Shown here one piece after another: positions 1-64,000 of a stretch of 64,000 nucleotides of DNA. The DNA is taken from the NCBI RefSeq assembly GCF_044324875.1, contig NZ_CP172185.1; one strand, given 5' to 3'. The notes below the pieces were generated by a model. The model was not told the DNA's origin. It saw only the letters and a list, made by a program, of their open reading frames with translations, and did not search any database. Source of the stretch: Escherichia coli (GTDB lineage Bacteria > Pseudomonadota > Gammaproteobacteria > Enterobacterales > Enterobacteriaceae). How positions within the stretch are numbered: the stretch's first letter is position 1; each line of letters opens with the position of its first letter. The translations under genes and the position numbers were made by a program.

Positions 1-407
1 TCGGCGTGCCGCACAGTGACGTGACGACCGGTAAGCGACGTCACGAAGCCTACCTGGCGTTCTGCAAAGCGCATAAACTGCATCCCGTTGCCGCCCTGCC
101 AGGCCTTGCTATGAAGCAAGGCTATGAGAACGTAGCAAAAGTGATTACGCCTGAAACTACCGCCTTACTGTGCGCAACCGACACGCTGGCACTTGGTGCA
201 AGTAAATACCTGCAAGAGCAACGCATCGACACCTTGCAACTGGCGAGCGTCGGTAATACACCGTTAATGAAATTCCTCCATCCGGAGATCGTCACCGTAG
301 ATCCCGGTTACGCCGAAGCTGGACGCCAGGCGGCCTGCCAGTTGATCGCGCAGGTAACCGGGCGCAGCGAACCGCAACAAATCATCATCCCCGCCACCCT
401 GTCCTGA
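1..407 (+). CDS. treR: Trehalose operon repressor TreR, C-terminal part (5' end outside window)
   Basis: Open frame from window edge to TGA at 405-407; translated tail ...VGNTPLMKFLHPEIVTVDPGYAEAGRQAACQLIAQVTGRSEPQQIIIPATLS matches LacI-family sugar-binding domain of TreR; sits directly upstream of treB-treC. Confidence 0.9.
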   Translation, partial: GVPHSDVTTGKRRHEAYLAFCKAHKLHPVAALPGLAMKQGYENVAKVITPETTALLCATDTLALGASKYLQEQRIDTLQLASVGNTPLMKFLHPEIVTVDPGYAEAGRQAACQLIAQVTGRSEPQQIIIPATLS

Positions 408-459
408 TCGTTTCCTGAACGATAAATTGTGATCTTCGCTGCGTTTCGGGAACGTTCCC
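407..459 (+). promoter_or_regulatory. Putative TreR operators in treB promoter region (two palindromes: ATCGTTTCCTGAACGAT at 407-423 and GGGAACGTTCCC at 448-459)
   Basis: Two near-perfect inverted repeats read directly in the treR-treB spacer; LacI-family repressors bind such palindromes. Assignment to TreR is inference. Confidence 0.4.
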
Positions 460-525
460 GTTTTTAAATTTTTCCGCGCAATATATTCTGCAGCCAACCA
501 AAAATGTCATCTGCCATGGGGCTTT

Positions 526-1947
526 ATGATGAGCAAAATAAACCAAACGGATATCGATCGGTTGATTGAACTGGTCGGCGGGCGCGGCAATATTGCGACG
601 GTGAGCCACTGTATTACTCGTCTGCGCTTTGTCCTCAACCAACCGGCCAATGCCAGACCGAAAGAAATTGAGCAACTCCCCATGGTGAAAGGCTGTTTCA
701 CCAATGCCGGGCAATTTCAGGTGGTGATTGGCACCAACGTGGGTGATTACTATCAAGCACTGATAGCGTCAACCGGACAGGCGCAGGTTGATAAAGAGCA
801 GGTAAAAAAAGCCGCCCGGCAGAATATGAAATGGCATGAGCAGTTGATCTCTCATTTCGCGGAGATCTTCTTCCCGTTGCTGCCCGCGCTGATTAGCGGC
901 GGTTTGATCCTCGGTTTTCGCAATGTGATCGGCGATTTGCCCATGAGCAACGGTCAGACGCTGGCGCAAATGTACCCTTCCCTGCAAACGATCTACGATT
1001 TTCTGTGGTTGATCGGTGAAGCGATTTTCTTCTACCTGCCGGTCGGGATTTGCTGGTCAGCGGTGAAAAAAATGGGCGGCACGCCGATCCTTGGTATCGT
1101 GCTTGGCGTAACGCTGGTTTCTCCACAGCTGATGAACGCTTATCTGCTCGGGCAGCAGCTGCCGGAAGTGTGGGACTTTGGCATGTTCAGCATCGCCAAA
1201 GTGGGCTATCAGGCGCAGGTGATCCCGGCACTGTTAGCCGGGCTGGCGCTGGGCGTTATTGAAACTCGTCTTAAGCGCATCGTGCCGGATTACCTCTATC
1301 TGGTGGTGGTGCCCGTCTGTTCGCTGATCCTCGCGGTGTTCCTCGCCCATGCGCTGATTGGTCCGTTTGGTCGCATGATTGGCGATGGCGTTGCCTTTGC
1401 GGTACGTCACCTGATGACCGGCAGCTTTGCTCCGATTGGCGCGGCATTGTTTGGCTTCCTGTACGCCCCGCTGGTGATCACCGGCGTACACCAGACCACG
1501 CTTGCTATTGATTTGCAGATGATTCAAAGCATGGGTGGCACGCCAGTGTGGCCGCTGATTGCACTGTCGAATATCGCTCAGGGCTCCGCCGTGATAGGTA
1601 TTATCATTTCCAGCCGCAAGCACAATGAACGCGAGATCTCCGTGCCTGCCGCTATCTCCGCCTGGCTTGGAGTCACTGAGCCTGCTATGTACGGCATCAA
1701 CCTGAAATATCGCTTCCCGATGCTGTGCGCGATGATTGGTTCTGGTCTGGCAGGATTGCTATGCGGCCTGAACGGCGTTATGGCGAATGGCATCGGCGTA
1801 GGCGGCCTGCCGGGAATTCTCTCGATTCAACCGAGCTACTGGCAGGTGTTTGCGCTGGCAATGGCTATCGCCATCATCATCCCGATTGTACTCACCTCGT
1901 TTATCTATCAGCGGAAATACCGCCTGGGCACGCTGGACATTGTTTAA
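526..1947 (+). CDS. treB: PTS trehalose-specific EIIBC component
   Basis: 473-aa ORF, N-terminus MMSKINQTDIDRLIELVGGRGNIATVSHCITRLRF (EIIB Cys motif) followed by polytopic membrane domain; followed by treC. Confidence 0.97.
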   Translation: MMSKINQTDIDRLIELVGGRGNIATVSHCITRLRFVLNQPANARPKEIEQLPMVKGCFTNAGQFQVVIGTNVGDYYQALIASTGQAQVDKEQVKKAARQNMKWHEQLISHFAEIFFPLLPALISGGLILGFRNVIGDLPMSNGQTLAQMYPSLQTIYDFLWLIGEAIFFYLPVGICWSAVKKMGGTPILGIVLGVTLVSPQLMNAYLLGQQLPEVWDFGMFSIAKVGYQAQVIPALLAGLALGVIETRLKRIVPDYLYLVVVPVCSLILAVFLAHALIGPFGRMIGDGVAFAVRHLMTGSFAPIGAALFGFLYAPLVITGVHQTTLAIDLQMIQSMGGTPVWPLIALSNIAQGSAVIGIIISSRKHNEREISVPAAISAWLGVTEPAMYGINLKYRFPMLCAMIGSGLAGLLCGLNGVMANGIGVGGLPGILSIQPSYWQVFALAMAIAIIIPIVLTSFIYQRKYRLGTLDIV

Positions 1948-1996
1948 TTTTCTTCGGGGCGCAATTGCGCCCCCTCGCATTTGCAGGAATAACGTA

Positions 1997-3652
1997 ATGA
2001 CTCATCTTCCCCACTGGTGGCAAAACGGCGTTATCTACCAGATTTATCCAAAGAGTTTTCAGGACACCACGGGTAGCGGCACCGGCGATTTACGTGGCGT
2101 TATCCAACGCCTGGACTATCTGCATAAACTGGGCGTTGATGCCATCTGGCTAACCCCCTTTTATGTCTCTCCCCAGGTCGATAACGGTTACGACGTAGCG
2201 AATTATACGGCGATTGATCCCACCTATGGCACGCTGGACGATTTTGACGAACTGGTGACGCAGGCAAAATCTCGCGGGATTCGTATCATTCTCGATATGG
2301 TGTTTAACCATACCTCTACCCAACATGCCTGGTTTCGCGAGGCGCTGAACAAAGAAAGCCCTTACCGCCAGTTTTATATCTGGCGCGATGGCGAACCAGA
2401 AACGCCACCGAACAACTGGCGTTCAAAATTTGGCGGTAGTGCGTGGCGCTGGCATGCGGAAAGCGAACAGTACTATTTGCATCTCTTTGCACCAGAACAG
2501 GCGGATCTCAACTGGGAGAATCCAGCGGTACGCGCAGAGCTGAAAAAAGTCTGTGAGTTCTGGGCCGATCGTGGGGTCGACGGGTTGCGGCTGGATGTGG
2601 TGAATCTGATCTCCAAAGATCCGCGTTACCCTGAAGACCTGGATGGCGACGGGCGTCGCTTCTACACCGACGGGCCACGAGCACACGAGTTTTTGCACGA
2701 GATGAACCGCGATGTGTTTACGCCACGCGGGTTAATGACCGTAGGTGAAATGTCCTCCACCAGCCTTGAGCATTGCCAGCGATACGCGGCTCTGACAGGC
2801 AGTGAATTGTCGATGACCTTTAATTTTCATCACCTGAAGGTCGATTATCCCGGTGGTGAGAAATGGACGCTGGCTAAACCTGACTTTGTGGCGTTGAAAA
2901 CATTGTTCCGCCACTGGCAACAAGGAATGCACAACGTGGCATGGAATGCCTTGTTCTGGTGTAACCACGATCAGCCGCGCATTGTTTCTCGCTTTGGTGA
3001 TGAAGGTGAATACCGCGTGCCTGCGGCAAAAATGCTGGCGATGGTGCTGCATGGCATGCAGGGAACGCCGTATATCTACCAGGGCGAAGAGATTGGCATG
3101 ACCAACCCGCATTTCACGCGCATTACTGACTATCGCGACGTGGAGAGCCTCAATATGTTTGCCGAGCTGCGCAACGATGGTCGTGATGCCGACGAGTTAT
3201 TGGCAATCCTCGCCAGTAAATCCCGTGACAACAGTCGCACCCCCATGCAATGGAGCAACGGCGATAATGCCGGGTTTACGGCTGGCGAACCGTGGATTAG
3301 CCTGGGCGATAACTATCAGGAAATCAACGTAGAAGCTGCGCTGACCGATGAGTCCTCGGTGTTTTACACCTACCAAAAGTTAATCGCACTGCGTAAGCAA
3401 GAAGCCGTCCTGACATGGGGCGATTACCAGGATCTGCTGCCAAACAGCCCTGTATTGTGGTGCTATCGCCGTGAATGGAAGGGGCAAACCTTGTTGGTCA
3501 TTGCCAACCTTAGCCGTGAGACCCAACCCTGGCAGCCAGGGAAAATGCTCGGCAACTGGCAGCTTGTGATGCATAACTACGAAGAAGCCTCACCACAACC
3601 CTGTGCCATGACTTTACGGCCTTTTGAGGCTGTCTGGTGGTTACAGAAGTAA
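1997..3652 (+). CDS. treC: Trehalose-6-phosphate hydrolase
   Basis: 551-aa product starting MTHLPHWWQNGVIYQIYPKSF (GH13 alpha-amylase family); ATG at 1997 inside longer ORF-track call 1850..3652. Confidence 0.96.
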   Translation: MTHLPHWWQNGVIYQIYPKSFQDTTGSGTGDLRGVIQRLDYLHKLGVDAIWLTPFYVSPQVDNGYDVANYTAIDPTYGTLDDFDELVTQAKSRGIRIILDMVFNHTSTQHAWFREALNKESPYRQFYIWRDGEPETPPNNWRSKFGGSAWRWHAESEQYYLHLFAPEQADLNWENPAVRAELKKVCEFWADRGVDGLRLDVVNLISKDPRYPEDLDGDGRRFYTDGPRAHEFLHEMNRDVFTPRGLMTVGEMSSTSLEHCQRYAALTGSELSMTFNFHHLKVDYPGGEKWTLAKPDFVALKTLFRHWQQGMHNVAWNALFWCNHDQPRIVSRFGDEGEYRVPAAKMLAMVLHGMQGTPYIYQGEEIGMTNPHFTRITDYRDVESLNMFAELRNDGRDADELLAILASKSRDNSRTPMQWSNGDNAGFTAGEPWISLGDNYQEINVEAALTDESSVFYTYQKLIALRKQEAVLTWGDYQDLLPNSPVLWCYRREWKGQTLLVIANLSRETQPWQPGKMLGNWQLVMHNYEEASPQPCAMTLRPFEAVWWLQK

Positions 3653-3663
3653 ATCTTCGCTAA

Positions 3664-3694
3664 GCCCCGGTAATGCCTGTCATTCCGGGGTTTT
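3664..3694 (+). terminator. Rho-independent terminator after treC
   Basis: GC hairpin (CCCCGG...CCGGGG) followed by TTTT immediately 3' of treC stop. Confidence 0.6.
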
Positions 3695-3716
3695 GCCTGT
3701 CAGTATGTTGTTTTTG

Positions 3717-3900
3717 TTGATTTTATAATCAAAAAATTCATTAAAAAATTTACATATCGCTGTAGCGCCCGTCATCCGTACGCTCTGCTTTTTACTTTGA
3801 GCTACATCAAAAAAAGTTCAAACATCCTTGATGCAAAGCACTATATATAGACTTTAAAATGCGTCCCAACCCAATATGTTGTATTAATCGACTATAATTG
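3717..3900 (+). promoter_or_regulatory. nrdDG promoter region: FNR-like half-site palindrome TTGATTTTATAATCAA (3717-3732), two NrdR-box-like AT-rich palindromes (CACTATATATAG at 3839-3850; CAATATGTTGTA near 3872-3883), -10 TATAAT at 3894-3899
   Basis: Motifs read from sequence; nrdDG is known to be FNR-activated and NrdR-repressed; exact site assignment is inference. Confidence 0.4.
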
Positions 3901-4045
3901 CTACTACAGCTCCCCACGAAAAAGGTGCGGCGTTGTGGATAAGCGGATGGCGATTGCGGAAAGCACCGGAAAACGAAACAAAAAAACCGGAAAACGTCTT
4001 TCCCAATTTCTGTGGATAACCTGTTCTTAAAAATATGGAGCGATC

Positions 4046-6184
4046 ATGACACCGCATGTGATGAAACGAGACGGCTGCAAAGTGCCGTTTAAATCAGAGC
4101 GCATCAAAGAAGCGATTCTGCGTGCAGCTAAAGCAGCGGAAGTCGATGATGCCGATTATTGCGCCACTGTTGCTGCGGTTGTCAGCGAGCAGATGCAGGG
4201 CCGCAACCAGGTGGATATCAATGAGATCCAGACCGCAGTTGAAAACCAGCTGATGTCGGGTCCATACAAACAACTGGCTCGTGCTTACATCGAGTACCGT
4301 CACGATCGCGACATTGAACGTGAAAAACGCGGTCGCCTGAACCAGGAGATCCGTGGTCTGGTCGAGCAGACCAACTCCTCGTTACTCAACGAAAACGCCA
4401 ACAAAGACAGCAAGGTGATTCCAACCCAGCGCGACCTGCTGGCCGGGATCGTGGCTAAACACTATGCACGCCAGCACCTGCTGCCGCGTGACGTGGTGCA
4501 GGCACATGAGCGTGGCGATATTCACTATCACGATCTCGATTACTCGCCGTTCTTCCCGATGTTCAACTGCATGTTGATCGACCTGAAAGGCATGCTGACC
4601 CAGGGCTTCAAGATGGGGAATGCCGAGATTGAACCGCCGAAGTCGATCTCTACGGCAACCGCTGTAACTGCGCAGATTATTGCTCAGGTCGCCAGCCATA
4701 TTTATGGCGGCACCACCATTAACCGTATCGATGAAGTGCTGGCACCGTTTGTCACCGCCAGCTACAACAAACATCGCAAGACCGCAGAAGAGTGGAACAT
4801 CCCGGACGCCGAAGGCTACGCTAACTCTCGAACCATCAAAGAGTGCTACGATGCCTTCCAGTCGCTGGAGTACGAAGTAAACACCCTGCACACCGCCAAC
4901 GGTCAAACACCGTTTGTGACCTTTGGTTTTGGTCTGGGCACCAGCTGGGAGTCGCGCCTGATTCAGGAATCTATCCTGCGTAATCGTATCGCAGGCCTCG
5001 GTAAAAACCGTAAAACTGCGGTGTTCCCGAAACTGGTGTTTGCGATTCGCGATGGCCTGAACCATAAAAAAGGCGATCCGAACTACGACATCAAACAGCT
5101 GGCGCTGGAGTGCGCAAGCAAGCGCATGTATCCGGATATCCTGAACTACGATCAGGTAGTGAAAGTCACCGGTTCGTTTAAAACCCCGATGGGCTGCCGC
5201 AGCTTCCTCGGCGTGTGGGAAAATGAAAACGGCGAGCAGATCCACGATGGTCGTAACAACCTCGGCGTGATCAGCCTGAACCTGCCGCGTATTGCTCTGG
5301 AAGCAAAAGGCGATGAAGCCACTTTCTGGAAGCTGCTGGATGAACGTCTGGTGCTGGCACGTAAGGCGCTGATGACCCGTATCGCCCGTCTGGAAGGCGT
5401 GAAGGCACGCGTAGCTCCTATCCTCTATATGGAAGGTGCTTGTGGCGTGCGTCTGAATGCTGACGATGATGTTTCTGAAATCTTCAAAAATGGTCGTGCG
5501 TCTATTTCGCTGGGCTACATCGGCATCCACGAAACCATTAACGCGTTGTTCGGCGGCGAGCATGTTTACGACAACGAGCAGCTTCGCGCGAAAGGTATCG
5601 CGATTGTTGAACGTCTGCGTCAGGCGGTGGATCAGTGGAAAGAAGAAACGGGTTACGGTTTCAGTCTCTACAGCACGCCGAGTGAAAACCTGTGCGACCG
5701 CTTCTGCCGTCTCGATACCGCTGAGTTTGGCGTGGTGCCGGGCGTGACCGATAAAGGTTACTACACCAACAGTTTCCACCTCGATGTGGAGAAGAAGGTG
5801 AATCCGTACGACAAGATCGACTTTGAAGCACCTTACCCGCCACTGGCGAACGGTGGCTTCATTTGCTACGGCGAGTATCCAAACATTCAGCACAACCTGA
5901 AGGCGCTGGAAGATGTCTGGGATTACAGCTATCAGCATGTACCGTATTACGGCACCAATACGCCGATCGATGAGTGCTACGAGTGTGGCTTTACCGGCGA
6001 GTTCGAGTGCACCAGCAAAGGCTTCACTTGTCCGAAATGTGGTAACCATGACGCCTCTCGTGTGTCGGTGACTCGCCGCGTGTGCGGATATTTAGGTAGC
6101 CCGGATGCACGTCCGTTTAACGCTGGTAAGCAGGAAGAAGTTAAGCGCCGCGTTAAACATTTGGGAAATGGGCAGATAGGGTAA
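4046..6184 (+). CDS. nrdD: Anaerobic ribonucleoside-triphosphate reductase (class III RNR)
   Basis: 712-aa ORF, MTPHVMKRDGCKVPFKSERIKEAIL N-terminal ATP-cone; C-terminal glycyl-radical region and Zn-ribbon cysteines (CYECGFTGEFECTSKGFTCPKCG). Confidence 0.97.
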   Translation: MTPHVMKRDGCKVPFKSERIKEAILRAAKAAEVDDADYCATVAAVVSEQMQGRNQVDINEIQTAVENQLMSGPYKQLARAYIEYRHDRDIEREKRGRLNQEIRGLVEQTNSSLLNENANKDSKVIPTQRDLLAGIVAKHYARQHLLPRDVVQAHERGDIHYHDLDYSPFFPMFNCMLIDLKGMLTQGFKMGNAEIEPPKSISTATAVTAQIIAQVASHIYGGTTINRIDEVLAPFVTASYNKHRKTAEEWNIPDAEGYANSRTIKECYDAFQSLEYEVNTLHTANGQTPFVTFGFGLGTSWESRLIQESILRNRIAGLGKNRKTAVFPKLVFAIRDGLNHKKGDPNYDIKQLALECASKRMYPDILNYDQVVKVTGSFKTPMGCRSFLGVWENENGEQIHDGRNNLGVISLNLPRIALEAKGDEATFWKLLDERLVLARKALMTRIARLEGVKARVAPILYMEGACGVRLNADDDVSEIFKNGRASISLGYIGIHETINALFGGEHVYDNEQLRAKGIAIVERLRQAVDQWKEETGYGFSLYSTPSENLCDRFCRLDTAEFGVVPGVTDKGYYTNSFHLDVEKKVNPYDKIDFEAPYPPLANGGFICYGEYPNIQHNLKALEDVWDYSYQHVPYYGTNTPIDECYECGFTGEFECTSKGFTCPKCGNHDASRVSVTRRVCGYLGSPDARPFNAGKQEEVKRRVKHLGNGQIG

Positions 6185-6207
6185 TCTTCACTCTGCGTTA
6201 AGCAAAT

Positions 6208-6320
<113 letters not shown>

Positions 6321-6341
6321 ACTGATAAGCCAGGCGAAATA

Positions 6342-6806
6342 ATGAATTATCATCAGTACTATCCTGTCGACATCGTCAACGGCCCCGGCACTCGCTGTAC
6401 CCTGTTTGTCTCCGGGTGTGTTCATGAATGCCCCGGTTGCTATAACAAAAGCACCTGGCGGGTAAATTCCGGTCAGCCATTTACCAAAGCAATGGAAGAC
6501 CAGATCATTAACGATCTAAATGACACTCGCATCAAACGCCAGGGTATTTCCCTCTCCGGCGGCGATCCGCTGCATCCGCAAAACGTGCCGGATATTCTGA
6601 AACTGGTACAACGCATCCGCGCCGAATGTCCGGGTAAAGACATCTGGGTGTGGACAGGCTATAAACTCGACGAACTCAACGCTGCGCAAATGCAGGTTGT
6701 TGATTTGATTAACGTACTGGTCGACGGCAAATTTGTGCAGGATTTAAAAGACCCTTCCCTGATCTGGCGCGGCAGCAGCAATCAGGTGGTGCATCATTTG
6801 CGATGA
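6342..6806 (+). CDS. nrdG: Anaerobic RNR activating enzyme (radical SAM)
   Basis: 154-aa ORF with CxxxCxxC-like cluster (CVHECPGCYN) directly downstream of nrdD. Confidence 0.95.
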   Translation: MNYHQYYPVDIVNGPGTRCTLFVSGCVHECPGCYNKSTWRVNSGQPFTKAMEDQIINDLNDTRIKRQGISLSGGDPLHPQNVPDILKLVQRIRAECPGKDIWVWTGYKLDELNAAQMQVVDLINVLVDGKFVQDLKDPSLIWRGSSNQVVHHLR

Positions 6807-6850
6807 TAAGTTCCCTGTTACCTGAGTGCAGGCAACAGGGAAATAAGGAA

Positions 6851-7240
<390 letters not shown>

Positions 7241-7420
7241 TCACTTCCTTTTTTATTTACACTTCATCCTTCACACTGCCTCATCGACGGCTACGCTCAT
7301 TCGCCCGAGTCACGTACTACGAGTACGCTCCCCGGCTCTTATTCGCTTTCCGTCTCGATGCAGTGCGAATGATTTTGTGTAATTTTTTAGTTTATAGCGC
7401 GGCAGGTCGCGCCAGTTTTT

Positions 7421-8773
7421 TTACTGCCCGGCGATTTTCATCTCCGGCAACAGCACAGAACCACACTGTATATTACTGCGTGTTTCAATATCGTTACCGA
7501 CGGTGACAATATTGCGCCACATATCTTTTAAATTACCTGCGATGGTGATTTCACTCACCGGATACTGAATTTCGCCATTCTCTACCCAGAAGCCCGCTGC
7601 ACCACGGGAATAATCACCGGTAATGGCACTTACGCCCTGGCCCATCAGCTCCGTCACCACCAGCCCGGTGCCCATCTCTTTGAGCATTTGTTCGAAGCTT
7701 AGCCCTTGTCCGGCAATCCGCCAGTTGTGAATACCGCCCGCATGTCCGGTGCTTTTCAGCCCCAGTTTCCGCGCCGAATAGCTGGTCAGCAGCCACTGAG
7801 TCAGGATGCCATCTTTGACGATATCGCGGCGCTCGGTGCGCACACCTTCGCTGTCGAATGGCGTCGACGCCAGCCCTTTCAGCAGATGCGGATGCTCTTC
7901 AATGGTCAGCCAGTCCGGCAGAATTTGTTTACCCAGCGAATCCAGCAGGAAGGTAGATTTACGGTAAACCGATCCACCCGCTATCGCCCCCACCAGATGC
8001 CCAAAAAGCCCGGTTGCCACTTCATTGGCAAAAATGACCGGCGCTTTCATGGTGGAGAGTTTACGCGGTGACAGGCGCGATAAAGTACGGCGAGCACAGT
8101 CGGCCCCAACCCACTCTGGCGTTTGCAGATCGCTCATCGCACGACCAATGGTGTAGGCGTAATCACGCTCCATATCGCCATTTTCTTCAGCAATTACACA
8201 GCTGGAGAGCGAATGACGCGTTGAGCAGTAACCCTGCAACATGCCGTGGCTGTTGCCAAAAACTTTGACACCGTAGTGGCTGTTAAAGCTGCCACCTTCG
8301 GTATTGGTGATGCGTTTGTCCGCCTGCAATGCTGCCTGTTCTGCGCGGGCCGCCAGTTCAATGGCTTCATCCGGGGAAACTTCCGCAGGGTGGAACAAGT
8401 CGAGATCCGGTGCGTCAAAGGCCAGCAGCTCTTTGTCTGCCACGCCGGCACAGGGATCTGGCGAGGTATAACGGGCAATATCTAGCGCCGCCTGTACGGT
8501 GCGAGCAATGGCCTGCGGGCTTAAATCGGTAGACGATGCGCTACCTTTGCGGTTCTGGTGATAAACAGTGATCCCCAGCGCGCCATCGCTATTGAATTCA
8601 ACATTCTCCACTTCACCATAACGCGTGCTTACGCTAATGCCGGTGGTCTTGCTGACGGCAACTTCCGCACCGTCCGATTTGCCTGAGGCCAACTCCAGCG
8701 CAGTGGAAACTGCTTCTTCCAGAATCTTGCGCTGCGCTTCAACTTGAGAGATTACTTTCATTGCAAGTGCCAT
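7421..8773 (-). CDS. pmbA: Metalloprotease PmbA/TldE
   Basis: 450-aa [32 protein letters not shown]..., TldD/PmbA family. Confidence 0.95.
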
Positions 8774-8866
8774 AATGTAGAGAGTTTCTCTGAAGTCTAA
8801 CAGAGAACCGTTTTTCAGTGCGCATCTTAACTGGTAACATTAGCCTCTTTTTTTAAGGAGCCTGAG

Positions 8867-9418
8867 ATGACTAAGCAGCCCGAAGACTGGCTCGACGACG
8901 TTCCCGGTGATGACATCGAAGACGAAGACGATGAAATTATCTGGGTCAGTAAAAGTGAAATTAAACGCGATGCCGAGGAGCTAAAACGCCTGGGCGCGGA
9001 AATTGTTGATCTGGGGAAAAACGCGCTGGATAAGATCCCGTTAGATGCGGATCTGCGTGCGGCTATTGAGCTCGCCCAGCGTATTAAGATGGAAGGTCGC
9101 CGCCGCCAGTTGCAGCTCATCGGTAAGATGCTGCGCCAGCGCGACGTAGAACCGATCCGTCAGGCGCTGGATAAGCTGAAAAACCGCCACAACCAGCAGG
9201 TGGTGCTGTTCCATAAACTGGAAAACCTGCGCGATCGTCTGATCGACCAGGGTGATGATGCCATCGCTGAAGTATTAAATCTGTGGCCCGATGCCGATCG
9301 TCAGCAACTGCGTACTCTGATCCGCAACGCGAAGAAAGAGAAAGAAGGGAATAAGCCGCCGAAATCCGCACGCCAGATTTTCCAGTATCTGCGCGAGTTA
9401 GCAGAGAACGAAGGGTAA
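8867..9418 (+). CDS. yjgA: Ribosome-associated protein YjgA (DarP), DUF615
   Basis: 183-aa acidic/basic [38 protein letters not shown]...; divergent from pmbA as in E. coli. Confidence 0.93.
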
Positions 9419-9444
9419 TTTTCGTTGTTGATGTGAGTATGGTT

Positions 9445-9550
9445 TGCCGGATACGGTGCACCTGTAGGCCTGATAAGACGCATCAAGCGTCGCATCAGGC
9501 ACTATGCTCAAATGCCGGATGCGGCGTAAACGCCTTATCCGGCATACACA
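9445..9550. repeat. REP/BIME cluster
   Basis: GCCGGATACGG...TGTAGGCCTGATAAGACGC...GCGTCGCATCAGGC...GCCGGATGCGGCGTAAACGCCTTATCCGGC units between yjgA and mpl. Confidence 0.85.
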
Positions 9551-9567
9551 CATGCAAGGCTTCAGAA

Positions 9568-10941
9568 TTACTGCGCGGCTTCCGCTTTCTTCGCCAGACC
9601 ATCCAGCAGTTTCTGATGGATCCCACCAAAACCGCCGTTGCTCATCACCAGAATATGGTCGCCAGGCTGAGCGGTTTTCACCACCATATCTGCCAGCGTA
9701 TCCACATCGCCGCTCCAGTGTGCAGGCTGAACGCAGGCTTCTGCCACTTCTGCCACCTGCCACGGAATATGCGCCGGTTGCAGCAGGAAGACTTCATCGG
9801 CACGACCTAATGAAGGTGCCAGATCGTCTTTGCAGATCCCCATTTTCATGGTATTCGAGCGCGGTTCCAGCACAGCAATAATGCGCGCCGTACCACCAAC
9901 TTTGCCACGCAGCGCCGCCAGCGTTGCCAGAATCGCCGTCGGGTGATGGGCGAAATCGTCATATACCGTCACACCATTCGCTTCACCACGCAACTCCAGA
10001 CGGCGACGAGCATTAATAAACGAACCCAGCGCGTTAGCGGCATCTGCCGGCGCTACACCAACATGGCGAGCCGCCGCAATCGCCATCAGGCCATTGTGCA
10101 TATTATGTTCGCCTACCAGCGACCATTTCACTTCGCCCACTTTTTCGCCATCCAGCAAGACTTCCCATTCGGAAGCATCGGTGGTCTGCTTTTTCGCCTG
10201 CCAGTGACCCTGCTCGCCCACCAGCTCCTGCTCGCTCCAGCAGCCCATCGCCATGGTCTGTTTCAGGTTGATGTCGTTTTCCGGCCAGATAATACGGCCC
10301 TGCCCCGGAACGATACGCACCAGATGGTGGAACTGTTTCTGGATCGCTTTCAGGTCGTCAAAGATATCGGCGTGATCGAACTCAAGGTTGTTGAGGATCA
10401 GCGTACGCGGGCAGTAATGGACAAATTTAGAGCGTTTGTCGAAGAAGGCGCAGTCGTACTCATCCGCTTCGATAACAAAGAAGTCGCTTTCGCCCAGACG
10501 CGCCGAGACCTCAAAGTTCCCCGGCACACCGCCGATCACAAATCCGGGTTTGTAACCGCACTGTTCCAGAATCCAGGTCGCCATTCCCGCCGTGGTGGTT
10601 TTGCCGTGTGTACCAGCAACGGCCAGCACCCAGCGGTCGCGCAGCACAAAATCGTGCAGCCACTGCGGACCTGACATATAAGGGATGTTTTTTTCCAGTA
10701 CCGCTTCCACACACGGATTTCCACGGGTCATGGCGTTGCCAATAATCACCAGATCCGGCTGCGGGTCGAGCTGGCTGGCATCGTAACCCTGAATCAGTTC
10801 AATGCCTTGCTTCTCAAGTAAGGTGCTCATCGGCGGATACACATTGGCGTCCGAACCCGTTACTTCATGGCCTAACTGGCGCGCCAGCATCGCCAGACCG
10901 CCCATAAACGTGCCACAAATTCCTAAAATATGAATGCGCAT
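9568..10941 (-). CDS. mpl: UDP-N-acetylmuramate:L-alanyl-gamma-D-glutamyl-meso-DAP ligase (murein peptide ligase)
   Basis: 457-aa [34 protein letters not shown] (Mur ligase family). Confidence 0.96.
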
Positions 10942-11116
10942 ACGTCACTATCCTTTTTTAATCTGGCGCTCATTTTACGCATATGTCGGGCAAGTGAGAA
11001 ACGCATTTCAGGATAATCCGCAATTTGCTGGCGCGATTCACCTGAGCGAAGCATTGAGATTATTTGTTAAGATTGTTGCGGTCGCTTTACTCCATAAACA
11101 TTGCAGGGAAAGTTTT

Positions 11117-12115
11117 ATGAAAACGTTAGGTGAATTTATTGTCGAAAAGCAGCACGAGTTTTCTCATGCTACCGGTGAGCTCACTGCTTTGCTGTCGGCA
11201 ATAAAACTGGGCGCCAAGATTATCCATCGCGATATCAACAAAGCAGGACTGGTTGATATCCTGGGTGCCAGCGGTGCTGAGAACGTGCAGGGCGAGGTTC
11301 AGCAGAAACTCGACTTGTTCGCTAATGAAAAACTGAAAGCCGCACTGAAAGCACGCGATATCGTTGCGGGCATTGCCTCTGAAGAAGAAGATGAGATTGT
11401 CGTCTTTGAAGGCTGTGAACACGCAAAATACGTGGTGCTGATGGACCCCCTGGATGGCTCGTCCAACATCGATGTTAACGTCTCTGTCGGTACCATTTTC
11501 TCCATCTACCGCCGCGTTACGCCTGTTGGCACGCCGGTAACGGAAGAAGATTTCCTCCAGCCTGGTAACAAACAGGTTGCGGCAGGTTACGTGGTATACG
11601 GCTCCTCTACCATGCTGGTTTACACCACCGGATGCGGTGTTCACGCCTTTACTTACGATCCTTCGCTCGGCGTTTTCTGCCTGTGCCAGGAGCGGATGCG
11701 CTTCCCGGAGAAAGGTAAAACCTACTCCATCAACGAAGGAAACTACATTAAGTTTCCGAACGGGGTGAAGAAGTACATTAAATTCTGCCAGGAAGAAGAT
11801 AAATCCACCAATCGCCCGTATACCTCGCGTTATATCGGTTCACTGGTTGCGGATTTCCACCGTAACCTGCTGAAAGGCGGTATTTATCTCTACCCAAGCA
11901 CCGCCAGCCACCCGGACGGCAAACTGCGTTTGCTGTATGAGTGCAACCCGATGGCATTCCTGGCGGAACAAGCGGGCGGTAAAGCGAGCGATGGCAAAGA
12001 GCGTATTCTGGATATCATCCCGGAAACCCTGCACCAGCGCCGTTCATTCTTTGTCGGCAACGACCATATGGTTGAAGATGTCGAACGCTTTATCCGTGAG
12101 TTCCCGGACGCGTAA
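11117..12115 (+). CDS. fbp: Fructose-1,6-bisphosphatase class I
   Basis: 332-aa product from ATG 11117 ([23 protein letters not shown]...); ORF-track 10934 start is an upstream extension overlapping mpl start region. Confidence 0.96.
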
Positions 12116-12147
12116 TCTCCTGCGCCTCTCCACACGGAGAGGCGTTT

Positions 12148-13143
12148 TTATCGCTGCGCAATATTGACTCTTGTCACAGGCGAACTCTGACGATTCTCCC
12201 ACAGCACCGTTAATCCACGCTGTAATGCTATAAAAATAAACAACAAAATACCGATGGCGATTTTCGTCCACCATGAGCTCAGCGTGCCATCAAAGTTTAT
12301 GTAAGTCTGAATCAGTCCCTGAATCGCCACGCCAAAAAGCGTCCCTAATACCGTTCCAACGCCACCGCTCAAAAGCGTACCACCAATCACCACCGACGCG
12401 ATGGCGTCCAGTTCCACACCTACGCCCGCCAGCGCATATCCTGCCTGGGTATAAATCGAGAAGACAATCCCCGCCAGCGTTGCCAGTCCGGTGGAGAGCA
12501 TATAAATGCGAATAGTGGTGCTGCGAGTGGAAATCCCCATCAGGTTCGCCGACGTTGCGTTGCCGCCAATGGCGTATACCTGATTACCAAAACGGGTACG
12601 ATGCGCGAGGAATATGCCGATAACCACCACCGCCAGCATCAGCAGCCCCATCGTACTTAAGCGACCGCCGCCAGGGATTTTCCATGCAAGGCTTGAGAGC
12701 GTGTCATAAACAGGATGATTTATCGGGATCGACTCTTCCGAAACGAGATAGCTGACGCCACGCAAAAAGAACATTCCCGCCAGAGTAATAATAAACGCCG
12801 GGATCTTCAGGGCGTCGATCAAAAGCCCCATAAATGCGCCGAAGGCACAGCCCATCACCAGCACTAGCGGAAACGCCAGCAACGGCGAGAGGCCGAAATC
12901 GCCAATCACTTTTGCCAGAAACACGCCGGTAAAGGCGATCACCGAACCGACGGAGAGATCGATCCCACCGGAGAGGATCACAAAGGTCATACCAACGGCG
13001 ATTATCCCAAGAAAGGCATTATCAGTCAGGATATTGCAGATCACTCTTGTGGAAGCAAAACCGGGAAACTGGGTCAGACAGTAGATATAACCCAACACAA
13101 AGACGCCGATGGTGATCATCAGTGGCAAATTACGTTTTATCAC
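12148..13143 (-). CDS. yjfF: Sugar (galactofuranose-type) ABC transporter permease
   Basis: 331-aa polytopic membrane ORF, last gene of ytfQRT-yjfF cluster. Confidence 0.93.
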   Translation of the reverse strand: MIKRNLPLMITIGVFVLGYIYCLTQFPGFASTRVICNILTDNAFLGIIAVGMTFVILSGGIDLSVGSVIAFTGVFLAKVIGDFGLSPLLAFPLVLVMGCAFGAFMGLLIDALKIPAFIITLAGMFFLRGVSYLVSEESIPINHPVYDTLSSLAWKIPGGGRLSTMGLLMLAVVVIGIFLAHRTRFGNQVYAIGGNATSANLMGISTRSTTIRIYMLSTGLATLAGIVFSIYTQAGYALAGVGVELDAIASVVIGGTLLSGGVGTVLGTLFGVAIQGLIQTYINFDGTLSSWWTKIAIGILLFIFIALQRGLTVLWENRQSSPVTRVNIAQR

Positions 13144-14152
13144 GGTTACGTACCCCTTTAATCAGACTGATAAAGCGTTGCGACTGGACAATCAGCACGC
13201 AAAGCACCACCACCGCTTTCACCACCTGGTTCATCTCCGGCGGAAAGCCCGAAAGCAAAATTCCGGTGTTCATCCCCTGAATAATCAGCGCCCCCACCAC
13301 CGAAAGCAGTAGGTTAAAACGTCCGCCCATCAGCGAACCACCGCCAATCACCACCGCGAGAATGGCGTCCAGCTCCAGCCATAATCCGGCGTTGTTGGCA
13401 TCGGCACCGCGAATATCCGCCGCCACGATAATGCCCGCAATCGCCGCACATAGCCCGCTCAACACGTAGGTGAGCATGACGATGATTCGCGTGTTTACCC
13501 CGGCATTTTTTGCCGCCCGAATATTGATACCAACGGCTTCGATAAACATCCCCAGTGCCGTTTTGCGGGTCAACAGCCAGAACAGGAGAAGCGTCAGCAC
13601 CGCAATAATGACTGGCGTTGGCAGGAACAACAGCGATCCACTGCCGAACCAGGAGAGATCCGGTGAGTTAAATGTGACGATCTGTCCGGAGGTGATCAGT
13701 TGCGCCACGCCGCGCCCGGCGACCATCAGGATCAGGGTGGCGACAAACGGCTGAATTTTGAGGATCGCTACCAGTATGCCGTTCCACAATCCTGCCAGGA
13801 TGCCAGTGCCCAGGGCGCTTAACAAAACAATTGGCAGGCTGAATCCCGCGACCGTCATCGCAGCCGTTGTGGCTCCGGCGATAGCCATCACCGCCCCTAC
13901 GGAGAGATCAATCCCACCAGTGGCGATAACCAGCGTCATGCCAATCGCCAGTAGCGCAACGGGGGCCGCACGGTTAAGAATGTCGATAGGGCTACCGAAC
14001 AAACGCCCATCCTGAAGCACCACCTGCCAGAAATGCGGGGCCACCAGGCTATCGACCAGCAGCACCAGCAACAGTGCCGCCAGCTGCGGCATTCCTGTTG
14101 GCCAGCGAAAACGCCTTTTCGGCGGCGTAGTGTCCGGGAGAGATTGAGGCAT
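13130..14152 (-). CDS. ytfT: Sugar ABC transporter permease
   Basis: Polytopic permease; ATG at 14150-14152 (MPQSLPDTTPPKRRF...) with AAGGAG 7 nt upstream; ORF track starts at upstream TTG 14176; GTG 14155 is alternative. Confidence 0.9.
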   Translation of the reverse strand: MPQSLPDTTPPKRRFRWPTGMPQLAALLLVLLVDSLVAPHFWQVVLQDGRLFGSPIDILNRAAPVALLAIGMTLVIATGGIDLSVGAVMAIAGATTAAMTVAGFSLPIVLLSALGTGILAGLWNGILVAILKIQPFVATLILMVAGRGVAQLITSGQIVTFNSPDLSWFGSGSLLFLPTPVIIAVLTLLLFWLLTRKTALGMFIEAVGINIRAAKNAGVNTRIIVMLTYVLSGLCAAIAGIIVAADIRGADANNAGLWLELDAILAVVIGGGSLMGGRFNLLLSVVGALIIQGMNTGILLSGFPPEMNQVVKAVVVLCVLIVQSQRFISLIKGVRNRDKT

Positions 14153-14165
14153 CACACTGTTCTCC

Positions 14166-15668
14166 TTACACCGCAATGGCGTTCATGATCGCCGGAACGG
14201 AAAGCTCTGCCAGCGGGATCTCCGCCACCTGTTTGCGATCGCGCATGATAATCACCCGGTCGGCATAGCCCACCAGCTCTTCCAGCTCGGAGGAGATCAC
14301 CAGCAGCGCCAGCCCATCGGCGCACAGCGTTTCAATCAGGCGGATGATCTCGGCGTGGGCACCAACATCAATTCCGCGCGTTGGCTCGTCGAGGATCAGA
14401 AATTGCGGTCGGGTCAGTAGCCAACGTGAAAGCAACACTTTTTGCTGATTGCCGCCGGAGAGAAATTCAATCGGTTGTTCGGTGGAAGGTGTGCGAATGC
14501 CAAGCTGGCGGATAAAGCGTTCGGCAATCTCTTGCTGCTCTTTGCGGGAAATTGGTCGCAGCCAGCCGCGCTGGGCCTGGAGAGCGAGGATGATATTTTC
14601 CCGCACCGAGGCGGCGGCGATAATGCCATCGGTTTTCCTGTCTTCCGGGCAGAAGCCAATGCCCAGTACCGAAGCCTGATGTGGCGATCGCAGGGTTTGC
14701 GGTTTGCCTTTGATCAACGCCGTGCCGCTATCTGCGGGTTTGATACCGAAGATCACTTCGGCGGTTTCGGTACGTCCGGATCCCAGCAGACCTGCCAGAC
14801 CGACGATTTCGCCGGGGCGCACTTCGAGATCAAACGGTGCGATCGTTCCTTTTTTGCCGTAATTTTTGAACGCGGCAACGGGTTTGTCGCTCAGCAATGT
14901 TCGTCCGGCACGCTGTAGCGCGTGGGTGTCCAGCTCGCGCCCCAGCATCATTTTTACCAGTTCGATCTGCGGTAGCTCGCGGGTTTCCCGACAGCCTACG
15001 AAACTGCCGTTGCGTAAGACGGTGATCCGATCGCTGACCTGATAGACCTGATCGAGAAAGTGAGTAACGAAGATCAGGCTGACGCCGCGATCGCGCAACT
15101 GACGCATCAGGCCAAACAGCAACTCTACTTCCTGAGTGTCGAGGCTGGCGGTGGGTTCATCGAGGATCAGCACTTTGGCGGAGAGATCGATGGCCCGGCA
15201 AATGGCGACGATTTGCTGCATCGCCACTGAAAAGCGGTTGAGCGGTTCCCGCACGTCGAGGGAGAAACCGTAAGATGCCATCAGTTCGGTGGCGCGCTTT
15301 TCCATCTCTTTACGGCGTAGAAGGCCGAAACGTTTGGGTTCGCGACCTATGAATAGATTATCAGCGACCGACATATTGGGTAGCAGGTTGACTTCCTGAT
15401 AGACGGTGCCGATGCCGAGTTGTTGTGCATGGGCGGTATTTTTCGGTGAGATAGTCTGGCCTTCCAGCCAGATGGTGCCACGATCGGCGTGGTAGACACC
15501 GGTTAATGCTTTGATTAGCGTTGATTTTCCCGCCCCGTTTTCACCGAGCAGCGCCATGATTTCACCACGGCGCAGGCTGAAATCAACGTTGTCTAACGCT
15601 TTGACGCCGGGGAAAAATTTACTTAATCCTTCGGTGCGGAGGATTTCCTGGTGTTGGTCGGTCGTCAT
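14166..15668 (-). CDS. ytfR: Sugar ABC transporter ATP-binding protein (duplicated ABC domains)
   Basis: 500-aa ORF with two Walker A motifs (GENGAGKST ; GLLGSGRTE) and two signature motifs. Confidence 0.95.
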   Translation of the reverse strand: MTTDQHQEILRTEGLSKFFPGVKALDNVDFSLRRGEIMALLGENGAGKSTLIKALTGVYHADRGTIWLEGQTISPKNTAHAQQLGIGTVYQEVNLLPNMSVADNLFIGREPKRFGLLRRKEMEKRATELMASYGFSLDVREPLNRFSVAMQQIVAICRAIDLSAKVLILDEPTASLDTQEVELLFGLMRQLRDRGVSLIFVTHFLDQVYQVSDRITVLRNGSFVGCRETRELPQIELVKMMLGRELDTHALQRAGRTLLSDKPVAAFKNYGKKGTIAPFDLEVRPGEIVGLAGLLGSGRTETAEVIFGIKPADSGTALIKGKPQTLRSPHQASVLGIGFCPEDRKTDGIIAAASVRENIILALQAQRGWLRPISRKEQQEIAERFIRQLGIRTPSTEQPIEFLSGGNQQKVLLSRWLLTRPQFLILDEPTRGIDVGAHAEIIRLIETLCADGLALLVISSELEELVGYADRVIIMRDRKQVAEIPLAELSVPAIMNAIAV

Positions 15669-15699
15669 GGTTTCTCCCGGTGTAAAGCGTGCTCCCAGT

Positions 15700-15805
15700 A
15701 GGCATGATAAGACGCGGTAAGCGTCGCATCAGGCTTCAGTGCACCATCGCCGGATGCGGCGCGAGCGCCTTATCCGGCCTACGAATCGGCATCAGGCATA
15801 GCAAC
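15700..15805. repeat. REP/BIME cluster
   Basis: GCATGATAAGACGCGGTAAGCGTCGCATCAGGC ... GCCGGATGCGGCGCGAGCGCCTTATCCGGCCTACG units between ytfR and ytfQ. Confidence 0.85.
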
Positions 15806-15807
15806 CC

Positions 15808-16764
15808 TCAATACCCCATATTTTTCTTCTTCTCTAACTCTTCTTTTGCGGTATCAGGCAGGTAAAGGGTGGATTTGGTCAGTGTTAGCTTTTCAGGCAT
15901 GGTGCCGTCTTTTTTGTATTTCTCCAGCGCGTCGAAAGCAGGACCTGCCATGTTCGGCGTCAGTTCAACACTGGCGTTCGCTTCGCCATCAATCATCGCT
16001 TTGTAGATATCCGGTACGCCATCAATGGAACCCGTGAGGATATCTTTACCCGGCTTCAGGCCCGCTTCTTTAATTGCCTGAATTGCGCCAATCACCATGT
16101 CATCGTTATGGGCGTAAACCATGCAGATGTTTTTGCCGTTGTTTTCTGCTTTGATAAAGCTCTCCATGACTTCTTTGCCTTTACTGCGGGTGAAGTCACC
16201 TGACTGCGAGCGGATAATTTTGATGTTTGGCGCATTCTTAATGGCTTCGGCAAAGCCTTTCTTACGGTCAATGGCGACGCTGGCCCCAACAGTGCCCTGC
16301 AACTCCACCACGTTGCATGGTTTGCCATTCACTTCTTTTACCAGCCAGTCACCAATCAACTTGCCTTCGAGGATGTTGTCGGCGGTGACAGTGGTCATAT
16401 AGAGAGATTTGTCTTTCACATCGATGGAACGGTCAAGCAAGAAGACCGGGATTTCGGCATCTTTCGCCTCTTTTAATACCGGCTCCCAACCCGTCGCTAC
16501 CACCGGAGCGATAAAGATCGCATCCACCCCTTGCGCGACGAAGGAACGTACCGCTTTAATCTGGTTTTCCTGCTTTTGCTGACCATCGGCAATTTTCAAC
16601 GTAATTCCGCGCTTTTCGGCTTCACTTTTCGCCACATTGGTTTCTGCGGCGCGCCAGCCGGATTCCGATCCGACCTGCGAAAATCCAACGGTTAATGGAG
16701 CGGCCAACGCCATAGACGACATGGCTGCCGAGACTGCAGAGACTACAAGTAAGCGTTTCCACAT
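15808..16764 (-). CDS. ytfQ: Periplasmic sugar (galactofuranose)-binding protein
   Basis: 318-aa ORF with signal peptide MWKRLLVVSAVSAAMSSMALA and periplasmic-binding-protein fold signature. Confidence 0.95.
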   Translation of the reverse strand: MWKRLLVVSAVSAAMSSMALAAPLTVGFSQVGSESGWRAAETNVAKSEAEKRGITLKIADGQQKQENQIKAVRSFVAQGVDAIFIAPVVATGWEPVLKEAKDAEIPVFLLDRSIDVKDKSLYMTTVTADNILEGKLIGDWLVKEVNGKPCNVVELQGTVGASVAIDRKKGFAEAIKNAPNIKIIRSQSGDFTRSKGKEVMESFIKAENNGKNICMVYAHNDDMVIGAIQAIKEAGLKPGKDILTGSIDGVPDIYKAMIDGEANASVELTPNMAGPAFDALEKYKKDGTMPEKLTLTKSTLYLPDTAKEELEKKKNMGY

Positions 16765-16834
16765 AGGGTTGTCCTCGTCGGGGTAATTATTATTGGTGAA
16801 AAGATGTTCGCGAAAAAACTATAGACAATTCGTT

Positions 16835-16855
16835 ATGTAACGGATTGCGTTACAT
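16835..16855. promoter_or_regulatory. Operator-like palindrome ATGTAACG-GATTG-CGTTACAT upstream of ytfQ
   Basis: Perfect 8-bp inverted repeat with 5-bp spacer about 70-90 bp upstream of ytfQ start; binding protein unknown (inference). Confidence 0.35.
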
Positions 16856-17073
16856 CACACTTCAAAAAAGTAAATAAAACGTTAATCACAAGTTTGTAAT
16901 CGCTTTCATCTCACTATGAAAAATGCGGCTACGGTTATGGATTTTCCTGCTCTTTATACCATCTTAAAACTGGCTAAAAAGGAAAATGAAGAAGAAAACA
17001 AGCGAAGACATTCGGCGCGAGTTGGCTATAATACTCGGCACTTGTTTGCCACATATTTTTAAAGGAAACAGAC

Positions 17074-17604
17074 ATGAGCTTACTCAACGTCCCTGCGGGT
17101 AAAGATCTGCCGGAAGACATCTACGTTGTTATTGAGATCCCGGCTAACGCAGATCCGATCAAATACGAAATCGACAAAGAGAGCGGCGCACTGTTCGTTG
17201 ACCGCTTCATGTCCACCGCGATGTTCTATCCGTGCAACTACGGTTACATCAACCACACCCTGTCTCTGGACGGTGACCCGGTTGACGTACTGGTCCCGAC
17301 TCCGTACCCGCTGCAGCCGGGTTCTGTGATCCGTTGCCGTCCTGTTGGCGTTCTGAAAATGACCGACGAAGCCGGTGAAGATGCGAAACTGGTTGCGGTT
17401 CCGCACAGCAAGCTGAGCAAAGAATACGATCACATTAAAGACGTTAACGATCTGCCTGAACTGCTGAAAGCACAGATCGCTCACTTCTTCGAGCACTACA
17501 AAGACCTCGAAAAAGGCAAGTGGGTGAAAGTTGAAGGCTGGGAAAACGCAGAAGCCGCTAAAGCTGAAATCGTTGCCTCCTTCGAGCGCGCAAAGAATAA
17601 ATAA
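17074..17604 (+). CDS. ppa: Inorganic pyrophosphatase
   Basis: 176-aa [48 protein letters not shown]... (family I PPase). Confidence 0.97.
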
Positions 17605-17682
17605 GTTCTTCTAGCGTAATAACCCTGAACGCCGGGCTTCGGTTAGTAGGGGTTTTTTATGCCCGCGATAAATAAACACACC

Positions 17683-18033
17683 TTATTCCACCACCGCCTG
17701 CAAACGTAATAACGCCTCTTCCACCACCTCACCCGCAGCCAGACCAATACGCTTTGCCAGCCGGGCGCGTAGATCCATCATCCGCACCTGATTCACCAGC
17801 ACCACGCCGTGTACATCGCCTTCTTCGCAATGTAAAGGAACGCTAAATCCGGCATAACGGGCAAAATTTCCGCCCTGCGTAATGGGGGCCACCAGCGTCA
17901 TTCCCAGTTGATTAAAGGCTTGAACGGAGAGCACAAGCGCAGGTCGACCAGCACCTTGCTGTTCATGGCCGCTTGCTGGATCAAAGCCAACCAGCACAAT
18001 GTCTCCCCGTTCAAATTCACTTTTCTTTACCAT
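17683..18033 (-). CDS. chpB: Toxin ChpB (MazF-family endoribonuclease)
   Basis: 116-aa ORF MVKKSEFERGDIVLVGFDPASGHEQQGAGRPALVLS... PemK/MazF fold; overlaps upstream antitoxin gene by 7 nt. Confidence 0.93.
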   Translation of the reverse strand: MVKKSEFERGDIVLVGFDPASGHEQQGAGRPALVLSVQAFNQLGMTLVAPITQGGNFARYAGFSVPLHCEEGDVHGVVLVNQVRMMDLRARLAKRIGLAAGEVVEEALLRLQAVVE

Positions 18034-18278
18034 ATTTCGTCACCCGCAGGGGTGGATTTACCCCAGACATCCTGCTCGCTAAGTTCCGTGGCGTTCATGT
18101 CACACTGTGCCAGCAGTTCATCAATCGAGTAGCGCCTGGAGATGGGTGTCAGAATCAGTTGATTGTTGCTCACTTGCGCCTCCACGCTCTGCCCCGGCCG
18201 TAAGTTAAGTTCTTTCATCACAACATTAGGAATGACCATACCTGAACTGTTCCCCCATTTTTTTATGGTAATACGCAT
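18027..18278 (-). CDS. chpS: Antitoxin ChpS (MazE/AbrB-type)
   Basis: 83-aa product MRITIKKWGNSSGMVIPNVVMKELNL... (SpoVT/AbrB swapped-hairpin); ORF track begins 2 codons upstream. Confidence 0.9.
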   Translation of the reverse strand: MRITIKKWGNSSGMVIPNVVMKELNLRPGQSVEAQVSNNQLILTPISRRYSIDELLAQCDMNATELSEQDVWGKSTPAGDEIW

Positions 18279-18489
18279 CTGCACCTCCTTAAGTTATACA
18301 AAGTATAACTCACGGTGCTACAGGAAACGTTTTACCCCTGCGCATTTGTGAACGCCAGCAGAGTTTTTTATGCGTTAACAGATATGGAAAGCGGCTCGGA
18401 GAGAAAAGCAAAAGGTGAGGGAATTACAAAACAGAATGCGAGTCGTCTCGCAAAAAACAACGCCACCCGAAGGTGGCGTATGCGTATGG

Positions 18490-18831
18490 TTACTTATCCC
18501 TGTCTAACCAGTCGCCGCTTTCAATTAGCTTTAATCCATCGACGGGTCGTTGATAAACGTACATCCATGCACTCCCGTACGGCGTCTGAATCAACTGGCG
18601 CGCGTATTCACCGCCCCTGGTGCGCAAGGCATCAAGTTCGGCCAGCGTGGCGTTGTCAATACGATAAACTTCACCGTGTACTGTTCCGTTCCCCGGAACT
18701 GCGCCTGGATAGTGGCCCAGGCTATACAACTGGTAGTTATCGATACTGAAATCGCCCAGTAACTGGGCATTGGTCATCCAGTGACTGTTGCCTTGTTTGT
18801 GGCGTAAACTGCCGTAGACAAATATTCGCAT
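18490..18831 (-). CDS. ytfP: Gamma-glutamylcyclotransferase-like protein YtfP
   Basis: 113-aa ORF MRIFVYGSLRHKQGNSHWM... (GGCT/AIG2 fold, YGSL motif). Confidence 0.92.
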   Translation of the reverse strand: MRIFVYGSLRHKQGNSHWMTNAQLLGDFSIDNYQLYSLGHYPGAVPGNGTVHGEVYRIDNATLAELDALRTRGGEYARQLIQTPYGSAWMYVYQRPVDGLKLIESGDWLDRDK

Positions 18832-18833
18832 TG

Positions 18834-24385
<5,552 letters not shown>

Positions 24386-24548
24386 TTAAACGGCTTAACA
24401 AAAATCCAGTAATATGGATTAAAAAGCAGACTAAACCCCAAATATTTCTTATGTTTTACTTTAGACCTATTCACAGCGGTTATTGTGTGCAAATACGCCT
24501 CTTGTTACAACCTTAACCCCAATGACCGATTTTCGGGAGAGCGACACC

Positions 24549-25187
24549 ATGAGTTTATTTGATAAAAAGCATCTGGTTTCCCCCGCCGATGCCCTGCCTG
24601 GACGTAACACCCCGATGCCCGTAGCCACACTGCATGCGGTCAACGGTCACTCAATGACCAATGTACCTGACGGAATGGAGATTGCCATTTTTGCGATGGG
24701 TTGTTTCTGGGGTGTGGAGCGTCTGTTCTGGCAGTTACCCGGCGTTTACAGCACCGCCGCAGGCTATACCGGCGGCTAAACGCCAAATCCGACTTATCGG
24801 GAAGTGTGCTCCGGTGATACTGGTCATGCCGAAGCGGTACGCATTGTTTACGATCCTTCCGTCATCAGCTATGAGCAGTTGCTACAGGTATTTTGGGAGA
24901 ATCACGATCCCGCCCAGGGAATGCGTCAGGGCAATGACCACGGCACGCAGTATCGTTCAGCGATTTATCCGCTGACCCCAGAACAGGATGCTGCTGCTCG
25001 CGCCAGTCTGGAACGTTTTCAGGCGGCGATGCTTGCCGCCGATGACGATCGTCGCATCACCACGGAAATTGCTAACGCCACACCGTTTTATTATGCCGAA
25101 GATGACCACCAGCAATATCTGCATAAAAACCCGTATGGTTACTGTGGAATTGGCGGAATTGGCGTCTGTCTGCCGCCGGAAGCATAG
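24549..25187 (+). pseudogene. msrA: Peptide methionine sulfoxide reductase MsrA interrupted by in-frame TAA at codon 77 (24777-24779)
   Basis: Frame from ATG 24549 reads [10 protein letters not shown]...[31 protein letters not shown] then TAA, then continues in the same frame [27 protein letters not shown]... to 25187 (ORF track splits it into 24483..24779 and 24804..25187). MsrA family has a conserved Tyr at this position. Confidence 0.85.
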
Positions 25188-25231
25188 CGTTACGGGTACA
25201 AATGTAGATTGTTGATAAAGTGCTATTTGTC

Positions 25232-25332
25232 TATGCCGGATGCGGCGTAAACGCCTTGCCAGGCCTACAAAATCGTCCAAAATCAATATATTGTGGGGAC
25301 TGCGTAGGCCTGATCGGCATAGCGCATCAGCC
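25232..25332. repeat. REP/BIME cluster
   Basis: TGCCGGATGCGGCGTAAACGCCTTGCCAGGCCTACA ... TGCGTAGGCCTGATCGGCATAGCGCATCAG units after msrA. Confidence 0.85.
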
Positions 25333-25509
25333 AGTATTTCATTTATCAGCAGTCTGAATTTTAACCCTCTGGCGGCTTTACAGTACCTTACGCTATACTA
25401 GCCACTGAAAATGCCGGTTCACTTTCTTCGAATCGGCTTTCAATGTGTATTTCACACAAATTAATCAACTTCCCCTTCCGAGGATCTGGCCTGAAAGGTC
25501 GGATAAGAT

Positions 25510-26853
25510 ATGTTAAACAGTATTTTAGTCATACTCTGTTTGATCGCTGTAAGTGCGTTCTTCTCGATGTCCGAGATCTCGCTTGCCGCTTCACGCAAAA
25601 TCAAACTTAAACTGCTGGCTGATGAAGGCAATATAAATGCCCAACGCGTTCTGAATATGCAGGAAAATCCCGGCATGTTCTTTACCGTGGTCCAAATCGG
25701 TCTGAACGCAGTGGCGATTCTCGGCGGTATCGTCGGTGATGCGGCATTTTCTCCAGCTTTTCACAGCCTGTTCTCCCGCTATATGTCGGCAGAACTCTCT
25801 GAGCAACTGAGCTTTATTCTCTCTTTCTCGTTAGTGACTGGCATGTTTATCCTGTTTGCGGATTTAACCCCGAAACGCATCGGTATGATTGCGCCAGAAG
25901 CGGTGGCTTTGCGTATCATCAACCCGATGCGCTTCTGCCTGTACGTTTGCACCCCGCTGGTGTGGTTCTTCAACGGCCTGGCGAACATAATCTTCCGTAT
26001 TTTCAAACTGCCAATGGTACGTAAAGATGACATCACTTCTGATGACATCTACGCGGTAGTGGAAGCCGGTGCGCTGGCGGGCGTGTTACGTAAACAGGAA
26101 CACGAGCTGATTGAAAACGTCTTTGAGCTGGAATCCCGTACCGTTCCGTCGTCAATGACACCGCGTGAAAACGTGATTTGGTTTGATCTCCACGAAGATG
26201 AGCAAAGTCTGAAGAATAAGGTGGCGGAACATCCGCACTCTAAGTTCCTCGTCTGTAATGAAGATATTGACCACATCATCGGCTATGTCGATTCTAAAGA
26301 CCTGCTGAACCGCGTGCTGGCTAACCAAAGCCTGGCACTGAACAGCGGCGTACAAATTCGCAACACGCTGATTGTGCCGGATACGTTAACCCTTTCAGAA
26401 GCGTTGGAAAGTTTTAAAACCGCAGGTGAAGACTTCGCGGTGATCATGAACGAGTACGCGCTGGTAGTGGGGATCATCACCCTCAACGACGTGATGACCA
26501 CGCTGATGGGCGATCTGGTCGGTCAGGGGCTGGAAGAGCAGATTGTCGCCCGTGATGAGAACTCATGGCTGATTGACGGCGGCACCCCGATTGACGACGT
26601 CATGCGCGTGCTGGATATTGACGAGTTCCCGCAGTCGGGCAACTACGAAACCATCGGCGGCTTTATGATGTTTATGCTGCGTAAGATCCCGAAACGCACC
26701 GATTCGGTGAAATTCGCCGGCTACAAATTTGAAGTGGTGGATATCGATAACTACCGCATCGACCAGCTGCTGGTGACCCGAATCGACAGCAAGGCCACCG
26801 CCCTTTCGCCAAAACTGCCTGACGCTAAAGATAAAGAAGAAAGCGTCGCGTAA
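25510..26853 (+). CDS. ytfL: CNNM/CorC-family membrane protein YtfL (PaeA, polyamine exporter) with CBS pair and CorC_HlyC domain
   Basis: 447-aa ORF MLNSILVILCLIAVSAFFSMSEISLAASRKIKLKLLADEGN... (DUF21-CBS-CorC architecture). Confidence 0.94.
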   Translation: MLNSILVILCLIAVSAFFSMSEISLAASRKIKLKLLADEGNINAQRVLNMQENPGMFFTVVQIGLNAVAILGGIVGDAAFSPAFHSLFSRYMSAELSEQLSFILSFSLVTGMFILFADLTPKRIGMIAPEAVALRIINPMRFCLYVCTPLVWFFNGLANIIFRIFKLPMVRKDDITSDDIYAVVEAGALAGVLRKQEHELIENVFELESRTVPSSMTPRENVIWFDLHEDEQSLKNKVAEHPHSKFLVCNEDIDHIIGYVDSKDLLNRVLANQSLALNSGVQIRNTLIVPDTLTLSEALESFKTAGEDFAVIMNEYALVVGIITLNDVMTTLMGDLVGQGLEEQIVARDENSWLIDGGTPIDDVMRVLDIDEFPQSGNYETIGGFMMFMLRKIPKRTDSVKFAGYKFEVVDIDNYRIDQLLVTRIDSKATALSPKLPDAKDKEESVA

Positions 26854-26869
26854 CCCCCAGAAACATCAA

Positions 26870-26897
26870 CGGCTCCTGAATCAGGAGCCGTCTTATT
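26870..26897. terminator. Bidirectional terminator hairpin between ytfL and ytfK
   Basis: Perfect palindrome CGGCTCCTGAATCAGGAGCCG followed by T-rich tract. Confidence 0.6.
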
Positions 26898-26914
26898 ACT
26901 GCATAGCACTTTGG

Positions 26915-27121
26915 TTAAGCCATCTCTGTTTGCAGACGCATAACCTGACGGTTAACTTCGGACATCACTGACAAATGCAGCTTATCCTTCACTTTTGGGA
27001 TAAGAATCTTACCCTTATCAAATTCAAAAGCGCCAACGTCCTTGATGTATAACCGTCCACGGAACAGGATCTTTACGTACTTCGCCACCTGAAGTGGGTT
27101 GTACCGTTGGAAAATTTTCAT
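26915..27121 (-). CDS. ytfK: Small protein YtfK (DUF1107)
   Basis: 68-aa product [68 protein letters not shown] from ATG 27121 with GGAG RBS; ORF track extends 22 codons upstream. Confidence 0.9.
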
Positions 27122-27445
27122 TGTTATCTCCTGCTGAGTATTACGCCTGTGCGGTGCCACAATCGGCCCAACTATTATGAGGCGCAAATTTTAATGCTTA
27201 GTGACTATAGACTATCCGGGCAATGTTTCCACCGCGTATAACTTTTTTTACCTAAAGGTTACAATTATTCAGAATTATCTTTTTACCGAAGCGCGGTGTT
27301 CAGTATAAGCATTCATTTTTCATATGATTTGTGCGCTTGACCGCAAACTGGCATCACACTTGCGGGAAATTCGATAAATAGCACATATGATTAAAACTCA
27401 GACCCAAGTGGTCGGATCACCTGCATATCATAAGAAGGAAACACC

Positions 27446-28000
27446 ATGACCCTACGCAAGATTCTGGCACTCACCTGCCTGCTGTTGCCGATGATGGCTT
27501 CCGCACATCAGTTCGAAACCGGTCAGCGAGTGCCGCCGATTGGCATTACCGATCGTGGCGAGTTGGTGCTTGATAAAGATCAGTTTAGCTACAAAACCTG
27601 GAACAGCGCGCAGTTAGTGGGAAAAGTGCGAGTACTGCAACATATTGCTGGTCGCACCTCTGCAAAAGAGAAAAACGCGACGCTGATTGAAGCGATTAAA
27701 TCAGCAAAGTTACCGCACGATCGTTACCAGACCACCACCATTGTTAACACCGACGACGCAATTCCGGGTTCCGGCATGTTTGTGCGCAGCAGTCTGGAAA
27801 GTAATAAAAAGCTTTATCCCTGGTCGCAGTTTATTGTCGATAGCAATGGCGTCGCGCGCGGTGCCTGGCAGCTGGATGAAGAAAGTTCCGCTGTAGTGGT
27901 GCTGGATAAAGACGGTCGCGTGCAATGGGCCAAAGACGGGGCGCTCACACAGGAAGAGGTGCAGCAAGTGATGGACCTGCTGCAAAAGTTGCTCAAATAA
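27446..28000 (+). CDS. ytfJ: Periplasmic protein YtfJ (DUF1434)
   Basis: 184-aa ORF with signal peptide MTLRKILALTCLLLPMMASA. Confidence 0.92.
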   Translation: MTLRKILALTCLLLPMMASAHQFETGQRVPPIGITDRGELVLDKDQFSYKTWNSAQLVGKVRVLQHIAGRTSAKEKNATLIEAIKSAKLPHDRYQTTTIVNTDDAIPGSGMFVRSSLESNKKLYPWSQFIVDSNGVARGAWQLDEESSAVVVLDKDGRVQWAKDGALTQEEVQQVMDLLQKLLK

Positions 28001-28020
28001 TGGCAATAACATAAATTCTG

Positions 28021-28051
28021 CAAAATAATTTTCCCCTATCGTTATCTATGG
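28021..28051. terminator. Hairpin between convergent ytfJ and ytfI (10-bp stem TTCCCCTATC / GATAGGGGAA)
   Basis: Inverted repeat read directly; second smaller hairpin GAGTTC..GAACTC at 28061-28079. Confidence 0.5.
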
Positions 28052-28088
28052 GATAGGGGAATTAAGCCTCTGAGTTCTTACGCCGAAC

Positions 28089-29000
28089 TCATACTGGTAA
28101 CGCTAGTTGCTTTTTTTTAAACGCCTCAATGGTCGATTTATATTTCTCGCAAATCTTTTCTTCGGTAATATCACTATCTGCGGCCAGATTCGCACTTACT
28201 ATCGCATCCACTTGTTCGGCTAATTCGACTTGTTGGCAACCTGCATTAACCAGAAAATTATAAATAAGAGAGTAATCTTCATCCTTCAAAAAAACAGAGG
28301 AACCATTACGAAAACGTTCATCCCCTCCATAGATTTTAAGCGCAAAGCCCAAAGATTCTATGACTATGGCAAAATTATCATCAATTATTTTTTCGTAAAT
28401 ATACCATCCATCGCATTCTTTAATTCCACCTCCTGGAATTTGGAGGTCAAATTTACCCCGTTTTAATTTGCTTACTATATCCTCCAATAAGGCATAACCT
28501 AAAGACACGTCACCAATCGCCTGGCGAATATAACCTTTAATCCTTTCCGGTATGTCAGACTGTTTTTTCTGCAGAATATCCCGGGCATACAATCTTCTGT
28601 TTTGTTCTAACGGAAACTCGCGGTTTTTGAAATCCATGAATGAGTTATACTCATTTATTGTTATGGGAATTTCTTCGTATTCAAACCCACTGCCTCGCAA
28701 TGTCATTATATATTCGGCACCGTTATCTTTAATGCTGAAACTGATAAGAAACTTATCCATGGCGTGAACATTTTCATTTTTTGATGAAAGCACCTGATAA
28801 CTACTTTTATCAATCTGAGTTGCGCAACGAAAGAACTCCCGCAAAGTTAACAGGCTATCATAATTCGAAATCCAATCTTTTTTCTTAAATGCATGCTGGA
28901 TATTGTTAAAAAAATTGTTTGAATGTGTTTTTGTATGCGATGATTTTACGAATAACTCCACCGCACCAATAAAATTATTGTGTCTGATCCTGGGTAACAT
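28089..29000 (-). CDS. ytfI: Uncharacterized AT-rich protein YtfI
   Basis: 303-aa ORF MLPRIRHNNFIGAVELFVKSSHTKTHSNNFFNNIQHAFKKK...; markedly AT-rich by eye compared with flanking genes; position between ytfJ and cysQ as in K-12. Confidence 0.85.
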   Translation of the reverse strand: MLPRIRHNNFIGAVELFVKSSHTKTHSNNFFNNIQHAFKKKDWISNYDSLLTLREFFRCATQIDKSSYQVLSSKNENVHAMDKFLISFSIKDNGAEYIMTLRGSGFEYEEIPITINEYNSFMDFKNREFPLEQNRRLYARDILQKKQSDIPERIKGYIRQAIGDVSLGYALLEDIVSKLKRGKFDLQIPGGGIKECDGWYIYEKIIDDNFAIVIESLGFALKIYGGDERFRNGSSVFLKDEDYSLIYNFLVNAGCQQVELAEQVDAIVSANLAADSDITEEKICEKYKSTIEAFKKKQLALPV

Positions 29001-29160
29001 ATGGCTACCTTATTTTATTTGGTTATTTTATGTCGCCATTAAATATCTCATTATAGAAGTATAACTATCAAAAAACGCTCATTATTAAAATGTAACTTAT
29101 TAGCAATTGAATTTTTGCACTTTAAATACAATCTCTTTTTATTTATAACTTTTTAGGTTG

Positions 29161-29207
29161 GGAGAAATCAGGATGGCAGAATCAGGAAATACACTGTTTC
29201 TGCCATC
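29161..29207 (-). terminator. cysQ 3' hairpin (10-bp stem GATGGCAGAA / TTCTGCCATC)
   Basis: Inverted repeat immediately downstream of cysQ stop on the minus strand, followed by T-rich sequence. Confidence 0.5.
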
Positions 29208-29212
29208 TGAAT

Positions 29213-29953
29213 TTAGTAAATAGACACTCTGAATCCCGGATTCAGGAACGACTCGCGCGGAGTGTAATCCAGCGGTTTACCCTGCCAGTCGTGAACGTGC
29301 GCTCCGGCAGCTGCGGCCACAGCATGTCCAGCGGCGGTGTCCCAAATATTCGTTGGTCCGAAGCGCGGGTACAGCTGCGCCTGCCCTTCCGCCACCAGGC
29401 AGAATTTCAGCGAAGAGCCGATGGACGTGGTCTGATGTTCGCCAAGCTGTTGCAGATACTCTTTCAGCTCCGCATCTGCATGGGAACGGCTGATAACCAC
29501 CAGCGGCGGGCGCGCATCACGGACCTGAATCTGCTTGCGCACGCCGCACTCTTCTTTCCACGCTTTGCCTTCTGCCGCGCTGTACATTACGTTCATTACC
29601 GGCGCATACACCACACCTAAAATCGGTTTGCCGTGGTCGATGAGCGCAATGTTAACGGTGAATTCGCCATTGCGTTTAATAAACTCTTTAGTACCATCCA
29701 GCGGGTCTACCAGCCAGTAACGCTGCCAGTGCTGACGGACTTCCCAACCGGGAGGATCTTCTTCAGAAAGCACCGGAATATCCGGTGTCAGCGTACGTAA
29801 ACCGTCCATGATAACGGTGTGAGCGGCAATATCCGCTGCCGTTACCGGAGAATTGTCCGCTTTGCTGACGACGTCCATCGGTTTCGTCCCGTCGTAGACC
29901 TGCATAATGGCATCGCCTGCATTCCGTGCAAGCTGGCATACTTGATCTAACAT
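29213..29953 (-). CDS. cysQ: 3'(2'),5'-bisphosphate nucleotidase (PAP phosphatase)
   Basis: 246-aa [25 protein letters not shown]... with inositol monophosphatase-family motifs (WLVDPLDGT). Confidence 0.96.
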
Positions 29954-30142
29954 TTCTCCACCTCGTCTCTGTGAGCGGTGTTAACTTATTGTTTTACTTA
30001 TACCCTATCGTTAATGAATGCGCCAACTGTGATAGTGTCATCATTTTCAAAGCGTAAAATTGTGGCATTCTTCACTGTTCTATAAGTAAGACGTTTATTC
30101 TCCCTTTTCTTTCGTATTCCCGATGATAAAAGGATGTCCCTG

Positions 30143-32086
30143 ATGATTAAGTTTAGCGCAACGCTCCTGGCCACGCTGATTGCCGCCAGTGTGAATGCAG
30201 CGACGGTCGATCTGCGTATCATGGAAACCACTGATCTGCATAGCAACATGATGGATTTCGATTATTACAAAGACACCGCCACGGAAAAATTCGGACTGGT
30301 ACGTACCGCAAGCCTGATTAACGATGCCCGCAATGAAGTGAAAAACAGCGTACTGGTGGATAACGGCGATTTGATTCAGGGGAGTCCGCTTGCAGATTAC
30401 ATGTCGGCGAAAGGTTTAAAAGCAGGTGATATTCACCCGGTCTATAAGGCATTAAATACGCTGGACTATACCGTCGGCACGCTTGGCAACCACGAGTTTA
30501 ACTACGGTCTGGATTACCTGAAAAATGCGCTGGCGGGAGCGAAATTCCCTTATGTAAATGCCAACGTCATTGACGCCAGAACCAAACAGCCAATGTTTAC
30601 ACCGTATTTAATTAAAGACACCGAAGTGGTCGATAAAGACGGAAAAAAACAGACGCTGAAGATTGGCTATATTGGCGTCGTGCCGCCGCAAATCATGGGC
30701 TGGGATAAAGCTAATTTATCCGGGAAAGTGACGGTGAATGATATTACCGAAACCGTGCGCAAATACGTGCCTGAAATGCGCGAGAAAGGTGCCGATGTTG
30801 TTGTCGTTCTGGCGCATTCCGGGCTGTCTGCCGATCCGTATAAAGTGATGGCGGAAAACTCAGTTTATTACCTCAGTGAAATTCCGGGCGTTAACGCCAT
30901 TATGTTTGGCCATGCCCACGCCGTTTTCCCAGGTAAAGATTTTGCTGATATCGAAGGAGCTGATATCGCCAAAGGCACGCTGAATGGTGTTCCGGCAGTA
31001 ATGCCAGGCATGTGGGGCGATCATCTTGGTGTGGTCGACTTACAACTCAGTAATGACAGCGGTAAATGGCAGGTGACGCAGGCGAAAGCGGAAGCACGGC
31101 CGATTTACGACATCGCTAATAAAAAATCCCTCGCGGCGGAAGACAGCAAGCTGGTAGAAACACTCAAAGCCGATCACGATGCCACACGCCAGTTCGTCAG
31201 CAAGCCAATCGGTAAATCTGCCGACAATATGTATAGCTATCTGGCGCTGGTGCAGGACGATCCGACCGTGCAGGTGGTGAACAACGCGCAAAAAGCGTAT
31301 GTCGAGCATTACATTCAGGGCGATCCGGATCTGGCAAAACTGCCGGTGCTTTCAGCTGCCGCACCGTTTAAAGTTGGTGGTCGCAAAAATGACCCGGCAA
31401 GCTATGTGGAGGTGGAAAAAGGTCAGCTGACTTTCCGTAATGCCGCCGATCTTTATCTCTACCCCAATACGCTGATTGTGGTGAAAGCCAGCGGTAAAGA
31501 GGTGAAAGAGTGGCTGGAGTGCTCCGCCGGACAGTTTAACCAGATTGATCCTAACAGCACGAAACCACAGTCACTCATTAACTGGGATGGTTTCCGCACT
31601 TATAACTTTGATGTGATTGATGGTGTGAATTATCAGATTGATGTTACCCAGCCCGCCCGTTATGACGGCGAGTGCCAGATGATTAATGCCAATGCGGAAA
31701 GGATTAAGAACCTGACCTTTAACGGCAAGCCGATTGATCCGAACGCCATGTTCCTCGTTGCCACCAATAACTATCGCGCTTACGGCGGCAAATTTGCCGG
31801 TACGGGCGACAGCCATATCGCTTTTGCTTCACCGGATGAGAACCGCTCGGTGCTGGCAGCGTGGATTGCTGAAGAGTCGAAACGTGTGGGGAAAATTCAC
31901 CCGGCGGCAGATAACAACTGGCGTTTAGCACCAATAGCTGGCGATAAGAAACTGGATATCCGTTTCGAAACCTCTCCATCAGATAAAGCCGCGGCGTTTA
32001 TTAAAGAGAAAGGGCAATATCCGATGAATAAAGTCGCGACCGATGATATCGGGTTTGCGATTTATCAGGTGGATTTGAGTAAGTAA
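30143..32086 (+). CDS. cpdB: Periplasmic 2',3'-cyclic-nucleotide 2'-phosphodiesterase/3'-nucleotidase
   Basis: 647-aa product [42 protein letters not shown]... (calcineurin-like phosphoesterase + 5'-nucleotidase C domain); ORF track starts 3 codons upstream. Confidence 0.96.
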
Positions 32087-32119
32087 TACACTTCTTTTTC
32101 GGCCTGCAAATCATCAACC

Positions 32120-32200
32120 GCATCCGGCATTTATTGGCGGATGCGATGCTGGCGCATCTTATCCGCCCTACAAGTCATACACCGTAGGCCGCGCATCCTG
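32120..32200. repeat. REP element(s)
   Basis: CATCCGGCATTTATTGGCGGATGCG ... CACCGTAGGCCGCGCATCCTGCAG motifs between cpdB and ytfH. Confidence 0.75.
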
Positions 32201-32203
32201 CAG

Positions 32204-32584
32204 TTACGCCGCACGTTCATCCCGCACCGCCAACACCTCGGGCAAATTCAACTCAATCCAGTCCGCCAGTGCAGCAACCTTTTCGCTCACCTGCTCGCCC
32301 AGCGGCGTGAGGCTATATTCCACATGCGGCGGCACCACCGGATACGCGATACGGTTAAGAAAACCATCCTGCTCTAGCGCCTGTAACGACTGCGCAAGCA
32401 TCTTTTCACTCACCCCGCCCATTTTGCGCCGCAGGTCGCTAAAGCGATGAGTACCTTCGCGTAGCGCCACCAGAATCAACACCCCCCAACGGCTGGTGAC
32501 GTGTTTCAAAACCTCGCGCGACGGACACTGTTCAGCGAAGAGATTTCCCTCTTTCAGTTGTTGCGACAGGCTAACCTGACTCAT
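32204..32584 (-). CDS. ytfH: HxlR-family transcriptional regulator YtfH
   Basis: 126-aa product MSQVSLSQQLKEGNLFAEQCPSREVLKHVTSRWGVLILVALREGTHRFSDLRRKMGGVSEKMLAQSLQALEQDGFLNR... (winged helix); ATG at 32582-32584; ORF track extends 37 codons upstream. Confidence 0.92.
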   Translation of the reverse strand: MSQVSLSQQLKEGNLFAEQCPSREVLKHVTSRWGVLILVALREGTHRFSDLRRKMGGVSEKMLAQSLQALEQDGFLNRIAYPVVPPHVEYSLTPLGEQVSEKVAALADWIELNLPEVLAVRDERAA

Positions 32585-32672
32585 CTCATACTTACCTTTT
32601 TGTACGTACTTACTAAAAGTAAGTTTAGGTGTTAGCGTATTTAAACACAAGACAAAACGATGGAGACTTCCT

Positions 32673-33533
32673 ATGATCGCAATTACTGGTGCCACTGGCC
32701 AACTTGGACACTATGTTATTGAATCCTTGATGAAAACGGTTCCTGCCAGCCAAATAGTGGCTATCGTTCGTAATCCGGCAAAAGCCCAGGCACTGACAGC
32801 ACAAGGCATTACCGTGCGTCAGGCTGACTACGGCGATGAAGCCGCACTGACATCTGCACTTCAGGGAGTGGAAAAACTGCTACTGATCTCTTCCAGCGAA
32901 GTGGGGCAACGTGCCCCGCAGCATCGAAATGTTATTAATGCCGCTAAGGCGGCGGGCGTGAAATTTATCGCTTATACCAGCCTGCTACATGCTGATACCT
33001 CCCCGCTCGGCCTCGCCGATGAGCACATCGAGACGGAGAAAATGCTGGCTGATTCTGGCATTGCTTACACCTTGCTGCGCAACGGCTGGTACACCGAAAA
33101 CTATCTCGCCAGCGCCCCGGCAGCACTGGAGCACGGCGTATTTATCGGTGCCGCGGGCGATGGCAAAATTGCCTCGGCAACGCGGGCAGATTATGCGGCA
33201 GCTGCGGCGCTCGTGATTAGCGAAGCCGGTCACGAAGGCAAGGTTTACGAGCTGGCGGGCGATAGTGCCTGGACGCTGACACAGTTAGCGGCAGAGCTGA
33301 CCAAACAGAGCGGCAAACAGGTTACCTATCAAAATCTGAGCGAAGCCGATTTCGCCGCGGCACTGAAAAGCGTCGGACTGCCCGACGGACTGGCGGATAT
33401 GCTGGCGGATTCTGACGTTGGCGCATCGAAAGGCGGTCTGTTTGATGATAGCAAAACGCTGAGCAAATTGATTGGCCGCCCAACGACAACGTTAGCCGAA
33501 AGCGTAAGCCATCTTTTTAATGTTAATAACTAG
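32673..33533 (+). CDS. qorB: NAD(P)H:quinone oxidoreductase (NmrA-like SDR)
   Basis: 286-aa ORF MIAITGATGQLGHYVIESL... Rossmann GxxGxxG motif; divergent from ytfH. Confidence 0.95.
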   Translation: MIAITGATGQLGHYVIESLMKTVPASQIVAIVRNPAKAQALTAQGITVRQADYGDEAALTSALQGVEKLLLISSSEVGQRAPQHRNVINAAKAAGVKFIAYTSLLHADTSPLGLADEHIETEKMLADSGIAYTLLRNGWYTENYLASAPAALEHGVFIGAAGDGKIASATRADYAAAAALVISEAGHEGKVYELAGDSAWTLTQLAAELTKQSGKQVTYQNLSEADFAAALKSVGLPDGLADMLADSDVGASKGGLFDDSKTLSKLIGRPTTTLAESVSHLFNVNN

Positions 33534-33641
33534 TTAATTAAAGTGGCATCCTCCCGCATCCTCTCTGATAATGACGGGATGCCGGGAGCAATCATGTCTG
33601 CTTCCTGAACGTTTCTTCTGACAGACCAATGGATGCCAGTA

Positions 33642-34607
33642 ATGATTAGCGGCGTGCTGTACGCCCTGTTAGCAGGGTTGATGTGGGGGCTTATTTTTGT
33701 CGGGCCGTTGATCGTGCCGGAATACCCGGCGATGTTGCAGTCTATGGGGCGTTATCTGGCGTTAGGGTTAATTGCGCTGCCCATTGCCTGGCTGGGACGC
33801 GTGCGTCTGCGTCAGTTGGCGCGTCGCGACTGGCTTACCGCCTTGATGCTCACCATGATGGGCAACCTCATCTATTACTTCTGCCTTGCCAGTGCCATTC
33901 AACGTACTGGCGCGCCTGTTTCCACGATGATTATCGGCACCCTGCCGGTGGTGATTCCTGTCCTCGCCAATCTGCTTTATAGCCAGCGTGACGGTAAACT
34001 CGCGTGGGGGAAACTCGCCCCGGCGCTGGTTTGTATTGGCATCGGCCTGGCATGTGTAAATATTGCTGAGTTAGACCACGGACTCCCCGATTTTGACTGG
34101 GCACGTTATACCTCTGGCATCGTGCTGGCGTTAGTTTCCGTGGTCTGCTGGGCGTGGTATGCCTTGCGCAACGCCCGTTGGCTGCGGGAAAACCCAGACA
34201 AACATCCGATGATGTGGGCGACGGCGCAGGCGCTGGTCACGCTGCCGGTTTCGCTCATCGGTTATCTTGTCGCCTGTTACTGGCTGAATACGCAAACGCC
34301 GGACTTCTCCCTACCTTTTGGCCCCCGTCCGCTTGTATTTGTTAGCCTGATGATTGCGATAGCTGTGCTTTGCTCATGGGTCGGCGCACTTTGCTGGAAC
34401 GTCGCCAGCCAGCGATTACCGACCGTGATTCTCGGGCCGCTGATTGTTTTCGAAACGCTGGCAGGTTTGCTGTACACCTTTTTACTCCGCCAGCAAATGC
34501 CGCCGCTGATGACGCTAAGCGGTATCGCGCTGTTAGTGGTTGGCGTGGTCATTGCAGTCAGAGCAAAACCGGAAAAGCCTTTAACTGAATCTGTCTCAGA
34601 AAGTTGA
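33642..34607 (+). CDS. ytfF: DMT-superfamily inner membrane protein YtfF
   Basis: Polytopic ORF (EamA-like repeats); start ambiguous between ATG 33633 (ORF track, 324 aa) and ATG 33642. Confidence 0.88.
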   Translation: MISGVLYALLAGLMWGLIFVGPLIVPEYPAMLQSMGRYLALGLIALPIAWLGRVRLRQLARRDWLTALMLTMMGNLIYYFCLASAIQRTGAPVSTMIIGTLPVVIPVLANLLYSQRDGKLAWGKLAPALVCIGIGLACVNIAELDHGLPDFDWARYTSGIVLALVSVVCWAWYALRNARWLRENPDKHPMMWATAQALVTLPVSLIGYLVACYWLNTQTPDFSLPFGPRPLVFVSLMIAIAVLCSWVGALCWNVASQRLPTVILGPLIVFETLAGLLYTFLLRQQMPPLMTLSGIALLVVGVVIAVRAKPEKPLTESVSES

Positions 34608-34714
34608 CACGCTGGCAGTGAGTTAAATAAGCCTCTGCTACGTAAGGGTTATAGCATTTGCCTTAAAGATGCATTTAAAATACATCTTATATTATTAAGA
34701 ATGAGGTATCAGCT

Positions 34715-35377
34715 ATGGCTTATCGCGACCAACCTTTAGGTGAACTGGCGCTCTCTATTCCTCGCGCTTCGGCTCTGTTTCGTAAATATGATATGGATTA
34801 CTGCTGCGGCGGTAAGCAAACGCTGGCGCGTGCGGCGGCACGTAAAGAGCTGGATGTTGACGTCATTGAAGCTGAACTGGCAAAGCTTGCTGAACAACCG
34901 ATTGAGAAAGACTGGCGCAGCGCCCCGCTGGCTGAAATCATCGACCATATCATCGTGCGCTACCACGATCGCCACCGCGAGCAGCTGCCGGAGCTGATCC
35001 TGCAAGCGACTAAAGTCGAGCGCGTTCACGCCGACAAACCGAGCGTGCCAAAAGGGCTGACAAAATACCTGACCATGCTGCATGAAGAGCTTTCCAGCCA
35101 CATGATGAAAGAAGAGCAGATCCTCTTCCCGATGATCAAACAAGGCATGGGCAGCCAGGCGATGGGGCCAATCAGCGTAATGGAAAGCGAGCACGATGAA
35201 GCGGGCGAACTGCTGGAAGTGATCAAACACACTACCAATAACGTCACACCGCCGCCAGAAGCCTGCACCACCTGGAAAGCGATGTATAACGGCATTAATG
35301 AACTGATTGATGACCTGATGGAGCACATCAGCCTGGAAAATAATGTGCTGTTCCCACGCGCGCTGGCGGGTGAGTGA
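34715..35377 (+). CDS. ytfE: Iron-sulfur cluster repair di-iron protein (RIC / ScdA family)
   Basis: 220-aa [44 protein letters not shown]... with hemerythrin-like HxxxE motifs. Confidence 0.96.
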
Positions 35378-35385
35378 TTTGTTCG

Positions 35386-35418
35386 ATCAACGATCCTGAC
35401 ATGGGCAGGATCGTTGAT
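35386..35418. terminator. Bidirectional hairpin between convergent ytfE and downstream accessory gene (13-bp perfect stem ATCAACGATCCTG / CAGGATCGTTGAT, 7-nt loop)
   Basis: Inverted repeat read directly from sequence 9 bp after ytfE stop and 4 bp before the stop of ORF 35422..36906. Confidence 0.6.
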
Positions 35419-35421
35419 TAT

Positions 35422-36906
35422 TCAGTCATTCAGTGGAAATAATTCATTGTTGTAACTGGTGTACTCACCTTCAACGGTAAGCAAACTGCCGTTTTTATCA
35501 AGATGCGCCGCATCGAGTTGTCGAGTCTCATTACGCCGCTTCGCATCACGTACCAGTCCATCGCCTACGTAATAAATATAGTGGTCATCATGAGCAAAGG
35601 TATCTGATAATTGACCATTGGCGTATTTAAACCACGTCCATTGGCCTTTCAGTTCAAAATGCTCAACCGTGTCTTCATCAATAAAATACGTATAGCGATC
35701 GTCATGTGCTAAATAATTTAATGGTGTGCCATCGGGGCTTTTATACCACTGCCATTGCCCATTAATATCAAAAATAGTCACATCATCGCTCGCAATGAAA
35801 TAAACTTTATCCCCTACAATATTAACACCTTCCTGTAATTCTTGTTGCGGGTCTGGTAAATGAATGACCGACAGCGTTTTTTCGACCGCAGAAACATACT
35901 TCACCAGATAGAGCGAATCTTTATATTGCGCCACATTCTCCGTCAGCGGGCGAAAATATTCCGGATCAACATCAGGAATAGTCGCAACCCGGCAGTCATT
36001 AGCACGCCTGGAAGCATCACGCGTCAACCATGTTACTTTATCCCGCTGCAGGTCAAACGTACTCCGACAATTTTTACCGAACGCATAACGTTTCTCCCCG
36101 TCTTTATCGCGATAAATTAGCAGTGAACCGGCTATCCAGCGCACAATATGAAAGGTATCCGGATCGGCGTTGATGGCATCTCCATTCACAAAGACCTGTG
36201 ATTTAGTCCGCCAGATTGTATCCCAGGGTCCCGGATTACTTTTGCTTTGGCAGCTATTGGGGGAAAATAAAATAATTCGTCGGTCCCAGGATTTAACGCC
36301 AAGAATAGAATACCCTTGCGCACTGCCCAACCAGTGCCCCTGAAAGTAAATATTGTGACGATCTTTCAGCACATCCGCGGAATCACCTGAACCGCCGACT
36401 TGTTGCAACGAATCCATATCGACCTGCTTTTCGTCGCGATTATCATCCGTGCGTTCACCATCAAAATAGAGACTATCTTTATCGGCGGCAAAACGCCCCC
36501 ACGCGCGGAATGTTGCAACATCAACTTTCGGTGTTCCCGGCGGGTTCTGGACTATTTTCCCTGCCCATAAAATATGGCGGCCATCGGTTAACCAGTCGAA
36601 ACGCCAGCCGCCATTTGACCGATAGCCAGAGAAGGGAGCCACCCGCACAAAATCATTATTGATATCATCAGGTGAATCGTATTCACCATCAGTGCCGTTG
36701 GGTACGCGGCGAAGTTGTTTGAACTTTACCTGCGGCAAATGAATATCCGGAAAATCGATACCGTAACCGTCACTATCTTCAACGATATATTTTGTGCCTT
36801 GCCCCCACGGCTGGTAGTAAAACGCAGCATAAGGCACGCCGGAGCAGGCTATCGAAGCGGTTGAAAATAAAGCCAGTGCGAGACAAACGGGTTTAATTGG
36901 CAACAT
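35422..36906 (-). CDS. Secreted hypothetical protein with DKNYY-like repeats (paralog A), 494 aa
   Basis: Long ORF with AGGA RBS 9 nt upstream of ATG 36904-36906; N-terminal signal peptide MLPIKPVCLALALFSTASIAC; repeated D-K-x-x-Y-F/Y motifs (ADKDSLYFDG, KDRHNIYFQG, RDKDGEKRYAFG, YKDSLYLVKY, GDKVYFIASDD) and two C-terminal ~34-aa repeats (GQWQWYK...AHDDRYTYF / GQWTWFK...AHDDHYIYY). Family assignment is by motif eye-match only. Confidence 0.8.
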   Translation of the reverse strand: MLPIKPVCLALALFSTASIACSGVPYAAFYYQPWGQGTKYIVEDSDGYGIDFPDIHLPQVKFKQLRRVPNGTDGEYDSPDDINNDFVRVAPFSGYRSNGGWRFDWLTDGRHILWAGKIVQNPPGTPKVDVATFRAWGRFAADKDSLYFDGERTDDNRDEKQVDMDSLQQVGGSGDSADVLKDRHNIYFQGHWLGSAQGYSILGVKSWDRRIILFSPNSCQSKSNPGPWDTIWRTKSQVFVNGDAINADPDTFHIVRWIAGSLLIYRDKDGEKRYAFGKNCRSTFDLQRDKVTWLTRDASRRANDCRVATIPDVDPEYFRPLTENVAQYKDSLYLVKYVSAVEKTLSVIHLPDPQQELQEGVNIVGDKVYFIASDDVTIFDINGQWQWYKSPDGTPLNYLAHDDRYTYFIDEDTVEHFELKGQWTWFKYANGQLSDTFAHDDHYIYYVGDGLVRDAKRRNETRQLDAAHLDKNGSLLTVEGEYTSYNNELFPLND

Positions 36907-36939
36907 AGCATCATCCTGAAGCTGTTAGCGTGTAAGAGG

Positions 36940-38103
36940 TTATTTAAATAAGGGTTTCAGACCGCTCGGGGGTTGCTTCACCGTAGACCATTCTGCTGAA
37001 ATGGGGTTGTAACGCAGCCATTCAGTTTGCTCGTAGTGTTTTCCGTCGATTGTGGTTAATCCACTAAGTTCGTGACTGTAGAGTTGCCCGTCTGTAGTGA
37101 TATACATGTAGCCAGTTACCATGCTTTCCCTATCTAATAATTCAAAAACATCCTCTGGCTTGGGTGTTATCAGTTCACCTTCACCTAATGCATTGGTTTT
37201 AACCTTATAGAATTGATCTTTGTAATAGCCTACCGACCCGGTAAGTAAGGTAAAATATTCCGGATCAACTCCTTTAAGCGTTTCATAAACACAATCACTG
37301 CCCGCAGGCGTCGCTTCTTGTTTGAGCCTGGACACATTCTTCAAACCGATATTAAATAACGCACAACTGTGACCAATATCTTCCAACGTATAGTCATGCT
37401 CGCCGCTTTTATCGCGATAAACTAACCGTTCGCCAGGCATCCAGCGGATTATCTGAAAGGTTTTGCGATCGGCGGGCAGCGGCTTGCCATTAACAATCAC
37501 CTGCGAATTTGTCATTACAACAAATTGCAGGGATGAATCATGCCGCAGGATTTGAAACCCGTCAGCGCTGCCCAACCAGTGCCCCTTATGCCAAAGACTA
37601 TTTTTATCACGCAGTAAATTCCAGATGTCCGTCTCTTCAAGCGTTGACATATCCACCTGCTTATCACCGCTATTATCATCGGTACGCTGGCCGTCAAAAT
37701 AGATACTGCGTTTATCAGCAGCGAAAGCGCCGAATGCCTTAAAACTGGCGGCATCGACATTAGGTTCACCGGATGGATTTTTCAGGACTTTGCCTGCCCA
37801 AAGGACAGAACGTCCATCGGTGAGCCAGGTATGCTGGCAATCCCCCTCGTCATCACAGTCGAACTTATCGGGATTAAAATCGGAGAGCAGCCGGGTTTCT
37901 TGTTTATTGGCTAAATTGGCAATGCGCCAGAGGCGGGAAAAATTAACGTCTGGTAATTCGGAGAGGATCTCATCTTCTTTTCCCTTCTGTTCGGCAACGT
38001 AAACCGTGCCTTTTTCATGCTGGCGGTAATAAAAATCCGCGCCCCAGGAAGGTGAAATGGAGAGAGGTAATGCGGCGATTAATAACCAACTGCGCTTAAC
38101 CAT
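36940..38103 (-). CDS. Secreted hypothetical protein with DKNYY-like repeats (paralog B), ~387 aa
   Basis: ORF track 36940..38331; I place the start at ATG 38101-38103 where a signal peptide begins (MVKRSWLLIAALPLSISPSWGA), avoiding overlap with cycA; colinear with paralog A (WLTDGRSVLWAGKVLKNPSGEPNVDAASFKAFGAFAADKRSIYFDGQRTDDNSGDKQVDM vs WLTDGRHILWAGKIVQNPPGTPKVDVATFRAWGRFAADKDSLYFDGERTDDNRDEKQVDM). Confidence 0.75.
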   Translation of the reverse strand: MVKRSWLLIAALPLSISPSWGADFYYRQHEKGTVYVAEQKGKEDEILSELPDVNFSRLWRIANLANKQETRLLSDFNPDKFDCDDEGDCQHTWLTDGRSVLWAGKVLKNPSGEPNVDAASFKAFGAFAADKRSIYFDGQRTDDNSGDKQVDMSTLEETDIWNLLRDKNSLWHKGHWLGSADGFQILRHDSSLQFVVMTNSQVIVNGKPLPADRKTFQIIRWMPGERLVYRDKSGEHDYTLEDIGHSCALFNIGLKNVSRLKQEATPAGSDCVYETLKGVDPEYFTLLTGSVGYYKDQFYKVKTNALGEGELITPKPEDVFELLDRESMVTGYMYITTDGQLYSHELSGLTTIDGKHYEQTEWLRYNPISAEWSTVKQPPSGLKPLFK

Positions 38104-38185
38104 AGTGAACTCTGCAACGAGTGGCAAAGATTCACGGTAAGCTCGCGCCTGAGGGCTGTCTATGATGGTAGATATTTTTAAGAAT

Positions 38186-38217
38186 ATATAAAGACAAAGG
38201 CACCCGCAGGTGCCTTT
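38186..38217 (-). terminator. cycA terminator hairpin (9-bp stem AAAGGCACC / GGTGCCTTT)
   Basis: Inverted repeat 20-40 bp downstream of cycA stop on minus strand followed by T-rich tract (TTTGTCTTTATATATTCTT). Confidence 0.55.
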
Positions 38218-38236
38218 CAGAGCTATAAACGCAGCA

Positions 38237-39640
38237 TTACTTCGCCATGCGTTTTTTACCAATAAACAACCAGCCCAGCCCCAGAGCGATAAACCACAGC
38301 GGGGTAACCAGCAGCGCCTGGCGGGTATCATCTTCCAGTGTCAGCAGCACGACCACGAACACAAAGAATGCCATACATACCCAGCACATCAGCTTGCCGA
38401 GCGGCATCTTGTAGATCGACTTATCATGCAGGTGTGGACGCTGTTTGCGGTACACCAGGTACGAGCAAAGGATAATCGTCCAGACGAACATAAACAGAAT
38501 CGCGGAAACGGTTGTAATCATCGTGAACGCGCCAATCACGCTGGGATTCACATACAACATCACCACGCCGCCGAGCAGACAGATACAAGAGAAGGTCAGC
38601 CCTTTCGCGGGTACTGCGCGCTTAGAGAGTTTAGCGAACGCTTTCGGTGCCACACCTTCCTGCGCCAGACCAAACAGCATACGGCTGGTAGAGAAGACAC
38701 CGCTGTTAGCGGAAGACGCCGCAGAGGTCAGCACCACAAAGTTGATCACGCTGGCAGCCGCAGGCAAACCTACCAACACAAACAGCTCAACGAACGGGCT
38801 TTTCTCCGGGACTACCGAACTCCACGGCGTCACGGACATAATCACAATCAACGCGAAGACGTAGAACATAATGATACGGATCGGAATGGAGTTAATCGCG
38901 CGTGGCAGTGATTTCTCTGGATCTTTGGTTTCCGCAGCTGTTGTACCTACCAGCTCAATCCCCACGAAAGCGAAAACCGCTATCTGGAATCCGGCAAAGA
39001 AGCCACTTAAACCTTTCGGGAACCAGCCGCCGTCATTCCACAAATGCGCGAATGACGCTTCTACACCGGTCGGTGACTGAAAGTGCATCGCCACCATGAC
39101 CAGGCCGACGACTATCAGCGACACAATGGCGACGATTTTGATCATCGCAAACCAGAACTCCATCTCACCGAACATTTTCACGGTGGCGAGGTTGAGCGTC
39201 AGCAGCAGCACTATCACCGCCAGCGAGGCGACCCAGTCGGAGAGATCGGGGAACCAGAACTGAGCATAAGCCGTGATCGCCACCACGTCTGCCATACCGG
39301 TTACAACCCAGCAGAACCAGTAAGTCCAGCCGGTGAAATATCCTGCCCACGGCCCGAGTAAATCGGAAGCGAAGTCACTAAAAGATTTGTATTCCAGATT
39401 CGAAAGCAGCAATTCCCCCATTGCCCGCATCACGAAAAAGAGCATAAAACCAATGATCATATAAACAAAAATGATCGACGGCCCGGCAAGGCTAATCGTT
39501 TTGCCGGACCCCATAAACAACCCCGTACCAATGGCACCGCCAATGGCAATAAGCTGAATATGTCGGTTTGTGAGATTGCGCCGTAGCGACTGTTCAGCCG
39601 GAGCCTGATCATCGGCAACGACTTTTACCTGATCTACCAT
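38237..39640 (-). CDS. cycA: D-serine/D-alanine/glycine:H+ symporter (APC family)
   Basis: 467-aa ORF MVDQVKVVADDQAPAEQSLRRNLTNRHIQLIAIGGAIGTGLFMGSG... amino-acid permease signature. Confidence 0.96.
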   Translation of the reverse strand: MVDQVKVVADDQAPAEQSLRRNLTNRHIQLIAIGGAIGTGLFMGSGKTISLAGPSIIFVYMIIGFMLFFVMRAMGELLLSNLEYKSFSDFASDLLGPWAGYFTGWTYWFCWVVTGMADVVAITAYAQFWFPDLSDWVASLAVIVLLLTLNLATVKMFGEMEFWFAMIKIVAIVSLIVVGLVMVAMHFQSPTGVEASFAHLWNDGGWFPKGLSGFFAGFQIAVFAFVGIELVGTTAAETKDPEKSLPRAINSIPIRIIMFYVFALIVIMSVTPWSSVVPEKSPFVELFVLVGLPAAASVINFVVLTSAASSANSGVFSTSRMLFGLAQEGVAPKAFAKLSKRAVPAKGLTFSCICLLGGVVMLYVNPSVIGAFTMITTVSAILFMFVWTIILCSYLVYRKQRPHLHDKSIYKMPLGKLMCWVCMAFFVFVVVLLTLEDDTRQALLVTPLWFIALGLGWLFIGKKRMAK

Positions 39641-39948
39641 GTTTTTTTCTTCCTGTACCTGTCTGTGTTGTTCAGGCTCTACGGCCTTTAGTCAGTCTAT
39701 GATACGACGAATCTGTATCGGGACTCATCGATATTAGGTAACAATACGCGGGATGAATACTAAGATTTAGATCTAATGTTAATGTTATGTTTAAAGTGAG
39801 TGTCATATCACGGTGATAACGCGAAACAGCTCACAAAAATACACGCTTACGGGGTCTTTGCAACACAAAATAGCGCCGTTTGGCAAACTGAAGGGTTTAT
39901 TGCTGAATGCCTGCTCCCCTCTGGCTCGAGGGGAACAGAATGCGCTGC

Positions 39949-40569
39949 TTAGAGGATTTCCAGCAGTTCGACTTCAAACACCAGGGTGCTGAACGGAGGG
40001 ATGGACGCGCCTGCGCCACGCTCACCATATGCCAGTTCCTGCGGGATAGTCAGTTCCCATTTAGAACCTACCGGCATCAGAGTCAGCGCTTCAATCCAGC
40101 CTGGGATCACGCCGTTAACCGGGAATTCAGCTGGCTCGCCGCGAGCAACGGAGCTGTCAAACACGGTGCCGTCGATCAGTTTTCCGGTGTAATGAACACG
40201 AACGCGGTCGGTACGTGCCGGAATTGCGCCTTCGCCCTGGTTGATCACGCGGAATTGCAGGCCAGATTCGGTGCTATTCACACCTTCTTTTTTGGCGTTT
40301 TCTTCCAGGTATTTCACACCTTCAGCAGCCATCGCCTGGAAACGCTGACGACGAACGGCATCGGCGCGTTCGTGGATTTCACGCAGCGCGCGGTGCACCA
40401 CATCAACCGGAACAGCCGGATGTTTGCCTTCCAGCGCATCAGCAATGCCTGCAACCAGTGCTTCTGGCAGCAGCCCTTCCAGGCCAGATTCACTCAGTTG
40501 TTGCCCTACCTGCAAACCAATGCCGTAGCTTGCTTGCGCTTCGATGGTGTCAAAAGTTGGGGTGGTCAT
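39949..40569 (-). CDS. fklB: FKBP-type peptidyl-prolyl cis-trans isomerase
   Basis: 206-aa product [32 protein letters not shown]... from ATG 40567-40569 with AAGGAAA RBS; ORF track extends 53 codons upstream. Confidence 0.95.
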
Positions 40570-40786
40570 CGTATTTCCTTTCTTAGGGTATAAAGTAGCG
40601 GGCAGCATATCAGCCACACTTCTTTGGGTAAAACTTTGTCGCGGGAATGATGACAAATCCCGGGGAAAAAGAAACAATAGCAATATCCCGTATGAATATA
40701 ATAAAGGCGGGTTTACCACGGACATCATAGCGTTAGCTTATTCATAGGCTATGATTGAGGAACAAGACGCGGAGCAGGAGGAAACC

Positions 40787-41425
40787 ATGCCCGGGCGCTT
40801 TGAACTAAAACCAACCCTGGAGAAAGTCTGGCACGCGCCGGACAATTTTCGCTTCATGGACCCGCTGCCGCCGATGCATCGTCGGGGGATCATTATTGCC
40901 GCCATTGTATTGGTGGTCGGATTTCTGCTTCCATCTGATGATACGCCCAACGCGCCAGTGGTGACGCGTGAAGCGCAGTTAGATATTCAGTCGCAATCAC
41001 AACCGCCGACAGAAGAACAGCTGCGGGCGCAGCTAGTTACGCCACAAAATGATCCTGATCAGGTGGCCCCGGTCGCTCCAGAACCTATACAGGAAGGCCA
41101 GCCAGAAGAGCAGCCGCAAACTACCCAAACGCAACCATTCCAGCCAGATAGCGGAATTGATAATCAATGGCGCTCTTACCGTGTCGAACCCGGTAAAACG
41201 ATGGCGCAGCTGTTCCGCGACCACGGACTGCCCGCTACCGATGTCTATGCAATGGCGCAGGTAGAAGGCGCGGGTAAGCCGCTGAGTAATTTGCAAAACG
41301 GGCAGATGGTGAAAATCCGCCAGAACGCCAGCGGCGTGGTGACGGGCTTAACCATTGATACGGGGAATAATCAACAGGTCCTGTTTACCCGCCAGCCGGA
41401 TGGCAGTTTTATTCGTGCGCGGTAG
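40787..41425 (+). CDS. ytfB: OapA-domain cell-division protein YtfB
   Basis: 212-aa product [48 protein letters not shown]... (membrane anchor, Pro/Gln-rich linker, OapA C-terminus). Confidence 0.92.
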
Positions 41426-41499
41426 ATGAAGGGTCAACCAAAAGCCAGCTAAGGATTGTCTCTTTGATGACCTTACGTCTGGCTTCCAGTGCCTGAGGT

Positions 41500-41720
41500 G
41501 AAACCATACTGATATGTTGACATCCTCCACGCCCTGAAGGACGTGGATCCCTGCTACGTTCAGGCTGTCGCCTAAATCATTTCGGGGGGTTCCTGCTTCA
41601 ACGAGCGGCCTGACTGCACCATCTCTCCACAGGCAAGAACGGCGTGCCCCGCCGCTAAAATGTTACGAGCGCCATTTACATCGGCGTTCGCTGTATATCC
41701 ACATGCCTGGCATCTGAATT
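41500..41720 (-). ncRNA. Predicted omega (re)RNA of TnpB, overlapping tnpB 3' end and right end of the IS; putative guide = flank just beyond RE (about 41501-41516)
   Basis: Inference from established TnpB biology (guide RNA derived from tnpB 3' end/RE); presence of RE hairpin at 41527-41546. No transcript evidence. Confidence 0.35.
41527..41546. repeat. IS right-end subterminal hairpin
   Basis: 5-bp + 2-bp stem with single mismatch and TGAA tetraloop; near-identical copy at other end of element. Confidence 0.7.
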
Positions 41721-42768
41721 TACTTTGTGACAGGCGATTTTCTTTCGCTGTATGACCACAGCACGCGCAACGCTGGCTTGTGTACGCTGGCGGAACAGCA
41801 AGCACCTGACCGCCACGCCAGAGCTGCTTGTACTCAAGCTGGCGGCGCATTTCATACCAGCCCTGATCCAGTATCGAACGGTTTAAACCTGATTTTGCCC
41901 GGACATTGCGCCCCGGCTGGCTGACCGTACCCGCTGCTGACTTTGACATGTTGCTGACCTTCAAATCCTCAATGACTATCATTGCGTGGTTTTTGCTGAC
42001 GGTCGTTGTGACTTTGTGAAGGTAGTCCCTGCGGATATTTGCGATACAGGAATGCAGTCGCTGTATTTTGCGTTTCTGCTTCTGCCAGTTATTGCTGAAT
42101 TTGACCTTGCGGCTTAACTGTCGCTGAAGTCTCGCCAGCTTCTTCTGGTTTTTCTGAAAACTGTTTACAGGCTCAAAGACTGTGCCATCTGACAGCGTGG
42201 CGAGTTTAGCCACGCCAGCATCCAGCCCGACCATTGATGCTGAAGGGTGAACCGGAGTTGATACTTCATTTTCAGTCTGAATACTGATGTACCACTTACC
42301 GCAGGACTGGCTGACAGTGACATTTTTCACAACACCCGTGACCTGACGGCTATTCCGGTAGCGCATCCAGCCAAGTTTCGGCAGAAAAATACGGCTGTTT
42401 TCCTGATCGAGCTTAACGCCCTGCGGGTAGCGGAATGCATCATTCTGTCCCCGCTTTTTGAATCGGGGAAAAGCAGCCCGCTTCTGGAAGAAGTTTTTGT
42501 AAGCCCGCTCAAGGTCTTTCAGTGACTGTTGCAATGGCTGTGAGGGCGAATCTTTAAGCCATTGCGTTTCAGTGGCGTTTTTCCACTCAACCAGCCAGGA
42601 AGCCATTTTCCCGTAAGGGATGTATTTATTACCGGCCTCATGATTCTCATTCTGACGTGCCAGAGCACGATTGAAAACGAAACGACATGCGCCTGCGAAG
42701 CGCCTCATTTCACGCTCCTGTTGACCACCGGGTCTTAACTGGAATTTAAATGCCTGTAGTCGTTTCAC
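41572..42768 (-). CDS. tnpB: TnpB (IS605 OrfB) RNA-guided endonuclease, apparently intact
   Basis: 398-aa [39 protein letters not shown]...; RuvC-I D (MVGLDAGV), RuvC-II E (MIVIEDLKV), Zn finger CACCGH...CQACG and RuvC-III D ([10 protein letters not shown]) all present. Confidence 0.92.
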
Positions 42769-42775
42769 AGGCCAA

Positions 42776-43390
42776 ATGATACTTTGGTCTGTGAGAAAAG
42801 AAACCGATATCCGGCGTGGAAGGCATTGTGTTTTCCTGATGCATGTTCACCAGGTCTTTGTCACCAAATACCGACGTCAGATTTTTGACCATGACGCGAC
42901 AGAAAAACTACGCACTTACTTTTCAAATGTATGTGCTGATTTTGAAGCTGAACTGGTTGAAATGGATGGCGAACCAGATCACGTCCATTTGTTAATTAAC
43001 TATCCTCCCAAACTGGCGATATCCAGTCTGGTAAACAGCCTCAAAGGCGTATCGGGTAGGTTACTGCGACGAGATCGACCAGATATTGCAGTCAGGTATT
43101 ACTACAAAGGCGTTTTGTGGAGTCCTGGCTATTTTGCCAGTAGCTGCGGAGGTGCGCCAATATCCGTCATCCGCCAATACATTGAACAACAGCAAACACC
43201 TGATCAGGTGGAAAACCGCGCCTTATATCCCCGCCCTGAAGGACGGGGTTTTACGGCGCACCGGATAAACCAGGCCAAGCGTATGCTGGTTGATCAAATA
43301 ATATCCCCCAAGCGCAGCAATATTAATATTCACCTGCAATGGGTCGATATCTGGCTTAAAAATATTGTGTTTCCTCCCTTCATCCAATAA
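42776..43390 (+). CDS. tnpA: IS200-type Y1 (HuH) transposase TnpA, ORF reading through the IS left end into flanking DNA
   Basis: ORF contains KYRRQIF, HuH motif HVHLLI and catalytic-Tyr region [11 protein letters not shown]...QYIEQQ; typical TnpA ends soon after, but here no stop occurs until 43388-43390, beyond the end hairpin (which encodes [10 protein letters not shown]). Confidence 0.8.
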
Positions 43391-43483
43391 GGATTCCATT
43401 AACTGCAAGTGCGCATGATTAATTTCTAAGAGACACTGTGATTTTGCATAATGCACACCTTTACTTTGGTTTTCACTATGCAC
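43223..43483 (-). pseudogene. ytfA-like ORF, 3' end replaced by IS-end sequence (possible TetR-like C-terminal fragment)
   Basis: 86-codon frame from GTG 43481-43483 ([73 protein letters not shown]...) runs into the IS hairpin ([13 protein letters not shown]). Identity with K-12 ytfA is from position and memory only. Confidence 0.5.
43239..43258. repeat. IS left-end subterminal hairpin
   Basis: CCCCGCCCTGAAGGACGGGG, same architecture as 41527-41546. Confidence 0.7.
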
Positions 43484-43832
43484 AATTTTTAAAAACCAGG
43501 GATTAGCAATATAATAATCCCAGGTAAAATCGATGATTTTTTCAATGGCTTTTTGTGGCTGGTTAACCTGCTGATTAACAAACGCACCGATACCGACAGC
43601 GTAGAATAATTACATACCGCACAACAAGAATGTATGGTGTAAGGCGTTGTCAGTCATCTCCCTCCCTGGGTGCATCGTTATATCCGTGATGAGCGATTTT
43701 TGATATTAATATCTTTCACCATCCGCTATTTTCACTACTTCAGAAAACAAACTTATTTTTATTAATATCGATTCTTTTTCTTTGAGCATTTAACTACGAT
43801 ATTTATAAAAAAATTAAACAGGCAAAAATACA

Positions 43833-44627
43833 ATGACATTACCAACCACTATTTATTCATTTCCTGCATATTCACCCCGTTTTTCGTCCACCGACAAACC
43901 AGTAAAATTAAAATTTCATCAATACGCACGCGCTACATTACTTTCAAATCGTGGAAGAGATCATAATTGCGATGGCAGACATACTGTTGAGATCCACAAA
44001 CTAGATCTCTCAGACTGGCAAGCATTCAATAAACTAGCGATGGCGTGTAATGCTTACGATGGAATAACAATGAATGGTGATAATTCTTTTGGATGGAACC
44101 ATGAGGCTACATTAGATAATATTCACGCCCAGAAATACAATAAAGCTTACGCGGGTGCGAGGTTAACCGCAGAACTGAAATATTTATTGCAAGATGTCGA
44201 ATCCTTCGAACCCAACAGTAAATACACAATACACGAGGTTGTTTTGGGTCCAGGTTATGGTACTCCAGACTATACCGGCCAAACGATAGGATACGTTGTA
44301 ACCCTTCCTGCCCAAATGCCTAATTGCTGGTCATCTGAACTACCAACAATCGATCTTTATATCGACCAACTTCGCACTGTTACAGGCGTTTCTAATGCCC
44401 TCGGATTCATCATTGCTGCATTGCTAAACGCGTATTCTGATTTACCCCATGATTTGAAAATTGGTCTGCGTTCCTTATCAAGTTCAGCAGCAATCTACTC
44501 GGGTTTGGGTTTCGAGCGAGTGCCGCAGGACCGAGACATAAGGTGCGATCATATGCATCTAACGCCAGCAAACCATCCTGAATTATGGACACAAGAGAAT
44601 GGTGAATGGATCTACTTACGAAACTAA
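43833..44627 (+). CDS. yjfZ: Uncharacterized protein YjfZ
   Basis: 264-aa ORF MTLPTTIYSFPAYSPRFSSTDKPVKLKFHQYARATLLSNRGRDHNCDGRH...; AT-rich upstream region. Confidence 0.88.
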   Translation: MTLPTTIYSFPAYSPRFSSTDKPVKLKFHQYARATLLSNRGRDHNCDGRHTVEIHKLDLSDWQAFNKLAMACNAYDGITMNGDNSFGWNHEATLDNIHAQKYNKAYAGARLTAELKYLLQDVESFEPNSKYTIHEVVLGPGYGTPDYTGQTIGYVVTLPAQMPNCWSSELPTIDLYIDQLRTVTGVSNALGFIIAALLNAYSDLPHDLKIGLRSLSSSAAIYSGLGFERVPQDRDIRCDHMHLTPANHPELWTQENGEWIYLRN

Positions 44628-44651
44628 TACCTGACGAAAAATAGAAAGCAA

Positions 44652-44677
44652 AACGCCGACCACTGGTCGGCGTTTTT
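44652..44677. terminator. Bidirectional rho-independent terminator between yjfZ and rplI
   Basis: Hairpin AACGCCGACC-ACT-GGTCGGCGTT flanked by A-run upstream and T-run downstream. Confidence 0.7.
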
Positions 44678-44697
44678 ACGTCTCGTTGAATAACGAA

Positions 44698-45159
<462 letters not shown>

Positions 45160-45188
45160 TCAAAGTCGTATTAATGGACCGTGACCGA

Positions 45189-45735
<547 letters not shown>

Positions 45736-45741
45736 CAGAAA

Positions 45742-46155
<414 letters not shown>

Positions 46156-46463
46156 TTATTCAGCCTCCTGTCTGGGTCAGCCGAATCCCGGGGAGGCAAG
46201 GAACGTGTTAAAGGTCGGCTGAAAAATGACGCGTTATAGTACTGACATACCCCGCTAAACTCAAGGCCAGCCGACAAATAAATCTCATCTTTCACCAAAT
46301 CGTACTAACACGCTGATTTGAAGTTCATCACACTTCATCATGGTGTTTTTTTGAACAACTGCATCAGAAATGGTCACCATCAACTTCTTTATCATTGATT
46401 AAAATTAAATCAGAAGATCATCACAGAGGAGAGCACACAAAGTCAGCCGTTGAGGAGGTATCT

Positions 46464-46739
46464 ATGTTCAGTCGTGTTTTAGCCCTTCTGGCTGTGCTTT
46501 TGCTAAGTGCAAATACATGGGCAGCCATTGAAATTAATAACCACCAGGCCAGAAATATGGACGATGTGCAAAGCTTAGGCGTGATTTATATCAACCATAA
46601 CTTCGCCACTGAAAGTGAAGCACGTCAGGCATTAAATGAAGAGACAGATGCGCAGGGCGCAACGTACTACCATCCGATCCTGATACGGGAACCGGGAAGT
46701 AACGGCAATATGCACGCCAGCGCGGATATTTATCGCTAG
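46464..46739 (+). CDS. yjfY: DUF1471 (YdgH/BhsA/McbA-like) small periplasmic protein YjfY
   Basis: 91-aa product MFSRVLALLAVLLLSANTWA... from ATG 46464 with GAGGAGG RBS; ORF track extends upstream. Confidence 0.9.
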   Translation: MFSRVLALLAVLLLSANTWAAIEINNHQARNMDDVQSLGVIYINHNFATESEARQALNEETDAQGATYYHPILIREPGSNGNMHASADIYR

Positions 46740-46779
46740 CACCAGGTATAACCAACGAAACATTGCCATAGTTTGCTTT

Positions 46780-46805
46780 GCCCCCTTCGCAGGGGGCTTT
46801 TTTTT
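46780..46805. terminator. Bidirectional rho-independent terminator between yjfY and ulaF
   Basis: GCCCCC-TTCGCA-GGGGGC hairpin followed by T8. Confidence 0.75.
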
Positions 46806-46868
46806 GAAAAACGGCTGCGGAATTAGACCAGTTATCTCCCGAAGAAGGAAATTTCCGCAGCGCGTGTT

Positions 46869-47555
46869 TTACTTCTGCCCGTAATAAGCGTTGGGACCAT
46901 GCTTACGCATGAAGTGTTTATTCATCAGGTAGCTGTCGATGTGATTCAGTTGTGGGTTAATGCCGCGGGCAATCCACGCCATTTTTGCCACTTCTTCCAT
47001 CACCACCGCATTATGCACCGCATCGTGGGCATCTTTCCCCCAGGCGAACGGCCCGTGCTGGTACACCACAATCCCCGGTGTATGCAGAGGCTCGGCGTTG
47101 CCCAGCGTTTCGATAATCACTTTGCCGGTGTTCAGTTCATACTCGCCCTGCACCTCTTCTTCGCTTAACCCGCGCGTACACGGGATATCGCCAAAGAAGT
47201 AGTCGGCGTGCGTGGTGCCTAACGCCGGGATCGCCAGCCCCGCCTGCGCCCATGCGGTAGCATGAGTGGAGTGGGTATGGACAATGCCGCCAAGCGACGG
47301 ATAACGACGGTAGAGTTCGAGATGCGTCGCAGTGTCGGAAGACGGACGATACTCCCCTTCCACCACCTTACCGCTCATATCGACCACCACCATATCGTCT
47401 GCTTTCATGGTTTCGTAGGCGACACCGCTGGGCTTGATCACCACCAGCCCGCGTTCGCGGTCAATGGTGCTGACGTTGCCCCAGGTAAAGGTCACCAACC
47501 CATAGCGCGGCAGATCCATGTTGGCTTCAAACACCTGCTGTTTTAGCTTTTGCAT
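46869..47555 (-). CDS. ulaF: L-ribulose-5-phosphate 4-epimerase
   Basis: 228-aa product [29 protein letters not shown]... (class II aldolase/adducin fold); start overlaps ulaE stop (TAATG). Confidence 0.95.
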
Positions 47556-48409
47556 TATGCCGCCTCCACCATGCCTGCTTTGGCCATGCGCGCTTTCACC
47601 CAATCACGCGCTTTCGCCACTTCTGCCGCCGGGTCTTCCGCCGTTTCGCTCCACATCTCAATCAGGTACGGCCCGCAATAGCCACTCTGTTTGAGCGTTT
47701 CGAAGCAACGTTCGAAATCCACTACACCCTCACCAAACGGCACGTTTTTGAAGACGCCCGGTTTGGTGTCTTTCACATGCACCGCGACGATATGCCCGAT
47801 TCCGGCCTGCAACTCCATCTGCACGTCGTTATCCCACGCCGACAGGTTGCCGATATCCGGGTAGAGCTGGAACCACGGGTTGTTGAGATAGTGCGTGTAA
47901 CCCAACGCCTTACTGATGGAGTTCATCAACGGGTAATCCATGATCTCCATCGCCAGCGTCACCTGCGCGCGGCTTGCCATCTCAACGCTCTCTTTCAGCC
48001 CGTCACGGAAACGACGACGCGTTTCGTTATTGGCTTCCTGATAGTAAACGTCATAGCCCGCCAGCTGGATCACGCGAATACCGACGTCCTGGGCGAACTG
48101 GATAGCTTTGCGCATAATCTCCAGCCCCTGCGCCCGTACCGCGTCATCTTCGCTGCCCAGCGGGAAACGACGATGAGCAGAAAGGCACATGGACGGCACG
48201 CGCACGCCAGTTTCAACAATCGCATTCACCAGCGCCAGACGCTGCTCGCGGCTCCAGTCGAGGCGCGACAGGCGATCGTCAGTTTCATCTACCGACATCT
48301 CGACAAAATCGAAGCCTAACGTTTTTGCCAGTTGCAGCCGTTCCAACCAGCACTCCCCGGCGGGGAGCGCTTTTTCATAGATGCCAAGCGGGATTTGTTT
48401 GGACAACAT
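47555..48409 (-). CDS. ulaE: L-ribulose-5-phosphate 3-epimerase
   Basis: 284-aa [45 protein letters not shown]... (xylose isomerase-like TIM barrel). Confidence 0.95.
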
Positions 48410-48418
48410 ATCCGCTCC

Positions 48419-49069
48419 TTAGCCCCACAGTTCGGCGATGGAACGTTTGAACTGACGCGCGGCTTCAACCGGAGAAGCGGCATCACGGATACTGCGACCA
48501 GCGATAAACACGTGAATCGGAATGCCTTTGAACAGCGGCAGATCTTCCAGCGCCAGGCCACCGGTGACGGTCACTTTGAAGCCCATATCGGAAAGACGTT
48601 TGATCGCGGTAATGTCCGCTTCGCCCCACGCCACGCCTGCGGCCTGTGCGTCACGGCTGCGGTGATAAACCACCTGTTGAATGCCTGCGTCGCGCCACTG
48701 TTGCGCCTGTTCCCAGGTCCAGTAGCCGGTCAGCTCGATCTGCACGTCGCCGTTAAACTCTTTTGCCACGTCCAGCGCACCTTTGGCGGTGTTGATATCC
48801 GCACAGCAAATCACGGTCACCCAGTCAGCGTTGGCTTCAAAGCACATACGAGAAAGGATTTTGCCCGCATCGGCAATTTTGGCGTCTGCCAGTACGATTT
48901 TGTGCGGGTAAAGCGCTTTCAGATCGCGAACCGCACGCACGCCTTCGCCCACGCACAGAATGGTGCCCACTTCGATAATGTCGACTTCTTCGGCAATCAG
49001 GCGAGTGGTTTCGTAGGCGCTATCCATAGTCTGGTTGTCCAGCGCGACTTGCAACATTGGTAATGACAT
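48419..49069 (-). CDS. ulaD: 3-keto-L-gulonate-6-phosphate decarboxylase
   Basis: 216-aa product [36 protein letters not shown]... (OMP decarboxylase family). Confidence 0.95.
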
Positions 49070-49082
49070 CTTCAATTCCTTC

Positions 49083-49547
49083 TTAAGCTGCCGCGTTGGT
49101 GCGGTCAATTAAATCCAGTACTTCCTGCTCGGTACGGCAGGCGCGTAAACGGTCGAAATTCTCTTCATCTTCAAACAGGTTAACGATCTGCATGATGCCC
49201 ACTTCCTGGTGGGTGTTGGCATCAACCGCCGCCATGGTGATGAGGATATCCACCGGATCGTTATCTTCGTGGTTGAACTCCAGCGGCTTTTTCAGCGTCA
49301 CCAGCGCAAAACCGGTTTTCTTAACGCCCTCTTCCGGGCGACCGTGCGGCATTGCCAGGCCTGGTGCGAGCACAAAGTACGGACCGTGCTGTTCAACCGC
49401 ATCCAGAATCGCCTGGTAGTAACGCGGCTCGACAACATCCGCCGCCACCAGCAGGTCAACGCCGATTTTTACTGCGTCCTGCCATGTCTCAGCTTCAGCC
49501 TGCAGGCGGATGGATTTATTCTCCGCCAGCGAATCACGTAATTTCAT
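49083..49547 (-). CDS. ulaC: Ascorbate-specific PTS EIIA
   Basis: 154-aa [37 protein letters not shown]... (PTS EIIA type 2 fold, phosphorylatable His in ...AMPHGRP...). Confidence 0.95.
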
Positions 49548-49556
49548 GGCGCGTCC

Positions 49557-49862
49557 TTACTTCACATCCTGCGGGAAATGCTCTTTGATCACTTCCAGCA
49601 GTTTCGGGCCAAAGTCGGCAGGAGAGAGCATGTTGCGCACACCAACCACGTATTTGTTGCCGGTCACGGTGATTTCGCCCGCAATGTGCGTAGAAGCGAT
49701 GATGATATCCGCGCCGCTCAACTCGCTTTTGTATTCGCCAACCGCGCAGCTGTTTACCGTGTGGTCAATGTTTGATTGGGTTAAAAACTGGTCCACTTTC
49801 ATCTTCATGATCATGGAACTGCCTTGTCCGTTGCCACACACAGCCAGAATACGTACGGTCAT
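49557..49862 (-). CDS. ulaB: Ascorbate-specific PTS EIIB
   Basis: 101-aa product [27 protein letters not shown]... (active-site Cys in AVCGNG). Confidence 0.95.
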
Positions 49863-49877
49863 AATCAAAACTCCTTA

Positions 49878-51629
<1,752 letters not shown>

Positions 51630-52694
51630 ATGAGTAAAGTGAAAAGTATCACCCGAGAATCCTGGATCCTGAGCACTTTCCCGGAGTGGGGTAGCTGGCT
51701 GAATGAAGAAATTGAACAAGAACAGGTCGCCCCTGGCACATTTGCGATGTGGTGGCTAGGCTGCACCGGGATCTGGCTGAAATCAGAAGGTGGCACCAAC
51801 GTTTGCGTTGATTTCTGGTGCGGCACTGGCAAACAAAGTCACGGTAACCCGTTAATGAAACAGGGTCACCAGATGCAGCGCATGGCTGGCGTGAAAAAAC
51901 TGCAGCCAAACCTGCGTACCACCCCGTTTGTTCTTGATCCGTTTGCGATTCGCCAGATCGACGCGGTACTGGCGACTCACGATCACAACGATCATATCGA
52001 CGTTAACGTCGCTGCTGCCGTGATGCAGAACTGTGCTGATGACGTACCGTTTATCGGACCGAAAACCTGTGTGGATTTGTGGATTGGCTGGGGCGTACCG
52101 AAAGAGCGTTGCATCGTGGTCAAACCGGGCGATGTTGTAAAAGTGAAAGACATTGAAATTCATGCGCTTGACGCTTTCGACCGTACTGCACTGATCACCC
52201 TACCTGCCGATCAAAAAGCGGCTGGCGTACTGCCAGATGGCATGGACGATCGCGCAGTAAACTACCTGTTCAAAACCCCTGGCGGTTCCCTGTATCACAG
52301 TGGCGATTCCCACTACTCTAACTATTATGCGAAGCACGGTAACGAACATCAGATCGATGTGGCGTTAGGATCGTACGGTGAGAACCCGCGCGGTATTACC
52401 GACAAAATGACCAGCGCCGATATGCTGCGTATGGGTGAAGCCCTGAATGCGAAAGTGGTTATCCCGTTCCACCACGACATCTGGTCAAACTTCCAGGCCG
52501 ATCCGCAAGAAATCCGCGTGCTGTGGGAGATGAAAAAAGATCGTCTGAAGTATGGCTTCAAGCCGTTTATCTGGCAGGTGGGCGGCAAATTTACCTGGCC
52601 GTTGGATAAAGACAACTTCGAGTACCACTATCCGCGTGGTTTCGATGATTGCTTCACTATTGAACCGGATCTGCCGTTCAAGTCATTCCTGTAA
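51630..52694 (+). CDS. ulaG: L-ascorbate-6-phosphate lactonase (metallo-beta-lactamase fold)
   Basis: 354-aa product [47 protein letters not shown]... with HxHxDH motif ([10 protein letters not shown]). Confidence 0.95.
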
Positions 52695-52801
52695 TCTGTC
52701 GTTTATACCGGATAGCGTGGAGTAGTTCGCGCTATCCGGCGTAGTATTTCCTGGCTATTTCAAATATCATCTAAAAAAATCAAATTTTATCGGAATAGCT
52801 C

Positions 52802-53557
52802 ATGACTGAAGCACAAAGACATCAAATCCTCCTGGAAATGCTCGCACAATTGGGCTTTGTGACCGTTGAGAAAGTCGTTGAGCGTCTGGGAATTTCGCCT
52901 GCCACTGCGCGACGCGATATCAATAAACTTGACGAAAGCGGCAAACTGAAAAAAGTGCGCAATGGCGCAGAAGCTATTACCCAGCAGCGCCCGCGCTGGA
53001 CGCCGATGAATCTGCATCAGGCGCAGAATCACGATGAAAAAGTACGTATTGCTAAAGCGGCCTCGCAGCTGGTTAATCCGGGCGAAAGCGTAGTCATCAA
53101 CTGCGGCTCCACCGCGTTTCTGCTTGGGCGGGAAATGTGTGGCAAGCCTGTGCAAATCATCACTAATTATCTACCGCTGGCAAATTACCTGATCGATCAG
53201 GAGCATGACAGTGTGATCATTATGGGCGGACAATACAACAAAAGTCAGTCCATCACTTTAAGCCCGCAAGGCAGCGAAAACAGTCTCTATGCCGGGCACT
53301 GGATGTTTACCAGCGGCAAAGGGCTGACAGCAGAAGGGTTGTATAAAACCGATATGCTGACGGCAATGGCAGAGCAGAAGATGCTAAGCGTGGTAGGGAA
53401 ACTGGTGGTACTGGCTGATAGCAGTAAGATCGGCGAACGCGCGGGAATGCTTTTTAGCCGTGCCGATCAAATCGATATGCTGATCACCGGCAAAAATGCT
53501 AACCCGGAAATCCTGCAACAACTGGAAGCGCAAGGGGTCAGCATTCTGCGTGTTTAA
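52802..53557 (+). CDS. ulaR: DeoR-family repressor of the ula regulon
   Basis: 251-aa [50 protein letters not shown]... (HTH + sugar-phosphate binding domain). Confidence 0.95.
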
Positions 53558-54303
53558 AGATGCTGGCGGAAAAATGTCACGGCAGCATCTAACGCCTCAG
53601 GCGTAATGCGGTGACGCACGCCTGGCTGCCATGAACAGGTTAGCAGTTTATCCCGTCCCGTCTCGCTTAAGGCCTGCTGCAAACGTAGTGATTCGTCGGC
53701 AGGCACGACGTCATCGTCAAGGCCATGCCACAGCAGTAGAGGTCTGTCAGCAAGTTGTTCCAGGTGGTTTGTCGCTTCCCACTCTGCCAGCGGCGCGACA
53801 ATGTTATTGAATTCATTCTGCTGTGCTGCCGTTTCAGGTATCAGCGGTGGAAACAGTGAACGGGCGAGCGATGTAAAATAGCCCGATCCCATCATGCTGG
53901 CGGTACATTTCACCGTGGAGTGGCGAGCGGTAATTCCCAGTGCCGTCATCGCGCCCATCGACGCGCCACCGACTGCCAGACGGTCAGCAAGCAGCCAGTT
54001 TTCTTCGGCTATTGCCGCACGTAACGTAGTGAATTCCTGCATACTTTGTAGCAAGATTTGCCAGAATTGATTTAACCGCCGCGCTGCGTCGCCACTAAAA
54101 CGACTACCGTGATCGGGCGCATCCGGCATGATCACCCGCAAACCAGCCTGCGCCAGCGCAACGGCAAAATAGCTATACACCAGACTGGACGAAGTAAAGC
54201 CGTGATAAAAAATCGCGCACGGTAACGGGGTATCTTTTTGCCCGACAGGATAAGCATGAAGAACGGGAATATCTGCCAGCTCGCGTGATTCTATTTCAAT
54301 CAT
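53554..54303 (-). CDS. yjfP: Alpha/beta-hydrolase esterase YjfP
   Basis: 249-aa [42 protein letters not shown]... with GxSxG nucleophile elbow (GGASMG); 3' end overlaps ulaR stop by 4 nt (convergent). Confidence 0.93.
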
Positions 54304-54484
54304 CTGTCTCTCCTTTTTGTCTGGTATGACATGAAGAAATCCTTAGCACAAGTTTCTGCTGGCGGTATTAGTTCATAATGTTGAGATGTGGGTTACGCTT
54401 TCATCACGTTTTCATTCGAAAATCGCGTACCAGGTAACAATTCGGGAACATTCCCCCAAAGTTAAATTAATAAGGCACTACACT

Positions 54485-54814
54485 ATGGTTAGCAGGAAAC
54501 GTAATAGCGTTATTTACCGGTTTGCCAGTTTATTATTGGTGTTGATGTTAAGTGCCTGTAGCGCACTACAAGGTACGCCACAGCCAGCACCGCCAGTAAC
54601 CGACCATCCGCAAGAGATTCGCCGCGACCAGACGCAAGGGTTACAGCGAATAGGTAGCGTAAGCACGATGGTTCGGGGTTCTCCGGATGACGCATTAGCA
54701 GAAATCAGAGCGAAAGCTGTCGCTGCAAAAGCTGATTATTACGTTGTCGTCATGGTGGACGAAACCATCGTGACAGGACAGTGGTATTCACAAGCCATTT
54801 TGTACCGTAAATAA
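54485..54814 (+). CDS. bsmA: Lipoprotein BsmA (YjfO), DUF1471
   Basis: 109-aa product MVSRKRNSVIYRFASLLLVLMLSAC|SALQGTPQ... lipobox LSAC; ORF track extends 33 codons upstream. Confidence 0.9.
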   Translation: MVSRKRNSVIYRFASLLLVLMLSACSALQGTPQPAPPVTDHPQEIRRDQTQGLQRIGSVSTMVRGSPDDALAEIRAKAVAAKADYYVVVMVDETIVTGQWYSQAILYRK

Positions 54815-54962
54815 ATCAGACAACTTACATAGTCAGCTTTACATTGCTTTGCGTCCCTATGCGTTTACCTGTGCACAATAAATTACCGGCTGGAAGCCTG
54901 GGCGTTTATTACCGCGATGGAATGCCCTGCAACATGTGGGGAAACGAAAAATGGAGCTGACG

Positions 54963-55238
54963 ATGAAACAATTACTTGCCTCACCCTCGCTGCAATTAGT
55001 GACTTATCCTGCGAGCGCCACGGCACAGTCTGCAGAATTCGCCAGTGCTGACTGCGTGACGGGCCTGAATGAAATAGGTCAGATCTCAGTTAGCAATATT
55101 TCAGGGGATCCGCAGGACGTGGAACGTATCGTGGCGTTAAAGGCCGATGAACAAGGTGCGTCATGGTACCGCATTATTACCATGTACGAAGACCAGCAGC
55201 CTGATAACTGGCGCGTACAGGCGATACTGTATGCATGA
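54963..55238 (+). CDS. yjfN: DUF1471 protein YjfN
   Basis: 91-aa product MKQLLASPSLQLVTYPASATAQSAEFASADCVTGLNEIGQISVS... Confidence 0.88.
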   Translation: MKQLLASPSLQLVTYPASATAQSAEFASADCVTGLNEIGQISVSNISGDPQDVERIVALKADEQGASWYRIITMYEDQQPDNWRVQAILYA

Positions 55239-55261
55239 GTGTCATCTACAGCAAATGAACA

Positions 55262-55297
55262 ATGCCGGATGCGGCGCGAGCGCCTTGTCCGGCCTAT
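55262..55297. repeat. REP element
   Basis: AATGCCGGATGCGGCGCGAGCGCCTTGTCCGGCCTATAA unit after yjfN. Confidence 0.8.
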
Positions 55298-55354
55298 AAT
55301 TTTCACATATTTCATTGAGTTAATTGAAACCAGCGTTGCATCAGTCGTATACGC

Positions 55355-56980
55355 TTACACACACACTCCCCCCGTCGCCCGCAGCAATAAATCATTCTGG
55401 ATCTGCTCTGACAACCGTACGCCGCCGCGCGTATCTAACATCACCTGACACCACGCCTGCGCCATTGGCGGAGAGGCATATTTCAACATTTGCGCACCGC
55501 AGCCCAGCAGGAATAGCTGATGAGTAATCTCTCGCCCCAGTTCTTCAGCAGGCTTACGCAGCTGCTGCTGTAAACGACGAACCGCGCGATCAAAATAGCG
55601 ATCCTGCCCTTTCACTTCCACAAATGCTTCCGACAATAAGTCGTATACACCCGCTTGCTTATTGAGAACGCGCAGCACATCCAGGCACATAATATTGCCG
55701 GAACCTTCCCAAATACTGTTTACCGGCATCTCCCGGTAAAGCCGCGGCAGCTCGCTCTCCTCGCAATAACCAATGCCGCCCAGCACCTCCATCGCTTCGG
55801 CCACAAACGGCATACCTCGTTTGCAGATCACAAATTTTGCCGCAGGCGTAAATAAACGCGCCCACAGGGCTTCTTTGGCATCGGCACGCCGGTCCCACGC
55901 TCGCGCAAGACGAAACAGCAACGCCGTTTGCCCTTCAAGCTGAAGTGCCATGCGACTTAAGACATGACGCATAAGGGGCTGTTGGATCAATGGATTACCA
56001 AAAACATGGCGTTGATGTGCATGATAAATCGCCAGCGAAAATGCACGGCGCATCATGGCATGGCTACCCAGGGCGCAATCAAAACGCGTCATCCCCCCCA
56101 TTTTCAGGATCAGACGAATTCCTTCCCCTTCCTGCCCCAACAACCAGCCAATGGCATCCTGAAACTCCACTTCGCAGCTGGCGTTAGAGCGATTACCCAG
56201 CTTATCTTTCAGCCGCTCGAGGCGAATCGCGTTGCGTTGCCCGTCAGGCAAAAAGCGCGGCACAAAAAAGCAGGATAAACCGCCCGTAGTCTGCGCCAGC
56301 ACCAGATGCGCATCGCTTTGCGGCACCGAGAAAAACCATTTATGCCCCACCAGCCGATAAGAGCCATCTTCCAGACGCTCTGCGCGGGTGGTGTTGCTCA
56401 TGACATCGGAACCGCCCTGCTTTTCCGTCATTCCCATGCCAATCAACAAACCGCGTTTTTGCCCACCTGGCAATAAGTGAGAATCGTAGCGATCGCTCAA
56501 CAGCGGCGTGGTCCAGTCCTGAAACGGCGCGGGTAACATCTGTAACAGCAATGGCGTGGCGGCAAAGGTCATCGTTATCGGACATAACGACCCTGCCTCA
56601 ACCTGTGCGTGCAACATAAAACGCGCCGCGCGCGCCACAAATGCGCCGGAGCGAGCGTCTTCTTCCCAGGCAAGATTGTGCACCCGATTGGTACATAGCG
56701 CCTGCATCAGCAAGTGCCAGGCGGGGTGAAAACGCACATCGTCCAGATGGCGTCCTTGCGCATCGTAGCGCAATAATTCAGGCGGATTCACATTCGCCAG
56801 CCGCCCCAGTTCAAGGGATTCAGCCGTCCCTAACTGCTGACCAATACTAGCTAGAAAATCGCTATCCCAGCCAGCACCTTCACGCGTTACCGCTTCGCAG
56901 AGCGCGCCATCAGACAGGTATAAGTTGCTGTTATTTAATGGTATAGGTTGATTAAAAACGGTGTGAGTTTGCCAGTGCAC
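55355..56980 (-). CDS. aidB: Acyl-CoA dehydrogenase-family adaptive-response protein AidB
   Basis: 541-aa product starting at GTG 56978-56980 (HWQTHTVFNQPIPLNNSNLYLSDGALCEAV...), GGAGGGAG RBS upstream; ORF track begins 6 codons earlier. Confidence 0.93.
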   Translation of the reverse strand: MHWQTHTVFNQPIPLNNSNLYLSDGALCEAVTREGAGWDSDFLASIGQQLGTAESLELGRLANVNPPELLRYDAQGRHLDDVRFHPAWHLLMQALCTNRVHNLAWEEDARSGAFVARAARFMLHAQVEAGSLCPITMTFAATPLLLQMLPAPFQDWTTPLLSDRYDSHLLPGGQKRGLLIGMGMTEKQGGSDVMSNTTRAERLEDGSYRLVGHKWFFSVPQSDAHLVLAQTTGGLSCFFVPRFLPDGQRNAIRLERLKDKLGNRSNASCEVEFQDAIGWLLGQEGEGIRLILKMGGMTRFDCALGSHAMMRRAFSLAIYHAHQRHVFGNPLIQQPLMRHVLSRMALQLEGQTALLFRLARAWDRRADAKEALWARLFTPAAKFVICKRGMPFVAEAMEVLGGIGYCEESELPRLYREMPVNSIWEGSGNIMCLDVLRVLNKQAGVYDLLSEAFVEVKGQDRYFDRAVRRLQQQLRKPAEELGREITHQLFLLGCGAQMLKYASPPMAQAWCQVMLDTRGGVRLSEQIQNDLLLRATGGVCV

Positions 56981-57063
56981 TGTGTCTCCCTCCATCAATG
57001 GCAGTCACCCTTAGTATGGTCACTGCCATGGATTCCTGACAGAAAGAGATTGCTAAAACATTC

Positions 57064-58227
57064 TTATCCAGCAATGTAATGCGGAACGAAACGTGAGGTG
57101 TCTTTGGTGATCAGCGTGTTATCTTCACGGATCCCCATTCCGCACGCTTCATCATCGACAATCCAGCTACCGATGAGTGTGTAGCTATCGCCAAATCGCG
57201 GCAGAGGTTGAAGCGCCTGGTAGATCATCGGTTCATCGGCGTAATCACCATCAGCGTGGTCAACGACGTTATTCTGACCGTCGAAAATGGTGACGTTTCC
57301 GCCTTCGCGTGAGTAGATCGGTTTACGCACATAGCTTTCGCCAGCGGCAATCTGCGGTTTTTCGCCCTCAAACCAGGATGCAAGAAGGTTAGGATGACCA
57401 GGAAAGAAACGCCAAAGCAGCGGCATTAACCCTTTGTTGCTCAAGATACTTTTCCATAACGGCTCCACCCATTGCTCGCGACGCTTGCGCAGCAGCGGAC
57501 CGTTATCGTCACGCATCATCCACTCTAGCGGATACAGCTTAAATGCACGCTGGATGACATTATCATCAAGATCGGTCAGTACACCGCCGACGCCCAAACC
57601 GAGATCTTCAATGTAGATAAACCGCGACTCCTGCCCAGCCTGCTGGGCGCAGTCCTGCAAGTACAGCACGGTAGTCCTGTCTTCATCGGTGTCCTGACAG
57701 CAGCAAAAATAAAACGGTTCCCGACTGTAAAGCTCACTAAAGCGCGAAATCAGGCGTTCCTGAATGGCATTGTACTGATCGGCGTCACGTGGAATAACGC
57801 CGCTGCGCCGGGCATCTTCCAGCCACAGCCACTGGAAATAAGCCGATTCATACAACGAGGTTGGCGTATCGGCGTTGTACTCCAGCAGCTTCACCGGCGC
57901 ATTGCCACACCAGGCAAAATCCATCCGGCCATACAGCGAAGGATCGCGTGCGCGCCAGCTTTCGGCGATCACATCCCAGTACAACGGCGGGATCGCCAGT
58001 TGCGTCAGGATCTCTTCGTCTTTAACCGCGCGATCTACCACCTCAAGGCACATCTGATGCAGTTCCGCAGTCGGTTTTTCGATCTGCTCTTCAATCTGGC
58101 GCAGGGTAAAGCGGTAAGCCCGACTCTCATCCCAATAGATTTCATTGTCGATGATATGAAAGTCGAAACCGTTGTCAGCGGCGATCTGGTCCAGATCCCA
58201 CCGTACAGGAACGTTGTGTCTCAGCAT
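57064..58227 (-). CDS. yjfC: Glutathionylspermidine-synthase-like ATP-grasp protein YjfC
   Basis: 387-aa product MLRHNVPVRWDLDQIAADNGFDFHIIDNEIYWDESRAYRF...; last gene of yjfIJKLMC cluster. Confidence 0.92.
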   Translation of the reverse strand: MLRHNVPVRWDLDQIAADNGFDFHIIDNEIYWDESRAYRFTLRQIEEQIEKPTAELHQMCLEVVDRAVKDEEILTQLAIPPLYWDVIAESWRARDPSLYGRMDFAWCGNAPVKLLEYNADTPTSLYESAYFQWLWLEDARRSGVIPRDADQYNAIQERLISRFSELYSREPFYFCCCQDTDEDRTTVLYLQDCAQQAGQESRFIYIEDLGLGVGGVLTDLDDNVIQRAFKLYPLEWMMRDDNGPLLRKRREQWVEPLWKSILSNKGLMPLLWRFFPGHPNLLASWFEGEKPQIAAGESYVRKPIYSREGGNVTIFDGQNNVVDHADGDYADEPMIYQALQPLPRFGDSYTLIGSWIVDDEACGMGIREDNTLITKDTSRFVPHYIAG

Positions 58228-58229
58228 GA

Positions 58230-58868
58230 TTAGCCTCCCCAATGCCCACGGGCGCTGGAAGAACGACCATAGCCGCCGCGAGAAACGGTTGACGCTTTTT
58301 TGGTGGTAAAGCCGCCCGAAGAATAGGACTCTTTTTTGCCAGAACCGGAGCGCCAGGAGTAATCACCGGAAGTGTTGCGCCAGACGGGGCGCGAAGCAAA
58401 AGAGGAACCGCCGCTGTTATACACAAACTGCTCGTCGCGATCTTTACGAATAACCCGGCTTAACAAAAATCCAGAAACAACCGGGATCCAACTCTGTTCA
58501 ACGTTGTCGTAGTAACAATTTTCATACTTAGACTGACAATTCTGCTGAGTCATATTCTTTGGAACATCGGCATAAAACGCCGCTTTGGCGTTGTTCCAGC
58601 CATGAGCACAGATATCTGAATTATTACCGTCATCAATACAATCCTGCACAGTCGAGTAAAACGTTCCGTCGCCGTCGTTATCGACATCGCCACTATCGCC
58701 ACAACCTTTCAATACGAAAAAAGCGGCACCGCCCATTAGCGCCAACGTTAAGTATTTTTGTGCGTAACGATTGCGACGCGGTTCAAAAGGATTATTCGGT
58801 CTACCAATGCGACTGATCGCTCCGTGACCAATTTTACTGTTATTTCTTGATTTGCGTTTTCTGGCCAT
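58230..58868 (-). CDS. yjfM: DUF1190 protein YjfM
   Basis: 212-aa ORF MARKRKSRNNSKIGHGAISRIGRPNNPFEPRRNRYAQKYLTLALMGGAAFFVLKGC... (membrane anchor, Cys/Gly/Ser-rich tail). Confidence 0.9.
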   Translation of the reverse strand: MARKRKSRNNSKIGHGAISRIGRPNNPFEPRRNRYAQKYLTLALMGGAAFFVLKGCGDSGDVDNDGDGTFYSTVQDCIDDGNNSDICAHGWNNAKAAFYADVPKNMTQQNCQSKYENCYYDNVEQSWIPVVSGFLLSRVIRKDRDEQFVYNSGGSSFASRPVWRNTSGDYSWRSGSGKKESYSSGGFTTKKASTVSRGGYGRSSSARGHWGG

Positions 58869-58877
58869 GATCGTCCA

Positions 58878-59276
58878 TTACCATGTCATACAAGCTGCGT
58901 TAAAAATACCGCCAGCCAGTGCGGCGGTTCCCATAAACATTCCTGCTGCGGTATTGTGATTAATAATTTTTTCGCTTAATGCGGGCATATAAAGTCTGAC
59001 GCCAGCAAAAACGAGTAACTGAATCACCAGTGCGATCCCGCCCCAGGCGAAATAGTCTGGAATACTCACCGCATTGATTGCCGCACTGGATAAGGGGATC
59101 ACGTAACCCAACAATGTACCGCTGAACGCCAGTGACGCCGCGGTATTATTGTTTTTGATTAACTGCCATTCGTTGTGCGGTGTAATTTTTGAATAGATAA
59201 ACAGAAAAATAATCACCATAGCCACGCCAATAAAAAAATAGGCACTAAAGGCAAGAAGAGAATCCAGTATATGCAT
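58878..59276 (-). CDS. yjfL: DUF350 inner-membrane protein YjfL
   Basis: 132-aa product MHILDSLLAFSAYFFIGVAMVIIFLFIYSKITPHNEWQLIKNN... from ATG 59274-59276; ORF track extends 27 codons upstream. Confidence 0.9.
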   Translation of the reverse strand: MHILDSLLAFSAYFFIGVAMVIIFLFIYSKITPHNEWQLIKNNNTAASLAFSGTLLGYVIPLSSAAINAVSIPDYFAWGGIALVIQLLVFAGVRLYMPALSEKIINHNTAAGMFMGTAALAGGIFNAACMTW

Positions 59277-59293
59277 TGTAAACGTCCTTGTAA

Positions 59294-59953
59294 TTAACCA
59301 ATAATATGAAGTGATGTCAGCGGGATATCGACACCCAACGCGCGCGAAAATAACCACTCTGGCTCGCCGAGATCGTTAAAAGATTCCTCACCATTTAGCA
59401 GCAAATATTCGTAAGTATCTTCGGTTACTTGCCGTTGGTAGCCCATGGTAAAATTATGTACTTCCCATTTGGCATGGTTTTGATTTTCTACTTTTTCCAG
59501 CATGTAGACGGGTTCGATATTTCCCGGTTCTTCGCTGTTAAAAAATCGCTGCCAGCGTTTTTCCTGCCAGTTTAAGGTCATTGCCCCCATCGCTTTGGCA
59601 TTGATCGTCTCGCGCCAGTGACTCTCTTTACTGATACCGTAGCTCTCTTCATAGACAAAGAGCTTGATATCATCAATGTTATCAATATTTTCGCCGCCGG
59701 TGGTATTGATTTGCAGAAACTCATCGCCTGAAGTGTAGTAGCGGAAAATCTGGCTACCGCCGCCCAGATCGATGTGACTGACAGCGGCTACCGTAAATTC
59801 CTCACCCGGCAGCGCAATCAGCAATTCATCTTCCAGCAAACGAAACGCTAACGTGTCGAGCGTAAAGCCACTATTGAGATGAAGTCCCAGCGGACCGCGA
59901 GCGATAGCAGGCTTATTATCCTTGCCAAACAGACGCTGGAAAAAACCAGACAT
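59294..59953 (-). CDS. yjfK: DUF2491 protein YjfK
   Basis: 219-aa ORF MSGFFQRLFGKDNKPAIARGPLGLHLNSGFTLDTLAFRL... Confidence 0.9.
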   Translation of the reverse strand: MSGFFQRLFGKDNKPAIARGPLGLHLNSGFTLDTLAFRLLEDELLIALPGEEFTVAAVSHIDLGGGSQIFRYYTSGDEFLQINTTGGENIDNIDDIKLFVYEESYGISKESHWRETINAKAMGAMTLNWQEKRWQRFFNSEEPGNIEPVYMLEKVENQNHAKWEVHNFTMGYQRQVTEDTYEYLLLNGEESFNDLGEPEWLFSRALGVDIPLTSLHIIG

Positions 59954-60003
59954 ATTTTATCCTTAAAATAGTTGCCAGCCTTGCAGTGAGGCTGGCAAAA
60001 AAA

Positions 60004-60702
60004 TTACTCGCCCTGTTGGCGTTGCAGTCTTGCTAATACATCCTGGGCGCTACTTTTATTGCTACCGCCTATTCCGGCTTCCGCCAGCTTTTCATCAAGA
60101 TCGCGACCGTCTGCGACTTTTTCCAACTGTGCAGCAGCATCCAGGCGAGCCTGACGTTCGGCCTGACGCGTTTGCAGGCGTTTTAAGGATTCTGCCGCTG
60201 TCGAAACGCTGGAAGATGCGCCAACGGTAGAGGTCGTTACAGCCTGTTGTGCACGCTGCATGGCTTCAGTAGCTTTAACGACTTCCATTTGCTGCTCAAA
60301 CTGAGCGATACGCTGCGCTGTCGCTGTAACTGCTTTTTCCACGCCATCACGAGAGACTTCCAGATTCGACAACACTTGCTCTTCAGCGGTAATGAGATTC
60401 TCAAGGCGCGCGATTTCTTCAGCAACTTCGTTAATCAACGACGGATTAACGTTCTTGCTTAACGCTTCCAGCGCACGGGCTTCCAGACTGGCTTTGCGCT
60501 CACGTAAATCTTTCAGCTTATCGTGACTTAATTTCACCCGCGCCAGCAGATCAACGCGAGATTTTCCGGCTTTATCGAGTTCAGCTTTAGCGTCACGAAT
60601 ATGCTGTTCCAGCATGCGCACGCCCTGGGTTTCTTCAATGGATTCTTCCGCCTGAGAGATAAACGATTTCCCCAGCGTAAATAAACTTTTTAAAATTCCC
60701 AT
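60004..60702 (-). CDS. yjfJ: PspA/IM30 (ESCRT-III-like) family protein YjfJ
   Basis: 232-aa coiled-coil ORF MGILKSLFTLGKSFISQAEESIEETQGVRMLEQHIRDAKAELDKAGK... Confidence 0.92.
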   Translation of the reverse strand: MGILKSLFTLGKSFISQAEESIEETQGVRMLEQHIRDAKAELDKAGKSRVDLLARVKLSHDKLKDLRERKASLEARALEALSKNVNPSLINEVAEEIARLENLITAEEQVLSNLEVSRDGVEKAVTATAQRIAQFEQQMEVVKATEAMQRAQQAVTTSTVGASSSVSTAAESLKRLQTRQAERQARLDAAAQLEKVADGRDLDEKLAEAGIGGSNKSSAQDVLARLQRQQGE

Positions 60703-60720
60703 AAATACCCGTCCTTGTAA

Positions 60721-61122
60721 TTAGTGTGAATATTCTTCTGTAATTTCAGCCAGATCCAATGCGTTATCTACCAGCGAGGTTATCTCAAGCAGGATATCTT
60801 CAAGAGAAGATTTAAGCGATAACGCACCGAAAACAATGTAATACTCTTCATGTTGCACGCTGGAGATCCCTACCGATGACAACGGCATCATCTTCTGATT
60901 TCTTAATAAGAAGGTATTAAATTCATCTGGATTGCTGATACTACTTACCGGACAAATAAAGGTTTCGATAATCATTTGGCGGGAAGTAAATAGAATATTG
61001 ATTTGCAAATCGCCATAATCATTCATTTTAATAATTAATGCGTTCTCGCCATTTGTTACATCAATATTTTGTTCAGGTACAGTTTGCAGCGCCGTCGCCA
61101 GCGCCAACGGATTCCATGTCAT
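60721..61122 (-). CDS. yjfI: DUF2170 protein YjfI
   Basis: 133-aa ORF MTWNPLALATALQTVPEQNIDVTNGENALIIKMNDYGDLQINILFTS... Confidence 0.9.
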   Translation of the reverse strand: MTWNPLALATALQTVPEQNIDVTNGENALIIKMNDYGDLQINILFTSRQMIIETFICPVSSISNPDEFNTFLLRNQKMMPLSSVGISSVQHEEYYIVFGALSLKSSLEDILLEITSLVDNALDLAEITEEYSH

Positions 61123-61201
61123 ATATTATTCCATATAAATTAAGTTTAAATATTAATAAAATGAATATTTGCAGTACGTAATTATCTTACCAGCTATAGA
61201 C

Positions 61202-61228
61202 AAAAAAAAACCATCCAAATCTGGATGG
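61202..61228 (-). terminator. Rho-independent terminator downstream of rnr-rlmB
   Basis: Hairpin CCATCCA-AATC-TGGATGG with A9 on plus strand (T9 after hairpin on minus strand), 20 bp after rlmB stop. Confidence 0.75.
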
Positions 61229-61248
61229 CTTTTCAAAATTCAGAGGAA

Positions 61249-61980
61249 CTAGCTGCGCTGTCGCACCGCTTCAAATAAGCAAATCCCTGTCGCCACAGAA
61301 ACGTTCAGGGAAGAAACGCTTCCTGCCATTGGGATGCTGATCAACTCGTCGCAATGTTCACGAGTCAGGCGACGCATACCTTCACCTTCCGCGCCCATCA
61401 CCAGTGCCAGCCGTCCGGTCATTTTGCTCTGATAAAGTGTATGATCCGCCTCACCTGCCGTACCGACGATCCAGATATTCTCTTCCTGCAACATACGCAT
61501 GGTGCGCGCAAGGTTAGTCACCCGAATCAGCGGAACGCTTTCTGCCGCGCCGCAGGCTACTTTTTTCGCCGTGGCGTTGAGCTGTGCGGAGCGATCTTTC
61601 GGCACAATCACCGCATGAACACCTGCGGCGTCCGCGCTACGCAGGCACGCGCCGAGGTTGTGCGGATCGGTTACGCCGTCGAGGATCAGCAGGAACGGTT
61701 GATCGAGCGAAGCGATCAGATCCGGCAGATCGTTTTCCTGATACTGACGTCCTGGCTTCACACGGGCAATAATGCCCTGATGCACGGCACCGTCGCTTTT
61801 CTCGTCGAGATACTGACGGTTCGCCAACTGGATAACCACGCCCTGGGACTCAAGGGCGTGAATCAGCGGTAACAGACGTTTATCTTCACGGCCTTTTAAA
61901 ATAAAGACTTCCTGAAAACGTTCAGGGGCGCGCTCCAGCAGGGCCTGCACTGCGTGGATGCCGTAAATCATTTCGCTCAT
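61249..61980 (-). CDS. rlmB: 23S rRNA (guanosine2251-2'-O)-methyltransferase (SpoU/TrmH family)
   Basis: 243-aa [51 protein letters not shown]... Confidence 0.96.
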
Positions 61981-62070
61981 TAATGTACTCGTTGTTTACG
62001 TTTTGCCGGGAGCGCCACGCTTGCCCGGCCTACGGATAATTCACCCTCTTCTGTTTGAAGAGGGTTATGA

Positions 62071-64000
62071 TCACTCTGCCACTTTTTTCTTCGCCGCACG
62101 CTTCGCTTTGGTCGCTGCGGCTATTTTCTGCGTTTTAGCCGATAGCTTTTTCGCTTTTCTCGCGTCTTTCTTCGCCGCTTTCGGCTTCGTTTTTTTCTCA
62201 CCGCGGAAGGCGCTGTCTGGCTCAAAGTTTACCTTTTTACCGACCTGACGACGCTTGCCGCCTTTTTTACCTGCATCGCCTTTTTTCGCTTTCTCGCGCG
62301 CCGTTTTACCGACGTTGCGCGGTGCGCGTTCGCTGGAGATCAGGCTAAAGTCGATTTTGCGCTCGTCCATATTAACCGCTTCGACGCGAACTTCTACGCG
62401 ATCGCCCTGGCGATAAGTCTGGCCACTGGATTCACCCATCAGGCGTTGCCCTACCTGGTCAAAGCGATAGTAGTCATTGTCCAGCGAAGAGACATGGACC
62501 AGACCATCAATGAACAAGTCGTCCAGACGGACGAAGAAGCCAAAGCCAGTGACGCTGGAAATTACGCCTTTAAAGACGTTACCTACCTGGTCGAGCATGA
62601 AGTCACACTTCAGCCAGTCAGCTACATCGCGTGTTGCTTCGTCGGCACGACGTTCCGCCATCGAACAGTGCTGACCCAGTTGCAGCATCTCTTCCATCGA
62701 ATAATGGTAACCGCCGGTTTCAGTAGTGTTGCCCTGATGCCCCTGCTCTTTCGCCAGCAGATACTTAATGGCGCGGTGCAGCGTCAGGTCAGGATAACGA
62801 CGAATCGGCGAAGTAAAGTGCGCATAGGACTGCAATGCCAGGCCGAAGTGACCACGGTTTTCCGGATCGTAAATCGCCTGTTTCATCGAGCGCAGCAGCA
62901 TGGTTTGCAGCATTTCTGCATCAGGACGATCGGCAACCGACTCCAGCAGCTCCGCGTAGTCACGCGGTTCCGGCTTGTTACCGCCCGGCAATTCCAGCCC
63001 CAGCTCCGCCAGCACTGAACGGAAAGAGGTAATTGCTTCGGTGCTCGGCTTATCGTGAATACGGAACAGTGCCGGTTCTTTCGCTTTCTCAACGAAACGC
63101 GCCGCCGAGATATTCGCCAGAATCATACACTCTTCAATTAATTTGTGTGCGTCGTTACGCTGGGTCTGTTCGATACGTTCAATACGGCGTTCAGCGTTGA
63201 AAATGAACTTCGCTTCTTCGCTCTCAAATGAGATCCCACCGCGTTCTTCACGGGCTTTATCCAGCACTTTATAGAGGTTATGCAACTCTTCGAGATGCTT
63301 AACCAGCGGGGCGTACTGCTCGCGCAGATCCTGATCGCCCTGCAGAATATGCCAGACTTTGGTGTAGGTCAGACGTGCGTGAGAGCTCATTACCGCTTCA
63401 TAGAATTTGTAGCCAGTCAGGCGGCCTTTCGACGAAACCGTCATCTCGCACACCATACACAGGCGGTCTACCTGCGGGTTAAGCGAACATAGACCGTTAG
63501 AGAGCACTTCCGGCAGCATCGGGATAACCTGCGAAGGGAAGTACACCGACGTACCACGGTTACGCGCTTCTCTGTCCAGCGGCGTTGGAGGGCGCACATA
63601 GTAGCTGACGTCGGCAATCGCGACCCATAAACGCCAGCCGCCGCCGCGTTTTTTCTCGCAGTAAACCGCATCGTCAAAGTCACGGGCGTCTTCGCCATCA
63701 ATGGTGACCAGCGGTAAATCGCGCAGATCAACACGGCCCGCTTTTGCTTCTTCCGGCACTTCTTCTTTCAGCCCGGCAACCTGTTGCTCAACAGCCTGCG
63801 GCCAGATGTACGGAATTTCATGGGTACGCAGAGCAATATCAACCGCCATGCCGGTGCCCATATTGTCGCCCAGCACTTCGACGATTTTACCCACCGCTTT
63901 GGTACGGCGAGTCGGGCGTTGGGTCAGTTCAACAACCACCACAAAGCCCATCCGCGCGCCCATGATCTGATCGGGCGGGATTAAGATATCGAAGCTCAAA
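62071..64000 (-). CDS. rnr: Ribonuclease R, C-terminal ~640 codons (5' end outside window)
   Basis: Open frame to window edge; RNB catalytic region, S1 domain and Lys-rich basic C-terminal tail ([20 protein letters not shown]...[33 protein letters not shown]). Confidence 0.95.

Follow-up and report, generated by a model that had tools for sequence, protein, structure and literature searches.

The spacer between treR and treB of Escherichia coli contains two palindromes, and the question raised by this locus is whether both of them serve as operators of the trehalose repressor TreR, as the original prediction proposed, or only one of them does. We have analysed them within a window of 64,000 nucleotides (RefSeq contig NZ_CP172185.1), which is the whole stretch of DNA to which all positions below refer. 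The second palindrome, which in this strain spans 447-460, is the already known TreR operator of treBC, while the first one (407-423) is an element without demonstrated role. We consider it likely that the operator belongs to a single module made of a CRP site, the operator itself, a -35 element and a -10 element, and that the first palindrome stands outside this module. The TreR operator and the control of treBC by CRP and trehalose-6-phosphate are long-established E. coli biology, and recovering them once more matters little. What has been added here is a comparative map, in which the CRP site, the operator, the -35 and the -10 keep the same mutual spacing across 80 enterobacterial species and form one module, and in which the eye-catching upstream palindrome falls outside this fixed-spacing module.

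The window opens inside treR, which encodes a LacI-family repressor; its 3' part lies at 3-407 on the plus strand and ends with the stop TGA at 405-407. This fragment matches the NCBIfam profile TIGR02405 of TreR (E = 1.9e-66) at profile positions 179-311 of 311, i.e., the C-terminal 133 residues, and also matches TreR in PDB entry 4xxh. The regulated gene treB (526-1947, plus strand; NF008236, E = 1.2e-293) encodes the PTS trehalose transporter subunit IIBC, and treC (1997-3652, plus strand; TIGR02403 and NF008183, as well as the K-12 annotation), encoding trehalose-6-phosphate hydrolase, comes second in the operon. Over its first 1,200 bases, the window is 100% identical to many E. coli chromosomes, where treR and treB are annotated in RefSeq, and the treR-treB spacer of 118 nt is identical in the window and in K-12 MG1655. 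By calculation, 447-460 of the window corresponds to 4,466,246-4,466,259 of NC_000913.3, and 407-423 to 4,466,283-4,466,299. With treB starting at 526, the two palindromes lie 119 to 67 nt upstream of it, in agreement with the predicted 65-120 bp.

The second palindrome was checked in the sequence, and GGGAACGTTCCC is indeed found at 448-459. In the strain of the window it grows by one base on each side, giving the perfect 14-mer CGGGAACGTTCCCG (447-460), with arms 447-453 and 454-460 that are 100% complementary and have 0 nt between them. The 14-mer is thus of even length, with the central CG at 453/454 and the centre at 453.5. This is the form of LacI-family sites, which, according to Ravcheev et al. 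2014 (PMC4052901), are even palindromes with a central CG and in most cases precede the start codon by 30-140 nt; here the centre is 72 nt upstream of the treB ATG, and treR ends 40 nt upstream of the operator.

Symmetry alone, on the other hand, is no evidence, since the perfect 12-mer palindromes in the whole window number 18, compared with 18.3 +/- 4.1 after dinucleotide shuffling. When the 118-nt spacer is shuffled, 2.4% of the sequences contain a perfect 12-mer and 0.6% a 14-mer. The second palindrome is therefore mildly improbable at its place, and it is conservation, not symmetry, that lifts it far above chance. The outer C/G pair that completes the 14-mer is strain-specific, and most genera and some Escherichia have an A at position 460.

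For the conservation analysis, a TreB scan with one genome per species gave 80 Enterobacteriaceae loci with a TreB identity of 86% to 97%, from Escherichia, Citrobacter, Klebsiella, Raoultella, Enterobacter, Kosakonia, Kluyvera, Buttiauxella and other genera. In all of them (80/80), GGGAACGTTCCC occurs with 0 mismatches and as the sole copy within 400 nt upstream of treB. We have further derived an ungapped profile of 102 columns from the 80 distinct sequences, anchored on the operator core. Of its columns, 23 are invariant, namely 428-434 (TGTGATC), the core at 448-459, TT at 461-462, A485 and T489, while T484 is conserved at 90% or more. All 80 sequences have the CRP half-site, the operator and the -10 at constant mutual distances, including the 18 bp from the centre of the CRP site to that of the operator, whereas between 67 and 209 nt separate the operator from the treB ATG. 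It is thus the promoter, and not the gene start, to which the position of the operator is tied.

The protein side is equally constant. TreR residues 10-31 (IARLSGVGKSTVSRVLNNESGV), including the recognition helix, are invariant in the 76 loci where the N-terminus is present, and the whole protein is 79-99% identical. A specific protein-DNA pair predicts just this combination of an invariant reading head and an invariant 12-mer. In addition, no second positionally conserved TreR-like site is present from the 3' end of treR through the spacer to the 5' end of treB. The conservation in relatives that was to be expected of both palindromes is thus seen for 448-459, and is lacking for 407-423, which is absent outside Escherichia and Citrobacter. 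Within the species, queries of 33 nt against 5,419 genomes show that the stretches of both palindromes vary alike, with at least one difference in 492 versus 401, counted per stretch and not by position; within-species polymorphism therefore does not discriminate between the two.

The comparison with the published operator points to the same element. The supplement of Camas et al. 2010 (PMC2978694, supplement file 6), which is a computational listing, names cgtttCGGGAACGTTCCCGttttt as the only operator of treR in E. coli K-12, and the second palindrome is this site: sequence, genome position and neighbouring genes are the same, and we see no difference. In the same work, regulators of other species whose recognition helix is likewise KSTVSR share this motif, [T/C]G[G/A]GAACGTTCCC[A/G]. 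In our full-text literature search, no operator position was found in the main text of a paper, and this supplement alone gave it. A RegPrecise-based entry for TreR in Enterobacteriales (PMC4052901) reads 12/8/8, which appears to mean one site per regulon if the columns carry the meaning we assume. According to PMC3938415, treBC is activated without glucose and is repressed by TreR without trehalose-6-phosphate; both this paper and a 2025 preprint (bioRxiv 10.1101/2025.04.02.646877) credit Horlacher & Boos 1997 (J Biol Chem 272:13026) with the binding of purified TreR and its release by trehalose-6-phosphate, and the preprint also cites trehalose as an anti-inducer. Finally, treB is a known CRP target that was recovered by genomic SELEX as well (PMC3105977). 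Overall, the TreR repression, the trehalose-6-phosphate induction and the CRP dependence in our picture are derived from the literature.

The surroundings of the operator suggest how it could be embedded in the promoter. Directly upstream lies a CRP-like site of 22 bp, AATTGTGATCTTCGCTGCGTTT (425-446, centre 435.5), which we regard as the putative CRP site in this exact extent. It has one strong half-site, the invariant TGTGATC at 428-434, while its second half, CTGCG, matches TCACA at 1/5 positions of the class I form (TGTGA-N6-TCACA, 22 bp). The promoter scan called no consensus sigma-70 promoter, as is expected if the promoter is activator-dependent, and the promoter was derived from conservation instead. 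The putative -35 hexamer TTTTTA (461-466, plus strand), with T461 and T462 invariant, abuts the operator and lies 17 bp upstream of the putative -10 hexamer TATTCT (484-489, plus strand), in which T484 is conserved in at least 90% and A485 and T489 are invariant. With these hexamers, treB transcription would start near A496/A497, which would centre the CRP site near -61.5 and the operator near -43.5. The CRP site (425-446), the operator (447-460), a weak -35, a 17-bp spacer and the -10 (484-489) can thus be read as one compact, rigid module of fixed geometry.

In class I CRP promoters, the -35 is bound by sigma region 4, and the DNA next to CRP on its downstream side, around -43, is where the alpha C-terminal domain of RNA polymerase docks (Busby & Ebright 1999). 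The operator of treBC fills the interval just downstream of the CRP site and abuts both neighbours, so its occupancy should prevent polymerase recruitment. If TreR follows the usual mode of its family, a dimer would read the two GGGAAC half-sites, with its hinge helices placed over the central CG. Bound between CRP and the -35, at about -43.5, TreR would then fill the DNA needed by the alpha C-terminal domain and by sigma region 4, and this presumed steric step would block productive recruitment of polymerase even with cAMP-CRP bound, keeping treBC off. Trehalose-6-phosphate, the product of transport by TreB, releases TreR. The footprint of TreR described by Horlacher and Boos in 1997 is said to be located directly upstream of the -35.

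Compared with known systems, the second palindrome is like the LacI/GalR operators lacO, purO and galO (PMC4052901), being even, with a central CG, and located beside the gene of its regulator. The first palindrome is unlike them, since its 17 nt make it odd, its arms are 5 nt apart and a C stands at its centre. The CytR/CRP and LacI/CRP arrangements (class I promoters with CRP at -61.5) offer a further parallel: there, too, a LacI-family repressor sits directly beside CRP, at the stretch where the alpha C-terminal domain docks. For TreR, however, we see no evidence of a direct repressor-CRP contact of the CytR type, and the treBC operator is upstream of the -35 whereas lac O1 is downstream of the start site.

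Several loci deviate from the common layout. In Trabulsiella odontotermitis, a second perfect GGGAACGTTCCC occurs at 543-554 of the locus, about 1.9 kb upstream, before treR. About 70 nt downstream of it follow 36 codons left from a treB 5' end (622-730, beginning MLKINQQDIDKLIELVGGRENIATVSHCITRLR), so that this extra copy does not represent an independent operator but stems from a partial duplication of the treB promoter together with the 5' end of the gene. In Enterobacter asburiae, E. cloacae and E. quasihormaechei, treB does not have treR as its immediate upstream neighbour; about 1.8 kb lie between the end of treR and treB in the latter two species, and treR is absent from the flank in the first. 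The CRP half-site and the operator are intact in all three, which implies an insertion between treR and the treB promoter in these lineages. In loci L005, L007, L011, L036, L060, L065, L069, L074, L076 and L078, the operator is separated from the treB ATG by 114-209 nt, compared with 67-92 nt in most others, which indicates that inserts have lengthened the 5' untranslated region in L036 and in some species of Citrobacter and Kluyvera. Locus L036 is labelled Chryseobacterium, although its sequence is Enterobacter-like, and probably comes from a mislabelled or contaminated assembly.

A further deviation was observed within E. coli. In strain HB101 (NZ_CP184671.1), an IS1A element is located between treR and treB at 1733-2500, corresponding to 442-450 of the window. 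It sits in the left arm of the operator, and the 9-bp target duplication CGTTTCGGG restores an intact operator beside the promoter. The CRP half-site is displaced by about 0.8 kb, and the insertion predicts an altered CRP dependence of treBC in this strain.

The idea of TreR regulating its own gene through a site upstream of treR was also examined and rejected, since there is no conserved match there, and the best ones have 3-6 mismatches at scattered positions.

As for the first palindrome, ATCGTT-TCCTG-AACGAT (407-423), it is present in the sequence as predicted, and it overlaps the treR stop TGA (405-407) by one base, the A with which it opens. It fills the gap between this stop and the CRP 22-mer. 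The two arms of 6 nt are 100% complementary and are separated by a spacer of 5 nt, which gives a total of 17 nt centred on C415, without the even length and the central CG of a LacI-family site. An inverted repeat of 6+6 nt with a loop of 3-8 nt is found in 11% of the spacer shuffles, and hence the first palindrome is not statistically notable alone. Furthermore, the pattern ATCGTT-N5-AACGAT does not occur elsewhere in the window, which gives no sign of a wider motif. Among the 80 loci, columns 407-423 are poorly conserved, and the palindrome is recognisable in Escherichia and Citrobacter only.

Within this clade, the palindrome may not be entirely free to vary. In 12 sequences of Escherichia and Citrobacter, 88% of the cells are paired, compared with 18-61% for slid partners, and two pairs have changed on both sides (T-A to C-G and C-G to T-A). 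In strain N50, the loop is altered and the arms are kept, while in one Escherichia lineage the right arm is broken by a G-to-T change (AACTAT). The covariation and the kept arms may give a weak hint of some constraint within the clade, although the covariation amounts to about two events in 12 closely related sequences and can be produced by relatedness alone. Most likely, what we see in the gap at 407-423 is neutral or peculiar to the clade, and lies outside the conserved module. There is a small likelihood that the first palindrome is a functional addition of Escherichia and Citrobacter, either as a weak auxiliary operator, which would cooperate across the CRP site with the main operator some 40 bp off, or as a stem-loop at the 3' end of treR; if this were true, the control of treBC in E. 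coli would have a layer that other enterobacteria lack.

The first of these two forms is the closest to the original prediction. It says that both palindromes bind TreR, with 447-460 as the main operator and 407-423, or the overlapping 404-415, as a weak auxiliary one in Escherichia and Citrobacter that would raise the local TreR concentration or allow looping. According to PMC3505978, RegulonDB gives two TreR sites at treBC, and a LacI/TreR chimera (LLhT) behaves as if it were able to loop DNA; besides, some regulators elsewhere with the same recognition helix have two predicted operators (PMC2978694). The best match to the TreR core that overlaps the first palindrome, CTGATCGTTTCC at 404-415, agrees at 8/12 positions, including a good right half (GTTTCC), and the arms are largely kept within the clade. 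However, 8/12 is at chance level, with an expectation of 1.95 such matches per 700 nt, and this match falls to 6/12 in Citrobacter. The site is absent in other genera despite an identical TreR head and an identical main operator, and the palindrome itself is odd, has no central CG, and is broken in the right arm in the Escherichia lineage mentioned above. In addition, Camas et al. 2010 give one E. coli site, and the RegPrecise-based table appears to give one per genome. We thus regard this two-operator explanation as unlikely, and if the first palindrome did bind TreR, it would be a minor lineage-specific refinement. In sum, the proposal of two TreR operators is supported for the second palindrome, by its form, its place adjoining treR, its presence in 80/80 loci at a fixed distance from the promoter elements and its listing by Camas et al. 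2010, and is not supported for the first, whose geometry, 8/12 match and restriction to one clade speak against it.

The second form places the first palindrome at the RNA level, possibly as a small stem-loop at the 3' end of the treR mRNA in Escherichia and Citrobacter that stabilises this mRNA or terminates weakly before the treB promoter. As RNA, the palindrome folds into a 7-bp hairpin of -5 kcal/mol (z = -2.4 versus dinucleotide shuffles), and the changes on both sides of the stem described above would fit such a role. Leclercia and Silvania carry unrelated stronger hairpins at the same place (-9.7 and -10 kcal/mol), followed by TTTATT. On the other hand, in the 77 loci with an adjacent treR, no conserved hairpin was found between the treR stop and the CRP site, as the mean z is -0.01 and only 3% of the loci are below -2. 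The E. coli stem does not have the make-up of an intrinsic terminator either: it contains 2 G-C pairs and is followed by AAATTG, with no T-tract, and it was not called in the terminator scan. An Rfam search of 300-700 returned no RNA family at E <= 1. We judge the stem-loop to be quite improbable, and a gap feature outside the module stays our preferred reading of the first palindrome.

It is highly improbable that the 14-mer and the TTTTTAAATTTTT behind it serve, either instead of or besides an operator function, as an intrinsic terminator of treR that shields treB from read-through: although it is the sole terminator-like site in 300-700 (a 5-bp stem with 4 G-C pairs and a T-run), has conserved T461-T464, and is sensibly placed between a repressor gene and the promoter it represses, its folding is modest (-7 kcal/mol, z = -0.86, with 35/200 shuffles folding equally well), the A at position 460 in most genera shortens the stem to 4 bp, the conserved T's are accounted for by the -35 hexamer, the same motif stands before, not after, genes in other species (PMC2978694), and all 12 core positions, including 4 loop bases, are invariant with no compensatory change in 80 species, which argues for protein recognition and not for a hairpin.

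Apart from the treR-treB spacer, two further elements were observed in the window. The 14-mer palindrome TTTATCGCGATAAA occurs twice, at 36103-36116 and 37408-37421, 1.3 kb apart, at matching positions of two adjacent minus-strand ORFs (494 and 463 aa). As the surrounding DNA shows about 65% identity, the two copies reflect tandem paralogous genes, not a regulatory site. The other element, GGGAACATTCCC at 54444-54455, is one mismatch away from the TreR core (central CG to CA) and is situated between yjfP and bsmA, with the likely start of bsmA some tens of nt downstream of it. About 0.1-0.3 matches of this type are expected by chance in 64 kb, and this one is seen in E. coli. Read on the other strand, it is GGGAATGTTCCC, which is the core form given as an operator for TreR-class regulators of other species in the supplement of Camas et al. 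2010.

Follow-up and report, generated by a model that had tools for sequence, protein, structure and literature searches.

The DNA upstream of nrdD in the window (the whole 64,000-nucleotide stretch of Escherichia coli DNA that was analysed) raises the question of which of its palindromes are operator sites. A sequence-only reading had placed an FNR/CRP-like palindrome with odd spacing at 3717-3732 and two NrdR boxes over the core promoter further downstream. We are highly confident that the interval 3717-3900 is the known FNR-activated, NrdR-repressed sigma-70 promoter of nrdDG, and that the 3717-3732 palindrome lies outside this machinery, as an AT-rich inverted repeat of one E. coli haplotype.

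The annotation and the list of open reading frames identify the locus as E. coli treBC-nrdDG. A 501-base query around the finding matched the treC-nrdD junction in 5425 of 5426 complete E. coli genomes, strain 7/2 being 100% identical over the query. The attribution to nrdDG made from the sequence alone was thus right. So was the accompanying claim of anaerobic and dNTP-responsive control, as regulation of the operon by FNR plus NrdR is established. The gene layout, taken from the list of open reading frames and the annotation except for the terminator, which comes from RNA folding, is as follows.

3650-3652: treC stop codon.
3664-3694, plus strand: treC intrinsic terminator, hairpin GCCCCGG...CCGGGG (3664-3690) followed by UUUU (3691-3694).
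4046-6184, plus strand: nrdD coding sequence, 712 amino acids.
6342-6806, after nrdD: nrdG coding sequence.

The treC terminator begins 12 nt past the stop codon and folds at -20.4 kcal/mol (z = -3.95). It displays what is expected of an intrinsic terminator, namely a stable GC-rich hairpin followed by a U-tract at a gene end. The terminator pattern scanner missed it because the stem has a bulge. The promoter scan likewise overlooked the FNR-dependent nrdD promoter because of its poor -35, and the promoter and terminator scan of the plus strand detected nothing relevant. The short open reading frames in 3655-4045 have 25-57 codons each, and supporting features were seen for none of them.

We then asked where FNR binds. 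The positions below are given relative to the nrdD start site, and the elements are not assigned to a strand.

3717-3732, centre -143.5: palindrome TTGATTTTATAATCAA (TTGAT-TTTATA-ATCAA), haplotype-specific, not an FNR site.
3797-3810, centre -64.5: FNR site 2, TTGAGCTACATCAA, identified by the top FNR matrix score, a ChIP-seq peak, its published position and conservation.
3828-3841, centre -33.5: FNR site 1, TTGATGCAAAGCAC, identified by a score of 10.76 bits, its published position and conservation.

The FNR matrix was trained, without the nrdD site, on 62 ChIP-bound sites from Table S6 of Myers et al. 2013, and these training sites score 12-21 bits. With 17.85 bits, site 2 is the highest-scoring FNR 14-mer in the whole 64 kb, and site 1 ranks 10th among about 64,000 positions. 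In the ChIP-seq study itself, the FNR summit at 4460925/4460936 falls on a predicted site TTGATGTAGCTCAA, listed at 4460919 (Myers et al. 2013, PMC3688515), and this sequence is the reverse complement of window positions 3797-3810. Citing Roca et al. 2008, a 2023 paper gives -33.5 as the centre of nrdDG site 1 and -64.5 as that of site 2, with site 2 reported to be essential to anaerobic activation; the published work describes only these two nrdDG FNR sites (PMC10425943). The 54-mer published there as an FNR target is identical to window positions 3792-3845 but for one base, a strain difference. As quoted in the same paper, the tandem FNR promoter of E. coli nrdDG (Boston & Atlung 2003; Roca et al. 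2008) has the same two sites with the same 31-bp spacing and the same -64.5/-33.5 positions. Compared with K-12, our strain carries single-base changes, such as GTTCAAAC for K-12 GCTCAAAC between the FNR sites, with no difference of substance; it does differ in its upstream haplotype, which creates the palindrome. The 31-bp distance between the two FNR sites is found in nearly all of 69 Enterobacteriaceae loci. Site 1, the weaker site, lies over the -35 region and in most genera has the better form TTGATGCAAATCAC (15.5 bits).

The FNR label therefore belongs to 3797-3810 and 3828-3841, the documented sites, 80-110 bases further downstream, and not to 3717-3732. Both had escaped the sequence-only reading, whose FNR assignment has to be abandoned. 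We regard this corrected map of the nrdDG control region as the useful result of the analysis; the control of nrdDG by FNR, NrdR and DnaA is already documented, and nothing in our analysis is new in that respect.

The FNR centres at -64.5 and -33.5, taken from this secondary source, also fix the rest of the core promoter, as they would place the nrdD start site at A3868 and hence the -10 hexamer at 3855-3860. In K-12 numbering (U00096.2) this start would fall near 4,460,861, provided that the coordinate given for the FNR site in Table S6 of PMC3688515 marks the left end of its 14-mer. The two NrdR boxes are arranged around these elements.

3838-3853 (-30 to -15), no strand assigned: NrdR box 1, GCACTATATATAGACT, identified by the oligonucleotide of PMC12176259, matrix rank 1 and conservation.
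3855-3860, plus strand: -10 hexamer of the nrdD promoter, TAAAAT (TAAAAT in 43 of 69 loci, TAGAAT in 24 of 69).
3869-3884 (+2 to +17), no strand assigned: NrdR box 2, ACCCAATATGTTGTAT, identified by the oligonucleotide of PMC12176259, matrix rank 2 and conservation.

The AT-rich palindromes at 3839-3850 and 3872-3883, proposed from the sequence alone to be NrdR boxes about three turns apart over the core promoter, are the cores of these 16-bp boxes. To score them we used a matrix trained only on the four boxes of nrdAB and nrdHIEF, and thus independent of nrdDG. Among the 63,985 positions of the window, those starting at 3838 and 3869 came out as ranks 1 and 2. At the 31-bp spacing the joint score of the pair is 27.7, whereas 20 shuffles reached 20.8 at most, so that the pair is clearly beyond chance. 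The two boxes are 31 bp apart from centre to centre, or about three helical turns, with a linker of 15 bp, and they bracket the -10 hexamer and the start site at 3868; box 1 overlaps FNR site 1 by 4 bp. The 69 Enterobacteriaceae loci give median scores of 13.7 and 13.4 bits for the two boxes and keep the 31-bp spacing in 65 cases; boxes, spacing and -10 together are conserved in 65-69 of the 69. The identification was confirmed by the 57-bp nrdDG oligonucleotide of PMC12176259, which is identical to window positions 3833-3889 and whose layout (5-nt flanks, 16-bp boxes) sets our box coordinates. Rozman Grinberg and colleagues measured a KD of 160 +/- 37 nM for the binding of this 57-mer to NrdR-ATP-dATP (PMC12176259). 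The nrdDG pair resembles the NrdR box pairs of ribonucleotide reductase operons treated in that paper in having two 16-bp palindromic boxes, a 15-bp linker and an overlap with the core promoter, and we see no difference from them. It matches the arrangement throughout. Box pairs of this kind in ribonucleotide reductase operons are also said to have been treated by Rodionov & Gelfand in 2005 and by Torrents et al. in 2007.

A simple working of the promoter can be proposed from this map. Published work shows that, under anoxia, dimers of [4Fe-4S]-FNR occupy both sites, the strong one at -64.5 and the weaker one at -33.5 (PMC10425943). Three helical turns separate the sites, which are on the same face of the DNA. 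FNR bound there would recruit RNA polymerase to a promoter whose -10 is good and whose -35 is poor. NrdR with ATP and dATP, whose binding to the boxes has been demonstrated, would occupy -30 to -15 and +2 to +17. With the -10 and the start site enclosed between the boxes, and 4 bp of FNR site 1 lying within box 1, bound NrdR should keep polymerase away and be a competitor of FNR at this site.

Two further sequences near the start site deserve mention. A perfect -10 hexamer, TATAAT, is present at 3893-3898, 25 nt downstream of the start site and just past NrdR box 2; other genera conserve it as TAYWAT (CTACAAT, CTATTAT). Transcription from this hexamer would put the FNR sites at about -70.5 and -101.5. 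At 3900-3915, 31-32 bp beyond nrdDG box 2, GCTACTACAGCTCCCC contains the half-box TACTACAG that NrdR box 2 of nrdAB also has; this likeness is probably due to chance, since the full box scores only about 2 bits.

What, then, is the palindrome at 3717-3732? The sequence and the non-canonical spacing reported by the sequence-only reading are correct, at exactly these coordinates. Could it be a third FNR site, or a site of another member of the CRP family, which contributes to anaerobic control in spite of its odd spacing? Both arms are perfect half-sites, TTGAT and ATCAA, identical to those of the canonical site TTGAT-N4-ATCAA, and they stand upstream of an FNR-activated promoter. In addition, the exact pattern TTGAT-N6-ATCAA is rare in shuffles, with 0.08 expected per 64 kb against 2 observed. 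However, six bases and not four separate the arms, whereas every 14-mer of the FNR ChIP-seq set has N4, and the 14-mers overlapping 3717-3732 all score at most 2 bits with the FNR matrix. The position is equally unfavorable. FNR usually activates from about -41.5 or -61.5, and -143.5 is outside this range; the centre of site 2, also the region of the ChIP-seq summit, comes 79 bp further downstream. The strain used for the FNR ChIP-seq is devoid of this palindrome.

The comparison of strains and genera speaks in the same direction. K-12 MG1655 and O157 have TTGATTTTTCAACCAG in place of TTGATTTTATAATCAA and so miss the right half-site; E. albertii has TTGATTTTCCAATCAG at this position and one divergent E. 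coli has TTGATTTTATAACCAG. The exact palindrome occurs in none of 80 related loci, among which the looser TTGA-N8-TCAA was found at the equivalent place in three Kosakonia loci only. K-12, in which FNR control was worked out, has no such right arm, so that this control cannot depend on the palindrome. That it acts as a third FNR site is thus extremely improbable. Statistically, the palindrome is only weakly beyond chance: the spacing was picked post hoc in a very AT-rich local sequence, and TTGA-N8-TCAA is expected 1.4 times per 64 kb. As for its distribution, the 111-bp segment of K-12 is matched at 95% identity or above by 4302 of 5420 genomes and that of our window by 1274 of 5347; judging from such identity bands and a few inspected sequences, the palindrome is probably lacking in some 80% of complete E. 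coli genomes. The treC-nrdD spacer (3680-3790) has two main haplotypes in E. coli, which differ at about 6-8 of 111 positions, with the differences clustered at 3724-3733. Strain FCI1 has a 9-bp deletion within the T-run of the spacer.

The palindrome is most likely a strain-specific inverted repeat; it lies about 25 bp beyond the treC terminator, in an AT-rich block of partial conservation. In our view it is a polymorphism among strains, and its annotation as a regulator site is to be avoided. The block that surrounds it, and a promoter predicted in it, are the following.

3708-3755, no strand assigned: partly conserved AT-rich block, TGTTTTTGTTGA-W8-(T)CA(A/G)A ... AATTTACA, from alignments and column statistics.
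3722-3749, plus strand: predicted "constitutive" sigma-70 promoter (Shimada et al. 2014, PMC3946193), a prediction only.

Judged by its conservation in the alignments, this block is not random. TGTTTTTGTTGA (3709-3720), C3730 and AATTTACA (3747-3754) are conserved in many genera, some of which do not have treC as the upstream neighbour. The conservation is lopsided, being strong in the left arm and the T-run and low in information in the right arm save for C3730; G3716 is shared by 44 of 47 sequences, C3730 by all 48. The dyad positions pair in 76% of cells against 70% in shuffles, a value reached by 0 of 500 shuffles, and slid controls give 23-53%; 14 pair types are seen against 9.8 in shuffles (1 of 500). 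This weak covariation, together with the promoter predicted here, leaves room for a minor function. K-12 has an alternative small inverted repeat on the same left arm, GTTGA-TTTT-TCAAC, and the distance between the arms varies with the E. coli haplotype (N8 vs N4), a behavior into which a rigid dimeric regulator fits poorly. The T-run of the block lies about 15 nt past the treC terminator. In Kosakonia, Enterobacter, Cedecea and Raoultella the T-run follows immediately on a GC-rich hairpin and looks like the tail of the upstream terminator.

Several explanations of this block can be envisaged besides an inverted repeat of minor importance. One of them is a site for another protein that modulates nrdDG from upstream, the dyad block (about 3709-3733) being bound by Fis or another nucleoid-associated protein, by a regulator with an ARG-box-like site or by some other factor. 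The block is indeed conserved across genera despite differing upstream flanks, its dyad covariation is above controls, and its best-conserved G and C, G3716 and C3730, stand at a distance of 14 bp with an AT-rich core between them. They would correspond to the two positions of greatest importance in the Fis motif (G at -7 and C at +7 of a 15-bp core with an AT-rich centre). Similarly, the common form GTTGAATAATTAATCAGA presumably fits most positions of the ARG-box consensus, as judged by eye. Both likenesses were nevertheless judged by eye, and a second ARG box at the usual 21-bp offset is absent. The uneven conservation of the two arms and the change of their distance between haplotypes also argue against such a site, as does the fact that no enrichment of Fis, H-NS or IHF is listed at the nrdD FNR site (PMC3688515). 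We therefore hold this explanation to be unlikely. The motifs of IHF, Fur, CRP, LexA, PurR, TyrR, NarL, ArcA, PhoP, NsrR and H-NS were also compared with the block by eye, and none was convincing. Alternatively, the palindrome could overlap the -35 of a weak constitutive sigma-70 promoter, with AAAAAT at 3744-3749 as its -10 and a start near 3754-3758, at about 4,460,973 of K-12 (U00096.2), which would provide basal, FNR-independent transcription of nrdDG. RpoD holoenzyme reportedly bound the nrdD-treC spacer in vitro in gSELEX experiments, and the promoter predicted from them, TTTTCA-16-AAAAAT (Shimada et al. 2014, PMC3946193), maps exactly onto the K-12 equivalent of 3722-3749; the window has TTTATA-16-AAAAAT instead. 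In 34 of 45 loci the second base of the hexamer that precedes the conserved TTTACA is A, and this hexamer agrees with TATAAT at a mean of 3.76 of 6 positions. Yet the window sequence agrees with the consensus at no more than 8 of 12 positions and fell short of the promoter-scan threshold, its -35 is unconserved (mean 2.4 of 6), and gSELEX cannot resolve 3722-3749 from the main promoter 110 bp away. This promoter is, in our opinion, rather improbable.

A role in RNA, or as a DNA hairpin, has also to be considered: the inverted repeat could form a small hairpin at the end of the treC transcript and act as a secondary terminator or stabiliser. In several genera changes in the two arms preserve the dyad (TCGA...TCGA, ATGC...GCAT, TGG...CCA), a T-run precedes it, the Salmonella, Citrobacter and Enterobacter forms have another T-run after it, and a loop could tolerate a variable length such as that seen in K-12. 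Against this, the stems have 4-6 AU-rich pairs with -2.5 to -6.8 kcal/mol (z -0.6 to -2.0), the palindrome of the window itself folding at -5 kcal/mol (z = -1.2), and RNAalifold predicted no consensus structure for the aligned block. Moreover, the repeat is downstream of a strong terminator, so that little transcript should arrive there. A functional hairpin is accordingly quite improbable. Rfam, searched with the window in E-value mode and with 10 related loci, returned no family match; a hit to STnc410, with 16 bits for a gathering score of 50 and nothing in other species, was dismissed as noise. More broadly, the dyad block at 3709-3733 together with AATTTACA might constitute an undescribed upstream module of nrdDG in Enterobacteriaceae, bound by some factor or nucleoid protein, or else working as a weak constitutive promoter; the palindrome would be one allelic form of this module. 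We mention this as a tentative idea and would not bet on it. Our preferred reading remains a strain-specific inverted repeat in a partly conserved block.

Two patches between the block and the FNR sites are worth recording. TTTACA occurs in 45 sequences, those of 44 loci and of the window, and in 43 of them it lies 47-48 bp upstream of where FNR site 2 starts. Between the two centres this makes about five helical turns. Further towards site 2 comes another conserved patch, GCCCGYCATCTGTAC, whose form in the window (3765-3781) is GCGCCCGTCATCCGTAC. We found no known factor or promoter that accounts for either TTTACA or the GCCCGYCATCTGTAC patch.

Downstream of the promoter, and thus outside the 3717-3900 interval, the transcribed leader carries DnaA boxes.

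3868-4045, plus strand: nrdD leader, 178 nt, with two DnaA boxes and GGAG at 4037-4040.
3934-3942 and 4011-4019: perfect DnaA boxes TGTGGATAA, 77 bp apart, the second with a weak partner at 4022-4030.

These boxes have already been described. DnaA ChIP-seq gave a 62-fold enrichment at the nrdD double box tTTAAGAACAggTTATCCACAg (PMC11317965, 2024), and the window sequence CTGTGGATAACCTGTTCTTAAA, at 4010-4031, is the reverse complement of this double box upstream of nrdD. The other perfect box is the one at 3934-3942. DnaA binds within the transcribed leader of nrdD, as ChIP-seq performed elsewhere shows.

Nearly every Enterobacteriaceae locus has kept the DnaA boxes, at about -112 and -35 relative to the ATG, and Yersinia, Hafnia and Edwardsiella have two boxes as well, one of them inverted. 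They are missing from the loci of Escherichia sp. ESNIH1, Pseudescherichia and UBA7338 (L058, L060 and L063), where the FNR pair is at -144/-113 from the ATG, compared with the usual position of about -249/-218. From the nearer FNR pair and the missing boxes we infer that about 105 bp of leader, including both boxes, were lost in this lineage.

Finally, the FNR matrix pointed to two other high-scoring FNR-like 14-mers in the window, at 46395-46408 and 46581-46594. One of them, TTGATTAAAATTAA, with 15.3 bits, is about 57 bp upstream of a small open reading frame for a secreted protein (MFSRVLALLAVLLLSANTWA...), and the other, GTGATTTATATCAA, with 17.3 bits, is inside this same open reading frame.

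Follow-up and report, generated by a model that had tools for sequence, protein, structure and literature searches.

At oriC, arrays of low-affinity DnaA-ATP sites lie between high-affinity anchor boxes. DnaA is also found upstream of nrdD, a gene of the anaerobic ribonucleotide reductase. In the available excerpts of a ChIP-seq study from the Wade laboratory (Microbiology 2024, PMC11317965), DnaA is enriched 62-fold upstream of this gene, the DnaA-box consensus is given as TTATCCACA, and a double box, tTTAAGAACAggTTATCCACAg, is named, which is the reverse complement of positions 4010-4031 of the window (the whole 64-kb stretch of Escherichia coli DNA analyzed here). According to the same excerpts, the partner box of a double box lies 2-3 bp away, the weak boxes of the published double boxes adjoin a strong box and match the consensus at ~5-7 of 9 positions, and DnaA sites upstream of nrdD had been predicted earlier. 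DnaA binding upstream of nrdD is thus already published. NrdD protein levels are, in addition, increased in a DARS2 deletion (PMC12371093).

A preliminary description of the window had pointed to an 11-bp direct repeat shortly upstream of nrdD and proposed that it could be a tandem binding site for a regulator or an RNA element. Here, we compare this repeat and its surroundings with the systems named above, across E. coli genomes and across Enterobacteriaceae.

Layout of the nrdD promoter and leader

The window carries the treBC-nrdDG region of E. coli, which is matched by 5,425 of 5,426 complete E. coli genomes. The features upstream of nrdD are collected in Table 1.

Table 1. Coordinates of features in and around the nrdD leader (window numbering).
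Feature	Position	Strand	Remarks
Two FNR sites	3797..3841		published oligonucleotide (PMC10425943) matches window 3793-3846
57-bp fragment with NrdR boxes 1 and 2	3833..3889		oligonucleotide of PMC12176259 identical to window
TAAAAT, -10 hexamer	3855..3860	+	fits published start ~3868; conserved, 17 diverse taxa
Distal DnaA box, TGTGGATAA on + (TTATCCACA on -)	3934..3942	-	9/9 consensus match
Spacer between DnaA boxes, 68 nt	3943..4010		length fixed, sequence variable across Enterobacteriaceae
Degenerate third copy of the repeat, TGCGGAAAGC	3955..3964	+	7/10 positions match; directly abuts copy 1
Repeat copy 1, ACCGGAAAACG	3965..3975	+	exact match
Repeat copy 2, ACCGGAAAACG	3986..3996	+	exact match
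Proximal double DnaA box, TGTGGATAA-cc-TGTTCTTAA	4011..4030	-	reverse complement of published tTTAAGAACAggTTATCCACAg
GGAG ribosome-binding site of nrdD	4037-4040	+	
nrdD CDS, 712 aa	4046..6184	+	ATG at 4046

The two FNR sites have the sequences TTGAG-N4-ATCAA (3797-3810) and TTGAT-N4-AGCAC (3828-3841), and their centers were reported at -64.5 and -33.5 relative to the nrdD start of transcription (PMC10425943). Placing these centers on the window puts the transcription start at ~3868, and the repeat therefore occupies approximately +98 to +129 of a 178-nt 5′ leader. Two conserved -10-like hexamers are found in this region: TAAAAT/TAGAAT at 3855-3860, between the NrdR boxes, and CTAYWAT at 3892-3898. 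The preliminary description had placed the repeat downstream of a TATAAT hexamer at 3894-3899. This hexamer does lie upstream of the repeat, although its correct position is 3893-3898, one base away; it is inside the transcript that starts at ~3868 and does not serve as the -10 element of that published start, but it does belong to the conserved -10-like hexamer CTAYWAT. A CAACAA-like conserved stretch is located 3′ of CTAYWAT, and, judging from sequence, the two together hint at a second nrdD transcription start near 3906. The repeat would be transcribed even from this putative start. Its location in the transcribed leader, which the preliminary description had considered (probable 5′ UTR or promoter-proximal region), thus holds for the ~3868 start and for any start based on TATAAT.

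A promoter and terminator scan returned no informative feature in the nrdD leader. Just past the treC stop (3652), a GC-rich inverted repeat, CCCCGG...CCGGGG, is followed by TTTT (~3664-3695); it looks like the treBC terminator and is absent from the consensus-scan output.

The repeat and its chance expectation

Inspection of the window confirms two exact copies of the 11-mer at the positions originally described, with a start-to-start distance of 21 bp, or two helical turns. The copies begin 81 and 60 nt and end 71 and 50 nt upstream of the nrdD ATG, in agreement with the earlier placement ~50-80 bp before the start codon. Within the 21-bp unit, only 11 of 21 bases are identical. The E. coli spacer as a whole is purine-rich and of low complexity, with the G-A(n)-C units GAAAAC, GAAAC, GAAAAAAC, and GGAAAAC.

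To put the repeat in context, we counted exact direct repeats that do not overlap, are 11 nt or longer, and have copies 11-40 nt apart. There are 2 in the 64-kb window, while dinucleotide shuffles of the window contain a mean of 0.43 such close repeats, with at least one in 37% of shuffles. Given that it was singled out from 64 kb of sequence, the repeat does not exceed chance expectation. On the local scale it stands out: shuffling the 68-nt spacer, or the leader, produced such a repeat in just 0.35% of cases. The sole other close exact direct repeat of an 11-mer in the window is TTCACACCTTC (40277-40287 and 40313-40323, 36 bp apart). Matches to ACCGGAAAACG with one mismatch occur elsewhere in the window at 10275, 22803, and 40178, all three within long ORFs, and no intergenic copies of the 11-mer were found in the 64-kb window beyond the nrdD leader.

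Distribution of the repeat in Escherichia and other Enterobacteriaceae

For the comparison between species, one genome per species was scanned, which yielded 80 Enterobacteriaceae nrdD loci (L001-L080). Both copies of the repeat are kept in almost all of ~5,400 E. coli genomes, and the 9-mer core CCGGAAAAC is present twice in E. albertii. The repeat is absent from the 78 other loci, that is, from E. whittamii, two cryptic-clade strains labelled E. coli, and every other genus. Conservation of both copies across enterobacterial nrdD leaders, by which the preliminary description had proposed to judge the repeat, is thus limited among the 80 loci to E. coli and, in the form of 9-mer cores, E. albertii. 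Between these two species, 7 of 68 spacer positions differ compared to 2 of 22 repeat positions, which means that the repeat has been retained no better than the sequence around it.

As for E. coli itself, 5,411 genomes contain the 86-bp segment that runs from box to box. Compared with the window, the majority allele has two changes, A3980G and T3997C, both of which are outside the 11-mers. An exact 21-bp deletion of one repeat unit is present in 3 of 5,426 genomes (C311, a7, and NCCP 15734). In the deletion alleles (L083, which is NZ_CP097001.1, and the matches H41 and H42), the DnaA-box spacing is 56 bp. One-copy strains therefore exist, and the copy number of the repeat is polymorphic in the E. 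coli population. The rarity of the deletion allele could reflect selection against loss.

In cryptic-clade strains, a different interior, CCCCG...CGGGG, is found between near-identical flanks. More generally, comparison of the window with L001, L002, L004, and L084 reveals two sharply divergent Escherichia leader types that extend over ~3888-4005 and have near-identical flanks. The first comprises E. coli and E. albertii; the second comprises E. whittamii and strains E69, SCPM-O-B-8794, and N50. Such a sequence pattern suggests an ancestral polymorphism or recombination.

Two consensus DnaA boxes at a nearly fixed distance

In contrast to the interior of the spacer, which is variable and largely unalignable among the 80 loci, the DnaA boxes on both sides of it are conserved. 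The distal box is present in 79 of 80 loci, with L049 carrying TGTGAATAA instead, and the proximal double box is conserved in all 80. In the latter, the box at 4011-4019 matches the DnaA consensus at 9/9 positions and is followed after 2 bp by a 6/9 partner. The two boxes have the same orientation and are spaced by 77 bp at 46 loci and by 78 bp at 30, together 76 of the 80. A comparable rigidity is seen upstream, and the promoter-to-leader geometry is locked in length throughout window positions 3838-4019: NrdR boxes 1 and 2 are 32 bp apart in 70 of 72 loci and NrdR box 2 is separated from the distal DnaA box by 63-64 bp in 66 of 72. The sole variable segment is that between the proximal box and the ATG, which ranges from 29 to 47 bp.

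The PMC11317965 excerpts give 4462739 as the coordinate of the ChIP-seq peak. In K-12, the nrdD ATG (4462660) lies 79 bp downstream of this peak, which corresponds to window position ~3967, between the boxes. The coordinates in these excerpts are labelled NC_000913.2, yet the nrdD peak fits the numbering of NC_000913.3. Only the proximal double box is described there; neither the distal box nor the conserved distance of 77-78 bp is mentioned in the same excerpts.

The repeat was also compared with DnaA boxes. The best 9-mer of each copy, ACCGGAAAA, matches the consensus at only 5/9 positions and has no strong box next to it. Nor do the two copies form a double box: They are 21 bp from each other, and their distances to the consensus boxes are 22 and 14 bp. 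A search for an extra conserved DnaA box at a fixed offset in the spacer found none across 75 loci, with faint bumps at offsets 21-22, 33, and 45.

Predicted structure of the leader RNA

An RNA element, the second proposal of the preliminary description, would here take the following form: The CCGG cores of the repeat would pair in a leader hairpin that tunes nrdD mRNA stability or translation, and the A-rich loop of this hairpin might act as an Hfq-type A-rich site. We consider such an element conceivable but rather unlikely. In the predicted minimum-energy fold of the spacer, an outer stem is formed by GGAAAG (3958-3963) and CUUUCC (3998-4003), plus GAUUG/CAAUU, and an inner stem by the CCGG cores of copy 1 (3966-3969) and copy 2 (3987-3990), which closes a 17-nt A-rich loop. 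Since CCGG is self-complementary, the repeat supplies both arms of the inner stem at no extra cost; the GGAAAG arm of the outer stem belongs to the degenerate copy TGCGGAAAGC.

The window, K-12, and E. albertii share this predicted minimum-energy architecture with the divergent E69 type, whose inner stem is CCCCGU/GCGGGG and whose loop is also 17 nt long. Citrobacter has UUGG/CCAA at the equivalent place, and visual comparison shows both arms of the inner stem to vary by lineage (CCGG/CCGG, CCCCG/CGGGG, and UUGG/CCAA). When 29 thinned taxa were compared with composition-by-thirds shuffles, in which the 5′ third stays purine-rich, the middle A-rich, and the 3′ third pyrimidine-rich, the mean z was -1.1, and 24 of the 29 values were negative.

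In other respects, the fold is weakly supported. Folding of single sequences gave z values of -0.3 to -0.9 (-0.6 for the window and -0.3 for K-12), and the mean over 80 taxa was -0.8 relative to dinucleotide shuffles. RNAalifold run on MAFFT alignments produced no consensus structure for the spacer. With fixed columns, 55-56% of cells pair, compared to 52% in shuffles and 49-53% when the partners are slid by 1-2 columns; covariance-model realignment did not raise pairing beyond 56%, and only three G:C/U pairs of the named structure are ~90% kept. An Rfam scan of 3500-4300 returned chance-level matches only (E values of at least 0.66, far below gathering scores), none of them over 3900-4045, and a literature search for post-transcriptional control of E. 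coli nrdD (sRNA or UTR) found nothing. In addition, the natural 21-bp deletion eliminates the inner stem. What stands of the proposed RNA element is the pairing of CCGG cores in a predicted hairpin; its stability is not above that of shuffles, and fixed-column covariation is weak.

A separate hairpin is predicted upstream of the spacer, at ~3904-3938, with UUGUGG of the distal DnaA box as its 3′ arm. Its mean per-species z is -1.6, with 58 of 80 values below -1 and 31 of 80 below -2. The stems vary by lineage, and RNAalifold yielded no fixed-column consensus for them.

A-tract phasing and the distance between DnaA boxes

The spacer may also be viewed as DNA architecture. The phased A-tracts of the repeat would then curve the spacer and let DnaA molecules at the distal and proximal boxes cooperate, or weak DnaA-ATP sites provided by the repeat would let a DnaA oligomer bridge the 77 bp (7 x 11 bp). 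We regard this as unlikely, although several observations are consistent with it. The box spacing is strictly 77-78 bp, the DnaA ChIP peak falls between the boxes (PMC11317965), and the natural deletion amounts to exactly two helical turns. The A-tracts of the E. coli spacer are centered at 3961, 3971.5, 3977, 3983, and 3992.5, and two in-phase tracts come from the repeat. The periodicity of AA dinucleotides in the window spacer peaks at 10.5-11 bp with a normalized power of 6.8, and other taxa show a weaker AA peak of 2.2-2.3 over a baseline of ~1.1. However, this periodicity is significant in just 11 of 31 taxa, and with a lenient control. Moreover, 77 bp corresponds to 7.3 turns, which would place the two boxes on different faces of the helix in straight B-DNA. 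The weak sites required for bridging are not apparent, either in the repeat, given the 5/9 match of ACCGGAAAA, or at any fixed offset conserved across the 75 loci. Finally, the upstream interval is equally constrained in length, and the constraint may therefore not concern pairs of DnaA boxes specifically.

Regulator-site, CsrA, and leader-peptide readings

If the repeat were a tandem operator, bound by an Escherichia-specific regulator at two sites separated by two helical turns, this would account for promoter-proximal exact 11-mers at a 21-bp distance and for the retention of their cores in E. albertii. Yet the copies are missing in close relatives with an otherwise identical promoter and DnaA boxes (E. 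whittamii and the cryptic clade) as well as in other genera, the repeat changes at the rate of the spacer, and there are no further intergenic copies in 64 kb. These results do not support the regulator site suggested by the preliminary description, and we judge it very unlikely. To our knowledge, the repeat fits no consensus of FNR, NrdR, ArcA, NarL, PhoP, OmpR, Fur, CRP, or IHF. We also compared CGGAAAACGTCTTTCC with the LacI/PurR-type operator consensus, a 16-bp palindrome around a central CG. The left half of this PurR-like candidate is good, the right half is poor, and the half-site GGAAAACG lacks a proper partner; T3997C, found in the majority E. coli allele, weakens the match further.

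Binding of CsrA dimers to GGA motifs of the repeat and leader is highly improbable. There are seven GGA motifs in 3934-4040, including one per repeat copy, but two of them are within DnaA boxes and one is in the ribosome-binding site, the GG of the repeat is predicted to be in a stem and not in a loop, and no paper linking CsrA to E. coli nrdD was found.

We give virtually no credence to a leader peptide, a 27-aa uORF (MAIAESTGKRNKKTGKRLSQFLWITCS, ATG 3947 to TAA 4030) in which the repeat would encode TGKR twice in frame: Although the uORF is present in both E. coli and E. albertii, all 6 of the 6 nucleotide differences between them are nonsynonymous, which is not coding-like, a convincing ribosome-binding site before ATG 3947 is lacking, and in 38 of 81 leaders, no ORF that begins with ATG reaches 12 codons, with start, frame, and end differing elsewhere. 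The uORF overlaps the repeat and the proximal DnaA box.

Discussion

On balance, we think that the repeat is probably Escherichia-specific, slippage-prone, A-rich filler in a DnaA-box spacer of fixed length, without a dedicated reader. The position of the repeat, its distribution among taxa, and the conservation of the spacing were established directly, and DnaA binding of the region is taken from the literature (PMC11317965). In favor of filler, only E. coli and E. albertii have the two copies, and yet the DnaA boxes are present in essentially all 80 loci. Against it, the low frequency of exact 11-mer repeats in spacer shuffles and the survival of the 9-mer cores in E. albertii have to be considered.

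If the repeat is filler, it most likely originated by local duplication or slippage, since an exact one-unit deletion of 21 bp is the classic outcome of slippage between direct repeats. The 11-mer would have no sequence-specific reader. Selection appears to concern the pair of DnaA sites and how much DNA or RNA separates them (77-78 bp) rather than the sequence of the 11-mer. The E. coli repeat contributes 21 bp, two helical turns, of in-phase A-tracts and also provides both arms of the short inner stem predicted for the leader hairpin. Because the 21-bp period coincides with the 10.5-11 bp AA periodicity and with the predicted CCGG:CCGG pairing, the repeat may contribute to a shape that is under selection.

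As an element, then, the repeat is ordinary, and it can be set aside as a candidate regulator site. More deserving of attention is the layout around it, with an invariant box spacing of 77-78 bp, a rigid interval upstream, and two variable segments that both have hairpin-forming potential. Tentatively, and with more doubt than confidence, we suggest that the repeat may be the E. coli version of a module conserved in geometry but not in sequence. In such a module, all intervals from the NrdR boxes to the proximal DnaA box would be length-locked (32, 63-64, and 77-78 bp), and both variable intervals would be capable of forming hairpins, the first of which would use half of the distal DnaA box as an arm. 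DnaA might control the anaerobic ribonucleotide reductase through it either by a spacing-dependent nucleoprotein complex that bridges two DnaA sites across a curved spacer or by a structured leader RNA in which identical UGUGGAUAA elements compete for one complementary arm.

The locus is of some relevance to the coupling of replication status, represented by DnaA, to dNTP supply: In the leader of the anaerobic reductase, the distance between two consensus DnaA sites is almost invariant, and an equally rigid interval precedes them. The natural strains with the 21-bp deletion, in which the distance between the boxes is changed by two helical turns, provide material for a direct test.

Compared with known systems, the repeat resembles slippage-prone intergenic direct repeats in its 21-bp period, the clean loss of one unit in three isolates, and the G-A(n)-C units, but it differs from them in that identity between the units is restricted to 11 of 21 bases. 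The leader is similar to structured 5′ leaders with stabilizing or translation-modulating stem-loops, since the spacer and the segment before the distal box are hairpin-capable in each species; it differs from them by the lack of an Rfam match, by its weak fixed-column covariation, and by its modest stability. Unlike the oriC arrays, the nrdD spacer is without conserved weak boxes in intermediate registers, and its interior is not conserved; what it shares with oriC are two consensus boxes of the same orientation 77 bp apart, equal to seven 11-bp steps, and, at the proximal box, the 2-3 bp spacing rule of double boxes. The closest system is the DnaA-bound nrdD region itself (PMC11317965), which is analogous to DnaA control of nrdAB. 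The repeat is not a DnaA box of this region (5/9); it sits between its double box and a second consensus box.

Follow-up and report, generated by a model that had tools for sequence, protein, structure and literature searches.

The perfect inverted repeat upstream of ytfQRT-yjfF, at positions 16835–16855 of the 64,000-nucleotide stretch of Escherichia coli DNA analysed here (hereafter, the window), may well be an operator for a dimeric DNA-binding protein, set in the core of the principal ytfQ promoter; judging from comparisons of sequence, we give this reading a probability of about 0.5. The putative protein, neither GalR nor GalS in their normal mode, would recognise ATGTAAC-N7-GTTACAT. Inputs to ytfQ from GalR, AraC and CRP were already known, and to these the palindrome would add an operator-like element of the promoter.

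Position and conservation of the palindrome

The palindrome reads ATGTAACG GATTG CGTTACAT on the plus strand, i.e. perfect 8-bp arms around a 5-bp spacer, which confirms the sequence reported in a preliminary description of this DNA. Its symmetry reaches arms of 11 nt (16832–16842 and 16848–16858) that are complementary at 10 of 11 positions. Equally borne out are its location in the ytfQ promoter region—it sits in the spacer between ytfQ and ppa (309 bp in E. coli), 71–91 bp 5′ of the ytfQ ATG—and the remark that no regulator gene adjoins it. The features of the region are as follows, with promoter positions counted from the inferred ytfQ start:

15808–16764, minus strand: ytfQ, first gene of ytfQRT-yjfF, encoding the binding protein of a galactofuranose/arabinofuranose ABC transporter; the regulated gene
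16747–16762, minus strand: O2, internal GalR operator GTGGAAACGCTTACTT, overlapping ytfQ codons 1–6; 19.35 bits with the GalR matrix
16818–16823, minus strand: TATAGT, the presumed –10 hexamer, preceded by a conserved ATTGTC and with a C at –13; start placed near 16811
16835–16855, no strand assigned: palindrome ATGTAACG-N5-CGTTACAT, conserved unit ATGTAAC-N7-GTTACAT; about –44 to –24
16841–16862, minus strand: CRP-like 22-mer AAGTGTGATGTAACGCAATCCG (TGTGA-N6-GCAAT), centred at about –40.5/–41.5
16894–16909, minus strand: O1, upstream GalR/GalS-type operator ATGAAAGCGATTACAA; about –98 to –83; 15.1 bits with the GalR matrix
16915–16952, minus strand: AraC-like direct repeats GAGCAGGAAAATCCATA and TAGCCGCATTTTTCATA in a 21-bp register, with TCCATA and AGC conserved
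17074–17604, plus strand: ppa, divergent from ytfQ

By itself, the perfection of the palindrome is without significance: the window holds 36 inverted repeats with perfect 8-bp arms and spacers of 1–11, as against about 11 expected under uniform base composition. We hold the palindrome to be real because its arms are conserved, not because the repeat is perfect. To assess this, ytfQ loci were taken from one genome per species, and the upstream regions of 22 Enterobacteriaceae were aligned with the window (23 sequences). On conservation in relatives, on which the preliminary description had made its proposal depend, the alignment gives a positive answer, with the 7-nt arms ATGTAAC/GTTACAT identical in 21 of the 23 sequences; the genera with unaltered arms include Escherichia, Citrobacter, Enterobacter, Pseudocitrobacter, Phytobacter, Superficieibacter and Mangrovibacter. 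The exceptions are Enterobacter cloacae, with one substitution, and Pluralibacter gergoviae, in which both arms are lost (TGTGACCTCGCGCATTTCGTTCATT) while TGTGA, CA, TATAGT, both GalR operators and the AraC repeats are retained. The arms are therefore a unit separable from the neighbouring elements.

Column conservation is 0.96–1.0 throughout both 7-nt arms (mean 0.975, compared with 0.77 for the whole spacer) and 0.39–0.61 in the 5 nt directly downstream, and the arm pair ranks first among the 174 possible 7+N7+7 placements in the intergenic alignment. Variation among the aligned Enterobacteriaceae affects the innermost pair (G/T...C/T/A) as well as loop and flanks; the only conserved loop bases are a C and an A, both of which belong to the CRP half-site and break the symmetry of the palindrome. 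Within E. coli, the exact 40-nt allele is present in 4613 of 5421 genomes, the perfect allele thus being the major one, and the K-12 allele, ATGTAACGCAATCTGTTACAT, has 7-bp arms with a G-T innermost pair. The palindrome was absent from the Erwinia, Pantoea, Serratia, Pectobacterium, Yersinia, Budvicia, Aeromonas and Vibrio loci examined.

In the orientation of ytfQ, the AraC-like repeats are followed by O1 and then by TGTGATGTAAC-N7-GTTACAT, ahead of which several genera have about 100 additional bp. The right arm is succeeded by 11 nt, composed of five variable bases and the conserved ATTGTC, and then by TATAGT (16823–16818); at the 3′ end of the map stand the Shine-Dalgarno sequence GAGGA and the ATG that overlaps the second GalR operator. 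TATAGT is nearly invariant in the 23-sequence alignment and keeps a fixed distance from the palindrome, with zero insertions or deletions between the two in any aligned species despite the insertion further upstream. If TATAGT is taken as the –10 hexamer, transcription would start near 16811, which would put the palindrome at –44 to –24; this start is our inference, and no experimental record of a ytfQ start site was found in the literature searched, Kim 2012 included. On the MG1655 map the palindrome corresponds to 4449871–4449891 and the presumed start to about 4449915.

The palindrome overlaps a CRP-like site in that its left arm serves as the N6 spacer of that site. All 23 sequences have the same TGTGA and, in the right half, the same C and A, and the site fits 7 of the 10 core bases (TGTGA plus nCAnn) of TGTGA-N6-TCACA; it is an overlapping site, not the palindrome itself. 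The 22-mer resembles those of MG1655 araBAD (AAGTGTGACGCCGTGCAAATAA) and galP1 (AAGTGTGACATGGAATAAATTA), and a cya deletion strain showed a decrease of 3.6-fold for ytfQ and 5.2-fold for ytfR (PMC4512719).

With the palindrome centred near –34, the left arm would take up the CRP spacer, and –30 to –24 would be covered by the right arm. The arms thus occupy the CRP N6 spacer and the promoter spacer, yet are exact reverse complements of each other. Neither of these spacers demands a specific sequence for CRP or RNA polymerase. Reverse-complementary arms that are constrained where CRP and RNA polymerase impose nothing, and that show no compensatory changes, point to a symmetric dimeric protein. 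Once bound, this protein would compete with CRP and RNA polymerase, and because it would exclude both, the element most likely represses, which is the sign of regulation that we infer. The arrangement is reminiscent of class II CRP promoters with an overlapping repressor site, as ytfQ likewise combines a CRP-like site near –41.5, a poor –35, a good –10 and an interlocked symmetric site; in contrast to those promoters, the competing factor at ytfQ is putative and the arrangement is read from sequence.

Further upstream, the AraC-like repeats are comparable to araI1 (TAGCATTTTTATCCATA) of MG1655, and regulation of ytfQ by AraC is quoted in PMC10191376. More than 100 bp separate the repeats from the TATAGT promoter downstream, and more than 200 bp do so in genera with the insertion. 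At such a distance classical contact at –35 is out of reach, so there may be a second, AraC-dependent promoter immediately 3′ of the repeats, with which the upstream GalR operator would overlap.

Several other features of the intergenic region emerged from the alignment. The insertion of about 100 bp is poorly conserved and splits an AraC/GalR O1 module from a CRP/palindrome/–10 module; its carriers are Pseudocitrobacter, Phytobacter, Superficieibacter, Mangrovibacter and several Enterobacter-like species (loci L005, L006, L009–L012, L014, L015, L017, L019 and L053), and in RIT691 (L013) the extra sequence, about 110 bp, lies between the –10 and the ribosome-binding site instead. Upstream of the CRP-like site lies a conserved block, TTAAC(G/A)-N8-(A/T)TTCAC-TTTT (window 16870–16887, minus strand). 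On the other side of the spacer, ppa is preceded by a strong sigma-70-like promoter, AAGACA-16-TATAAT (window 17005–17032, plus strand; 10 of 12 matches), which is conserved in the genera whose 330-nt aligned stretch reaches it.

GalR/GalS control and rival explanations

The preliminary description had proposed repression by a LacI-family regulator encoded elsewhere. Such a regulator does control ytfQ (PMC5110547, PMC10191376): GalR ChIP-chip gave a qPCR-validated ratio of 22 at ppa/ytfQ (PMC5110547), and GalR/GalS regulation of ytfQ is quoted in PMC10191376. The palindrome, however, is not the LacI-type operator. A GalR matrix was built from 18 published ChIP motifs other than the two ytfQ-region operators (training range 14.6–23.0 bits), and its two best matches in the whole 64-kb window are O1 and, at the top, O2. 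O1 is listed in Table S1 of Qian 2016 at MG1655 4449817–32 (PMC5110547); O2 is a published ChIP-chip motif, also in Table S1, with the peak probe centred at 4449971 (PMC5110547). In the alignment O1 conserves the pattern TGnAAnCGnTTACA, with only the n positions varying, and O2 varies solely at operator n positions, all of them synonymous in the ytfQ codons, with the rare leucine codons TTA-CTT retained. The centres of O1 and O2, at about –90 and +56, lie 147 bp (about 14 helical turns) apart and flank the ytfQ promoter. With an upstream and an intragenic GalR operator plus a CRP-like site near –41, ytfQ resembles galETK, which has OE at –60.5, OI at +53.5 and CRP.

The palindrome lies about 40 bp from O1 and about 70 bp from O2, and shares with GalR/GalS operators (galE OE/OI, mglB, galP, galS) the promoter, the regulon context and the half-site core. 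The likeness of its half-sites to LacI/GalR-family operators, noted in the preliminary description, is indeed there: the arms ATGTAAC/GTTACAT contain the GalR half-site core TGTAA/TTACA, and TTACA ends 10 of the 18 GalR ChIP motifs (our own count from Table 3 of PMC5110547). A non-canonical auxiliary site, where GalR or GalS touches both TGTAAC half-sites, for example within a repressor loop that joins O1 and O2, would make sense of this core and of a palindrome that falls inside the ChIP-chip peak, between two good operators, but we consider it improbable. A LacI/GalR operator is a 14–16 bp dyad with a CG step in the middle (TGnAAnCGnTTnCA). The palindrome has CC there (CT in K-12; TT or AC in further genera), and between its half-sites are 5 bp more than suit a LacI/GalR dimer, an excess of half a helical turn that places them on opposite faces of the helix. 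In the PWM scan that the preliminary description had envisaged, the palindrome attains at best 5.45 bits, far below the 14.6–23 of the 18 ChIP-derived GalR sites, and the catalogue of 165 GalR operators in PMC5110547 does not include it. While the ChIP-chip peak covers the region, its probe (4449971) is on O2 and its resolution is too coarse for sites about 90 bp apart. Moreover, P. gergoviae has both GalR operators without the palindrome, which is thus, unlike GalR/GalS operators, evolutionarily separable from the two true operators of ytfQ.

Another account, to which we grant a minor though appreciable chance, dispenses with a separate factor altogether: the conserved bases would be those of the CRP site and of core-promoter determinants, and their symmetry would be incidental. 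The invariant TGTGA and right-half CA, centred near –41, the cya-dependent expression and the resemblance to the ara and gal CRP 22-mers agree with this account. Yet CRP leaves its N6 spacer free, P. gergoviae combines both CRP half-sites with a different spacer, –30 to –24 is not a known sigma-70 element, and it is unlikely that two 7-nt arms, held 7 nt apart and here ranked first of 174, would be exact reverse complements by chance (4^-7 per placement). We regard it as very unlikely that the repeat acts as an RNA hairpin, be it in a ytfQ 5′ leader transcribed from an upstream AraC-dependent promoter, which the distant AraC-like repeats make conceivable, or in an antisense transcript. The 8-bp stem reaches –9.2 kcal/mol in the ytfQ sense (z –2.1) and –10.5 in the opposite sense (z –3.6), but is only modest and lies upstream of the presumed start; zero compensatory changes are seen, and the sole variable pair decays to T-T or G-A mismatches, so it is the sequence and not the pairing that is conserved. 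In addition, no T-run follows the stem in either orientation, the terminator scan is empty, and the best Rfam match, at 22 bits, falls short of the gathering score of 60. A chance palindrome without function, finally, is hardly credible: although perfect 8-bp-arm repeats abound in the window and 22 of 100 shuffles contained the exact pattern with up to 3 mismatches at least once, the arms are invariant across genera from Escherichia to Mangrovibacter within an otherwise diverged spacer.

Candidate regulators

Which protein could bind such an operator? None of the papers searched assigns the palindrome to a regulator, and a ytfQ entry is absent from the IPOD-HR and iModulon supplements. The preliminary description had hoped to define a regulon from further copies of the palindrome, but in about 470 kb of E. 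coli DNA only ytfQ matched: a second copy of ATGTAAC-N7-GTTACAT, even with mismatches allowed, was found neither in the 64-kb window nor in the 405 kb scanned from MG1655, which span the ara, gal, mgl, galP, galR, araE, araF, xyl and rbs loci with all ara/gal regulon promoters, weaker matches being at chance level. Consequently, there is no regulon that points to a factor.

The motifs of many other E. coli regulators differ from the palindrome in spacing, orientation or core bases. This holds for the TyrR box (TGTAAA-N6-TTTACA), HexR and GntR/IdnR (TGTTAC-CG-GTAACA); for CytR, PurR, Cra, NagC/Mlc (TT-N9-AA) and LexA; for PadR (ATGT-N8-ACAT), MqsA (TAACCT-N3-AGGTTA) and OmpR/RstA/CpxR; and for the LysR T-N11-A motif, the AraC half-site and the NrdR box. 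YtfQ protein falls when NrdR is overexpressed, yet an NrdR box is lacking. A YfeC ChIP-exo site that Dataset S4 of Gao 2021 labels ytfQ (4448117–4448149, signal/noise 18.7) falls within the gene, at about +132 to +164 (window about 16600–16632), and not on the palindrome, assuming the older MG1655 genome version that other entries of that table suggest. A palindrome in the short ytfH-qorB/ytfG spacer, ACTTAC-TAAAA-GTAAGT (32608–32624), is likely the operator of the HxlR-type YtfH; it differs from the ytfQ palindrome, and we therefore discarded YtfH as a binder.

NsrR, an Rrf2 protein of E. coli, comes closer without fitting. A perfect NsrR-type 11-1-11 operator, AAGATGCATTTAAAATACATCTT, occurs at 34666–34688, 18 kb from the ytfQ element; at up to 3 mismatches the window holds no other, and 100 shuffles gave none. 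We take it to be the NsrR site of the ytfE promoter. The ytfQ half-site GTGATGTAACG shares GATGTA with AAGATGTATTT. Compared with the NsrR operator (11-1-11, AAGATGyATTT), however, the ytfQ element is 11-5-11, with a spacer 4 bp longer, has ACG against TTT in the inner half-site, and matches the half-site at 6 of 11 positions.

One lead came from metagenome contigs, which were scanned with a pattern meant to leave out ytfQ orthologues. ATGTAAC-N7-GTTACAT was matched exactly at 120 loci, only 27 of them inside long ORFs, and by far the commonest neighbour was a gene for a cluster-less Rrf2-family repressor, which adjoins 16 of the 120 matches. All eight palindrome-linked proteins tested belong to Pfam Rrf2 (E 1e-27 to 1e-32); the proteins are 25–73% identical in pairwise comparison and have a single conserved Cys and a common recognition helix, TNPVV[IV]RR. 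Their nearest solved structures are 1YLF and YwnA (1XD7), and their nearest named NCBIfam is HypR, below the cut-off. At eight loci the last AT of the palindrome and the next G form the start codon of the Rrf2 regulator gene, and in most loci of this class a TTGAC stands 12 nt upstream of the palindrome. At other loci the palindrome lies 8–28 nt upstream of the regulator gene or of an adjacent gene for a flavodoxin-like reductase, and at some just downstream of the regulator gene, ahead of the neighbouring gene. A Sphingosinicella-type isolate homologue retains the right arm alone, which means that not every member of this family has the operator. Two further sequences, TAATTGTAACTA and CAGTTACAATTA, presumably form a 12-3-12 repeat that gives the TGTAAC-N7-GTTACA geometry. 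Both are contained in the paper on HypR, an Rrf2 repressor of S. aureus (PMC6067689).

On these grounds ATGTAAC-N7-GTTACAT is an established operator type of cluster-less Rrf2 repressors, and thereby offers one lead to ytfQ. The ytfQ palindrome has the same sequence and geometry as these YwnA/HypR-type operators, and both are placed at a promoter. Unlike the Rrf2 operators, which sit at their own regulator gene or beside reductase or transporter genes, it fronts a sugar ABC transporter. To our knowledge, NsrR and IscR are the only two Rrf2 proteins of E. coli K-12, and we know of no regulator of the YwnA/HypR subfamily in E. coli. NsrR and IscR match the NCBIfam models of those names, i.e. other Rrf2 subfamilies, are 18–25% identical to the palindrome-linked proteins, and have recognition helices (SRNHMVKIINQ and SLSYLEQLFSR) that differ from TNPVV[IV]RR; neither is a TNPVV[IV]RR regulator devoid of the three-Cys cluster site. 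No Rrf2 gene was found in the window, in the Enterobacteriaceae ytfQ loci or in the MG1655 stretches L081–L089, and a profile search with the palindrome-linked Rrf2 proteins returned mainly alphaproteobacterial relatives, which makes it uninformative about E. coli. It is thus a tentative suggestion that in E. coli and its relatives a candidate repressor would shut the galactofuranose/arabinofuranose transporter by sitting on the CRP site and the –35 region. That repressor could be a YwnA/HypR-like winged-helix protein, or NsrR or IscR in an unrecognised mode.

The metagenome contigs also contained other recurrent groups. A longer palindrome, ATGTAACGTATTACGTTACAT, recurs in unrelated high-G+C contigs (L092, L120, L134, L147, L155, L174 and L195), flanked by AAC...GTT in most loci and with single-base variants of the spacer in two. 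Naive ORF calls beside this longer palindrome matched no Pfam family, and the neighbours of AACATGTAACGTAtTACGTTACATGTT, a second metagenomic class, gave none either. Six contigs (L096, L150, L185, L188, L190 and L208; G+C 0.26–0.62) encode a sigma-70-family protein within 1.5 kb of ATGTAAC-N7-GTTACAT, with 24–77% identity between contigs; in L096, the palindrome lies 18 nt upstream of the start of the sigma-70-family gene.

Implications for the ytfQ regulatory map

The ytfQRT-yjfF operon offers a small, well-studied example of a promoter that combines several sugar signals (AraC, GalR/GalS and CRP). As an operator, the palindrome would be a fourth input, beside CRP, AraC at the upstream repeats, and GalR/GalS at about –90 and +56. 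A fourth element that is conserved as strictly as the –10 hexamer means that the regulatory map of ytfQ is incomplete even in K-12. For annotation, the lesson is that a GalR-like half-site is insufficient for calling a LacI-family operator. The 21-mer itself provides a short, defined bait for finding the factor. If it is true that an Rrf2-type sensor of redox state, NO or Fe-S clusters binds there, a stress signal would be linked to the uptake of a rare sugar form.

What the first reader, a model, noticed from the sequence alone, without database searches (positions are those of the whole stretch)
17683..18278. chpS-chpB type II toxin-antitoxin module next to ppa
An 83-aa AbrB-type antitoxin gene overlaps by 7 nt a 116-aa MazF-family endoribonuclease toxin gene. 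It is a known chromosomal toxin-antitoxin pair and both genes appear intact here. Worth noting as the only defence or addiction-type module in the window besides the TnpB element.
Basis: established knowledge. Interest (0 to 1): 0.3.

Follow-up and report, generated by a model that had tools for sequence, protein, structure and literature searches.

The report
Known chpS-chpB toxin-antitoxin pair, intact
This is the well-studied E. coli chpS-chpB toxin-antitoxin gene pair, complete and in its usual chromosomal place next to ppa, so the finding is correct but ordinary.

Summary
chpB lies at 17683-18033 (minus strand, 116 aa) and chpS at 18027-18278 (minus strand, 83 aa). They overlap by 7 nt (ATGGTAA). 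chpB's stop is 78 nt from the stop of ppa, which converges on it.

Both proteins pass NCBI's curated ChpB and ChpS equivalog models by wide margins. They are 98% and 93% identical to E. coli K-12 b4225 and b4224. Gene order is the K-12 order (ytfQ, ppa, chpB, chpS, ytfP, tamB). Both reading frames are open. The Arg and Thr that align with MazF Arg29 and Thr52 are present (ChpB R30, T52). The Shine-Dalgarno site and the whole upstream region are essentially identical to K-12.

The best-supported mechanism is carried over from K-12 experiments. ChpB is a ribosome-independent endoribonuclease that cuts at ACY. ChpS, an AbrB/MazE-type antitoxin, neutralises it. ChpB arrests growth but does not kill.

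Context I found:
- The pair is accessory. It is present in 3097 of 5426 complete E. coli genomes.
- 2322 other genomes carry the same decayed chpB remnant at this spot.
- A perfect palindrome sits just upstream of the Shine-Dalgarno site, and a perfect CRP-S core lies 159 nt upstream of chpS.

Verdict: already known, low interest.

The parts
18027..18278 (-). chpS (chpBI) antitoxin gene, 83 aa. The N-terminal part is an AbrB/MazE/SpoVT-type DNA-binding domain. The C-terminal tail (residues 65-83) is identical to K-12.
   Evidence: PF04014, 45.9 bits; NF008463, 190.6 bits, cutoff 101; 93% identical to b4224.
17683..18033 (-). chpB (chpBK) toxin gene, 116 aa, a MazF/PemK-family endoribonuclease.
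   Evidence: PF02452, 88.7 bits; NF007320, 226.8 bits, cutoff 129; 98% identical to b4225; Kid 1m1f, E=6e-21; R30 and T52 conserved; exact allele seen on at least 1000 public contigs.
18027..18033 (-). 7-nt overlap (ATGGTAA) of the chpS stop codon and the chpB start codon. It is consistent with translational coupling. A GGTGA Shine-Dalgarno-like motif lies 6 nt upstream of the chpB ATG.
   Evidence: Read directly from the sequence. The overlap is the same in K-12.
18284..18290 (-). Shine-Dalgarno sequence AAGGAGG, 5 nt upstream of the chpS ATG.
   Evidence: Read from the sequence. Invariant in five diverse chpSB-positive genomes.
18293..18309 (.). Perfect palindrome GTTATAC-N3-GTATAAC directly upstream of the Shine-Dalgarno site. 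It overlaps two -10-like hexamers (TATACT, TATAAC). It is a candidate ChpS/ChpS-ChpB operator; this is inferred, not shown.
   Evidence: inverted repeat I1; the only match in 64 kb even when 2 mismatches are allowed, 0.11 expected; invariant in five genomes.
18437..18452 (.). Perfect CRP-S core TGCGA-N6-TCGCA, 159 nt upstream of the chpS ATG. It is a candidate Sxy/CRP site. The terminator scan also scores it as a weak hairpin.
   Evidence: the only match in 64 kb, 0.15 expected; identical in K-12 and three other genomes; a review reports that sxy overexpression induces chpSB; terminator-like hit.
18460..18479 (-). GC-rich hairpin followed by a T-run after ytfP. It is the likely ytfP terminator and marks the upstream boundary of the chpSB transcription unit.
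   Evidence: 8-bp stem, 6 GC pairs, tail TGTTTTTTGC. (inverted repeat I3).
17605..17682 (.). 78-nt convergent spacer between the chpB stop and the ppa stop. No convincing minus-strand terminator for chpB was found.
   Evidence: the minus-strand fold is no better than shuffles (z = +1.25); no terminator hit here.

Best explanation
This is an intact ortholog of the E. coli K-12 chpS-chpB (chpBI-chpBK) type II toxin-antitoxin operon, at its native chromosomal position. The two genes are transcribed together on the minus strand and probably translated in a coupled way. ChpB is a MazF/PemK-fold, ribosome-independent endoribonuclease. In K-12 it cuts single-stranded RNA 5' or 3' of the A in ACY (Y = U, A or G). 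It lowers protein synthesis to about 40% and arrests growth without killing. ChpS binds ChpB through its C-terminal tail and neutralises it. Its N-terminal AbrB/MazE-type domain most likely represses the operon by binding the palindrome next to the ribosome-binding site. Shown here: identity, intactness, synteny, and conservation of the key residues and of the upstream region. Inferred from K-12 work or by analogy with MazEF and Kis-Kid: the cleavage specificity, neutralisation, autoregulation through the palindrome, and release of toxin when the antitoxin is degraded or under-produced.
For: Family and equivalog models are passed with large margins. ChpB is 98% and ChpS 93% identical to K-12, with no gaps. 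The DNA is collinear with K-12 and the Shine-Dalgarno site and operator region are identical. Gene order ytfQ-ppa-chpB-chpS-ytfP-tamB is identical to K-12 and to strain TUM14771. RefSeq annotates the same genes in 3097 genomes. ChpB R30 and T52 align with MazF R29 and T52, and ChpB H23 aligns with Kid H17. R89, which differs from K-12 H89, is the common state in O157 and other strains; MazF has Arg and Kid has Lys at this position. The exact ChpB sequence is on at least 1000 public contigs and the exact ChpS sequence on 132. Literature: ACY cleavage, about 40% residual protein synthesis, growth arrest rather than death, and neutralisation by ChpBI; ribosome-independent class.
Against: Nothing was assayed for this allele. 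ChpS carries six substitutions relative to K-12, four of them in the DNA-binding domain, and ChpB carries D101G; their effects are unknown. The residues aligned with Kid's proposed catalytic R73 and D75 are L79 and N81 in ChpB. This is equally true of the active K-12 protein, so it is no evidence of loss. No sigma-70 promoter passed the consensus scan upstream of chpS. Operator binding at the palindrome is only inferred. According to a review, Lon overproduction did not detectably activate chpB in K-12, so the natural trigger is unresolved.
Confidence: 0.93

Rival explanations
1. The pair looks intact but is functionally silent or on its way to decay. It would be a genomic passenger kept only by its own addictive property, with no host-level role.
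For: The module is accessory: present in 3097 of 5426 complete genomes. 2322 others carry one and the same decayed chpB remnant with an in-frame stop and no chpS. The locus can instead hold esiB. The three states were already published. Against K-12, chpS shows 6 non-synonymous and 2 synonymous codon changes. Multi-TA deletion strains are routinely used as viable hosts.
Against: Both frames are open and the key residues are kept. The 212-nt upstream region is about 99% identical across five diverse genomes, with the palindrome and CRP-S core invariant. ChpB is 98-100% identical across lineages. That pattern indicates purifying selection where the module is present.
Confidence: 0.05
2. Its main role is anti-phage defence by abortive infection: ChpB would be released when phage shuts off host expression, as has been proposed for mazEF and other toxin-antitoxin pairs.
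For: Reviews list phage-related roles for MazF and for other TA systems. The patchy presence or absence resembles that of defence genes.
Against: Neither protein hits any PADLOC model. The module sits alone between housekeeping genes, not in a defence island. None of the papers read here reports a phage phenotype for chpSB, and ChpB is bacteriostatic and only partly blocks translation.
Confidence: 0.04
3. The operon is chiefly a member of the Sxy/CRP-S (competence-type) regulon. It would be switched on from an upstream promoter by CRP plus Sxy, not mainly controlled by antitoxin turnover. This adds to the best explanation and does not replace it.
For: A perfect TGCGA-N6-TCGCA core lies at 18437-18452. 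It is the only one in the 64-kb window (0.15 expected). It sits in the ytfP-chpS intergenic region and is invariant in five genomes. A 2025 review states that sxy overexpression up-regulates chpSB, citing Sinha et al. 2009.
Against: One match with 0.15 expected is suggestive, not proof; 14 of 100 shuffles gave at least one match somewhere in the window. By eye I found no -10 element at class I or class II spacing from the site. The palindrome also scores as a terminator-like hairpin after ytfP. The primary paper was not available, so I could not check whether this site is already mapped.
Confidence: 0.15

Closest known systems
E. coli K-12 chpS-chpB (chpBI-chpBK, b4224-b4225)
   Same: Same locus, gene order and orientation, the same 7-nt overlap, and the same Shine-Dalgarno site, palindrome and upstream region. 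ChpB is 114/116 identical and ChpS 77/83.
   Different: ChpB carries R89 in place of K-12's H89 (R is the common E. coli state) and G101 in place of D101. ChpS differs at positions 7, 12, 19, 27, 52 and 64 (K-12 to window: R7K, A12S, I19V, Q27R, L52I, A64T). About 17% of chpSB-positive genomes (535 of 3099) carry this haplotype at 99% identity or more.
E. coli mazE-mazF (chpA)
   Same: Same families (PF04014 and PF02452), the same antitoxin-then-toxin operon layout, and the same Arg/Thr pair (MazF R29 and T52 align with ChpB R30 and T52). The antitoxins share the W8-G-N-S motif and the C-terminal Trp.
   Different: Identity is only 37% for the toxin and 33% for the antitoxin. MazF cuts at ACA and blocks translation completely. 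ChpBK cuts at the looser ACY motif and inhibits only partly. The chromosomal location is different (next to relA).
Plasmid R1/R100 kis-kid (pemI-pemK)
   Same: Kid is the closest solved structure (1m1f, E=6e-21, 45% identity). chpB was originally named as a chromosomal homologue of pem. Kid H17 is kept as ChpB H23.
   Different: Kis-Kid is plasmid-borne and maintains the plasmid, and it recognises UAH. Kid R73 and D75 align with L79 and N81 in ChpB.

Membership tests
MazF/PemK toxin family (Pfam PF02452) | Full-length match to the family model above the curated cutoff | tested here: met
   88.7 bits against a cutoff of 23.1; residues 8-114 cover profile positions 1-108 of 109.
MazF/PemK toxin family (Pfam PF02452) | Conserved Arg and Thr aligned with MazF Arg29 and Thr52 (catalytic roles taken from established MazF literature) | tested here: met
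   R30 and T52 are invariant columns in the alignment of the window ChpB, K-12 ChpB, K-12 MazF and Kid.
MazF/PemK toxin family (Pfam PF02452) | Kid-type residues H17, R73 and D75 (the published Kid model, recalled from memory) | tested here: inconclusive
   H17 aligns with H23 and is kept. R73 and D75 align with L79 and N81. The experimentally active K-12 ChpB has the same residues, so they do not define ChpB.
MazF/PemK toxin family (Pfam PF02452) | Sequence-specific, ribosome-independent RNA cleavage | not testable with these tools
   Known for K-12 ChpBK, which cuts at ACY. This allele was not assayed.
ChpB equivalog (NCBIfam NF007320) | Score above the equivalog cutoff over the full length, plus orthologous position | tested here: met
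   226.8 bits against a cutoff of 129, residues 1-116 of 116. 98% identical to b4225. Same flanking genes.
ChpS equivalog (NCBIfam NF008463) / AbrB-MazE-SpoVT antitoxins (PF04014) | Score above the equivalog cutoff, and an N-terminal swapped-hairpin DNA-binding domain | tested here: met
   190.6 bits against a cutoff of 101, residues 1-83 of 83. PF04014 at 45.9 bits against a cutoff of 24.7, residues 5-49. PDB relatives are MazE 1ub4 and 1mvf and the antitoxin chain of 7d2n.
ChpS equivalog (NCBIfam NF008463) / AbrB-MazE-SpoVT antitoxins (PF04014) | C-terminal toxin-binding tail conserved | tested here: met
   Residues 65-83 are identical to K-12 and to four other strains. W72, G73, P77, E81 and W83 are invariant with MazE. 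Binding itself was not tested.
Type II toxin-antitoxin operon | A small antitoxin gene directly upstream of, and overlapping or abutting, a small toxin gene on the same strand | tested here: met
   83-aa and 116-aa genes, 7-nt overlap, one Shine-Dalgarno site ahead of chpS.
Type II toxin-antitoxin operon | Autorepression through an operator palindrome in the promoter | tested here: inconclusive
   A perfect 7-3-7 palindrome lies at 18293-18309. It is unique in the window and invariant in five genomes. Binding was not tested and no promoter passed the consensus scan.
Type II toxin-antitoxin operon | A labile antitoxin degraded by cellular proteases | not testable with these tools
   The literature is unsettled for ChpS.
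Known anti-phage defence systems (PADLOC-DB v2) | A match to any defence-system protein model | tested here: not met
   No families for ChpB or ChpS at E <= 0.01.

The most novel reading that the evidence does not exclude
The minority chpSB haplotype in this window could be a functionally shifted variant. It has four ChpS substitutions clustered in the DNA-binding domain, plus L52I and A64T in ChpS, and G101 in ChpB. Operator affinity or toxin-antitoxin pairing could be altered. Linked to this, the intact and remnant haplotypes split E. coli almost perfectly (3097 against 2322 of 5426 genomes) and have unusually diverged flanks (84-93% identity). That could reflect a long-lived balanced polymorphism and not simple loss. 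A further untested possibility is control by Sxy/CRP through the perfect CRP-S core.
Probability: 0.07. Interest if true: 0.3.

Novelty: already known. Interest (0 to 1): 0.06.

Why it matters
It matters little beyond correct annotation. chpSB has been known since 1993 and its toxin was characterised biochemically in 2005. The useful results here are negative or contextual:
- The module in this window is complete and carries no inactivating change.
- It is an accessory, not core, E. coli gene pair, present in 57% of complete genomes.
- Genomes usually scored as lacking it in fact carry a common decayed chpB fragment. This is a clean example of toxin-antitoxin decay and could serve as a lineage marker.
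- The CRP-S core upstream gives a concrete, testable site for the reported Sxy induction.

Tried and rejected
1. Antisense or small RNA in the locus: an Rfam scan of 16700-19000 at E <= 1 found nothing. The single plus-strand promoter-like hit inside chpB is no more than chance (1 found, 0.9 expected). The plus-strand ORFs of 74 and 76 aa across the genes are ordinary antisense artefacts.
2. A minus-strand terminator for chpB in the spacer to ppa: the fold is no better than shuffles (z = +1.25).
3. Enrichment or depletion of the toxin's own ACY motif in the operon: chpS has 15 sites against 11.6 in synonymous shuffles (P = 0.019). For the K-12 allele P = 0.08, and chpB shows no signal. I judged this not significant after six tests. 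An earlier run of the script timed out.
4. The GTG at 18284 as the chpS start (85 aa): rejected, because it lies within or next to the Shine-Dalgarno site and K-12 uses the ATG.
5. Loss of the active site, suggested by Kid R73 and D75 aligning with L79 and N81: rejected as evidence of inactivity, because the active K-12 protein is identical at those positions.
6. Strain HH45 as an evolutionary intermediate between the intact gene and the remnant: set aside. It is a single genome with an odd G-rich stretch that looks like an assembly artefact.
7. Reading Masuda 1993 and Sinha 2009 for the mapped promoter and CRP-S site: neither paper is held.
8. A PADLOC defence-model match: none.

Full report
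**Observation**

The ORF list and the raw sequence show a 116-aa ORF at 17683-18033 on the minus strand. They also show an ORF ending at 18027 whose ATG at 18278 gives 83 aa. The two overlap by 7 nt (18027-18033): the TAA stop of the upstream gene overlaps the ATG GTA of the downstream one. The mechanical list starts the upstream ORF at GTG 18284. That codon lies in the AAGGAGGTG Shine-Dalgarno region, and the K-12 annotation uses the ATG. ppa (17074-17604, plus strand) converges on the toxin gene with a 78-nt spacer.

**Identity**

- The 116-aa protein matches Pfam PemK_toxin (PF02452) over its whole length (E=3.7e-25).
- The 83-aa protein matches MazE_antitoxin (PF04014) (E=5.5e-12).
- Against NCBI's naming models they score 226.8 bits on the ChpB equivalog (cutoff 129) and 190.6 bits on the ChpS equivalog (cutoff 101). 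The MazF and MazE models fall far below their cutoffs.
- BLASTP against K-12 MG1655 b4225 and b4224 gives 114/116 and 77/83 identities with no gaps.
- The DNA aligns collinearly with K-12 over 900 nt.
- Gene order ytfQ, ppa, chpB, chpS, ytfP, tamB is the same as in K-12 and in the closest complete genome, TUM14771.
- The whole window is ordinary E. coli chromosome from treR to rnr.

**Intactness**

There is no frameshift or premature stop.

In a four-way alignment with K-12 ChpB, K-12 MazF and Kid, ChpB R30 and T52 are invariant and align with MazF R29 and T52. Their catalytic role is established knowledge of MazF and was not tested here. ChpB H23 aligns with Kid H17. Kid R73 and D75 align with L79 and N81. 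The experimentally active K-12 protein has the same residues, so this is a family difference, not a loss.

Of the two ChpB differences from K-12:
- R89 is the common E. coli state (O157, strain 130119, TUM14771). It matches the Arg or Lys of MazF and Kid, so K-12's H89 is the unusual one.
- G101 is specific to the window's haplotype.

ChpS differs from K-12 at six positions, four of them in codons 7-27 of the DNA-binding domain. Its C-terminal tail (residues 65-83) is identical. The exact ChpB sequence occurs on at least 1000 public contigs and the exact ChpS sequence on 132. Both are therefore circulating alleles, not sequencing errors.

**Regulatory anatomy (minus strand, 5' to 3')**

1. A strong hairpin plus T-run at 18479-18460 follows ytfP and is the likely ytfP terminator.
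2. A perfect CRP-S core, TGCGA-N6-TCGCA, lies at 18437-18452. It is the only one in the window, with 0.15 expected by chance.
3. A perfect palindrome, GTTATAC-TTT-GTATAAC, lies at 18309-18293. It is unique in the window even when two mismatches are allowed, with 0.11 expected. It overlaps two -10-like hexamers.
4. The AAGGAGG Shine-Dalgarno site follows directly, 5 nt before the ATG.

The 212-nt upstream region is about 99% identical in five diverse chpSB-positive genomes, and both palindromes are invariant.

No promoter passed the consensus scan. Assigning the proximal palindrome as the ChpS operator is an inference by analogy with MazE and Kis.

A 2025 review reports that sxy overexpression up-regulates chpSB, citing Sinha et al. 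2009. The CRP-S core is a plausible site for that effect. I could not read the primary paper, and I saw no -10 element at standard activation spacing, so this remains a lead only.

**Mechanism**

From the literature read here:
- It lowers protein synthesis to about 40% instead of abolishing it.
- It arrests growth without killing, and ChpBI neutralises it.
- It belongs to the ribosome-independent class, with MazF and HicA.
- The trigger is unsettled. According to a review, Lon overproduction activated only yefM-yoeB among five TA systems.

Given 98% and 93% identity and a conserved regulatory region, the same mechanism is by far the most likely here.

**Population context**

- The gene pair is present at 95% identity or more in 3097 of 5426 complete E. 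coli genomes, on the chromosome in all but three cases.
- The flanking ppa and ytfP genes are present in 5425 genomes.
- In a chpSB-negative genome (MCJCHV-1) the spot is not empty. It holds the last ~10 nt of chpB joined to a 127-nt piece that is 72% identical to chpB codons ~6-48 (E=1e-14). That piece has an in-frame stop. The sequence then resumes upstream of the operator; chpS, the Shine-Dalgarno site and the palindrome are gone.
- This remnant is found in 2322 genomes. Together, 3097 + 2322 account for 5419 of 5426 genomes.
- In Nissle-type B2 strains esiB lies between ppa and ytfP, with the remnant on its ppa side; esiB itself is found in 188 genomes.
- The three states (chpBS, esiB, neither) were published in 2013 with similar proportions. 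That paper calls the third state 'absent' and does not mention a remnant in the passages I read.
- Identity between the two haplotypes is 84-93% in the intergenic flanks and about 96% across the matched ppa-ytfP stretch.

**Other tests**

- There is no Rfam family in or around the locus.
- There is no PADLOC defence model hit.
- There is no convincing chpB terminator.
- There is only a weak, non-significant excess of ACY sites in chpS.

**Verdict**

This is the known chpSB module, intact. Novelty: already known. Interest is low (0.06). The most novel reading still open is a functionally shifted minority haplotype, or a maintained intact/remnant polymorphism, or CRP-S control. I put it at about 7% probability and of modest interest.

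Noticed in passing
window 17605-18330, compared with L004:1022-1420 (MCJCHV-1) and L005 (Nissle): E. coli genomes scored as lacking chpSB carry a common remnant at this spot: the last ~10 nt of chpB plus 127 nt that are 72% identical to chpB codons ~6-48, with an in-frame stop. chpS, the Shine-Dalgarno site and the operator are deleted. The remnant is in 2322 of 5426 genomes and intact chpSB in 3097. esiB lies between ppa and ytfP, next to the remnant, in Nissle; it is present in 188 genomes. Intergenic flanks of the two haplotypes are only 84-93% identical.
   Followed up: partly
window 18437-18452: A perfect CRP-S core, TGCGA-N6-TCGCA, lies in the ytfP-chpS intergenic region. It is the only one in 64 kb (0.15 expected) and is invariant in five genomes. 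It fits the reported Sxy induction of chpSB. The promoter geometry is unresolved, and I could not check whether the site is already mapped.
   Followed up: partly
window 35378-38250: A 2.9-kb insertion relative to strain TUM14771 lies between ytfE and cycA. It carries two paralogous ORFs (35422-36906 and 36940-38331, minus strand) with weak DKNYY-family (PF13644) matches and no PADLOC hit. Function is unknown.
   Followed up: partly
window 41572-43390: An IS200/IS605-type element: a TnpB ORF at 41572-42768 (-) and an adjacent tnpA-like ORF at 42776-43390 (+). In the closest genome the tnpA is annotated as truncated. It is a transposon, not a defence or addiction module.
   Followed up: no
window 18200-18260 (chpS codons 7-27): Differences from K-12 cluster in a roughly 60-nt patch of chpS: seven of the nine base differences in chpS fall there, giving four amino-acid changes in the DNA-binding domain. 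The operator and the rest of the locus are nearly identical. This could be a recombination patch or relaxed or diversifying selection on the antitoxin.
   Followed up: partly
window 30020-30142, 46135-46219, 9467-9544, 15701-15779, 25391-25448: Rfam hits above the gathering score elsewhere in the window: ES239 sRNA, RpsF leader, two naRNA4 (REP-derived) copies and STnc450. None is near chpSB.
   Followed up: no
L008 (strain HH45) 1424-1955: One genome has a hybrid remnant whose chpB fragment is 93% identical to the intact gene. It is followed by an odd G-rich stretch of about 130 nt, probably an assembly artefact and not a true intermediate.
   Followed up: partly

Follow-up and report, generated by a model that had tools for sequence, protein, structure and literature searches.

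The closest described counterpart of the locus considered here is msrA of Escherichia coli K-12, which encodes peptide-methionine (S)-S-oxide reductase (UniProt P0A744; structures 1FF3 and 2GT3). In the E. coli enzyme, Cys-51 of the GCFWG motif is the catalytic nucleophile, recycling proceeds via Cys-198 and Cys-206, and roles have been described for Tyr-82 and Glu-94 as well as for Tyr-134 (PMC6316033). Two further reports describe a hypersensitivity of E. coli msrA mutants to reactive oxygen and the attenuation of their Salmonella counterparts in macrophages and mice (PMC3206869; PMC3650055); the substrate of MsrB and MsrC is the R epimer (PMC3206869). The laboratory msrA nulls are engineered deletions or insertions. 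Natural single-gene losses are represented by the sporadic, strain-specific pseudogenes of E. coli, in which a single-base stop inactivates a non-essential core gene in one isolate or small clone. A further point of comparison is template-switch mutation at quasi-palindromes (the Ripley model; the lacZ QP5/QP6 reporters), for which a natural hotspot is known in E. coli thyA and in which the mismatch in an imperfect inverted repeat gives way to the base that the opposite arm prescribes, so that the repeat becomes perfect; further criteria for such mutations are dependence on ExoI/ExoVII, a strand bias, and stimulation by AZT or fluoroquinolones (PMC7202029). Finally, programmed stop-codon recoding can also place an in-frame stop with an open frame beyond it in the gene of a redox enzyme, using UGA (selenocysteine), UAG (pyrrolysine) or programmed readthrough; according to PMC9195949, selenocysteine is present in some Msr enzymes of other organisms.

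The 64,000-nucleotide stretch of E. coli DNA analysed here (the window) carries the same gene at the same locus as K-12. Its msrA frame runs on the + strand from ATG at 24549 to TAG at 25185–25187, and the gene order tamA-msrA-paeA (ytfL) is collinear with that of the annotated genomes Ecol_316 and GN25. Comparison with E. coli MsrA, a step proposed in the preliminary description, bears out the identification: the repaired protein is identical to both 1FF3 and 2GT3 at 211 of 212 residues, and it matches PF01625 (PMSR) over residues 46–199 (E = 2e-64). The GCFWG motif with its catalytic Cys is present, and its residues are invariant in our MsrA alignment (A1), as are G75, G76 and Y83. By sequence, domain content and synteny, the gene is assigned as the MsrA/PMSR orthologue of E. 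coli msrA.

This orthologue (24549..25187, +) is interrupted by a premature stop, and we classify it as a pseudogene or null allele. As the preliminary description had reported, an in-frame ochre codon, TAA, is read at 24777–24779 (+), codon 77 of msrA. Relative to 22 complete E. coli genomes, the gene shows one mismatch in 642 bases, a T→A change at 24779 that converts codon 77 from TAT (Tyr) to TAA. The remainder of the frame had also been described as open, and the 135 sense codons beyond the TAA indeed contain no stop. A mechanical open reading frame listing therefore gives msrA in two pieces, 24483/24549..24779 and 24804..25187. The N-terminal fragment of 76 codons (24549..24776, +) is the sole part expected to be translated, and it contains the GCFWG motif (codons 51–55; 24699–24713, +), including the TGT codon for the catalytic Cys (24702–24704, +; Cys-51 in mature numbering, with its role taken from PMC6316033). 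The C-terminal remnant (codons 78–212; 24780..25187, +) is expected to remain untranslated. Within it lie the codons for Tyr-82 (24795–24797, +; the invariant Y83 of the alignment), for Glu-94 and Tyr-134, and for the recycling residues Cys-198 (25143–25145, +) and Cys-206 (25167–25169, +). The Tyr lost at codon 77 had been presented as conserved among MsrA proteins; it does not vary among the Escherichia sequences seen, whereas the five divergent MsrAs of the alignment have D, M, R, D and D at this position.

Translation would end after 76 residues, giving a product that keeps the catalytic Cys-51 of GCFWG. In mature numbering the stop falls at residue 76, which leaves Cys-51 on a 76-residue peptide and cuts inside the single PMSR domain (residues 46–199). 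The earlier suggestion that the stop separates the GCFWG Cys from the rest of the enzyme is upheld, with Cys-51 on one side and Tyr-82, Glu-94, Tyr-134, Cys-198 and Cys-206 on the other, and because of this separation neither MsrA fragment is expected to be active. With TAA at codon 77, the gene does not encode the one unbroken polypeptide bearing all six residues that we take as the mark of a functional MsrA. Judged from its sequence, the isolate is predicted to be MsrA-null, the stop almost certainly inactivating the enzyme. The strain would lose cytoplasmic repair of both protein-bound and free methionine-(S)-sulfoxide, and by analogy with msrA knock-outs it would tolerate H2O2 and other oxidants less well. 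Neither BisC, which acts on free methionine-(S)-sulfoxide, nor the periplasmic MsrPQ system substitutes for cytoplasmic repair of protein-bound methionine-(S)-sulfoxide; MsrB, MsrC, BisC and MsrPQ cover other substrates or compartments only. The predicted phenotype, oxidant hypersensitivity together with lost methionine-(S)-sulfoxide reduction, is that of the laboratory msrA nulls, whereas the lesion itself, Y77*, is a point nonsense change that occurs naturally in a wild lineage. Since msrA is monocistronic, no polar effect on its neighbors is expected. Such an effect is in any case unlikely: the paeA start lies 323 nt downstream, past REP-like repeats and a match to STnc450 in the msrA-paeA spacer (25391–25448, +; Rfam). 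A promoter and terminator scan performed no better than on shuffled sequence.

Turning to the distribution of the allele, the exact msrA sequence of the window has no identical record over the gene among 5,426 complete E. coli genomes, in which 22 records are single-base neighbors. A stop at codon 77, whether TAA or TAG, is found in 0 of these 5,426 genomes, and exact-pattern searches for TAA or TAG at this codon likewise gave 0 hits, both in the GTDB species representatives and in contigs of JGI metagenomes. The third base of the codon, base 231 of the gene, is nonetheless polymorphic in a synonymous manner, with TAC in 34 of the 5,426 genomes. The lineage of the window is missing from the complete-genome set, as the 22 kb around msrA are at most 98.5% identical to any member. 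Elsewhere it is well represented: in the protein-position index, the exact TamB of the window is present in 165 blocks and the exact YtfF in 225, all labelled Escherichia coli, and at 20–22 similar places with the TamB/YtfF variants of the lineage, MsrA has its full 212 aa. Two sister assemblies define the change most closely. Draft GCA_044684685.1 is identical to window positions 14834–44607 (29,774 bases) except for T at 24779, and GCA_050232155.1 is identical over 18464–26613 except at the same base. The ancestral codon is TAT in all relatives compared, and for this background the TAA allele turned up in no record other than the window and the Logan assembly of SRR31072984. Since the sister assemblies are identical but for 24779, the T→A change reads as a very recent mutation, private to a single isolate or small clone. 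The proposal of a recent single-base TAT-to-TAA change made from the sequence alone is thereby sustained, with TAT in every relative and a sole difference from the sister assemblies over 29.8 kb.

The segment containing msrA has a history of its own. Two relatives that carry the YtfF variant of the window (L027 and L028) are nearly identical to it outside positions 23660–25989, a 2.3-kb segment spanning the 5′ end of tamA, msrA and the 5′ end of paeA, within which they differ by 21 clustered SNPs. The 22 complete genomes that share the same msrA (bar the stop) have flanks that differ from those of the window; Ecol_316, for example, is 98.8% identical over 6.6 kb. From these comparisons, 23660–25989 looks like a homologous-recombination tract that replaced the msrA region in the lineage of the window.

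Truncated MsrA proteins recur in public data. Exact 76-aa and 127-aa MsrA fragments are present in the public protein collection, the 76-aa fragment on 98 contigs, compared with at most 10 contigs each for fragments of 75, 80 and 85 aa, 219 contigs for a 62-aa fragment and 70 for one of 84 aa. The 98 contigs do not represent 98 stop carriers, being mostly truncations at contig ends or N-gaps. Real codon-77 stops among the 76-aa records comprise TAA in L004 and L035, which share the background of the window, TAA in L008, and TAG in L003 and L009. Other nonsense alleles include W61*, reached by both TGG→TAG and TGG→TGA in two backgrounds each, and E85* (GAA→TAA), which, with Y77* as TAA or TAG, is seen in public isolates and metagenomes (eight records together, L003, L008 and L009 among them). 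In all, 74 of the 1,908 possible single-base changes in msrA create a stop, and the first 85 codons contain only five routes by which a transition yields a stop, two of them at W61. One further assembly (GCA_001615095.1) has a Nextera transposase adapter, CTGTCTCTTATACACATCT, fused inside msrA together with a duplicated segment, an assembly chimera that mimics a disruption.

The sequence surrounding codon 77 points to a possible origin for the change. The mutated base lies in an inverted repeat whose left arm, GGCGTTTA (24741..24748), contains T24746, the partner of the mutated base, and whose right arm is TAAACGCC (24777..24784; ancestrally TATACGCC). Between the arms, an inner GC-rich stem-loop, CCGCCG ... 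CGGCGG (24754–59 / 24770–75; whole element 24754..24775), is predicted by DNA folding, and the outer stem stacks on it. The ancestral repeat had a single mismatch, T24746/T24779, which the observed A closes; the perfect arm grows from 4 to 8 bp, and among the four bases only A gives 8. The free energy of the single-strand DNA hairpin falls correspondingly to −15.2 kcal/mol (ancestrally −11.8 kcal/mol), and its z to −3.70 (ancestrally −1.75). Thus the base sits in an imperfect repeat and changes to match the other arm, as in quasi-palindrome mutagenesis. Random substitutions created a perfect arm of at least 8 bp through the changed base in 688 of 36,000 cases (1.9%) in this window, which corresponds to p of about 0.02 for a comparison made post hoc. 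As A is the very base needed to perfect the 8-bp inverted repeat, a template-switch origin is suggested, and we regard it tentatively, at somewhat under an even chance, as the route by which T→A at 24779 arose. The msrA change resembles the described template-switch mutations in perfecting an imperfect repeat and differs from those systems in its short arm (8 bp), its 28-nt spacer and a coincidence probability of ~2%.

Whether such an event would recur at this base is a separate matter. The second, independent codon-77 TAA (L008), which lies in another background whose arms are identical, fits a template-switch origin. The codon-77 TAG alleles (L003 and L009) are not templated by the opposite arm, and extending the palindrome mechanism to these TAG alleles, W61* or E85* is unsupported. 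Any hotspot at 24779 would be weak or counter-selected, given that TAA is absent from the complete genomes, the GTDB representatives and the JGI metagenomes, and it is unlikely that msrA base 231 is a template-switch hotspot producing a recurrent, predictable Tyr77-to-ochre stop. Were it one, msrA would be recurrently inactivated, and nulls would be commoner under replication stress (e.g. fluoroquinolone) and might be transiently selected.

We consider Y77* very probably a genuine strain-private nonsense allele of msrA, its null phenotype being the predicted part of this reading. The main alternative, already raised in the preliminary description, is that 24779 reads A through a sequencing or consensus error, the strain really having TAT and an intact msrA. 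The TAA allele is a singleton inside its lineage, and the base immediately follows, on the 3′ side, a GC-rich hairpin and a GGCGGC run, surroundings prone to sequence-specific Illumina errors; such errors are, however, strand-specific and seldom win the consensus. Against an error, A is given by two assemblies, the window and the Logan assembly of the SRR31072984 raw reads, made with a different assembler. Over 19,027 bases, TAA included, the Logan contig SRR31072984_139 matches the window at 100% identity, although SRR31072984 may derive from the window's own isolate, so that the two A records are perhaps not independent (100% identity over 19 kb being uninformative on this point). This contig crosses the codon-77 site without a break or branch; A is therefore the majority k-mer in those reads, and an assembler artefact as its source is excluded. 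Of the error option, then, the assembler part falls and the read-level part is weakened.

Several unrelated assemblies also break or go to N at gene positions 227–230, which could be taken to favor an error, as could the fact that the codon-77 stops in other backgrounds (L003, L008 and L009) all lie on metagenome scaffolds. The breaks are, however, also accounted for by the natural TAT/TAC polymorphism at base 231, and they are partly a matter of ascertainment, the search having targeted fragments of exactly 76 aa. Taken together, a read-level error appears improbable, and with high confidence the codon-77 stop is real. The breaks themselves comprise seven records whose contigs end or go to N at 227–230 (24775–24778), several contigs ending at 229–230. 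In mixed samples they are explained by the TAT/TAC polymorphism, which can break assembly graphs. Two isolate assemblies with N-gaps just before base 231 are left over by this explanation; such gaps possibly reflect a sequence-specific effect on coverage or errors past the GGCGGC hairpin.

Granting a real stop, its loss of msrA could in principle be adaptive, selected in a niche or in culture, as opposed to a chance event that is neutral or mildly harmful. Across the 29.8 kb shared with the sister assembly, the one SNP is a nonsense change, a class to which few of the possible msrA changes belong, and several independent nonsense alleles are present in public data. These searches were, however, aimed at truncated MsrA, and with so very many E. 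coli sequenced, recurrence is to be expected; W61* in particular arises by G→A at TGG, the most frequent type of mutation. Moreover, codon-77 stops are missing from the complete genomes and the allele has not spread in its lineage, and msrA mutants are oxidant-sensitive, those of Salmonella also being attenuated (PMC3206869). Selection for the loss is accordingly quite improbable. In view of the ascertainment, the very large number of E. coli sequences and the W61 transition routes, the set of msrA lesions looks like sporadic loss-of-function variation and does not amount to evidence of selection.

Another possibility is that the stop is real and functionally bypassed, full-length active MsrA being restored by unusually high readthrough or by a suppressor tRNA for ochre codons encoded outside the window. 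Position 77 tolerates other residues in divergent MsrAs (D, M, R), and an inserted Tyr, Lys or Gln would probably give active enzyme; since the position is variable, a suppressor, if present, would probably restore function. The frame downstream of codon 77 is also still entirely open, but this is expected anyway given the recency of the mutation. No tRNA gene lies within the 64-kb window, there is no recoding signal, and a codon-77 stop is conserved in no relative. Both release factors recognize UAA, natural readthrough of which is very low, and natural isolates rarely carry ochre suppressors, which are costly. We consider bypass very unlikely.

Rescue by reinitiation at GTG 24804, yielding a 127-aa C-terminal fragment that functions alone or as a split enzyme with the 76-aa N-terminal fragment, fares still worse. 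E. coli is known to reinitiate translation after premature stops, and the GTG-initiated 127-aa frame (24804..25187, +) begins 24 nt past the stop; gene callers predict it, splitting msrA of the Logan contig into 76 + 127 aa. The 127-aa fragment, however, is without the catalytic Cys-51, the 76-aa fragment is without any substrate-binding or recycling residue, and the split point lies inside the PMSR domain. In addition, the GGGA 1 nt before GTG 24804 gives poor Shine–Dalgarno spacing, and a stable 76 + 127 aa arrangement is found in no relative. A functional restart product is thus extremely unlikely. Programmed recoding is dismissed, as the codon is UAA (not UGA with a SECIS element or UAG with pyl genes) at a variable, non-catalytic residue, with TAT in all relatives, including isolates identical over 29.8 kb, and neither TAA nor TAG at codon 77 in any of the 5,426 genomes. 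An overlapping gene or RNA at codon 77 is likewise rejected, as msrA has no Rfam match and its antisense open reading frames are short, mechanical and unsupported.

Decay of the Shigella type, finally, does not describe this region: some 60 other genes are intact, with no IS insertions and collinearity with GN25, and the proteins of the lineage are labelled Escherichia coli. Among 62 annotated genes compared, a premature stop was found in msrA only, and no IS-sized insertions relative to E. coli GN25 were detected in the collinear window. With its neighbors intact and without IS insertions, msrA differs from the genes of Shigella-type decay and shares the traits of the sporadic pseudogenes of E. 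coli.

Some further features of the window were recorded alongside these comparisons. An IS200/IS605-family tnpB (41560–42768, −) encodes 398 aa, stopping three codons earlier than in GN25 and differing at 10 residues, and in the GN25 region collinear with window positions ~42776–43560 a tnpA is degraded and a TetR/AcrR-family gene is present as fragments; the tnpB region is an old insertion relic. At window positions 6189–6341 and 6802–6850, between nrdG and cybC, both of which are intact, the RelE/RelB-family toxin-antitoxin pair of GN25 is missing. Rfam matches above the gathering score are all as expected for E. coli and, besides STnc450, include the ES239 sRNA upstream of cpdB/cysQ (30020–30142, −), the RpsF leader (46135–46219, −) and two copies of the REP-derived naRNA4 (9467–9544 and 15701–15779, −).

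Together, these results describe an ordinary, recent, strain-private null allele of a kind already known, with no new mechanism, gene or system. The msrA of this isolate is best annotated as a pseudogene, and the relevance of the phenotype is limited to work with this strain. On the evidence of its msrA sequence, the isolate is predicted to withstand peroxide and hypochlorite stress less well, and its fitness in a host may be reduced. If the codon-77 change proved recurrent, msrA would provide a natural chromosomal example of quasi-palindrome template switching in a wild E. coli gene.

Follow-up and report, generated by a model that had tools for sequence, protein, structure and literature searches.

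An old single-gene insertion of AT-rich DNA probably accounts for ytfI between the convergent core genes ytfJ and cysQ of Escherichia coli

How did an AT-rich gene come to lie between two conserved core genes of the Escherichia coli chromosome, and is its product of any use to the cell? We addressed this question for ytfI in a 64-kb stretch of E. coli DNA (the window), in which profile matches confirmed the two flanking ORFs as YtfJ (TIGR01626) and CysQ (NF008182). The original prediction, made from the sequence, held that ytfI and its flanks are AT-rich relative to both neighbors, and windowed G+C, GC3, and ORF z scores all agreed. The composition falls outside the core range, with 35.1% G+C in segment 28001–29212 compared with 51.2% for the whole window. 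Only 0.1% of all 1,212-bp sliding windows lie at or below 35.1% G+C, and the segment comes within 0.3 points of the lowest of them (34.8%, starting at 28011). The ytfI coding sequence has 36.4% G+C vs. 51.9% for ytfJ and 55.5% for cysQ, and the tract directly upstream of ytfI is the most AT-rich DNA of the islet (Table 1). Of the window's 46 long ORFs, none falls below ytfI in G+C (z = −4.9) or in GC3 (0.349 vs. a mean of 0.585; z = −3.3); the codon-adaptation score of ytfI, taken against the genes of the window, is on the low side without being extreme (z = −1.6).

Table 1. Coordinates of the features at the ytfI locus, numbered from the first letter of the window
Feature	Coordinates	Strand	Details and basis
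ytfJ, left flanking core gene	27446..28000	+	TIGR01626 (2.6e-92), PF09695 (2.3e-77)
Hairpin in the 3′ coding end of ytfJ	27960..27984	+	Inverted repeat
Inserted AT-rich segment (ytfI islet)	28001..29212		~1.21 kb; alignment with empty site, G+C
Hairpin 1	28031..28061		Between convergent ytfJ and ytfI; perfect 10-bp stem, 11-nt loop
ytfI	28089..29000	−	303 aa here, 312 aa in K-12; ORF list
ytfI upstream region, likely promoter region	29001..29160	−	23.1% G+C
Shine-Dalgarno-like AAGGT	29007..29011	−	6 nt upstream of the ytfI ATG; read from sequence
Candidate sigma-70 promoter of ytfI	29042..29071	−	TTGATA, 18-nt spacer, TG-GATATT; 9/12 matches, consensus match only
Hairpin 2	29171..29207	−	Core stem 29171-29181 + 29197-29207; extended arms 29165-29185 + 29194-29214
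cysQ, right flanking core gene	29213..29953	−	NF008182 (9e-159); junction alignment

Alignment with an empty site placed the left breakpoint within 27997–28003 and the right breakpoint within 29210–29216. The ytfJ stop codon (27998–28000) and the last codons of that gene lie at the left junction of the insert, and the cysQ stop codon (29213–29215) lies at the right one; where E. coli lacks the insert, the two genes share 11 bp. Before the stop, the C terminus of YtfJ reads QKLLK when the insert is present and HKLINK in E. coli without it. Segment 28001–29212 is a true insertion between ytfJ and cysQ. A further hairpin in the 3′ coding end of ytfJ folds also in the empty-site E. coli locus (z = −1.9) and in Citrobacter (z = −3.2) and is part of the ancestral flank, outside the insert. 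Within the insert, ytfI is the sole ORF of at least 80 aa, and there are no mobility genes. The segment shows no integrase, IS, or tRNA and no clear target-site duplication or terminal inverted repeat, a lack that counts against the explanation we prefer, and the marks of a classical genomic island or integrative element (integrase or recombinase, tRNA/att, direct repeats) are likewise absent from it. The two junctions do share an imperfect AATAAAT-like similarity, which is too short and AT-rich to count as a direct repeat.

We found ytfI in 1,621 of the 5,426 complete E. coli genomes (∼30%), always as one copy, and the segment is missing from the other 3,805 (∼70%). Among the outgroups, 74 of 80 species loci are empty, with 0–29 bases between the last aligned residues; these include Citrobacter, Salmonella, Klebsiella, Raoultella, Enterobacter, and Kosakonia as well as three other Escherichia species. 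No ytfI was detected at any non-Escherichia locus in this set. In empty E. coli and ∼70 other enterobacterial species, ytfJ and cysQ stand tail to tail with their stops overlapping or near-adjacent, and the empty junction sequence is homologous across genera. The predicted horizontal acquisition was, thus, borne out by absence from ∼70% of complete E. coli and from all non-Escherichia species examined, together with a composition far outside the range of the window; the phylogenetic distribution is limited to Escherichia and patchy in E. coli. The same junction has also received other DNA: E. albertii has a pentapeptide-repeat protein there, C. youngae a membrane protein together with a radical SAM/SPASM enzyme, and Kluyvera an S11 peptidase-like gene. 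YtfI has no similarity to any of these three inserts, and that four taxa carry unrelated cargo at this one junction is a minor new finding.

The age of the insert can be read from its divergence alongside its flanks. Diverged YtfI alleles (69% and 78% identity) occupy the same ytfJ/cysQ locus. Between the window and K-12, dS is 0.087 for ytfI and 0.086 and 0.065 for the flanks; between the window and L010, which represents cryptic-clade depth, the values are 0.66 for ytfI and 0.64 and 0.57 for the flanks. Since the dS of ytfI equals that of the flanks up to ∼0.65, the gene has codiverged with them, and the acquisition is old. In the comparison with a third allele, L006, the dS of ytfI (0.36) is somewhat above that of the flanks (0.21 and 0.12), a pattern in which some allele exchange by recombination may have had a part. 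The window allele is 96.8% identical to that of K-12 in DNA and 95% identical in protein. The best match to the window locus is strain AST81, in which ytfI is interrupted by IS1.

The original prediction placed ytfI between two bracketing hairpins. Both are real, but neither is a border of the islet: each lies inside the inserted DNA. The left one exists, although its predicted position (28021–28051) is ∼10 nt too far to the left. Its arms (28031–28040 and 28052–28061) form a stem of −16.7 kcal/mol (z = −3.1) that begins 27 nt past the ytfI stop and is followed on the minus strand by AAAATTATTTTG. This hairpin is conserved in diverged alleles and occurs in single copy only in carriers of the insert (1,619/5,426 genomes). 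The right one was found within the predicted interval (29161–29207), and it folds at −21.4 kcal/mol on the minus strand (z = −6.5) and −24.8 kcal/mol on the plus strand (z = −5.1), with none of 200 shuffles folding as well. Read on the minus strand, it begins 5 nt past the cysQ stop and precedes the promoter region of ytfI; its 34-nt core does not vary across five alleles, among them lineages with flank dS ∼0.6, and it, too, is single-copy and confined to insert carriers (1,622/5,426). A terminator scan called neither hairpin because, despite stable stems, neither has a T run after the stem (the tails are AAAAUUAUUUUG and CCUGAUUUCUCC), which counts against our preferred explanation. We read both as putative transcript-end structures, not as recombination sites: the ytfI transcript probably ends at hairpin 1, and hairpin 2 is probably a 3′-end or insulating structure of the cysQ transcript. 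The two are unrelated to each other, and neither behaves as a repeated palindrome of the REP, BIME, or MITE kind, each occurring once per genome in the ∼1,620 insert-carrying genomes among the 5,426 searched. Rfam gave no match inside the islet.

Two other histories have to be weighed against an insertion in some ancestral lineage of Escherichia. ytfI could have been present in the enterobacterial ancestor and have disappeared from most of its descendants; the pattern would in that case reflect differential loss and no insertion. Its presence in lineages as deep as dS ∼0.65 makes it old within Escherichia, as this history would have it, and its patchy distribution in E. coli requires later loss or replacement by the empty allele. 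However, all non-Escherichia genera examined show the tail-to-tail junction, homologous to the empty E. coli site, and loss would demand many independent deletions, each restoring the same overlapping-stop arrangement. Moreover, the G+C (35%) and GC3 (0.35) are far from the core range, and no ytfI homologue exists elsewhere among 1.84 billion representative proteins; we consider differential loss highly improbable. It is just as hard to credit that the islet is a recent mobile acquisition, such as a phage or plasmid remnant or a small mobile element with the two hairpins as its ends, although foreign composition, the presence/absence polymorphism, and palindromes near both ends would all suit it. 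The codivergence of ytfI with its flanks speaks against this history, as does its occurrence at one locus only, once per genome. The insert has no mobility genes, the mutually unrelated hairpins occur nowhere else in the 5,426 genomes, there is no match in phages, and the matches in the plasmid collection are confined to E. coli records of 0.66–4.9 Mb that are most likely chromosomal.

Upstream of ytfI, the AGGT core of the ribosome-binding site is conserved in all five aligned alleles, as is the TTGATA hexamer of the candidate promoter; a promoter scan found no more sites in the region than in shuffled sequence. The upstream region is 87–88% identical in alleles whose coding sequences are only 78–86% identical. 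Binding of H-NS to the segment, the next element of the original prediction, has been published for K-12: by ChAP-seq, H-NS occupies ytfI, an inserted segment specific to K-12, and spreads from it to cpdB, cysQ, ytfJ, and ytfK, and no such binding is seen in SE11 and SE15, both of which lack ytfI (Higashi et al. 2016, PMC4720273, S10 Fig). That published segment is the same object as ours, a strain-specific, H-NS-bound insertion between cysQ and ytfJ, differing in that the window comes from another strain and carries the 303-aa allele instead of the 312-aa one. The H-NS-bound insert is real but already known since 2016 (PMC4720273); our analysis adds its exact breakpoints, the overlapping stops of the ancestral arrangement, its frequency among 5,426 genomes, its age, the dN/dS values, and, over 1.84 billion proteins, the status of ytfI as an orphan. 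The predicted silencing can be judged from the published binding, by which ytfI would stay mostly unexpressed in ordinary conditions. Of the 10-mer motif to which H-NS binds with high affinity, TCGATAAATT, there are two weak matches in the islet, and the count of this motif over the whole window is at chance, so that there is no enrichment; this counts against our preferred explanation. Low G+C and absence from related strains and species at a conserved locus, both expected of a target of xenogeneic silencing, were found for the segment.

The protein itself gives few clues to what it does. YtfI is predicted to be soluble (34.9 kDa, pI 6.0), with no transmembrane segment (maximum Kyte-Doolittle score 1.28) and no internal repeat. 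Its description as an orphan with no assigned function stood up to every search: scans against Pfam, NCBIfam, PHROGs, and PADLOC gave no usable match, and there was no homologue outside Escherichia. Relatives among 5.8 billion clusters amounted to 18 matches, all from Escherichia or Shigella, and an exhaustive HMMER search of 1.84 billion representative proteins returned only YtfI fragments and one spurious match. Homology to P0034 (E = 1.7e-6 over 14 stretches) was rejected, this being a TPR-like tandem-repeat protein with a score summed over repeats. Two further candidates were dismissed as chance: a match to phrog_3250 (E = 6e-4) that the diverged allele P0010 does not reproduce and a PADLOC match to Cas6b of 40 residues and 17 bits (E = 1e-3), for which no Pfam Cas6 model appeared at E ≤ 1. 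PADLOC-DB v2 held no significant match to a defense system, and no CRISPR array or cas gene lies nearby. A profile search of the PDB yielded nothing at E < 0.9, the only hit being nitrogenase at E ∼1. By tblastn, YtfI had no match in phage records and only four in a plasmid collection, all in E. coli records of 0.66–4.9 Mb, which are most likely chromosomal DNA filed as plasmids. Structure was predicted as well, and AlphaFold2 models were of low confidence (mean pLDDT 38 and 43 from alignments of 7 and 26 sequences). Such models are also what a marginal protein, or one with poor structure, would give, which counts against our preferred explanation, as do the truncated YtfI variants common in the protein database (e.g., a 251-aa cluster with 729 members). 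Nevertheless, pairwise dN/dS for ytfI is 0.22–0.37 at dS 0.09–0.85 (0.01–0.09 for the flanks), and the ATG and ribosome-binding site are kept in the aligned alleles; on these grounds, we take ytfI to be a real gene. As judged from the sequence comparison, YtfI is under relaxed but real purifying selection.

Alternatively, the insert might be inert, with an ORF that is decaying or never functioned and a locus that matters only as an H-NS nucleation site affecting its neighbors. The protein has no homologues, domain, or confident fold, its dN/dS is 10–30 times the flank values, truncated and IS1-interrupted copies exist, the noncoding upstream region is more conserved than the coding sequence, and the published spreading of H-NS to neighbors depends on the insert (PMC4720273). 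Against this reading, which we hold to be unlikely, an ORF of ∼300 codons has stayed open across alleles at dS 0.66–0.85 with dN/dS of 0.22–0.29, and its start codon and ribosome-binding site are conserved. Weak phenotypes have also emerged from two genome-wide screens: a clone overexpressing ytfI survives 3× MIC of HOCl (PMC8228696), and the Keio ytfI mutant is slightly sensitive to boric acid (PMC11502571). Our best guess is that YtfI is a conditionally useful accessory protein. It could, compatibly with an old insertion, be an undescribed stand-alone antiphage or stress-defense protein in a small hot spot of variable cargo, an idea that gains from the unrelated cargo at the same junction in E. 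albertii, C. youngae, and Kluyvera. Single AT-rich, H-NS-silenced, fast-evolving accessory genes are, moreover, a common form for defense genes. We nevertheless find this role quite improbable: the only PADLOC match is the short Cas6b one, without Pfam Cas6 support, no partner genes are present, the other junction cargoes are not defense genes, and no experiment hints at such a role. A broader proposal is also distinctly unlikely, namely that YtfI is a functional, Escherichia-only protein whose fold or activity is in no database (e.g., a stand-alone defense or stress protein) and that its presence and absence form a long-held balanced polymorphism at a site that the overlapping stops opened to repeated insertion; the conserved hairpin after cysQ would then be regulatory rather than a simple transcript end.

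The explanation that we think very likely is that foreign AT-rich DNA carrying a single gene was inserted long ago at the meeting point of two convergent core genes, ytfJ and cysQ. Before that, as in other enterobacteria, the two genes would have stood tail to tail with stop codons overlapping or near-adjacent. In some ancestral lineage of Escherichia, ∼1.21 kb would have been inserted exactly into this AT-rich cluster of stop codons, slightly changing the ends of both genes. Since the ancestral site held no intergenic DNA, ytfI was not born from local noncoding sequence and would have come with the imported DNA. The insert may have brought, or later evolved, a 23% G+C upstream region with its ribosome-binding site, the ytfI ORF, and the two stem-loops, which may end or stabilize the cysQ and ytfI transcripts and keep read-through from cysQ out of ytfI. 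It would then have been inherited with its flanks, and its presence is still polymorphic, with carriers making up ∼30% of the complete E. coli genomes sequenced. Through its high AT content, the insert would nucleate H-NS. In the published K-12 ChAP-seq, H-NS reaches cpdB, cysQ, ytfJ, and ytfK only with the insert in place, and ytfI itself would be left largely silent.

That H-NS silences horizontally acquired DNA of high AT content in Enterobacteriaceae was reportedly described by Navarre, Lucchini, Oshima, and colleagues in 2006. Like known targets of this process, the ytfI segment is accessory, lies 16 points below its host region in G+C, has a very AT-rich promoter region, and is occupied by H-NS in published data. 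Unlike them, it is very small, a single gene without mobility functions; it is old (dS ∼0.65 with its flanks) yet shows no drift toward host composition, and the 10-mer nucleation motif is not enriched in it. Recurrent insertion points between core genes of bacterial chromosomes are known as integration hot spots, and the ytfJ/cysQ junction, which holds four unrelated cargoes (E. coli, E. albertii, C. youngae, and Kluyvera), resembles them. It differs in having no tRNA, integrase, or recombinase site, its target being the AT-rich overlap of convergent stops, and in the size of its cargoes (only 0.9–2.1 kb). ytfI also has the traits of the orphan genes of the E. coli "y-ome" (no homologue outside the genus, no domain, low G+C, raised dN/dS), although, unlike for the others, its origin can be narrowed to imported DNA. 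The locus is a clean textbook case of little importance beyond that: a tiny piece of foreign DNA enters a site without intergenic space, stays AT-rich for a long time, and brings H-NS onto neighboring core genes. As a K-12 gene with no homologue anywhere that is nonetheless under selection, YtfI is, therefore, a fair candidate for an experimental look.

In this window of E. coli chromosome, the segment between the stop codons of ytfJ and cysQ (28001-29212), which carries ytfI, has a G+C content of 35.1% versus 51.2% window-wide. Only 0.1% of 1212-bp sliding windows are equally low in G+C, and the minimum begins at 28011. Among the 46 long ORFs in the window, ytfI ranks last in both G+C (36.4% over the coding sequence, z = -4.9) and GC3 (0.349, z = -3.3), and the tract upstream of it (29001-29160) falls to 23.1%. 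These values bear out the AT-rich islet of the original prediction and place ytfI clearly outside the core-genome range of composition. Just beyond the islet, in the cysQ-cpdB intergenic region, the Rfam family of the ES239 sRNA is matched over its full length (30020-30142, minus strand, 157 bits, E = 5e-32). The window has a second low-G+C patch at 43833-44627, a DUF2686 gene (probably yjfZ; 42% G+C, GC3 0.355) that adjoins an IS element and may be another AT-rich accessory gene; an IS200/IS605-type element lies at 41572-43390.

Features of the ytfI locus, the IS element and other inserts at the ytfJ/cysQ junction
Feature	Sequence	Coordinates	Strand	Remarks
paeA/ytfL	window	25510-26853	+	E. 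coli chromosome gene order
ytfK	window			between paeA/ytfL and ytfJ
ytfJ	window	27446-28000	+
Coding-end hairpin, ytfJ	window	27960-27984		last ytfJ codons
Hairpin 1	window	28031-28061		perfect 10-nt arms, 28031-28040 and 28052-28061
ytfI	window	28089-29000	-
Hairpin 2	window	29171-29207		core
cysQ	window	29213-29953	-
Coding-end hairpin, cysQ	window	29229-29245		last cysQ codons; CTGAATCCGGGATTCAG
cpdB	window	30134-32086	+
TnpB-like OrfB	window	41572-42708	-	OrfB_IS605 and Cas12f1-like TNB domain; IS200/IS605-type element
Y1 transposase	window	42776-43390	+	IS200/IS605-type element
E. albertii insert	locus L014	4556-6059		1.5 kb, 33% G+C; 385-aa pentapeptide-repeat protein
Citrobacter youngae insert	locus L042	4559-6678		2.1 kb; membrane protein and radical SAM/SPASM enzyme
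Inserts of two Kluyvera species	loci L066, L069	about 4556-5460		0.9 kb; S11 D-Ala-D-Ala carboxypeptidase-like gene

Among 5426 complete E. coli genomes searched, the flanks were found in 5418 and ytfI in 1621, always as a single copy; this carriage of ∼30% comes from a collection skewed toward K-12 derivatives and O157:H7 isolates and is not a population frequency. At empty sites, such as that of locus L001, the 3′ ends of ytfJ and cysQ share 11 bp, with zero intergenic DNA. Alignment of occupied and empty sites put the breakpoints at 27997-28003 (left) and 29210-29216 (right). The ytfI segment is thus an insertion with definable borders, and both hairpins lie inside the inserted DNA. Polarity was determined by using YtfJ as an anchor in one genome per species and measuring the distance to cysQ at 80 loci. 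In 74 of these, the two genes' last aligned residues lie only 0-29 bases apart; the 74 include Citrobacter, Salmonella, Klebsiella, Raoultella, Enterobacter, Kosakonia, Trabulsiella, Pluralibacter, and Lelliottia as well as E. whittamii and two further Escherichia species. Because the junction sequence (…CTGCTGCAyAAr…AATAAATAG…) is also recognizably homologous between genera, the empty state came first, and it was within Escherichia that the ytfI segment was acquired. The opposite view, in which ytfI would be an ancestral gene that other lineages have lost, is untenable on the same evidence. Together with the foreign composition and the patchy carriage, the empty junctions uphold the predicted horizontal acquisition.

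A recent transfer is ruled out by the synonymous divergence of ytfI, which in pairwise comparisons follows that of the flanks. Between the window and K-12, dS is 0.087 for ytfI, 0.086 for cysQ, and 0.065 for ytfJ; between the window and locus L010, the values are 0.66, 0.64, and 0.57. The latter distance is comparable with those of cryptic-clade species (E. whittamii, 0.47; Escherichia sp. E1V33, 0.59; E. albertii, 0.80), so insert and flanks have been passed down together from a time before the separation of these lineages. The same place between cysQ and ytfJ is also occupied by diverged YtfI alleles with 78% and 69% protein identity. Searches of phage and plasmid collections never found the insert on a phage or true plasmid. 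In the pair of the window and locus L006, dS is higher for ytfI (0.36) than for the flanks (0.21 and 0.12), which makes some recombinational shuffling of alleles possible. The window's ytfI is 96.8% identical to that of K-12 and 96.0% to that of O157:H7; its allele class is uncommon, with alleles at least 99% identical in 16 of the 5426 genomes and a 100% identical one only in strain AST81 (NZ_AP043641.1), where the gene is interrupted by IS1A.

Five of the 80 species loci hold different cargo at this very point; in a sixth exception, Kluyvera intermedia (L077), ytfJ and cysQ lie 80 bases apart. The membrane protein of C. youngae has a Cys/Gly/Ser-rich tail. No relationship was found between the ytfI segment and the inserts of E. 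albertii, C. youngae, or Kluyvera. The tail-to-tail ytfJ/cysQ junction, this suggests, is a small recurrent insertion point.

The reading frame of ytfI has stayed open over a dS of up to 0.85, with pairwise dN/dS of 0.22-0.37 (cysQ, 0.01-0.02; ytfJ, 0.02-0.09). The gene is clearly under purifying selection, with relaxed constraint. Its ATG is kept in all five alleles, as is the ribosome-binding core AGGT 6 nt ahead of it; the C-terminal tail differs, giving proteins of 303, 306, 307, and 312 aa, and truncated and IS1-interrupted copies exist. YtfI is predicted to be soluble (34.9 kDa, pI 6.0, no hydrophobic segment). It had no match in Pfam, NCBIfam, or the PDB, and its PHROGs and PADLOC matches were at chance level. 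A search of 5.8 billion clusters returned 18 matches, every one from Escherichia or Shigella, and when 1.84 billion representatives were searched exhaustively with a HMMER profile, YtfI fragments and one spurious repeat protein were the only matches. The protein is thus an orphan, as had been proposed. Two AlphaFold2 runs reached pLDDT values of only 38 and 43, and fold comparison was therefore unjustified. Since the ancestral site had zero noncoding DNA, ytfI cannot stem from local intergenic sequence; it was brought in with imported DNA from an unsampled donor.

The strong hairpins said to bracket the islet are both real and far above shuffled sequence (hairpin 1, z about -3; hairpin 2, z = -5 to -6.5, with 0 of 200 shuffles as good), but hairpin 1 had been placed ∼10 nt too far left. 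It lies 27 nt past the ytfI stop and is conserved apart from a single mismatched stem position in the deepest allele. Hairpin 2 begins 5 nt past the cysQ stop, and its 34-nt core is identical in five of five alleles while its surroundings differ by ∼12%. REP- or MITE-type repeats and recombination ends are ruled out, as each hairpin region has a single copy per genome, is confined to the ∼1620 carriers, and is unrelated to the other. Neither hairpin is followed by a clean T-run or listed by a terminator scan. The most economical reading is that they are transcript-end or stabilizing structures for cysQ and ytfI. In empty-site genomes (L001, 1560-1625), the coding-end hairpins of ytfJ and cysQ, the latter containing a rare AGA arginine codon, stand on either side of AT-rich overlapping stops, an arrangement that looks like a compact convergent terminator within coding sequence; Citrobacter has hairpins of different sequence at the same two positions. 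The insertion would have parted cysQ and ytfJ from this ancestral layout. Upstream of ytfI, noncoding 29001-29212 is 87-88% conserved versus 78-86% for the coding sequence in the diverged loci L004, L006, and L010, the reverse of the usual pattern.

The suggestion that H-NS binds this AT-rich DNA is matched by published data. Higashi et al. (2016) use this very locus to illustrate a strain-specific inserted sequence: in K-12, ytfI is bound by H-NS, with signal reaching cpdB, cysQ, ytfJ, and ytfK, whereas all four genes are H-NS-free in SE11 and SE15, two strains without ytfI (PMC4720273, S10 Fig). The islet shows no enrichment of the defined 10-mer nucleation motif of H-NS, and binding must therefore depend on general AT-richness. 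We infer that H-NS silences ytfI. The locus also gave a high-scoring sigma-32 ChIP-chip signal, disputed by authors who regard it as a false-positive artifact (PMC2996942, PMC3870955).

The original observation is thus confirmed and its interpretation supported, and the islet has already been published as a strain-specific insertion bound by H-NS (PMC4720273). What is new is a protein without a relative in any current collection, evidence of selection on its gene, the exact borders and old age of the insert, and an ancestral overlapping-stop target that has been reused in other taxa.
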